Assembly: GCA_030167865.1 (NCBI GenBank)
Contig: JALAGF010001425.1
Coordinates: 1 to 35,083 of the forward strand
Length of the DNA stretch: 35,083 bases
Reading direction: 5' to 3'
Source of the DNA: Craspedostauros australis
Lineage: Eukaryota
Below the pieces are notes generated by a model. It made no database searches. It was not told the origin of the DNA and worked only from the letters and a program-made list of their open reading frames with translations. A program made the position numbers and the translations under genes. Below are positions 1 to 35,083 of the stretch, one piece after another (the stretch's first letter is position 1; every line of letters starts with the position of its first letter).

Positions 1-590
1 GGCTGACCGGCCGCAGGGCGAGCCGAAGGCGCCCCCAACGATGGAATGGTCACGGACGTATCGGAGGCGATGGGATCACCACCCTGATAGAGAGCTGCGG
101 AGAAGTTCGACCACTGGAAGCCATCTGGCAACGTGGATTGCTGGTACCACTCGCGCAGTGTCTTGAGCTCGTTGAGGTCAGGCTTGCTGATGGACCCGTA
201 CAGATTGACCTGCGCGGCAGCGCGCTGGTCACTGGAGATGCGAAGAAGATTGTGGAACCGCCCCCACACTGAAGGTTCGTCAAGGCAGTTTGTGAAGTAC
301 TTGGCCACCGTGGCAGCACCGGCTGGAGAAAGGTAAGCCACGCGAAGAATGGGTTGCACGAGTGTGCCAGGATCGAAGCTTGCTGGCAGCGCACTGTCGT
401 CGAGCGTCGCATTGTTGTCATTGGTATTGCCAGTGACACCTCCGCCGCGAGCGTTGGTACTGCCCCCGTCGCCACGAGAGTTGCCTACGCCGTCGCCAGG
501 CACAGCGTTGTCAGCACCAGTGCCAAGCGCGTCATCACCAGTAAGGCTGGATTGGTGGGTGGTGGTGGAGTCGGTTGTGTTGGTCGTCAT
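1..590 (-). CDS. Retrotransposon gag(-pol) ORF, N-terminal 196 codons, 3'-partial
   Basis: Hand translation from ACC-ATG at 590 gives MTTNTTDSTTTHQSSLTGDDALG...LVQPILRVAYLSPAG...DLNELKTLREWYQQSTLPDGFQWSNFSAALYQ..., with no stop before position 1. Its position downstream of the LTR and PBS implies gag. No zinc knuckle or pol motif lies inside the window. Confidence 0.7.
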   Translation of the reverse strand, partial: MTTNTTDSTTTHQSSLTGDDALGTGADNAVPGDGVGNSRGDGGSTNARGGGVTGNTNDNNATLDDSALPASFDPGTLVQPILRVAYLSPAGAATVAKYFTNCLDEPSVWGRFHNLLRISSDQRAAAQVNLYGSISKPDLNELKTLREWYQQSTLPDGFQWSNFSAALYQGGDPIASDTSVTIPSLGAPSARPAAGQ

Positions 591-752
591 GGTGATGGAC
601 ACGAATGATGTTGCGAAACGGAAAGCGNNAAAAANTTTTGTGTGTGAAAAGCAAACTACGCGTGAAACCACGAGGAGAGAGGTCAGCAATGACGCAAACT
701 TCGTGTGTGACCGCGGCAGGGATGCGCGAAAAGATCGTGAGATCAGAAAGAA

Positions 753-763
753 GGCTCATAACC
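753..763 (-). promoter_or_regulatory. Primer-binding site complementary to the anticodon stem-loop of initiator tRNA-Met (half-tRNA priming)
   Basis: The plus strand reads GGCTCATAACC, the tRNA-iMet anticodon-arm sequence (CAT anticodon). The minus-strand GGTTATGAGCC abuts the LTR-terminal CA, as in yeast Ty5 and Drosophila copia. Confidence 0.8.
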
Positions 764-871
764 TGTGAGAGTCTGTGTCAGATGGAGAAACAGAGAATTT
801 ATGAGGTTGTTCTGCTGTTGTGGAGAAGGCAGACACAGCTGTGCCAGACTGACGTCGGCCAGACTATGACA
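764..871 (-). repeat. 5' LTR (~108 bp)
   Basis: The minus strand starts TGTCATAGTCTG and ends CAGACTCTCACA, a 10/12 terminal inverted repeat. It contains a TATA-like CATAAAT. The outer boundary could alternatively be 873. Confidence 0.75.
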
Positions 872-1055
872 CATTCTACCATACACTCCACTAGTAGAGC
901 GAGAGAGAATAGAATACCACACACGGCCTTGAAGTACATACGATCTCTCTCTCTATATATATATATGTATATTTATAGGGAGAGAGATAGGACACTGGCA
1001 TATTGGGAAGAGGGTCGCACCAAAACAGATTCATCTACAGTATGCCATCCCAAGC

Positions 1056-2603
1056 TTAGTCGCTATTCGTAATGGGACACTTCCCATGTGCCTCCGAGAA
1101 GTTGCCCTTCCCATAACGGCTCCACCACTTGCGGAATCCTGGAACTCCCGGCGGGCGTCTGCCATCGAGCTTGCAGTTGTGAAAGGCCTCGAGGATGACA
1201 CCATGGCTTTCCATGAACCACGATTTCTCTGGCTCGTACATCGCCGCTGGCAGCGTGACGGCAATCTGATCGTCGAACTCGCGATGCAGAGGATTGTCAC
1301 CAATCAGAATGTTGAACCAGTTCTGGACGCGCTCGGATCGATAGAAATCCAGATCGGTGATGTGAAAGAAGCCGTGGACCTGAGCTAATCGGCCCATGGA
1401 GCAGCTCGTGTCAGAGCCGAGCGCCAAGTGCCCATCGACCAAGGTGACTGAGCAGATGCGGCGACCGAAGGCCTTCTTCGCACGCATCGGAATCTCATGC
1501 CCGCGCGTGCGGCCGGCGGGGAAGTTGAGAAAGAACAGCTTGAGATCATTCTGCAGCATGATGGCGATGGGATCTTGCTTCCAGACTCTGGTGGCAAAGA
1601 CATCGGAGTCCATCCAGAACAACGTCTTATACTGGGCGATGGAGGGATGATTCCAGATGTGCTTCGTGCGGAATTCGGCTTGCCAGCAGTAAGCCAACCG
1701 CTCATGAAAGATGCGTTCGCTGCACCGCAAGTACCAATTCATTTCTTCGACCGTCGTGACGTTGCATCGGCTCAGCGTTTCCTCTCGTATTGCGGGTGGG
1801 TAGGCGCGCACCATCTCGTGAAGGCCTGGATTGTCAATGACAACGGAGAACTTGGCGGGGTGCACCATGGCTTGGACTTCCTGGACCTTGTCTTCCGATA
1901 TGGGTTCGCTGGAGAATACGACGATGTCGTACAGCGGGCGGTTGTTATATGCGTAATGGAAGAGGCAGAAGCTCTGCTTGATTGCAGCCCAGTGCAGGTC
2001 GCTTTGTATTTTTGTGACGACGACGACGCCCTCGTGGTGTTCGAATGGGGCGTAGATCTTGCCGGATGAGTCGGAGGCTGCTGCCACTGGCGTGGAAATG
2101 GTGGTGACAACAGCCTCCTGCTGGCCCGCATCAGCGTTCAATGATCGTGCGTCGAGACCGCTTTGCATCGCAGCTTCCTTCAGGACGTTGCTGCCAAGCT
2201 CAGGAACATTGGCGTTCGCAGTGGCACCGATTGGATTGGGCGCTGACGTCTGTGCTGTGCCGACCTCTCCTGACGCTGTCTCCACCGATTCCGGCACATC
2301 AATAATCCCAACGGCACTCTCGTCCAACAGCGATGACTGCAGCAGAGACTTGTGAACATCAAATATAGTCCAACCAAAGAACAGGCCGAACATCGCCAGG
2401 ATCCCCACATTTCCAATCGTCCGCCTTGATATGGTGGTTTCCGATGCTGTTGCTGTTGCCAACGCTGATGAAGAGCTCTTTCTGTATCCTGCGCTGGAGG
2501 GGGATTTCTTCAACGCTCGCGCTGACTTTGTCTTCTGCTTTGATTTCTCGACATCTGGCAATCCCGATGGGTCCTCCACGCGACCTTGCTTCCGGCCCGC
2601 CAT
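1056..2603 (-). CDS. Type II membrane glycosyltransferase, GT15 (KRE2/MNT1 alpha-1,2-mannosyltransferase)-like, 515 aa
   Basis: Basic cytosolic tail, one TM helix (VGILAMFGLFFGWTIF) and a low-complexity stem. The GT-A domain has YAYNNRPLYDIVVF, a DxD in FWMDSD, FHITDLDFYRS and REFDDQ, resembling the GT15 motifs FEIxDLDFFRS and RWGDA. Confidence 0.65.
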   Translation of the reverse strand: MAGRKQGRVEDPSGLPDVEKSKQKTKSARALKKSPSSAGYRKSSSSALATATASETTISRRTIGNVGILAMFGLFFGWTIFDVHKSLLQSSLLDESAVGIIDVPESVETASGEVGTAQTSAPNPIGATANANVPELGSNVLKEAAMQSGLDARSLNADAGQQEAVVTTISTPVAAASDSSGKIYAPFEHHEGVVVVTKIQSDLHWAAIKQSFCLFHYAYNNRPLYDIVVFSSEPISEDKVQEVQAMVHPAKFSVVIDNPGLHEMVRAYPPAIREETLSRCNVTTVEEMNWYLRCSERIFHERLAYCWQAEFRTKHIWNHPSIAQYKTLFWMDSDVFATRVWKQDPIAIMLQNDLKLFFLNFPAGRTRGHEIPMRAKKAFGRRICSVTLVDGHLALGSDTSCSMGRLAQVHGFFHITDLDFYRSERVQNWFNILIGDNPLHREFDDQIAVTLPAAMYEPEKSWFMESHGVILEAFHNCKLDGRRPPGVPGFRKWWSRYGKGNFSEAHGKCPITNSD

Positions 2604-3978
2604 GGTCCTGCCGCTGCTGCTATTGTGGAAGCAGAGAGTCTGCTGTGAATCGCGTTGGATTGCGATGGATTGCGTTGGATTGCAATAGCCGTTGAAGTAG
2701 AACTGCGACTGCGGTCAGTATCTCTCGCGGTGCGCCGTACGAGTATTCCGCTTGAATAACAATGGCACCAACCCAAAACGATGCTTGCAAGAGATGATGA
2801 TCAACTTGTGGGAATGGCCGCCGTCCTTGTCTGCAGAGCGTTGGTTGCGACGATGTTGTTATTGTGTCTGCTTTGCTCCTACTCTTTCTCTCGTATCAGG
2901 TAATGCTGTGGGGACGGTTCAATTTGTGCGTGCGTTTTGCATCCAGCGACCGTTGTGATTTTGGTCATTGTTCTCCTGTGCAATTTTTACTTTACCACAT
3001 ATCCCAAATCTACCATACGGAGGTGCGGATATTTACAACAAAAGGCATACGTTTGTCGCCGCACAGACCGAATGGGTGGTTCTAATTGTGTTGCAAATGG
3101 TTTGGCAGTTGTGTCTGGAGTCGGACACTCTAGTTGTTCTCCGTGTTTCATTCAATCGGAATCGCACCAGCACCAATCGCCGCGGCGCGTGATGGCTATA
3201 AAGTGTATGAAAGAGAGAGAGAGAGAGAGAAAGAGGTAGAGACGTTGGTCCTCTATAACTGATACGACTATCCATGGTTGAGAAGTACGCAGATAGACTA
3301 TGTGTGATGACAGGATTCCCACAACTACCATCGCCATCGTTACCATTGTCTGTTTGTATCGTCACGACACCGCAATAACTATTGCTGAAGATCGACCGAA
3401 ACGGCATCGTGAATGTCGACTATAACGGGAGTAGACCATGCGAGTACAATGCAATACAACACATTGAAATCCGGCAGAACATCACCAGTTCGATGTCACT
3501 ACTCTATATACTCTTCAATGTTCGATTCGGGAGATCTCCAAGGATCGCTGCTGTGTCGATTGCTGCATGAATCGCTGACGATGGATGACCAACGCAACGC
3601 CGTTTCCGGCATCGTCGGAGAATCTTTTTGGATTCGCGTGTTTGTGACCACACCGGAAACCTTTTCGCTGTTCAGGTCACTTCGTGCTGCCTGACACACG
3701 GGTGTGACATCGAATGCCTCACACAAACATCACACCATCGATCAGCATGCGATTGACTCATCCATTCACCAGTCTGGTGCTGCATACGGGCCAGTAGCAT
3801 GGCTTCGTTATGATTGTTGTATTCATGAGGTGATGCAAACAATCAAAGTTTGGAAGACCTCATCCCTCTCACAAAATCCAAACTCGATCCAACAAATCGA
3901 CAATACTCATACCTTGCAAACATCAGGCCAGCAACAGCTTCGTCCAAACCTCTAACACTCAACATTCAACATTCAACC

Positions 3979-5106
3979 ATGATGATCCAACGCTTCTCCC
4001 TCGTCCTCATTGCCGCCCTCGCCCTCAGCGAGACAACTTCCGTTGACGCTGCGCCAGCCGTCAAGAAGGCAGCCCGCAAGCTGCGTCGACGCAACAAGAA
4101 GCAGCTGCGCATCAAGGCACGCAACGCCGCCAATACCTGCGGCGATGGCATGGCCTCCCGTGGCAGCCGTGCCTCCATCGTTGACATGAAGGAATGCGAG
4201 GATGGCGGCAGCGTCTCCGGAACCGTCGCCTTCATCGACCGCCTTTCGAAGCAGCAGTTCGCCATCGTGGAACTCAGGTGCGAAGGAGAGCCCAAAGTCG
4301 CCTGCGGCAATCGTTGCACGGGAGAGAACAACGAGGAGGTCGAATGCGACGGCGGATACTGCGCCATAACGGACGGCAACAAATTCGAGGTCTGCATGCC
4401 GTACGCCAAGGACGGAGGAGTCTGCGGAAACCCATCCGAAAAGGAGGAGGCACTCAAGTGCAATCCCCGAACCAGTATCTGCGCCGCCGATGCGGAGAAC
4501 CCGCTCGCCCCATCCACATGCATGAAGAAGTGCAGGAAGGACAGGCATTGCGGAGATGGAGAATTCTGCCGCAAGGATCTCAGCAAGGCCGAAGACGAGG
4601 ACGAGGACGATGCCACCTCGAAGCGCGGATCGTCCAAGCGCAGTGGCAACAAGAAGCAGAGCTCGCGCAACACCATTGGGCACTGCGTTGCCCTGGCCAA
4701 AGTGGATGAGAAATGCGGCGTGGTCGGCACCGGCTTCACCAGTAAGTGCGACGAGGGTCTGGAGTGCTTCCTGGAGCAGTTCCTGGGCAGCAGCAGCGTC
4801 TCCCGCTGCAAGCAGACCTGCGATGAGAATACCGCATGTCCGGAGGATGCCGTGTGCGGCGAGGACAACTTCTGCATCGATACTTGCGACGACGATGATG
4901 ACTGTCTGAACGACAGCTACTTCTGCCGTGCCGGCAGCGACGGTGCATCCTCCGTCTGCATCATCAAGGCCCTCGTTGGCGAGGAGTGCGGCAAGGACAA
5001 GGACAAGCCTTCCGAGGAGGTGCAGTGCTCCGATAGTCTCACCTGCGCTGCAGGTGGCGATGGCGAGCCCAGCACTTGCCAGGAGCCAGTACCGGCCTCC
5101 AAGTAA
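3979..5106 (+). CDS. Secreted cysteine-rich repeat protein (~375 aa), putative cell-surface or cell-wall protein
   Basis: ACC-ATG at 3979 starts a signal peptide (MMIQRFSLVLIAALALSETTSVDA), followed by a basic pro-region containing RKL. Three Cys modules follow, with the pattern (F/Y)C...C-x3-A-x5-CG...C...C...C. Codon usage is strongly C/G-ending. Confidence 0.8.
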   Translation: MMIQRFSLVLIAALALSETTSVDAAPAVKKAARKLRRRNKKQLRIKARNAANTCGDGMASRGSRASIVDMKECEDGGSVSGTVAFIDRLSKQQFAIVELRCEGEPKVACGNRCTGENNEEVECDGGYCAITDGNKFEVCMPYAKDGGVCGNPSEKEEALKCNPRTSICAADAENPLAPSTCMKKCRKDRHCGDGEFCRKDLSKAEDEDEDDATSKRGSSKRSGNKKQSSRNTIGHCVALAKVDEKCGVVGTGFTSKCDEGLECFLEQFLGSSSVSRCKQTCDENTACPEDAVCGEDNFCIDTCDDDDDCLNDSYFCRAGSDGASSVCIIKALVGEECGKDKDKPSEEVQCSDSLTCAAGGDGEPSTCQEPVPASK

Positions 5107-6443
5107 ACAATCGGCACCAGGACTTGGGACAACCTCGATGCACCGATTGACACCAAATTATAGAGGCGCGATGCTCCACCCATCATAGACAGAGGAATGT
5201 GCAACCAAATCACAAACATCGCAGTACAACATAGAATAGTAGCCAACGAAATACACAGCCATGGCTCGTAGTTGTGCTCCAGTCGAAGCTCAAGCATCAA
5301 ATATAGTACTCGCGGAGTAGAGTTCGAAACTCGCACCACACTGCGCTCTTACTCGGCCGTACCGTCGCTACGCATTGCATGCGGACTCCCAGGTCACATC
5401 GCAGCACAGTAGTACATACGTAGATTAGATTAGATTAGATGAGAGTAGATGAGAGTAGAGTGTGCATTCAAGCATGATGATGAACACAAGAAGAGAGAAG
5501 ACAGCGAAACGAAAGAACACCAGTCCTGTGTTGTGGTCACCCACAAAAAAGTCAATTCATGAGCATCGACTGCCCGGCAGGCTTCGATAGTGACTGGCAG
5601 TGTGACACTTTGCTCGGCACGTGATGGCCAGCATTGGCAAGCTTACGCCGTTGACTCGCCAAACTCATCGGAGGTCCTGTCCCGAATCATGAACGCAAAG
5701 AGAACGGAACACACACTATGTGACGTCCTTGGAACGGAAACCATCAACGAAAAAGGAAACTGCTTTGGCGGCAAATCGTGCATTTCATCCGTTGTTGGAC
5801 CACTGCCGACAAAAAAAAGAGATGAATTTGGGTTGATCCAGTGTGCTCGCGTCGGCAACATACTATGACGAACGACGATTTTCGGACATCGCAAAGACAT
5901 TTACCATCCCATGTGTGAGACACGGGAATAATTCAACCGAACTTGGCCACAAAACGGCACGCCCAAACCAAAATGCCGAAGTTCGTGTGGTTGATGGACA
6001 GCATCCAACGAGACATGGCCCTTCCTGTCTTCGCATCATCGTCACCTCTCTCTCTGCGTTGCGGATGTGCTTGCATCCGAAAACGAGGATTGCGCATCGA
6101 GACGCGGATTGGCAGCACTTCGAATGCAGTCTTCGTGCAAGCGGCCTCTTGACATTCCGCTCTGCCACTATCGAGGCACCAGAGCGCGTCACCAGAGCGC
6201 ATCACCGCTTGAACAGAGATGATCGTCGCCTCTCCTGCTCCCACCACATAATCCCGCATCGGCGGCAACTACATACGCGCACCATACATACTCTGCCAGT
6301 ACTCCTCTGCCACATACTGCACACTACATACTCGTTGAGATACTTCGCCCATCCATCCACTTCTCTATTCACCCACCTCTCTATCCATCTAACTATCATC
6401 CTCCTATTCGCAGTCGCAGTCGCAGCCGCAGTCAGAGTCCACA

Positions 6444-8603
6444 ATGAAGCAGCGCATCAGCTCCAACCTGCTGAATTCCATCGTCCTGGCGCACGTCGCG
6501 GCGACGGCATCTGCCATCGAGGACACCAGCATCCTCGGCAGCAAGCGCATCCCAACAGGCAGCGATGAGAACCACAGGACCCTCAACAAGGACGGCAGCA
6601 AGGACGCGCTCAAGTGGGCGGTTCTCGACGGCAGCAACAGTGCGAATGGCAAGGCGAGCAATCTGCGAAAGGCCGACGGCATCGTCCGCGACCAGAGACA
6701 ACGCAGAGCCAAGGCACCCGGCTCAACAACGAGCAAGATCGCGAAGAAGTCCGAGGCAGGTCGATCCATCCACACCAAGTCGCCAAAGTCCTCCAAGATG
6801 CCAAGCACTTCGAAGGACTCCAAGTCAATGAAGAGCTCCAAGAGCGGCAGCGACGAAGCCATGGAGACTGCCTCTCCAACCATCGCGCCCACCATCACGG
6901 CCCGGCCGACCGTCTCCCCGACATCGCAGCCAACCCATTCTCCAACAACCCAGCCCACCAGCAATCCGACTGTGTCGCCCACCATGGAGCCCACTTCATC
7001 CCCCACCACGAGTCCGAGCACCTTGCCGTCTGAATCGCCAACCATCTCGAAGGCACCAACCAGCTCGCCGACGCCAGCTCCGACCAGCGCCCCGACTTCT
7101 GGGCCCACGAGCAATCCCACGGCTTTTCCAACAAGCGCCCCAACGTCAAATCCGACAACACCGCCAACCAACGGACCGACATTGGCACCAACCAGCGCAC
7201 CGACCGGCCAGCCCACGTCGGCACCAACGAACGCACCAACCGTATCCCCAACCAGCGCCCCGACCACGTTTGGTTCTCAGTCGCCAACCTTCTCGAAGGC
7301 ACCAACCGGCTCGCCGACGCTAGCTCCGACCAGCGCCCCGACTGCTGGGCCCACGAGCAATCCCACAAGCATGCCAACCAGCGCACCCACGTCGGCACCA
7401 ACCAGCGCACCGACCAGCGGGCCAACATCGGGACCGACCAGCGCACCCACCAGCGGGCCGACATCGGCACCGACCAGCGGGCCAACATCGGCACCGACGA
7501 GCGCACCCACCAGCAATCCCACAGCGGGACCGACCAGCGCACCCACCAGCGGGCCGACATCGACACCGACCAGCGGGCCGACATCGGCACCGACGCGTTC
7601 TCCAACCAGCAATCCCACAGCAAGCCCAACATCGAATCCAACTTCAAGTCCGACGTCGGATCCGCGAACAGCTGCCTTCCTGTCCGCCCTCAACGCGTCG
7701 GGATGTGATGCTGCATGCAACGCCCTCCTTTCGATCATCCAACCGAGACCTGATCTCGTCAACGTCTTCGCCTTTCAGGAAACCACGCAGGCTGGTGTCG
7801 ACTTCTTCAATTCCATCAAGGACAATACGGGCATCCTCGGCCAATTCCAGGCGACGGTGGCCATTTCGGATACCATGCTGACCGGCACATCCGCCGAGGT
7901 CAACGCAGCCTGCAGCGGTCTGCCATGCTGCAACGTGCCCGCGGACTGCGCCTGGGTGGGCGTCGCCTCCATCGCCACCACGAGCTGCACGGGCGAAGAG
8001 GCTTGTGGCAACGTGGAAACCCAGACTCTCATTTTCCCCGGCAGCTGCTTACAACAGTTCGGCTGCTACGCCTTCAACTTCCTGGGCGAGGACATTGCCA
8101 CCGTCGGGCCCAACAGCTGCACCGGACGATCCGGCTGCAACTCCGTTGGTGCGCACGCCACGGGCTTCGCCACCATCGCACAAGACTCCTGCCAGGGCGA
8201 CAGCGCGTGCTACAGCGTCGGACCGGGCGTCTTCCCGGACCAGCCCAACAATGTCCCCAAGCGAGTTTCCAACGTCGCCATCGGGGCCCGATCATGCATC
8301 GGAACGCGTGCCTGCGATGACGTGCAGACGTACTACTACTCGCCTGGATACTCGGCCTACAACCGCCCATCCGGTAGCACCTACATCGGCAACGATTCCT
8401 GCACAGCGGATATGGTCTGCCAAGAGATCGGAAGCGATTATGCCTTCTACGCTGACATCAACCTCGGCAACATGGTATGCACGGACGCTTCAGCGACGTG
8501 TCGCAGATGCGGCGTCACGTCGGATTACTCCACCGAGTGTCCCGCCGGTACCGTCCTCATCATTGCCTCCGGCAACACTTGTCCCAGCCCGGCATGCACC
8601 TAA
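6444..8603 (+). CDS. Secreted mucin-like / silaffin-like protein, 719 aa: signal peptide, K/S-rich segment, PTxx repeats, C-terminal Cys-repeat domain
   Basis: Signal peptide (..LLNSIVLAHVAATASA), an RTL motif and KSPKSSKMPSTSKDSKSMKSSKSGS. About 260 aa of PTSAPTSG/PTSNPT repeats follow, then repeated SCxGxxAC units. Confidence 0.85.
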   Translation: MKQRISSNLLNSIVLAHVAATASAIEDTSILGSKRIPTGSDENHRTLNKDGSKDALKWAVLDGSNSANGKASNLRKADGIVRDQRQRRAKAPGSTTSKIAKKSEAGRSIHTKSPKSSKMPSTSKDSKSMKSSKSGSDEAMETASPTIAPTITARPTVSPTSQPTHSPTTQPTSNPTVSPTMEPTSSPTTSPSTLPSESPTISKAPTSSPTPAPTSAPTSGPTSNPTAFPTSAPTSNPTTPPTNGPTLAPTSAPTGQPTSAPTNAPTVSPTSAPTTFGSQSPTFSKAPTGSPTLAPTSAPTAGPTSNPTSMPTSAPTSAPTSAPTSGPTSGPTSAPTSGPTSAPTSGPTSAPTSAPTSNPTAGPTSAPTSGPTSTPTSGPTSAPTRSPTSNPTASPTSNPTSSPTSDPRTAAFLSALNASGCDAACNALLSIIQPRPDLVNVFAFQETTQAGVDFFNSIKDNTGILGQFQATVAISDTMLTGTSAEVNAACSGLPCCNVPADCAWVGVASIATTSCTGEEACGNVETQTLIFPGSCLQQFGCYAFNFLGEDIATVGPNSCTGRSGCNSVGAHATGFATIAQDSCQGDSACYSVGPGVFPDQPNNVPKRVSNVAIGARSCIGTRACDDVQTYYYSPGYSAYNRPSGSTYIGNDSCTADMVCQEIGSDYAFYADINLGNMVCTDASATCRRCGVTSDYSTECPAGTVLIIASGNTCPSPACT
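6876..7665 (+). repeat. Coding 12-nt-period tandem repeat (PTSA/PTSG/PTSN units) with an internal 86-bp duplication
   Basis: Repeated units such as ccgaccagcgca and ccgaccagcggg. Segments 7035-7120 and 7281-7366 differ at only 4 positions. Confidence 0.9.
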
Positions 8604-8945
8604 GCACCATTTTGGCGATTGTATTTCTGTATAGTTTGTTGCGTACCTGGGAACGCACGTGCGAATGAATACCATGCACACCTCTCCTTCACTGATGAGC
8701 CGATGCGTTGTGAAGAACGGCCGGCAACCTTGGTTGGCCCATTCTCTCAACACCAATACGGACGTCGTCAAGTCGTCCCGCATGGTGCTTTGTCCTGCCG
8801 ACGTAACAGCAGCAGTGACTACCTGTATCACAGTCAACATAGTCTTCCTACGAGTACGAGTAGGTAACGAAACATGAAACATCTGTGTTACTGTATCGTA
8901 CTCTGAAGCGTTCCTCAGCGTCGCACGCGCCTTGCATACACACGA

Positions 8946-10910
8946 CTATATCTCATCATCATCGATGCCAAATCTCTTGAATGTGTAAAAGGAACTGCAC
9001 CCTTGCTTCAAGCGCCCTTCGTAGTTGTACACCCGCGTGTTCTTGGAGCACACGACAGTAGGAAGATTAGGAAGCGGATCACCATTCTCATCCAACATCG
9101 GCTCGCCACTGCTGTCGATGTCTCCGCTCTGGAAGACGGAGAAGTCTGTGTAGATGGGTTTCTGCGCAGCGGATCGAGCATCGAAGGCGAAGTACCTTGG
9201 GATCTGCCGCCGTTGTTGGTGCATGCACGTGTGCATGTGTGTGGATGGATGGGAGTTGTATGACATCGCGTTGTCATGTATGGTGGCGAGAGAGTGATGT
9301 GAGAAAAAAGGGATGATGCGAAAGTGCAGCAATGGCATGTAATATCATGTAGTACAACACATTCTGAAGCTCAATACGGCGTATTCTACAGCACTCACCT
9401 GCACCGCCGTCGACCCCACGATGAATCCAACATTATCCCCACTCCAAGTTACATGCACCATGCGATCATCTATCTTCATGCGTCGGGACAACCCTTCGTT
9501 GATGCTGACGGTGCCTGCCAAGGGTTTGGACAGCGCGGCGATGTAGGAAGAACCCATGGCCTTGCCGACATCGGTGATTTGACGGATCTCATCTCCGAAA
9601 TTCCACATCCAACGCCAAGCAATCTTTTGCACGCCGATGGACCAATCGCCAAAGTTGGATGGTTCCGTCGATGCTTCCGCGGCTGGAGTGGCGCCGAAGC
9701 CTCTGGAAGATTCGTTGGGGATCATGAGGATGCTGGGATAATCCCGAATGATGAGATCGCCCAACCAAACGCCGGAGCTGATCTCCAGTAGGTTCGTGGG
9801 ATGCAACGACAGGGCAACTGCGTCATCCTTTCTGCCCGACATGGCGCTCTGCAGTTGATCCATCGGGTTGGGTGGCACAATCTGCGGTGTCGCGGGAGTT
9901 CCACCGGGTACGGACTTGACCTCAATGTTCGGTTGCTTTGATGTGGTCGAACCCGTCAATTTATCCACCAACCGATCGACATCGCTATCCAGTTCCAGCA
10001 GCTCCTTTTGCAGATCCATCATGCCTCCCATTGGCTGCTGCGCGAGCACATTTCTGCCATCCTCGTCTTCATCCTCAGGCAGACGATCTTCCTGCGCAAC
10101 AACGACGCGGATGAGGGTATCATCCTCTCCGTACACCGCCCACAACCGAGAACGTCTATCATCGCTGACCGCCAGGTTGTGCTCGACCACCACCGACTGC
10201 TGCTTGTCCGTCAAGATGAGATTCGTTGGAAGCAACGGTGTCACCGGAGCATCGTCGTCGTCGTCGTCATCATCGGCGCCAACCGCACTTTGACGGTGAT
10301 CGAGAGAATACGATCCATCCACATCGTCCACATCCACCTGGCAGTTCTTCATGGAGATCGCTCGGACGAATGGGACTTCGTCAGTGCCGACTTGAAACTG
10401 TTCCGTGAGCTGGAAGTCGCCTTGCGTTGGTTGGACGCGGACCTTGACCTCGTAATCGCATTTGCTGCGTTGCACCACGCCAGCAGCAACGTCTGACGTG
10501 ACAGTGAAGGAGCGGCAGGTGCCCTTCCATTTGCCCTGATGGAAATCGGTCAAGGATCGCACTGCGCCCAACGCCTGTTCCAGCTGGTCATCGTCGCCAC
10601 CGTTGCTGCTGCCATTCCCACTGTACATTCCCAGGCTGGTGGGAGACGCGGTGAATGGTCGAATTTGTGACGTGATGGATGATCGGCTTGCTACCAGCAG
10701 AGATGGCAGGGTGAGTCCCAGAGACTGCTGCTGCTGTCTTTGATGCGATGCTTGTGATCCGACCATCGTCGACGTGACAGATGTTGGGATGGATGGAGTG
10801 AAGGATTGGCACATGGGCATCGCCATCGTCATCACTGCCATCATCGCGATAAAGGCAACCATCTGCATCTGCTGCGTTGCCATGCGGCCCTCGATTGTCC
10901 CCATTTTCAT
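8946..10910 (-). CDS. Plastid-targeted DUF3598/BFA1-like (tandem lipocalin-like barrel) protein; exons 10910-9399 and 9203-8946
   Basis: Bipartite presequence (..VAFIAMMAVMTMAMPMCQS|FTP). Two barrel-start motifs, FHQGKWKG and SSGVWLG, and a C-terminal RVYNYEGRL. A phase-0 intron joins ..GSTAVQ|IPRYFAF.., merging the track ORFs 9345-11018 and 8946-9338. The start may instead be 10883. The family call is less certain than the gene structure. Confidence 0.6.
9204..9398 (-). other. Spliceosomal intron (195 nt)
   Basis: CAG|GTGAGT donor and GCGGCAG| acceptor on the minus strand; splicing preserves the frame. Confidence 0.85.
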
Positions 10911-11492
10911 TGATCTTCCTCCTGTGCAAGCAATCTGCGATGTGTGACAAGTCCGCAGGATTGTGTGTGGAATATGTGTTGTGCCGTAGGTCGTAATAAC
11001 AGAATGCCATCTTCGCACACAGCAACAAACAAACGTTGCCGATGATGTCAGTGATCCGACAGAAGAAACCCTGTGCCACCATCACGATCATGATCGAAAT
11101 GCAAAGAAGATCGCGAACAACTGTTTTGGTCTTGATTACTTCCACGTGGAACAATTGTCTTTCACAGTACTATTTTATTGATATATTAGTATTCCAAATA
11201 CCTAAAAAGATACCACAATTCGATCGAGACGTGGTTTTCAGATTCCAAAACCACGACAGAAAACGCCAAACACAACAACAGGGACAACAACACGACTGGA
11301 GCTTCGCTGTCATCGCCACATGCAAAGGATCCGGTGGGGCAAAGTATTGTCGTTGTCATAAAAACAAAAGAGAGGCATGCTGCGAGTGGTAGAGCAGTCC
11401 ACAGCACAGCATCCCGACCAAAGGAACTCACTTTGCAGCCCACAGAGGATCAAACGAAGAATCCAGCCACGCAGTTAATTGCAGCAACGAAC

Positions 11493-12881
11493 ATGTCTCC
11501 AATCTCCGCATCGTCCTTCAAGACCTTCGTTGAGATCTCTGCGACGGTCACTGGTGACATCGTTTCCAAAATATCACCAGACGTGTCCCCCATCAACGCT
11601 CCTCGCGATGAAGACGGACGCGTGGCGCCATCACCCGTGAGGATCCGCATGCGCTCCATCTGCTTCACGCCAGACACGGCACAAGCAGTCAAAGACATCC
11701 TCAGCATGGCGGACACCAGGGATTGGATCTGGGTGTCCTTCCTGGGTTGCACCGGCGACGCGTCTTTGGTGTTGGATTTCATCGTAGACAAGTTCAAGGA
11801 TTTGAATCACATCGAATTTATGGGGTACCGACCACTCCATAGTGTTCATCCCATCATCGCATTGAGTCGAATGCGATGTGTCACAGCGCCAACGACAGAT
11901 GAGGCGCCCCACAAGTCTTTGGAATCCATCATGCTCAACTGCATGACGATCACACGAGAAGCTGCGGATGCGCTGCACAACCAATTGCGCAGGGCGCCGT
12001 TCCTCAAGCATCTGGATCTCTCCGGCTGCACCTGGATGGATGACGCTTGCGATGTGCCGATTGCGGATCCGCGCCGCGCATGCTCTCTGCAATGCTTGAA
12101 GATTCAGCGCAACCACAGTGCCGTCGCCCAGCAGGCTTCGTTTCTGCGACCGTTTCTCATCAACATGCAATTGCAACAGCTCAAGTTCCGCAGTAACCCC
12201 CTCACACCTCAAACGATGGAATTGCTGACGCGTGTCCTGGAATCATCGCCGACATCTTTGCAGGAACTCGATCTGAGCAACTGCTGGACGGTGGCAGAGG
12301 ACGGCACCAAGTTGACGCACGCCAACCTATCGAACCTCTTGCACCATGCAGGATGTCTGCGAGAACTGGACATTTCACGCATGGTCTTGCACGATGACAG
12401 CGTCACGGCTCTCGCGGAACTGATCGCGAGTCGAAATTGCGGATTACAGAATCTGAACGTCTCCAACTGCGGCATGACAAAGGTGGCGGGATCTGCGTTG
12501 GGAACCGCGCTCGGATCGAATGGCAGCCTCATGATCCTCAAGTTGGTGGGAAATTCCGAGATCGGGATCGGTGGCGCACGCACGTACATCCAATCATTGC
12601 GCAAGCACACTCAGCTCCGCGTCCTCTTCCTCCCCACCAACTTGCAATTTATGTACTACGATCGCATCGCGTACTACTTGAGCCTGAATGTTGCGGGTCG
12701 GGAGCTGTTATCGCAGGACCTTCCGCCTGGTCTGTGGGCCGAGGTGTTGGGACGGTGCCAACGCATCGTGCCGAGCTGGTCCAAGGCTGGCGACAAGTAC
12801 TACTGTCGCAAGGAGGATCTCGTCTACCATTTCCTCAGATCGAGTCCGCACATCGTGGGTGCCTGTGCAGTTGGAACATGA
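11493..12881 (+). CDS. RNI-like leucine-rich-repeat protein (diatom NLRC3-like family, no NACHT domain), paralog 1
   Basis: LRR units LKHLDLSGC, LQELDLSNC, LRELDIS and LQNLNVSNCGM. C-terminal cap YYLSLNVAGRELL..LPPGLWAEVL..DLVYHFLR. The first ATG is at 11493. Confidence 0.85.
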   Translation: MSPISASSFKTFVEISATVTGDIVSKISPDVSPINAPRDEDGRVAPSPVRIRMRSICFTPDTAQAVKDILSMADTRDWIWVSFLGCTGDASLVLDFIVDKFKDLNHIEFMGYRPLHSVHPIIALSRMRCVTAPTTDEAPHKSLESIMLNCMTITREAADALHNQLRRAPFLKHLDLSGCTWMDDACDVPIADPRRACSLQCLKIQRNHSAVAQQASFLRPFLINMQLQQLKFRSNPLTPQTMELLTRVLESSPTSLQELDLSNCWTVAEDGTKLTHANLSNLLHHAGCLRELDISRMVLHDDSVTALAELIASRNCGLQNLNVSNCGMTKVAGSALGTALGSNGSLMILKLVGNSEIGIGGARTYIQSLRKHTQLRVLFLPTNLQFMYYDRIAYYLSLNVAGRELLSQDLPPGLWAEVLGRCQRIVPSWSKAGDKYYCRKEDLVYHFLRSSPHIVGACAVGT

Positions 12882-13290
12882 AGACATAGGACATGAAGAT
12901 GTGGCCTTGAGCATGGCGATATGGAGCATTCGAGAATAGTGGCGTAAGAGTGTAACGGTAAATACAGGTGCATGTCCTCTAATACTCACGCATTCGTAGA
13001 CTACGAGTCGACGCAGTCTTTTACGGGATTCCGATCGCCAAATCTTCGTGGCGCTGTTTCCAAAAGATACTTTTTGGATCCGCCCACGTGCGATCTGACT
13101 CACAACACACCACAACGCCAATTGCCAATCAACAACAACATTGGCAAAACATCATCATCGGCGTCATCATCGCATCATTGCCATCGCCATCGCCATTTGC
13201 GGTTGTTGCGACAGCATCCACCACAAGAAGCGTCCGCATCCGTAGAATGCTCTAATTTGTCTCACCGCCACTGATTCACACACTCGACCT

Positions 13291-13315
13291 ACCCTACCCT
13301 ACCCTACCCTACCCT
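13291..13315. repeat. (ACCCT)5 pentanucleotide repeat; G-quadruplex consensus on the minus strand
   Basis: accct x5 about 55 nt upstream of the ABA4-like ATG; the minus strand reads GGGTAGGGTAGGGTAGGGTAGGG. Confidence 0.8.
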
Positions 13316-13369
13316 CACTCACGCGCACGCTTACACTACATTCAATCAGCAACCCAAGCCAGCAGCATC

Positions 13370-14062
13370 ATGAGGACCATCGTCTCCGCCGTTGTGATGG
13401 CATGCCTTCTGTATGCGCGGTGCGAGGCATTCTGCCCACCGACACCACTGCAAGCAGCATCGACAGGATTCATCAAAGGCGTTGCTCCAAGCAGACGGAT
13501 CATCCAGCATGATTCCTTCTCTGCGCCGGTATCATCGTCATTGGCATCTCCGTGGAATGCTCCAACGCAACCCACTTCAACCACGTTGCAGTTGTCTGCG
13601 AGCGAGATCATCGAAGCCGGCGTTTCCATCGACACATTCGCACCGCAATTCCTTTGGCTGCTGATCATCGCGGCACCCGATTCCAAAATCACGAAGCAGG
13701 TCATGGAACCCATCACGCCCATCCTCCTCCTCGCGTTGGTCCATTTCATCATCGTCGCCGTCGCCGCATCCCAAGACGGGGCGTTGGATCAGGTCCTCCT
13801 CTTCCAGGACGTCTTCACGCCAGAGCTCTCCCAATTGCAGGGCATGCGCAAGATGTTTGAGATTGAGAACTTCGTCGCCGAGGAATGGCCGCATGTGCTG
13901 ATCTGGGATCTCTTTGTTGGCAGGTCCATTTGGAAGGACGGCCTGGCACGCGATATCAACACTCGCGTGTCGTTGACCTTTTGCAATATCATCGGACCGC
14001 CAGGACTGCTCATTCATGCTGCGATCTGTCTCGTCACTGGGAAAGGATTGCCGAAGGTGTGA
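13370..14062 (+). CDS. ABA4: ABA DEFICIENT 4-like (DUF4281) plastid membrane protein, 230 aa
   Basis: Signal peptide ending CEA|F, then an S/T-rich transit peptide and four hydrophobic helices. Family motifs WPHVLIWDLFVGRSIWKDG and IGPPGLLIH are present. Confidence 0.85.
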   Translation: MRTIVSAVVMACLLYARCEAFCPPTPLQAASTGFIKGVAPSRRIIQHDSFSAPVSSSLASPWNAPTQPTSTTLQLSASEIIEAGVSIDTFAPQFLWLLIIAAPDSKITKQVMEPITPILLLALVHFIIVAVAASQDGALDQVLLFQDVFTPELSQLQGMRKMFEIENFVAEEWPHVLIWDLFVGRSIWKDGLARDINTRVSLTFCNIIGPPGLLIHAAICLVTGKGLPKV

Positions 14063-15189
14063 AACATGAGCGGCAGAAGTGGAAAGAAAAAGAAGAGCTG
14101 GAAGATGCGCACGAAGATGCCACCGAGGCATGGCCGGCCAGGAATCCGGTTGGTGGTGCCATCGGTGGATCCTTGTTCCACAGCAACGGGGGAATCTCGA
14201 TGCTGCCTCAGCATCTATTATACAATCTCAATACCCTCCTCTGCTATACGCACATACTCGGGCCTACACGCACTGGATAAAATGATTCATGCCAATGCTC
14301 TTGAGCGTGCATTGCCTACATCGTGCACCCAGTTTGCACATTCCACAACCCGTCGCCGACGAAGACAAGCGCATACGGAAGCACTGAATCAATCCTCTTT
14401 GCCAATCCGGGTCAGAGTAGAGTAGGGTACTCTAGAGCGCATGTGCGTTGATTGGAGCTTTCCCAAATGATCTTTGGGCACGCTGCCGCACTATGTACGT
14501 ATGGTCATAGTATTCGCTAACTCCGGAGTACTATTCTACCCCTGAGCCAGGTAGCCTCATGTTGCAAAACAAGAAAGTCGTTAGTTGGTGTGTTGCGTCA
14601 TCAGAATTGATGATAATTCTGCATGCGATCTGATTGGCCGGTCATTCCGACATCCAAAACGTCATCGGAATGCTGGAAGTGGATTGGTCATCATTGATGT
14701 CTTTCGCACTTTCTGCTCTTTTCTCCAGTGTTGACACGTTGTTCGCCATTGCTCCACCTTTGTTCATCGGCATCACTTCCTTCCGTCACCAAAACCTTCT
14801 GGTTCTTGTTCGTACGTCTTTCCAGTCCACACATCGCATCACATCACATCACATCTCATCACATCGCGGTCACATAGCAGTCACATCACAACATGCCGAC
14901 GGAACAGAACAAACCACCAGCGTTGTTTCCGTGCTCACATTCCCGGCATTGGCATCATTCTCGTCGCCATCATCCATTCTGCGTTCATTGGCAACGATCC
15001 TCCATTTGCAACAGCAGCAACAGCAACAATACACCATCCTCATCAAGTTCTGAAGGCACCTCCGATCCACACAAGGTGGACAGAGAAGAGAAGAAGAAGA
15101 TACAAGAAGTCATCAAACCGAGACGGAAAGCGTGAAGACAAAGAACAAGAAGAAAAACAGAGTCCGAGCACTCCAGAGGGCAAAAAATA

Positions 15190-16629
15190 ATGGTATCTGT
15201 TTCCATCGATGGCGGCTACGGCATGCCAAGCTTTCATGATGCCCTGGACAAGGTCAGGGCACAGAAGGACGTGGTCGACCTCGTCTTCATCTGCGTTCCG
15301 TTCTGCGAGGAGGCGATCGAAGAATTGACGACGCTCCTCACATCGGCCAAAGAGGAACGACAATGGAGGTCCATCATGATATCGAATTGCTCCGGCATGG
15401 TCGATGTCATGATCCATGCGACCTTGCATCTCTTTGAGCGAGTCGAGATACGGGGCATTCCGGAACTGGATGAGACGATTGCGACTGCGATACGCGACAG
15501 CCTGAAACGTCCGGACATCCGAGTGAAGAAGTTGCGCTTCAGCATCATGCGCGTCGACAAGGCGATGCTGCAGACCTTGGAGCAGGGCGTGACGCACAAC
15601 AGTTCCGTCAACGAGCTGCACTTCAACTGCTGCCAGTTCGTGGACGACGACGCCCACAGCGAGCTGAAGAAGGTCCTGTTGCGCGTGCGATGTCTGAGGA
15701 CGCTGCACTTGGATTCCTGCCAGCTCCTCGATGATCAGGTGGCCAACATCGTGGCGCTCTGCATCAGGTTCCATCCCGATCTTGAGGAGCTCGTCATTCC
15801 GTACAACCAATGCGGGCGAAAGACGTACGCTTCCATCGGCAGGATGCTGAACGACACGAACTGCAATCTGCGCGTCTTGGATTGCGGCAGACAGCAAGGC
15901 CATCAAGCTAGATCCAAGCAGCAAACGGATCGTCGCAAGAACGGCAGCTCTCGTCGCAGAAAAGGCACGAAGACGGCCTCGCTTTCCGATGCTTGCGAGA
16001 CCGAGTCCATGTTTTGGCCGATCACCTCGTCTATCGCCTCGAATGAGTCGTTGGAGGTTCTGAACCTGTCGTACTCCGAGATCAGTGACGCTGATATCGG
16101 AGTCCTGGCAGAGGCACTGGTGCGCAACTACGGCATCAAGGAGCTGCGATTGTGCGGCAGCCAGTTCGGAGAGACGGGCGTCAAGGCTTTGGCGCAAAGC
16201 CTCCCTCACTGGCACAACATCGAAAGGCTTTGGCTGACGGGCCGAAGCCGCGATCAGTTCGGTGAGAAAGGCTCACATGCCTTGGTCGTCGGCCTGCAAC
16301 GCAACATGAGCCTCATCGAGGTGTTCCTGCCCCAGGCTCTGCCAGAGCTCAAGGCGCAGACCCTCGTGGTCACCGACATGAACCGAGGCGGCAGGAGGTT
16401 GTTCCGCGACTGCGATCGTCACCGCCCTGCCCCGATCGCGCTGTGGCCTGACGTCCTCGCCAAGGCCAACACGATGACTTTCCCTGGTGTCTTTTCCGAC
16501 TCCAAGATGCACCGAGTCCAGACCCGCCGCGCGTCCGTCATCTACAATCTCCTGCGTGAGAAGGTGTTGCTCGAACTGCACACCAGCCATTCGCCGGCTG
16601 ATCACCTGGCCCCGATCGCGACGGATTGA
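15190..16629 (+). CDS. RNI-like LRR protein, paralog 2, 479 aa
   Basis: LRR units LRTLHLDSCQL, LEVLNLSYSEISD and IKELRLCGSQFG. Cap DMNRGGRRLF..ALWPDVLAKA..SVIYNLLREK. Confidence 0.85.
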   Translation: MVSVSIDGGYGMPSFHDALDKVRAQKDVVDLVFICVPFCEEAIEELTTLLTSAKEERQWRSIMISNCSGMVDVMIHATLHLFERVEIRGIPELDETIATAIRDSLKRPDIRVKKLRFSIMRVDKAMLQTLEQGVTHNSSVNELHFNCCQFVDDDAHSELKKVLLRVRCLRTLHLDSCQLLDDQVANIVALCIRFHPDLEELVIPYNQCGRKTYASIGRMLNDTNCNLRVLDCGRQQGHQARSKQQTDRRKNGSSRRRKGTKTASLSDACETESMFWPITSSIASNESLEVLNLSYSEISDADIGVLAEALVRNYGIKELRLCGSQFGETGVKALAQSLPHWHNIERLWLTGRSRDQFGEKGSHALVVGLQRNMSLIEVFLPQALPELKAQTLVVTDMNRGGRRLFRDCDRHRPAPIALWPDVLAKANTMTFPGVFSDSKMHRVQTRRASVIYNLLREKVLLELHTSHSPADHLAPIATD

Positions 16630-19600
16630 GCGCGGAGGCGTGCGACGGGTAATCAAAAGAAGGAAGGGGAGACAATAACACACCCTCGAACTCTGGAGAC
16701 GAAGGCACCTGCGGCCGACAACAGCAGCAGAAGCCAACAATTTTACACAAATACTTCGTAGACACACACACACACTCGTACACTCGTACACTCACATGTT
16801 TTCACATGTTGCTCGTATCCGTGCCTCGGGCGCATTCACGCTGTAGAGTATAAAACCACAACTGTATCTCCAAGTATTGGCATTGATACTCTGCAAGAAC
16901 CCCTTCCTCCCCTCAGCACCTTCCCGATCTGAAATCCTCCGAGTACGGCACCCCGCAGTATTCGACCGTGTTGTGCGTTGCGGATAACGTGGCTGTTTCC
17001 GCAACCCACCCTGCCATACTCTCCGTATGTTTGTTTGCGCACATCGTATTTGGACTCTTGACGACATACAGACAAGTTGTGGTGTTGACACACAAACTGA
17101 CAAATCGACAGAATGACAAGATCGTGCGTTCATCCAGGTGACTTCAATCCACCACGTTGCGTTCTTTAGCCGGACAATTTGTTGTTATTATTGACGTGCG
17201 TCGTTGAAGACGAACGAAGACGTTTAGGGATTGTCAATGCGGTTCCACAGTTCGTCTGCACCAACCCCAATATCACAGCCCCCATCTGCATGACTTCAAC
17301 AAGCATATCGCATTTCGTGTCCACGGTCACGTAGTTTCCCCAAACAACGAACGCGTCAGCGAGGAGTACCTGTAGCCCGAACACAAACTCTGAGAAATCA
17401 CCATGTAGTCGCTGATCGCCACCAAGGGATTTTCGATGGGTACATAGAGTGCCGTTGCGAACTCACAACTGATTCTCACCGTTTCTTTCTTTGCGACCTG
17501 GCGGTTTCCATGACCAACAACTAAGGGCTATGACGAGGGCGGTCATTTCTTATTCCCAACTTGCAACAAGGCGGGTGTGTGAGGTAATGACCTCTCCCCG
17601 GATTGACGTTGGGGCGATGGTACCGTTGTTTGTGATTTCTTCGCCACACGCGTCTGCCAGCCCTGAAGCTGCGGTGTCGTTTCATGCCGAACAGGATACA
17701 AGAAGAGGAAGGTGGGCACAGAAGCGGATGATCGAGTTCGCACCAGTCACTTCGATACTTTCTCTCTCTCTCGTTGCGTGCGTGCGTTTGTGGCAGGCGC
17801 CAGAAGACGCTTTTGCCCAGCGCGTCGGGGCGTACCCTTGCGCTGTTCGTCGATCTGTCGCATTCGCAACTTTCAACGCACGAAGAGCGGGATCAAGGAC
17901 TGCTCCGCTCAACTATCTCAGTCTGTGCGTGCTCGTTCGAGTAGAGAGACAAGATGGACTTTGACAGTACGTGCAAAATCCATCGTACTATTCGCTGCGG
18001 ATGAGTTTATCTTGGGCGTCACTGTTTGCATTGGTGTGGATGTGGACGTGACTGTGGATGCGCAAGAGGGCATGTGTGGTATCGATGGGAGAAAAGTGAT
18101 TCTGAGGTATCGCTCAAGGGACGAAGGTTGCGAACATGGCGACGAGGCATCCGCGGAATGCGGGACAAGTGTGACATGTCCCACAAAGGCAAACGACGTT
18201 TGCACGATTCTGTTTACTTGTATAGGACCTCAACTATACTGGAGCGTGCAATAAGGATGGCTTGGTGCATACCTCGCGCTTCTTGATGAATTTAGAACAT
18301 GGCGAGGTTAACGTCACGTTGCCGCCATGGCCCTCCCTGACTTTTCTGTGGCTTGGTGCTGAGAGAGCTTGGGCGTGGCGAGTGTTCGTGAAAAGCGCCG
18401 CATAGTATCACGGCTTTCGTGGCAGCAAGGTACGATTCGTAGATACCCGTAGGAACGAACGAACGAACGTATGAACGAATTTCACTGACGCGAGACAAAC
18501 GGCGCGCTGTTGCGTAGTTGACACTCCTCAGAGAGTCATTTGTCGAGACAGCACACCTCAGGGACACAAAACCGGGCATCTCCGCGATCTCCCACACACA
18601 CCCTTTCGTGTCCAACACATCAACAGAATCATCCAGAAATCCAGAAGGGACCTGCCAACCACGATCCATCACCCACCACCCATCAGCCGCGAGGTATCAT
18701 CGCATCAACAAATCATCGCTTCACGCCACAACGCAGAGGAGCAGCGCACCAACGAGTGAGCATCGCGTGGCTGTATCACATCACGCACCGCACGAGGATC
18801 ACGTCGTTCGAGGCTGCAACGAATCGTGTTGCTACCACAAACTCCGTTTCAGCCGTCAGCTCTGCCCAGGCCATCACCACCCTTCTGTTGTTGATCTTGG
18901 TCGTTCCATCACACAATACGAGACCGTTCGAGAGTAGGTGCCTTGAACATCATAGGTAAACAACGAAACTGCGCCGAGGCCACCCTGCGTTCCTTTCTGA
19001 GTGAAACTGCAATAGTCCCGACAAACTCCGAAGGTCACAAAGAAGTTGCGGAGCAGCAGCTTGCCCGTCCACACTCTCTGGCGAGGCTGTGGCTCTGTTT
19101 GTGGTTGCGACCTTGGCTGCCTCCTCGTGGTCGCGTGGCTTTGAAAGCAATCGCAACATCCTGCGCTGCCATAATCTGCCAATGAGGTGAATGAAAAGGC
19201 GAACAAGACAGGAACAAGAGCATTCATCCATCATCCCATCAATTGATCAATTGATCAATTGATCCAGCCGGTTTAGCTGACCAACCAACAAACGGCCCGC
19301 CCAACCAGTCACCGACATACCCGTGCCACACGAAACCGACAAATCAGTCATCCCATCAGCCACTCCAACACTCCGCAAATTGCTGTGAGACTCTTGTCAC
19401 ATCACTTTCCTTTCGTTGATGTCATTGATTGCTTTGGGACGCCATACCGCACAAGTACTGACATACCGCAAGTATACCAGGAGCAGGAGTGCCACGCTCC
19501 TCTACCATATCATACCCTTCCCTTCCCTTCCCTACGAGTACCATAGCCCCATCTGAAGACAGCCGTCCATCACATCAGCTTTTCCATCGCACGCATACCT

Positions 19601-19733
19601 TGTCCTGTACGAGTGAGGGTACGGGTACGTCTCACGGCACCGACAGCATCAGCGACGGCACGAGATCAACAGCAACAGCAACGCACACAAGGGCTCACAA
19701 CGAACACGCGAGTGGCACCGCCCTTTTTCCACC

Positions 19734-21230
19734 ATGAACGCACGCCGTGTTGGCAGGGCCCAAGGCGGCAGGCACCGCATTGTGGGGGCGCAACCCGTCG
19801 CGATCTTGCCGCCTACGCATGTATCGCCATGGCCACGCCGGATTCGTGGGGAGTTTGGAACGGCGGACTTCGATAAATCTGTGGCGGCGTGCTTGGAGGA
19901 AGTCGATTTGGTGGAGCTTCACTTCAGTGAATTGGATCTCACTCATGGCGACACCATCGAGGTCCTGCAAGCGCTGGTCATGTCTCGCAAATGGAAATCC
20001 ATCACCATACAAGCATGTCGGCTAACAAATGACGACAATGACGACGATAGCGACGCCAGCGAGGATAATGGCAATGCCAGCGGCAGTGGTACGGAGACAG
20101 ATGCAAACACCAATGCAAGCGCAGGCTTGAATGCGAGCGCTGCCCCCTCACAAGCTTCTAATGCCGCCAGCTCAGGTGACGCAGCCGGAAGTGACGCCCA
20201 TGACACAACCATGGCTGATACACACGATGGCGGCACAACAGAACGAGCACCTACGTCCGCATCCGCACAATCTGAAGGCAGAGCCGCGAGAGCAGCACCT
20301 GCGGCGGGAACAACAGACGCATCCTCGACCAATCCGCAACCAGCATCAACCACAAGAAGGCGAAGGCGAAGGCAACGCCCCAGGCCCAACAATCCGCTGT
20401 TAATGGCCGTGCTATGCCAGACCAGACGCCTATTAATTCAGGATCAAGAAGAGCTTCCGGATGTTGTTGCCCGACTTTTGGGGAAAATGCTGCAATCGAC
20501 CAGATGCTGGATACACACGTTGTCGTTCCATACCGCCGGCTTTTCGTTGGCGGCTGCTCAGTCCATGGGCGTCGGCATACGGGGCAGCTCGAGATTGCGC
20601 GCATTGGGGCTGACGAAGGTCTATTTTACACCTGAGACCCTTTCAGCGTTGCTGCTACCGGCAACCATCTCACCGACGACGGTCGTATCCAACTCATCCC
20701 TCACAGCCGACGCAGCTAGCATGGAAGGGACACCGAATGCTAAGCGGTCTCATCTCCCGATGGGCGCAGCAGGACGATCCACGAGCCTCCGGGGGCTGTT
20801 CTTTCGGGATTGCTTGTTCGACATCTCTCACATCAAAGTCATATCCAAATCACTGGAGTACCACTACATGCTGCACCAGTTCTGGCTGAACGGTGAACAG
20901 GACTTCGGACCGGACGGTGCCGACCTGCTCGTGTCGACCATCGAACAACATTTCGAATTGGAGCACGTCGACCTACCCCGCTATATCATGTCCCCGGCAA
21001 CCTCCGAGCGATTACGCCAGTCATTGGAGCTCAATCGAGGTGGTCGTCGGCTTCTCCGGCGATCTCCCAACGAGGAATCATTGCTGTGTTTGTGGCCGAC
21101 AGTCTTGGAACGCGCGTTCCGCATACGCGGTCTGAGCGACGTAAGCCGTGCGAGCATCGTGTATATGCTCGTCAAGGAAGTGCTTGGGACCTCCCAATCT
21201 GGCGCCGATGAACGCAAGACGGAACGCTAG
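19734..21230 (+). CDS. Divergent RNI-like LRR protein, paralog 3, 498 aa, with a low-complexity insertion
   Basis: Degenerate LRR units LRALGLTKV and LRGLFFRDC. Cap LELNRGGRRLL..CLWPTVLERA..SIVYMLVKE. The N-terminal RKWKSITIQAC is shared with the paralogs. Confidence 0.8.
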   Translation: MNARRVGRAQGGRHRIVGAQPVAILPPTHVSPWPRRIRGEFGTADFDKSVAACLEEVDLVELHFSELDLTHGDTIEVLQALVMSRKWKSITIQACRLTNDDNDDDSDASEDNGNASGSGTETDANTNASAGLNASAAPSQASNAASSGDAAGSDAHDTTMADTHDGGTTERAPTSASAQSEGRAARAAPAAGTTDASSTNPQPASTTRRRRRRQRPRPNNPLLMAVLCQTRRLLIQDQEELPDVVARLLGKMLQSTRCWIHTLSFHTAGFSLAAAQSMGVGIRGSSRLRALGLTKVYFTPETLSALLLPATISPTTVVSNSSLTADAASMEGTPNAKRSHLPMGAAGRSTSLRGLFFRDCLFDISHIKVISKSLEYHYMLHQFWLNGEQDFGPDGADLLVSTIEQHFELEHVDLPRYIMSPATSERLRQSLELNRGGRRLLRRSPNEESLLCLWPTVLERAFRIRGLSDVSRASIVYMLVKEVLGTSQSGADERKTER

Positions 21231-21471
21231 AACGTAGTGGCATGCATGGGGCGACAGAACTACTCACACTCTCGCAAGGATGGATGCTCATACTCATGCA
21301 CAGTACAGCTATCGTCGTCGTATCCGAAAGGGACGGAGAGACAATACGCGCCAAGCAACGTACATAGTAGTCTACTGTTCAATTATATTCACTTCAATCC
21401 AACTGTCCAAAGCATGCCATAATCCATGCTAACGAGTACGGACACCATCTATCCAGAGAGAGCATGCTCAC

Positions 21472-21519
21472 GACCAAACGGATGACCAAACGGAGGACCA
21501 AACGGATGAACAAACGGAG
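21472..21519. repeat. Minisatellite, 4 x 12 bp (GACCAAACGGAT/G)
   Basis: gaccaaacggat gaccaaacggag gaccaaacggat gaacaaacggag. Confidence 0.85.
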
Positions 21520-23804
21520 GAAGCGCAGAAGCAAGCCCGCAAGTCCGTGCGCGATGATGCGACATTGCGCTTTGTACCGTCAAGAGTTCCGTCGCACTTG
21601 TGCTAGTACGACGAGTAGCAATTACAGGAGATTATCCCGAAGTGGACATGTCACATGCTTTGCCCTCTTGCGCGATAGTCCTGGACGAGGACTGAAGATT
21701 TTCTGATTGTTTCTCTCTGTACGACTACGGTAGGAGCTACGAGTAGAGAGAGAGATCCACATGGAATCGCATTATATCGTCTAATACTAATACTTGAGTC
21801 GATTAGGCTATACTCTGCATAGAGAGAGAGAGAGAGAGAGAGTACTCTAGTATGGTGCCTGCGTGCATGCGCAACTCCTTCAATCGATCAGATCTGCCCA
21901 CGAATGCGGAGGTTGGGCATGGAACCGTCTGTGGGTTAATTGAAGAACCTGATAAACATCTCTCATCAGCGTTGCGCTTCGCGAGTACGAGTACGAGTAT
22001 TATGATGGCGTTTGTGGAGGCTTGAGAGTGTTGCATTCGCACGAGCTATCTTTGCTCGCCAACGTGGCAACATGCCAGCATGCCAATCTGTCTTCTCGCA
22101 GCGACGACAGGTACCGACTAACGGAAGACGATTCGCAAGATCCAGATTTACCTCGTCTGTGTCGAACGCTGATCATCTCTCCAGACTCTAGTGTCACACA
22201 GATGATCCATCGCTGATGACGAAAACGGGGAGATGGTGGAACCTCGTTAGCCCGCAGACGAGATTTGTCCTCTGAAGGAAGGACGATTCAGCAGCTGCAC
22301 CAAAATACGACCACAAATCCACGTGCGAGTGGAAACACACTTAAGGCTAAACCACGTGTGCGAGCCATGCACATTCGATGAAATGGAACCGCACGGGAGG
22401 CGTATGTGGCATCTTGAGTCCGCGATGGTGTCGACTGCCTATGGTAATGCCAACCAAAACGATTCTGCCTGTGCGCTCCTTCAGAATATGTATGACGTGT
22501 GCAGAACGGCAAGAGTTTGCAGCATCACCCAGCGATCGTCGCATCCTAACAGGATCTCCACCAAAGTGCTCGGTGTTTCATTCTTGCACCGAGGAGTTGG
22601 GGGTTCGTGCTTCTTTCCAAGTGGCAAGGCCCACTCTTCTGACTCAGTTCCAATTCCGAGAACAGAAGGCAGCTGCTAACGAATGGATCAATCTGAATGG
22701 CTCGCACACTGCACTGCACTCCACCCATGAGGTGTCATTCCAAATTGATGGAAGCGTCGGCTGTGGATATGCTGCATGAATGAATTGCTTGAGTTGAATG
22801 CGGAATCGTCTGCAAGCGCCAACCAGAGCCGTCGATACATTGCACTTTTTCTCGAGAGTGGCCACTCCTTTTGTGATGTGTGTGCGTGTGTGTGTGCGTG
22901 TTGGTCCATTTTGTATGGAGTCAACAGACTTATGAAGTGATGGAGAGCAAACCAGACTAGGCTGCAGAGAATTCTAGAGCAGAGTTTTTGATGTCGAGAC
23001 CTTGTCACACAGACGTCACGTGGACGTCCGAACTACTTGTCACTCACGACTGTTTTTCGTGTTTCTGTTTGAATCTACATCTGAAATACTGCATTTTCAC
23101 GCTTCTCGAAGGGAATTCACATTTCTTGTTGCTTTCGACGACACGTGCCTGAGGGTGGATTGGTCCATTTTGCGTGACGAATCTCGACCGTGGTTCCATC
23201 TTTGTGACGCAAGCGACGACGTGTCTGTCCAGCCGAGAGATGCGAAATTGGACAAATTAGGGACCAGCTGGTCACAAAGAGGCTTCTTCACTCTTGCGTT
23301 CCTTGACAAAAAGAAGTGGCGCCGACTTGAGCCGGTCTGCGCGCCATGAGAACCCCCCACGATCGAAAACAACGAAACCACAAACGGCATTCCGGAACGG
23401 AAGGGGAAAACGACAAACACGCCGTCGATGATTTGTGACTGCGACACGAGACGACCGTGGTGAGCGCGAAGCTGTTGGGAACAGTCCCACGCAATCGTGG
23501 GAATAATCGTATGCGACAGCAAGAGAGTATCACCCATCATTCACCATCCATTGGAGTCACAATCACAATTCAGCACAACCACAACCACAATCACAATCAC
23601 AATCACAGAGCAACAACCAGATCATTGGACCTCACTCGTTGCGCATCCGGATGCAAACAAAGAGTTCACACTGCAGCATCGCTCGCTCACACATCACAAC
23701 CACAATCGCAGTCACAACCACGATCGCAGTCGCAGTCGCAACCGCACAAACCGAATCTTTCCGGACCAACAGCCCCGTGTTTCATCGCGCAATCCGGTTT
23801 CGCC

Positions 23805-26345
23805 ATGTCCAGCAATGACACAAAATCAACCCAAGGACGTTCCCATCAACTCGTCCACACCAGCGGCGACGACGACCAACCTGCGGCATTGGATCAGCCA
23901 TCATCAGCATCAGCACCATCAGCACCATCATCAGTATTGTCATCGTCGGCACCAACAAACCCTTCCAACGCATTGAATACGGGAGAAACGACGATGGAAC
24001 CACCCTCGAATCTCACGGACTCCAGCGTCGCCGATCGACGACGGCGGAATTCTTCGTCGCGCACCTGTCAACACGCTTCTGAGCACGACTCACAGACGCC
24101 CCTCAGTAATGACCAATCGCGAATGCCAACTTCGGGCTGCCTGCCTTCGAAGTGGTCAGCTTCGTTGTTTCCAACCAAACCAAATCTGTTGCAAGCCGCC
24201 GACAACGATCTCAGTGGAAACGACGAATCTTGGAATGGCGACGACTATGACTTGGACGGCCACTTTGGCGACTATGGCGACGACAACGACGATGATGGAT
24301 GGGACTTGTCAGCTCCATCAGCGCAACAGACAAAGTCCAACCTGAATGCACCTCCCTCGTCCGTGCCGAACTTGTTCTGCATGAAGCACGGCGAGAACCA
24401 CTGCACACAATCCAAGCGGGGCAATCGCAGCAATTGCGGCGCCACCAAAAGCATCAATGGTCAGAACCGCTCGCTGTTCTCATCATGTGCTGCAAACTCG
24501 GGGAAAATATGGCATAGGTATCGAACATCACCCTCCTCCACATCGGCATCCGCTACGGCAGCTTCAGCTTCATCAATCGCCACGTTGTCCGCGGATTCTG
24601 TGTCCAGCAACACTTCGCGGACAGGCTGCGTCGCAGCGGCACCGTCGAAGACAGTCTCATGGGCCAACCTCCTCGAGAATGAGCTGGTCTACACCGATGA
24701 CGAACTTCACATGCCTGATGGAGACCAACCGACGGAGGCAAGCGCGTTGGATCCACCACACCTCAACGCTCCGCGCAACTACTACATCGTCACCACAGCG
24801 GCCCTGCCGTGGATGACAGGCACGGCCGTCAATCCATTGCTCAGGGCCGCTTACCTCAGCCGATCCACTCGCTCGCATTTCTCGGATGACGACGGCCGCA
24901 ACAATGAACCCACCGTCACGCTGGTCCTGCCTTGGTTGGAATCGCCGCAAGATCGTGTGCAGCTGTACGGTGAGGAATGGCGAGATGCCACGCCCGCCCA
25001 TCAGGAGGCCTACATCCGCCGTTGGTTGTCCGACTCCGCGCAAATGCCGCTGGAAGCGGATCCGTCCAGAGGTGGCATCGAGATCGAATGGTACGAGGCC
25101 AAGTACCATTCCGCGCTGTCCAGCATCTTTGCCATGGGCGATCTCTGCCAGCGTGTCCCCGCCGAGGACGCGAACAAGAAGCGCAACACAATTTGCATCC
25201 TCGAGGAGCCCGAGCACGTCAACTTTTACCGCTCCCCCGGACGCCTTTCATGGCGCGACAAGTTTCATCACGTCATTGGAATCGTCCACACCAACTACAA
25301 GGCATACGCGCGCAACCACTGCTCTGGTCTTGTCATGGGGCCCTTCATCGGGGCCGTTTCCACGGACATGGTACGTGCCTACTGCGACAAGGTCATCAAG
25401 CTCTCTCCCGTCCTGCAACGCTACGCGCCGGAGAAAGAAATCGTGTGCAACGTGCATGGCATTCGAAACGAGTTCTTCCAAAAGGAACGGCCCACCGGGA
25501 ACAAGATATACTTCGTGGGCAACCTGCTGTGGGCCAAGGGACTTGACAAAATGCTCGGCTTGCAGATGTTCTACAAGCGCAAAACGGGAGCCTACTTCCC
25601 CATCGACGTCTTTGGCGGCGGTCCTGACGAGGAGGAAATCAGGAAGGCGTTCTTGAACCCTCATCTCAAGTGCGATGGCGGTGGGTATTCCGGGTCTCCG
25701 AAGGACTCGCAGCATGCCGCACGTGCAATGGACACAGGGAAGAACGATGGTTCTCCCACCGTCATGGCCACATCATCTTTGAGACTGTGGTTCTCGGCGG
25801 CATCCTCGCCACTGCGCCAGCATCCGCCGATTCCGGCCACGTTCTGCGGACGCAAGGACCATGCTGCCGTTGGTTCCGACTACAAGATCTTTGTCAACCC
25901 CTCCATCACGGAAGTCCTCTGCACCACCACAGCCGAGAGCATCGCCATGGGCAAATGGGTCATTATCCCCAAGCACGCGTCCAACGAATTCTTCCTCCAA
26001 TTCCCGAACTGCCTGCAGTACTCCACGAAACAGGAATTCGTCGAGGCCTTGCACCACGCACTGCAGCATCCAACACCGCTCCAACAGGATGAGCTCCTGC
26101 GACCCCTCACGTGGGAAGCCGCGACGCAACGATTCTTGGAGGTCGGCTGCATTGCCAAGCGCGATGCGAGACGCCGCGGTCGCATCGGATTCAGGCTTGA
26201 CGAGACCATGCATTACACGCTGGGACACGGGCGGCGCGGGGACGTGATTCGCAAGGTGCTGGGTGGCGGACCGGTCGCCAATCAGCACAAGTACGAGACG
26301 TCGGATGTACCGAGCGACGTCATCGTGGTGCCAAGTCAGTGTTGA
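23805..26345 (+). CDS. DGD: Digalactosyldiacylglycerol synthase (GT4) with a long S-rich N-terminal extension
   Basis: DGD motifs IVTTAALPWMTGTAVNPLLRAAYL, ILEEPEH, VIGIVHTNY, YCDKVIKLS, CNVHG and YKIFVNPSITEVLCTTTAE..AMGKWV..PKHASNEFF.QFPNC. The start is taken as GCC-ATG at 23805; the frame is open from 23457, with an alternative ATG at 23511. Confidence 0.92.
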   Translation: MSSNDTKSTQGRSHQLVHTSGDDDQPAALDQPSSASAPSAPSSVLSSSAPTNPSNALNTGETTMEPPSNLTDSSVADRRRRNSSSRTCQHASEHDSQTPLSNDQSRMPTSGCLPSKWSASLFPTKPNLLQAADNDLSGNDESWNGDDYDLDGHFGDYGDDNDDDGWDLSAPSAQQTKSNLNAPPSSVPNLFCMKHGENHCTQSKRGNRSNCGATKSINGQNRSLFSSCAANSGKIWHRYRTSPSSTSASATAASASSIATLSADSVSSNTSRTGCVAAAPSKTVSWANLLENELVYTDDELHMPDGDQPTEASALDPPHLNAPRNYYIVTTAALPWMTGTAVNPLLRAAYLSRSTRSHFSDDDGRNNEPTVTLVLPWLESPQDRVQLYGEEWRDATPAHQEAYIRRWLSDSAQMPLEADPSRGGIEIEWYEAKYHSALSSIFAMGDLCQRVPAEDANKKRNTICILEEPEHVNFYRSPGRLSWRDKFHHVIGIVHTNYKAYARNHCSGLVMGPFIGAVSTDMVRAYCDKVIKLSPVLQRYAPEKEIVCNVHGIRNEFFQKERPTGNKIYFVGNLLWAKGLDKMLGLQMFYKRKTGAYFPIDVFGGGPDEEEIRKAFLNPHLKCDGGGYSGSPKDSQHAARAMDTGKNDGSPTVMATSSLRLWFSAASSPLRQHPPIPATFCGRKDHAAVGSDYKIFVNPSITEVLCTTTAESIAMGKWVIIPKHASNEFFLQFPNCLQYSTKQEFVEALHHALQHPTPLQQDELLRPLTWEAATQRFLEVGCIAKRDARRRGRIGFRLDETMHYTLGHGRRGDVIRKVLGGGPVANQHKYETSDVPSDVIVVPSQC

Positions 26346-26564
26346 AGATAGAACATGGATGGTACCGTCCGAGCACAGTGCGCTCGTATGGCACCAAAAC
26401 TGGAACCGTACAGCATACACTTCATCATTTCATTGCATAACAGCGAATTTAGAATAGAACCAAACCTCATTTAAAGTGCTCTAGTGTTATGGCATCTGTA
26501 TGTCCGTCCTCCACACCCACAAGTACTGGTCGTCATGAACGCCTCGTCCATTACCTCTGCCCGT

Positions 26565-28349
26565 TCATTTTGGCAGTACCATCTCCGCATGCGCATGGAT
26601 GCCATCGGGCAAGGACACCGTGGGGATCTTCGTCAGCAGATGCAGAAATGCGGGCGTATCCTTGGTCAAATCCGTCGGTGTCCAGGAATTGAGATCGCCC
26701 GGCAGCTGATGCTTGCGTAGATCCTTCCACGCACATTCCCTCCACGTCACATCGCGGTACAGCTTATGCTGCGCGAAGGCCACCAGCGTCCGACATTCCC
26801 GCACGCGCACGAGCACATGGTCGATGCGACAAAACAGCTTGCTGAGCACGTAGATGCAGGTCGGCATGACGCGCATCTTGACCGTCATCTGGACCTCGCC
26901 ATTGTCGTGCAGATCGTCCTCGTACAGCACGATGTCATCGAACAGAAGGATGGGCACCGATTGATCGGTCAGGAGGTGGACGGGCATGCCGGATTGTGGC
27001 AGGGATGTCCACTGCGCGCCAAAGAGCTTGCCACAAAAGGGCGTGCTGAAGGACCAGTCGTAATGGAAGATGGCGGATGTTTTGGAAATGGCGGTCGTCG
27101 TCGCTCGTTGCGTCGCCAGCGGTTGCGTTTTGTTCTGCCACAGCTTGGCGTCCGAGACCTTGAGGACGGAAACGCCGCGGAAGGAGGCGGGGCTGGACTT
27201 CTCACCGTCCTCATCGTTTGGAATGGGAATGGCCTGATGAGCCTCACCCCATTCCTTGAGGGCGTCCATGGCATCCCACGAAATGAAGAAGTCGCCCTTC
27301 GTGCGTTCTAACGCCACGTGGGCTGCTGGGAAGACCATCTCAGGCAATCCGATGCGTCGCGTGATTGGGCTCTCAGCGCTTTGTGCGACGGATTGCAGAG
27401 GCTGGTGCTGAGACAAGGCCTCCAGGTCATTCGTGGCCTGCTCGAACCATCCCTCGCGTCCGATGGGACCCTGCGAAGTGCCGATGTCCCAACCGTGGAT
27501 GGAGATCCCGACCAGCTGATGATCCCACAACAGCGGCTTGGCATGGAACTGCTCTAACCGCTCGGAGATGTGACGCCGCTTGGACGCGATGTTGGTCTGT
27601 CGCCACGATGACATGGGTCGTTGGTACTCTGGCTTAGCCGCGGCTTGATTCTGGGACTTGGGCATCTTCAGATCGGCTTGGTCCGCAAGAATCACGTTCT
27701 CCAACTTCGCCACAGCAGCAGCCATTTCCTGATTCTGCCTGTTGTCCTCGTTGGCATTGCTGTTGCTGTTACTATTGCTGTTCATACTATTGCTGTTCAT
27801 ACTATTGGTATTGTCATTGGTATTGTCATTGCGACCGCTGCCTTTGTTCATCGACTTTCCCATCTTGGCTGGCCCCTGGCCTTCGATGTAACATTCGTGA
27901 ATGTGCAGCAACGTGGTTGTGGCCGCGGCGGACGCTATCGAGCCTGCTTGTCGATCGTGCTGAATCCACGCCGTGACCTTCCTCGCCGTGATCTCCTCTC
28001 CGCTCACGTCGTTGATGCAGCGGCATTGCCAAACCTCCACGACGGCCAGGATGAGGCTCCGGTGATCGGTCACGTCGTGCTGCTGCAGGATCTGCAAATT
28101 CCTCAATTCCACGTCGAACGTGGACCATGACGCTCCACACCCGTACGTCCAATGACCCACCAACCACGCATCCCCCCTCCACAGCTTGCCGCGGCCATCC
28201 AGCAAAGTGAACGTGCGCGGTGCCACCTGCTCGTTCCATTGCTTCTTGAGCGCGTGGAATTCGTGCAGACCGCGGATCCAACGCACGCCGACTTCGTAGA
28301 ATGCGCCGAGGCATTCCGTCGCCGCGAGCTTGGGGTCCTGTCGTGTCAT
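26565..28349 (-). CDS. TIP41: TIP41/TIPRL (PP2A-family phosphatase regulator, TOR pathway) with an extra N-terminal NTF2/SnoaL-like domain, 594 aa
   Basis: TIP41 motifs LPEMVF, YDWSFSTPF and PILLFDDIVLYEDDLHDNG...VKMRVMP...FCRIDHVLVRVRECR. The N-terminal ~155 aa are globular and separated by an Asn/Ser linker. Confidence 0.88.
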   Translation of the reverse strand: MTRQDPKLAATECLGAFYEVGVRWIRGLHEFHALKKQWNEQVAPRTFTLLDGRGKLWRGDAWLVGHWTYGCGASWSTFDVELRNLQILQQHDVTDHRSLILAVVEVWQCRCINDVSGEEITARKVTAWIQHDRQAGSIASAAATTTLLHIHECYIEGQGPAKMGKSMNKGSGRNDNTNDNTNSMNSNSMNSNSNSNSNANEDNRQNQEMAAAVAKLENVILADQADLKMPKSQNQAAAKPEYQRPMSSWRQTNIASKRRHISERLEQFHAKPLLWDHQLVGISIHGWDIGTSQGPIGREGWFEQATNDLEALSQHQPLQSVAQSAESPITRRIGLPEMVFPAAHVALERTKGDFFISWDAMDALKEWGEAHQAIPIPNDEDGEKSSPASFRGVSVLKVSDAKLWQNKTQPLATQRATTTAISKTSAIFHYDWSFSTPFCGKLFGAQWTSLPQSGMPVHLLTDQSVPILLFDDIVLYEDDLHDNGEVQMTVKMRVMPTCIYVLSKLFCRIDHVLVRVRECRTLVAFAQHKLYRDVTWRECAWKDLRKHQLPGDLNSWTPTDLTKDTPAFLHLLTKIPTVSLPDGIHAHAEMVLPK

Positions 28350-28452
28350 CCTTCGAGGCGAGGGCTACTCGCAGTTTGTATTATACTCAAGTCTATGTGT
28401 ATTTTAGGGACGGTGGTGGCAGTGCAATCGATGATTGACCCAATGTCTATGG

Positions 28453-28523
28453 GCACAATGATGATATTACCTGCACAATGATGATGATGATGATATGCAC
28501 AATGATGATATGCACAATGATGA
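28453..28523. repeat. Four copies of GCACAATGATGA in the divergent TIP41/PPR intergenic region
   Basis: gcacaatgatgatattacct gcacaatgatgatgatgatgatat gcacaatgatgatat gcacaatgatga. Confidence 0.8.
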
Positions 28524-28973
28524 GGATGCGTTCACGTTTGTGCGGGTGGGGTGAAGTCACACATGGTTGTGGGTGGTGGTGGCGGGAGATGCGTTTGGTG
28601 TCACATGAAAACCAAGTTGTCGATTTGCCGGGTTTCCTACTCAAGACTCACTACTCACGACTAAAATTATTTTCTATTTTTCTCGTTGGGAACAAATAGG
28701 AAAGAGCTAGGGTTATCACATCAATGAGTTGCGATTGCTGACCATTGATCTCTCTGTGTCCTCTTTCGAGCTGGTGCTGACGTTCTTTCCCAATGCCCAC
28801 CCATCGACATCCCACCATCCGTACTCGTCAAAAGCCTCCGCATCACACCAGCATAAGCACCATACGACTACTCGTGACATACAATACCAAACGATAGAAT
28901 ACTCGTACTGGCACAATCCAGCCCAACCTTGATCTCTGCGATCTGCACGCAAGAAGCAGGCGGACTCGTTGCA

Positions 28974-31900
28974 ATGAGACAGTTCATTCTCGATGTGCCT
29001 TCCACCGTCGGACTGCTCATTCTGTGCCTCGCATTCCGACCAGATGACCGGTTACGTCCATCATCAGCACTTCCGTCGCTGCTGACGTCGTCAGCATTCA
29101 CACCTATTATCACACAGGGGCAACGCCGTTGCCATCAGCCACAGCATGGGTCGCAGAGTTGCAGGCACTGGATGAGCACGAATCAGCGCGGCCCCATTGG
29201 TGCGACATTCCGACTCAATAGCAGCATTGACAACAGCAGCAGCAGCAACAGCAGCACTGACTACGACCGCCCGACAGTCAGGACGAAGAAACAAACTGGT
29301 CCGCGAGGAGCAAAGAAGGGTGGCAAAGCCATAAATGCACCAGAGCAACGCAATCCCAGCAAATCACGTCGCAAGCCGCCCGTACGCAATCGAGTGAAGA
29401 AGAAATGGGAGCTACGTCCGCTGGATGAGGAACTCAAGAGGTTAAGACATCGTCAGAACGGAGTCGGACAGGCAGAGAGGGTGCTGGAGGAGAGCCTGCA
29501 ATCCATGATGCTTGATTACAACATGTCTTCTACTGTCGATATCAGCACCGATAGCAACGCCACCACCGATGACGGCAGCACCACCAGCACCACCAGCACC
29601 AATGCACCGGCCATCTATCTCAGCAGAACCAAAATCTATCAGTCCAACTATCCCGATCGCACCAACTTTCACACACTGCTTGCGATTTATTCACAGAACT
29701 CCAGATTCGACCCATCCGCGGCGAAGAAGGCGCAGACGACGTTAGATCAAATGAAGAGCATGTCCAAGCTGTTCTCGCATTTGAAGCCTCAGATATATAC
29801 CTACAATGCCGTGCTCGAGGTCTTCACCAAGAGCTACACATCCGACAGGCTCAAGCTCAAAGGCCGGCGTCACTACTACAAGCGCTGCATCCAGGCCTTG
29901 TTCGAAGAAATCAAGACGACATCCAAACCAAACACCTTCACGTACAATATGATACTGTCCTTGCGAACACCAGAACTGGAGGAATGGAGGGAAGCCGAGG
30001 CGTGGTGTTTGGCTGGTGTTCAAGACGACCCAGGCACGACAACGGCCAATACCCGCTATCTCCCGGATTCTCAATCGCTCAATTCACTGCTGCGCACCTA
30101 CGCCAAAGTGGGCCAAGGAGATGCGGCGCAATCCCTGCTGGTGCATCTCATCAACGAAAGTCAAACACAACGCCTGGATGAATCCGATGAGGATTGCGCG
30201 ATCCGGCAAAAGACCATGATGCCTCACATCGTGCGCTTCAATTATGTCTACTCTGCGCTCACGTCGTACGCCTTCATCCAGCAAACGTCACCGCGCGAAG
30301 CCTGCAAGCGAACGCTGCAGCTGTTCGCATTGCAGAAGAGACTCGTTGCCGATGGTTTGGAAAATGCGCAGCCGGATACGGTAACGTACAATCAAGTGAT
30401 CTCTGCACTTGCGCGCGATGGGCAGACCAAGAAGGCACTGCAGGTCCTGGAGGAGCATGAGACCATGGCCTCGCAGGATCCAACCAACAAACGATTGAAA
30501 CCGGATCTCATCACCTATTCCTCCACATTGCAGGCATTCGCGAAGGAGCAAGGTCAATTCCATCATCGTGGTCTTCGGAGGCAGGCGAAGTCACAGCAAC
30601 AGGCCGAACTTGCGATGGAAGTGTTCCGTCGGTTGGTCGAGGCGTACCGAACTTCTGGGGACCCCGAGATGGCCCCGACGGTTCGGATATGTGAGTACAT
30701 ACCATCGCCATTGCTGTTATCGTCATCGTCATCGTCGTGATCAGTTGCACCAGCTGCGTCAGTTGAAGACGCAGAAAGACGGAATGAGATGAATGCCATA
30801 CAATCCACTGGAATCACTCTCACAGTCACACCTTTGGTTTCACGCTTTGCGGATGCTCTTGAACTCTTCCACTCCCTACCATGCGCATGTACTTCAGACA
30901 ACATCCTGATCAACATTTGGTCAGCCATCGGTTCAAGAGATGGACTGGACAAGGCATACTCCATCCTGAGGGATATGAAGGCGTTGTTCGGGGTGAACCC
31001 GGATCAGATCTCCTATGCCACGTTGATCTTCGCATGGTCCAGGAGCAGCCGAACCAACCGACTACCGGATGCAGGATACCGCTCGGGCAACTTGTTGAAC
31101 GAGTTGAACCAGCTCCCACACAGCCGCCTCTCTAACATGAAGTGGACGTCGATCATCAACGCTGTCATATCCGCCTGGGCGCGCAGCGAACACGAGCAGG
31201 CGCCGCAACAGGCGGAAGAGCTGCTGTCCATGCTGGAAGACAAGCTGGCGACTGGACATCCCAACGCCAATCCTGAATGCGCCACCTTCATCGCCATCAT
31301 CGATGCCTACGCCAAGGCAGGAATCCCCGACGCTCTCGCCCGGTGCGATGAACTCCTGGAACGGATGGAGGACCTCGCGACGACGTACGACATTGATGGA
31401 TTGGAGCCGACTCGGTCGCTTTGGAATGCTGTCGTCAATGCGTTGGCCAAGAGTATGCAACCGGAAGCGGTGGATCGAGCAGAGGAAATCCTCGCCATGA
31501 TGCAGGCCTCCACTGATGACGATGTGAAACCAGACATCGTCACCTACGCCACGCTCATCGATTGTCACACCAAGTGCGGCGGCGATCCGAATCGCGCGGA
31601 GGAGTTGCTGACATTCGTCGAAGAGACGTACCGCAATGGCAGCACGCATCTGTGCCCCAACGGCGTGTTTTACAGCGCGATACTACAGTCGTATGCCAAG
31701 CAAGCCACCACGGAAGGCGTGACAAAGGCGGAGAATCTGCTGAAACGGAACAGCGAGCTTTACGAACAAGGCAAGTGGTACGCCAAACCAAACACCGTGA
31801 TGTACAACGCCGTCATTGATGCGATCGCGCGTGGGGCTGGCGATGATGCCGGTGACAAGGCGGAAGCGCTACTCGGTCAGATGGAGACGATGTATGCATC

Positions 31901-32821
31901 AGGCAACGATGATTTGAAGCCAAGCCGCCGGACCTACAACGCAGTGATATTGGCGTACTGCGGCAGATCTGGCGGAAGCATCAAAGCGGAGAGGATGTTG
32001 GAAAAGATGGAACAGTTTGCATCGATGCATGAAGAAGTCTATCCGGACAGAGTCACCTTCAACGCGTACGTTCCGTGACTGTCGTGTGGCACATATGATT
32101 GCAAAAACGATTGGATTGATTACATTTGCCCTGTTGGATGGGCGTGGTGTATGATCATTGCCGTCGGCATCCATACCAGTGCTACGTTGAATGTTGCGCT
32201 CATACTTGCAGGACTCACCTGGTCCTGTCGGAGTTTCGGGACGATCTGAATGAGGATGCAGCAAATTCGTGGCACATTGCAGCCATTTTTATTGCACCCC
32301 TACTCGCCTGTTGCACTCTTGTGTCGTATTGCATTTCATTGGCTCGTTGGAAAGATCGAACTCACTGTGAACTCTGTCTTTGCGCTGCCTTGGCTCATGC
32401 TCACTCAACCGATGCACACAATGCGCTTTCTCCATGATACTGCCATGATACTCCCATACGCAGAGTGATTGGTGCGATCGTGGGAGATCCAGACGCGGAA
32501 GTGCCGGCAGATCGTGCACAGGCCATCTTGGATACGATGAAGTCAAAATCTGTGCGCCCGGATGGACGAACATACAGCCAGGTCATCGAGGCTTGGCTGA
32601 AATGCAACGACGATAAGGGAAGGGCATTGGCCGAGCAGGCGCTGGGCAATTTCATGGAGGCAATCGAGTCGCAGAAGCAGAGCGGTCCATGGCTTTACGA
32701 GGAAGAGGTTTGGAAGGTGGTAGACGAGTACAAACTCCTGGGCGAAGACTCAGCCGCGCGGTCGCACCAGCAGACTCAGATTGGGAGTATGAGCAGCGGA
32801 GATGAGTACTCCTTCTTTTGA
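28974..32821 (+). CDS. Pentatricopeptide-repeat (PPR) protein, probably plastid-targeted; exons 28974-30690, 30898-32065 and 32464-32821
   Basis: Many PPR starts: PQIYTYNAVL, PNTFTYNMIL, PDTVTYNQVISALA, PDIVTYATLID, PNTVMYNAVIDAIA and PSRRTYNAVI. Both splices rebuild PPR motifs (PTVRI-Y-NILIN and PDRVTFN-A-VIG). The N-terminus has a hydrophobic stretch followed by SSA|FTP. Confidence 0.9.
30691..30897 (+). other. Intron 1 of the PPR gene (207 nt, phase 1)
   Basis: T|GTGAGT donor and ACTTCAG|AC acceptor; the join forms TAC (Tyr). Confidence 0.88.
32066..32463 (+). other. Intron 2 of the PPR gene (398 nt, phase 2)
   Basis: GC|GTACGT donor and ATACGCAG|A acceptor; the join forms GCA (Ala) in frame with ORF 32465-32821. 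Confidence 0.8.
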
Positions 32822-33110
32822 GGGGTGCCCACATACGCGGCGGACATCTAATTTGATGTGAGGCCCGAATGATACGAAGCTAGCAAATGAATTTTGGCTC
32901 GGATAGAAGTCGATCATTTCGGACGGGCAGTCAATTTCAAACTTGTGCGAAAGGAATGGCACGGAGTGTACGTATTCTATTAGCGCTTCCCTACGAGTAC
33001 AAGCAGAGAAGGAGAGAGAGAGAGAGTATATGCCATGGCTGCAGTGCATTCGTTTGTCCAAACTCATACTCCACGTGTGTATCATATCTTGCGCACGTAG
33101 CTCGGCGTGA

Positions 33111-34514
33111 CTACTGTCCAAGAATCTTGATGCGCGCCGCGCTCATGGCACCCATGTCCCTCGGCACGCACATGCGATCATCCAAGAACTCCGCGAGCTG
33201 TCTCACATCGTCATCGTGAGTCGTCGTTGCACCTGTCAGCAGCGTTGCTGTCAGTTTGCGCAGAGCTTCATCCACATGTCTTTCTTCGAATTCCATCCGC
33301 TTGGCCGTATCTTTCACAAGCGCTTCACGGTTCCGCACGATGGTGGATGCGGCATCAACGTGAGGTCCATCTTCGGGGACATGATCTCTCGACGATGCGT
33401 ATTGGCGCCACACGTCCAAGTTGGCGTCGGTAAGGAGCTTCGTGGCTTCGGCGGCCTCGCAGGCATCTGCGTTGGACTGGATCTGCGGCGGAAAACCAGC
33501 GTTCGCAAATCCTGCCATCGACAGCACCTTCCTCCAGCTCGATGCGTTGCCCTTGACGTGGCAGGCGTATTCTGGAACCGCGTCCATGGCCGCGTACCAC
33601 CGGCTCAGGTGGGGATACGTCGTGGAGCATGCAGGATCCAACCCAGCATGCAGACACGGCAGCTGATACCTGTACCGTTCCAAGAATGGCACCCACGCAA
33701 TGTCGGCCGCCGTGAGTTGCGCACCGCAAAAGAAGGGACCTTCGTTGCCTTTGCCGTCGCATCCTGTCGCAAGCAAGTCGTCCGTTCCCTGCAAGGTCTC
33801 TTCGAAGGTGGACTTCCACAGCGGTTCTCCGTTGTACTGAAACAGGAACGCAGCGCGTGACGAGGGTCTGGCACGAGGAAACACGTTGCGGAACTGGTTG
33901 ATGCACTGTTTGACGTTGGCATCATCGCAACGCAAGGCACCGTCGTTATATCGGCGATCGAGCTCGGCCACCAGATCCATGGATTCACCCTGCGTGCGAC
34001 CGTCCGGCCATTTCATCTGCGGTGTTTGGCCGCCAAAGTACGACGGGCGCGGTCCACCGGTGTTGTCAATGCGGATCGTATCGTACTCCTGTCCGATCAG
34101 TTCCAGAGTCAGCCAGACGCGCTCGCTGTAGGGACACCAGCCATGGCGTTCTCGGAACAAGGTGGGGTGTTCTGTGGAGAAGGATGGCTTGGATGGATTG
34201 AGAGCGGAGTCAATGGACGATGGCCCCGTCTGCGAGAACCATTGCTTGGGTTGGGCATTGAGCTCAGCCTCCAGTTCCTTCCAAGACCTCGCTGGTGCAT
34301 CAGCGATGCTCTCGTGGTTGCCAGTGGCAGCCAGAGCAAGTGGCGATGCCGTCACCGTTGTCCTTGCAGCGACGTGATGCTGTGTGAAGGCCTGAACAGT
34401 CATGGCGGAGTTCTGAAAGACCGTCAGCATCAGCATCAGCATCAGCATCAGTGTCAGCGTCAACGCTGAGAAGCCAACATGCTGAAGACTGCCGGGCTTG
34501 CTCATGTCCCTCAT
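33111..34514 (-). CDS. Plastid-targeted cysteine-type glutathione S-transferase, Iota-class-like
   Basis: Signal peptide ending VQA|F. GST motifs LFRERHGWCPYSERVWL, ESMDLV, GPFFCG..LTAADIAWVPFLERY and YPHLSRWYAAM. The C-terminal extension has IVRNREAL and DRMCVPRDMG..SAA. The start is 34514 or 34505. Confidence 0.85.
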   Translation of the reverse strand: MRDMSKPGSLQHVGFSALTLTLMLMLMLMLTVFQNSAMTVQAFTQHHVAARTTVTASPLALAATGNHESIADAPARSWKELEAELNAQPKQWFSQTGPSSIDSALNPSKPSFSTEHPTLFRERHGWCPYSERVWLTLELIGQEYDTIRIDNTGGPRPSYFGGQTPQMKWPDGRTQGESMDLVAELDRRYNDGALRCDDANVKQCINQFRNVFPRARPSSRAAFLFQYNGEPLWKSTFEETLQGTDDLLATGCDGKGNEGPFFCGAQLTAADIAWVPFLERYRYQLPCLHAGLDPACSTTYPHLSRWYAAMDAVPEYACHVKGNASSWRKVLSMAGFANAGFPPQIQSNADACEAAEATKLLTDANLDVWRQYASSRDHVPEDGPHVDAASTIVRNREALVKDTAKRMEFEERHVDEALRKLTATLLTGATTTHDDDVRQLAEFLDDRMCVPRDMGAMSAARIKILGQ

Positions 34515-35083
34515 GCTTTTGTGCTGCCAACAGAAAGCGACCAAAAGATCGGTGAGAGGCAATTGTGGCGCCTCAATCAGTCAGCCAGTTCTCGTGCGGG
34601 TGGGATCGGATTGGGTGGCGACGACGAAATGAGGAGGCGCCGGTGGTTGTTGGTTGTTGGTTGATGGCGGAGTTGAGGTGGGGGTGTCACGGTTACTGTG
34701 GAAGGTGTTTTCGATGATTCGCAAAAGTAGTAGTCCCCCAAAACACGGTTCGCAAAATCGAAATGGGCCAATGAGGGGCCAAGGAATCGCCTGCTCTTTT
34801 AGGGCACCCCGTCCTGCGACAGTGCTGTCCCCCAATCGCAGGAGGCACAACGGACGCCCATGCCCATGACGTCATGGAGGTATCGGAACATTTGACAATC
34901 ACTGCTGTGGTACACTTTATTGTTGTCATCGGCCTTGTTGGCTGCATGCATGAATGGGAATGGATGCCCTCTCTTTTGGGGGAAAACGTTGACGGACCCT
35001 TTTTGCCAGATTTGAATCGGCATTTTCTTCGTCTTGCGCGACACATAATTTGGCTCACAGACCGATCGGAACAAAAACAGCAG

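Follow-up and report, generated by a model that had tools for sequence, protein, structure and literature searches.

Results

The locus and its reading frame

The window analysed, a stretch of 35,083 nucleotides from the diatom Craspedostauros australis, carries on its minus strand an ORF for a protein of 594 aa made up of three parts, an NTF2-like head, a linker, and TIP41, whose limits are given in Table 1. The earlier note had described residues 1-155 of this ORF (27885-28349) as an NTF2/SnoaL-like domain joined, in one uninterrupted frame, to an N/S linker and then to TIP41. We found no stop codon across the frame, located all six of the motifs that had been quoted from the head (AFYEVGVRWIRG at residues 16-27, FTLLDGRG at 47-54, FDVELRNLQI at 78-87, AVVEVWQ at 102-108, RKVTAWI at 123-129, and LLHIHECY at 147-154), and observed N/S-rich repeats after the head followed by a match to the Pfam TIP41 family (PF04176). 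An in-frame TAG lies six codons 5' of M1, so the ORF is not extendable in the 5' direction without an intron. The GC contents at codon positions 1, 2, and 3 were 0.60, 0.46, and 0.78 in the head and 0.59, 0.42, and 0.76 in the TIP41 part; for the upstream intergenic DNA the corresponding values were 0.42, 0.49, and 0.49. The equivalence of the head and the TIP41 part in this respect indicates that the head is coding in this frame and shares the codon bias of its partner. Judging from the comparative data, translation would probably begin at M1. The divergent neighbour (28929-30740, plus strand) encodes a PPR protein, and ~580 bp separate the two genes.

A search for transcripts spanning the junction had been proposed in the earlier note, and it was answered in part. 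In one presumed RNA run, 0.27 of the words were present, and the four contigs recovered all fell within 26014-27060, covering 3' gene sequence and the DNA downstream of it; they reach the TIP41 side only and are uninformative on the start site.

Table 1. Features of the head-TIP41 locus (positions in the window; residues in the C. australis protein)
Feature	Residues	Positions	Strand	Basis or remark
Whole CDS	1-594	26565..28349	minus	Single stop-free ORF, 594 codons plus stop: NTF2-like head, linker, TIP41
NTF2-like head, S6PP_C/PA1314 kind (predicted)	~6-156	27882..28334	minus	AlphaFold2 model; structural match to 1tp6; orthologue profile
Flexible linker, low complexity, N/S rich (predicted)	~157-247	27609..27881	minus	Full-length AlphaFold2 pLDDT <50 at residues 165-200 and 223-243
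In-frame tandem repeats encoding the N/S run		27757..27831	minus	TRF periods 6, 12, and 15; two arrays with 100% matches
Isolated predicted helix in the linker	204-222	27684..27740	minus	DSSP on the AlphaFold2 model; block pLDDT 63-71
TIP41 domain	~248-594	26568..27608	minus	PF04176; TIPRL structure matches; AlphaFold2 confident from ~residue 248
Pfam core of TIP41	338-544	26718..27338	minus	PF04176
Intergenic region, presumed promoter		28350..28928		No codon-position GC bias; divergent neighbour ORF from 28929 (plus)

The TIP41 domain

TIP41/TIPRL acts downstream of TOR, where it controls how PP2A-type phosphatases are recycled and inhibited, and it is a single-domain protein in yeast, in animals including human, and in plants. 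The C-terminal part of the C. australis protein matched PF04176 with an E value of 3.2e-40 and 137.9 bits (cut-off 25) over profile positions 1-173 of 174. The human TIPRL structures 5d9g and 5w0w, whose constructs comprise 240-251 residues, were matched at E 8e-16 with the single sequence, and 5d9g was matched at 4e-30 with a profile. On the basis of these matches, we assign the protein to the TIP41 family.

The accessible part of one study of human TIPRL (PMC4973239) implicates residues I136, T138, F180, M196, D198, and R200 in binding of the PP2Ac C-terminal tail. When counted by hand on the single-sequence alignment with the TIPRL structure, these positions correspond to L459, T461, Y500, V516, E518, and R520 of the C. 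australis protein, respectively. Two of the six mapped cleft residues are identical and four are conservative replacements, and R520 is invariant among 40 diatom homologues. Judged by its sequence, the TIP41 part looks competent and would bind PP2A/PP4/PP6-type catalytic subunits as TIPRL does. V516 is the same residue as that in the human M196V mutant, which is reported as binding-deficient in the accessible part of the TIPRL study (PMC4973239), and it counts against competence.

Predicted structure of the head and its tether

The AlphaFold2 model of the head, built with an alignment, had a pLDDT of 91 and a pTM of 0.86 and comprised helices at residues 6-26, 31-41, and 61-66 and strands at 77-94, 97-111, 118-132, and 144-154, the latter forming a long curved antiparallel sheet. 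A Foldseek search returned 73 PDB matches at E<=1e-3; those listed were all NTF2-like or designed proteins and included CaMKII hubs, 1tp6, LinA, a designed cortisol binder on the NTF2 fold, and uncharacterised NTF2-like proteins. By VIA structural alignment, the 50 listed chains had Z values of 12.6-16.7 and were nearly all solved NTF2-like/cystatin-like entries, plus one designed protein; 1tp6 (PA1314) gave Z 16.7 with an rmsd of 1.8 Å over 125 of 126 residues, the CaMKII hubs gave Z ~14, and NTF2 gave Z 12.7. The NTF2-like fold anticipated in the earlier note for residues 1-160 was recovered by both AlphaFold2 and Foldseek, and on the model the head is an NTF2-like alpha+beta cone. A homodimer prediction with two copies of the head scored 0.00 in a program that used no alignment and in which the fold of the chain itself was uncertain; we weigh this score neither for nor against pairing.

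In the full-length AlphaFold2 model (pLDDT 78.9), confident domains at residues 1-156 and ~248-594 are separated by low-confidence segments, and the intervening ~90 residues are predicted to be a disordered tether. Every repeat period reported by TRF in the linker is a multiple of 3.

Sequence relationships of the head

The earlier note had compared the head to bacterial DUF4440-type NTF2 proteins and to the sucrose-phosphatase C-terminal domain, a resemblance that holds for the family but not for the C. australis head taken singly. The C. australis head alone gave no Pfam match, even at E<=10, and specifically none to S6PP_C (PF08472, gathering score 34.4 bits), DUF4440 (PF14534), or the SnoaL-like families PF12680 and PF13474. 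When the 71 members of alignment A1, which consists of this head and 70 homologues, were scanned against Pfam (E<=0.01 for S6PP_C), 24 matched S6PP_C, 5 matched DUF4440, and one each matched SnoaL_2 and SnoaL_3, the DUF4440 and SnoaL matches being below the cut-offs where these are shown. Two of the 12 orthologues scanned singly, P0097 (35.3 bits) and P0114 (39.0 bits), passed the S6PP_C cut-off.

More sensitive comparisons connected the head to proteins of known family. A word-indexed search with residues 1-165 in the length class of 326-1040 aa returned nothing, which in view of the later searches reflects a limit of sensitivity rather than absence. A phmmer search with the head against 1.84 billion representatives returned five matches, four of which involved the N-terminus of a TIP41 protein or a fragment (best 1.6e-17); the fifth, in a 2438-aa bacterial DUF7507/DUF11 repeat protein (P0123), was spurious. 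Matches of the head in the ESM Atlas (best 0.90) were to unnamed or retrotransposon-gag clusters and were judged to be noise. A profile of 19 heads had a single significant sequence match in the PDB, 1tp6 (PA1314 of Pseudomonas aeruginosa), at 5.9e-10 over the whole length. At E<=1e-3 the same profile identified 1397 small proteins (75-289 aa), and among the 120 listed the PF08472 tag was present on 115; the listed proteins include MAG proteins of Chromatiales, Alpha- and Gammaproteobacteria, and Rhodospirillaceae, an Odontella aurita protein, and an MMETSP transcript. By these searches the sequence matches of the head are above chance, and its relation to S6PP_C is real but distant, lying below the Pfam threshold in C. 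australis. Identity to the nearest relatives was 31-41% for the head and 58-61% for the TIP41 part, which indicates that the head evolves faster than TIP41.

Distribution and inheritance of the fusion

The relatives of the TIP41 part, for the best 120 of 154, are diatom-type TIP41 proteins, and those named come from Seminavis robusta, Mayamaea pseudoterrestris, Nitzschia, Cylindrotheca, and Attheya. Among these 120, a precomputed PF08472 tag precedes TIP41 in 22, and an HMM iterated from the C. australis head detected the head in 76, including the S. robusta and M. pseudoterrestris proteins; the remaining 44 have no head. When the C. australis protein is included, 73 of the 77 head-bearing TIP41 proteins match the head profile at E 1e-28 or better, and the four weaker matches are the N-terminally cut P0008 and P0034 together with P0055 and P0094. 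Among 80 metagenome TIP41 loci, 7 encode the head and TIP41 in a single ORF free of stops, the longest of their contigs measuring 28.6 kb, and 73 have TIP41 only; within the upstream DNA present, none of the 80 has a separate upstream ORF for the head. The survey of TIP41 orthologues suggested in the earlier note thus found the same fusion repeatedly, in both collections.

These distributions bear on whether the fusion could be an assembly or gene-model artefact that joins neighbouring genes. The exact C. australis protein is absent from the collections searched, and beyond this only the general risk of such errors speaks for an artefact. The raw DNA has no stop between the domains, and the same architecture recurs in the fused homologues, which stem from independent sources (JGI, ENA, Logan, and NCBI), and on the seven independent metagenome contigs. 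We consider an artefact exceedingly improbable and the fusion itself, on the reading frame and its recurrence, very probably genuine.

A second alternative is that translation begins mainly or also downstream of M1, at M163 (ATG at 27863) or M209 (ATG at 27725), which would yield an ordinary TIP41 protein and leave the head rare or confined to an isoform. The TIP41-only state of most metagenome loci would suit this arrangement, as would the existence in other diatom lineages of TIP41-only proteins that begin just before the SxRRH motif (for example P0025 from a Cylindrotheca transcriptome). However, the head is conserved as a protein at the E values given above, its codon-position GC is that of the TIP41 part, and its frame is preserved through the hypervariable linker in all 7 fused metagenome loci, in keeping with the linker repeat units that are multiples of 3. 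In addition, fused proteins of 489 aa in relatives are encoded on contigs of 1614-1703 nt, a size that would fit an mRNA. A downstream start as the main form is an improbable reading of the locus.

In the TIP41 tree, nearly every major branch contains proteins with the head. Some headless rows share an identical TIP41 part with head-bearing ones (for example P0071 and P0072 compared with P0078), and those rows are therefore truncated models. Two clades are consistently headless, one of five rows with Cylindrotheca and one of four rows with Attheya. The 44 headless homologues and 73 TIP41-only metagenome loci indicate that TIP41 functions without the head in other lineages. In a FastTree phylogeny of 196 fused-head and stand-alone sequences, the fused heads fell into four groups of 18, 9, 5, and 50 rows. 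These groups correspond to clades of the TIP41 tree, which indicates that both parts were inherited together. The fused groups are interleaved with a group of 31 rows that contains Odontella and an MMETSP transcript and with a group of 75 rows that contains four bacterial MAG names. The earlier note had proposed such a phylogeny as a test of bacterial origin; with a backbone support of 6-77 the tree discriminates neither between a bacterial and a eukaryotic source nor between one and several fusions. As stand-alone members exist in diatoms, direct transfer from bacteria is not required.

The head signature and its loss in the C. australis clade

Alignment of the head with its stand-alone relatives revealed a set of nearly invariant residues, given here in the numbering of the C. 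australis protein. All 114 stand-alone proteins have H18, W24, P52, Y104, Q108, R123, W147, H151, E152, T153, and W154, and 111-113 of them also have E13, G54, E105, E106, W107, and H149, the count for E105, E106, and H149 being 111-112. The 64 other fused heads keep this signature nearly without exception. In the clade of C. australis (18 heads), several signature residues are replaced by hydrophobic ones, an observation that is new: all 18 heads have Y instead of H18, V, L, or I instead of E106, and L, I, or V instead of W147, and both Y104 and P52 have been lost. The same clade retains E152 and W24 (each 18 of 18) and T153 (17 of 18, the exception being C153 in C. australis), and E105, Q108, R123, H149, and H151 are more loosely kept. 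The C. australis head itself departs from the signature with C13, Y18, G52, V104, V106, L147, C153, and Y154 and keeps E105, W107, Q108, R123, H149, H151, and E152; it does not have the full signature of the stand-alone S6PP_C/PA1314 proteins. By strand geometry, residues 104, 106, and 108 lie on one face, as do 147, 149, 151, and 153.

These residues bear on the possibility that the head senses a small molecule, or has a pocket like that of an enzyme, and so passes a metabolite signal to TIP41/PP2A in the TOR branch. The invariant polar signature of the 114 stand-alone proteins and the 64 other fused heads is of a kind usually seen at sites of binding or catalysis, the NTF2-like structural matches comprise enzymes as well as ligand binders (LinA, scytalone-dehydratase-like proteins, the designed cortisol binder, and a ligand-bound CaMKII hub), and E152 and T153 persist in nearly all members of the C. 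australis clade. Against a sensor in C. australis, H18, Y104, E106, W147, and P52 are replaced throughout its clade, mostly by hydrophobic residues, the C. australis protein has C153 and Y154 instead of T and W, and no ligand is known for any family member, 1tp6 included. The hydrophobic replacements argue, at the level of the alignment, against a ligand pocket of the ancestral type and for a role in pairing or docking; given the residues that are retained, the pocket may be modified in the C. australis clade. We regard a sensor or enzyme-like role as possible but doubtful for the C. australis head, and as better suited to the canonical heads of other diatoms.

Discussion

The gene described here would encode a diatom TIP41/TIPRL-type regulator of PP2A-family phosphatase catalytic subunits to which a head has been added. 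We propose that the head acts mainly as a module for self-association or for docking to a partner, in the way that plant S6PPc serves sucrose phosphatase, and that it would make TIP41 bivalent or place TIP41 on a partner rather than carry out metabolite sensing of the ancestral type. We favor this role because plant S6PPc dimerises, because the signature is lost in the clade, and because the layout of a cone on a tether recalls the CaMKII hub; taken together, the gene structure and this mechanism have about an even chance of both being right.

S6PPc is the only experimentally characterised relative of the head. In the accessible part of the plant study (Albi et al. 2016, PMC5113954), addition of S6PPc to a monomeric cyanobacterial sucrose phosphatase produced a dimer and its removal from Arabidopsis SPP2 produced a monomer, so that by gel filtration and BiFC the plant domain is a transferable dimerisation module. 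Plant S6PPc (PF08472) and the orthologous heads fall into one family at the Pfam level, and S6PPc is likewise a non-catalytic appendage, of ~150-160 aa, to a protein of signalling or metabolism. It is, however, C-terminal to a HAD phosphatase, whereas the diatom head is N-terminal to TIP41, and the C. australis copy is too diverged for the Pfam model and has partly lost the signature. Given the failure of the C. australis head to match Pfam and the passing of the cut-off by only two of 12 orthologues, the transfer of dimerisation from the plant domain spans a long evolutionary distance.

The other points of comparison are structural. PA1314 (1TP6), which has ~145-aa stand-alone kin in marine proteobacteria and algae, is the closest solved structure and shares the region of the terminal W-x-H-x-x-E-T motif; it differs in being a stand-alone protein of uncharacterised function, and the signature that is degenerate in the C. 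australis clade is intact in it and in its 114 relatives. The CaMKII hub is also an NTF2-like cone on a flexible linker to a signalling domain, and it drives oligomerisation. It matches the head at the level of fold only, with 6-15% identity, and is absent from the sequence-profile matches in the PDB; moreover, the hub is C-terminal and forms 12-16-mers, whereas the C. australis head is N-terminal and is known from its sequence and a model. On the TIP41 side, the C-terminal ~350 residues contain the full TIP41 domain of human TIPRL and yeast Tip41 (5D9G and 5W0W; accessible parts of PMC4973239 and PMC5741625), with cleft residues kept or conservatively replaced. Those proteins have the single domain, whereas the C. 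australis protein adds the NTF2-like head and the disordered linker and has V at the position of M196.

A further alternative combines sensing by the head with a second input. A glutaredoxin/SH3BGR-like middle domain is added in 26 of the best 120 of the 154 relatives, and in a gated TIP41 of this kind the head would read a small molecule and the middle domain would read redox state, together switching the binding or release of PP2A-family catalytic subunits. We consider this arrangement unlikely. If true, it would give the TOR-PP2A branch a direct metabolite or redox input that yeast, animals, and plants lack.

The earlier note had called the fusion undescribed, and this stands with a qualification. 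In the openly available full-text literature, we found no description of an architecture in which an NTF2-like head precedes TIP41; yet the fusion is widespread in public diatom sequences rather than unique to the C. australis genome, and the fused proteins are already in public databases as "TIP41-like protein" or "type 2A phosphatase activator TIP41".

The head also draws attention to the S6PP_C-like proteins of ~145 aa, a large family of bacteria and algae that is uncharacterised; their invariant polar residues suggest that they have an activity not yet described. Within the fused proteins, heads with an intact signature and heads with a degenerate one offer a natural comparison. Diatoms contribute a major share of marine primary production, and little of their nutrient and TOR signalling has been mapped. 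A module for pairing or for sensing that is lineage-wide and vertically inherited would mean that diatoms wire the TIP41/PP2A node differently.

Transcript-sized contigs and the surroundings of the TIP41 gene

A 489-residue protein in which the NTF2-like head and TIP41 are fused, encoded by a 1470 nt coding sequence (the P0091 cluster of related proteins), recurred in several samples on contigs of 1614, 1662, and 1703 nt. Because these are the lengths expected of full-length mRNAs, the contigs may be metatranscriptomic, making them candidates for head-TIP41 fusions carried on a single transcript. For the window gene itself, four contigs of run X1, whose kind was guessed as RNA, tiled the 3' third of the TIP41 gene and about 550 bases past its stop codon with 0 differences from the window. 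What they cover past the stop codon might be an extended 3' UTR or part of the next gene; alternatively, the contigs may derive from DNA. On its other side, the TIP41 gene is divergent from a PPR-repeat ORF, and the two share an intergenic region of ~580 bp.

Coordinates of the features discussed
Feature	Position	Strand	Match
Stretch tiled by the four X1 contigs	26014-27060 (window)		
PPR-repeat protein ORF, 603 aa	28929-30740 (window)	+	PPR_2 8e-15
Third domain, example in TIP41 homologue P0060	residues 202-295		

A third domain in TIP41 homologues

Of the 120 TIP41 homologues examined (the best 120 of 154 matches), 26 carried a third domain, detected with our own HMM, between the head position and TIP41. 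These carriers fall among P0013-P0104, and the head was also present in 20 of them. This domain is glutaredoxin/SH3BGR-like: among the 71 members of alignment A1, Pfam SH3BGR was found in three and Glutaredoxin in three. The window protein, unlike these relatives, lacks the domain and has an N/S repeat linker in its place.

Relatives of the head domain

P0123, a bacterial DUF7507/DUF11 repeat protein of 2438 aa, matched the head at 7.9e-14 through 12 stretches of ~60 residues, and a later HMM search with the head matched 16 of its repeat units. We rejected P0123 as a relative, its score being a false positive summed over repeats. A large group of stand-alone S6PP_C-like proteins of ~145 aa (P0130-P0243) was obtained from marine proteobacterial MAGs and algae, and 1tp6, the PA1314 structure, is the solved member of this family. 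The stand-alone proteins share an invariant polar signature (His18, Tyr104, Glu105, Glu106, Gln108, Arg123, His149, His151, Glu152, and Thr153 in window numbering), which resembles an active or ligand site.
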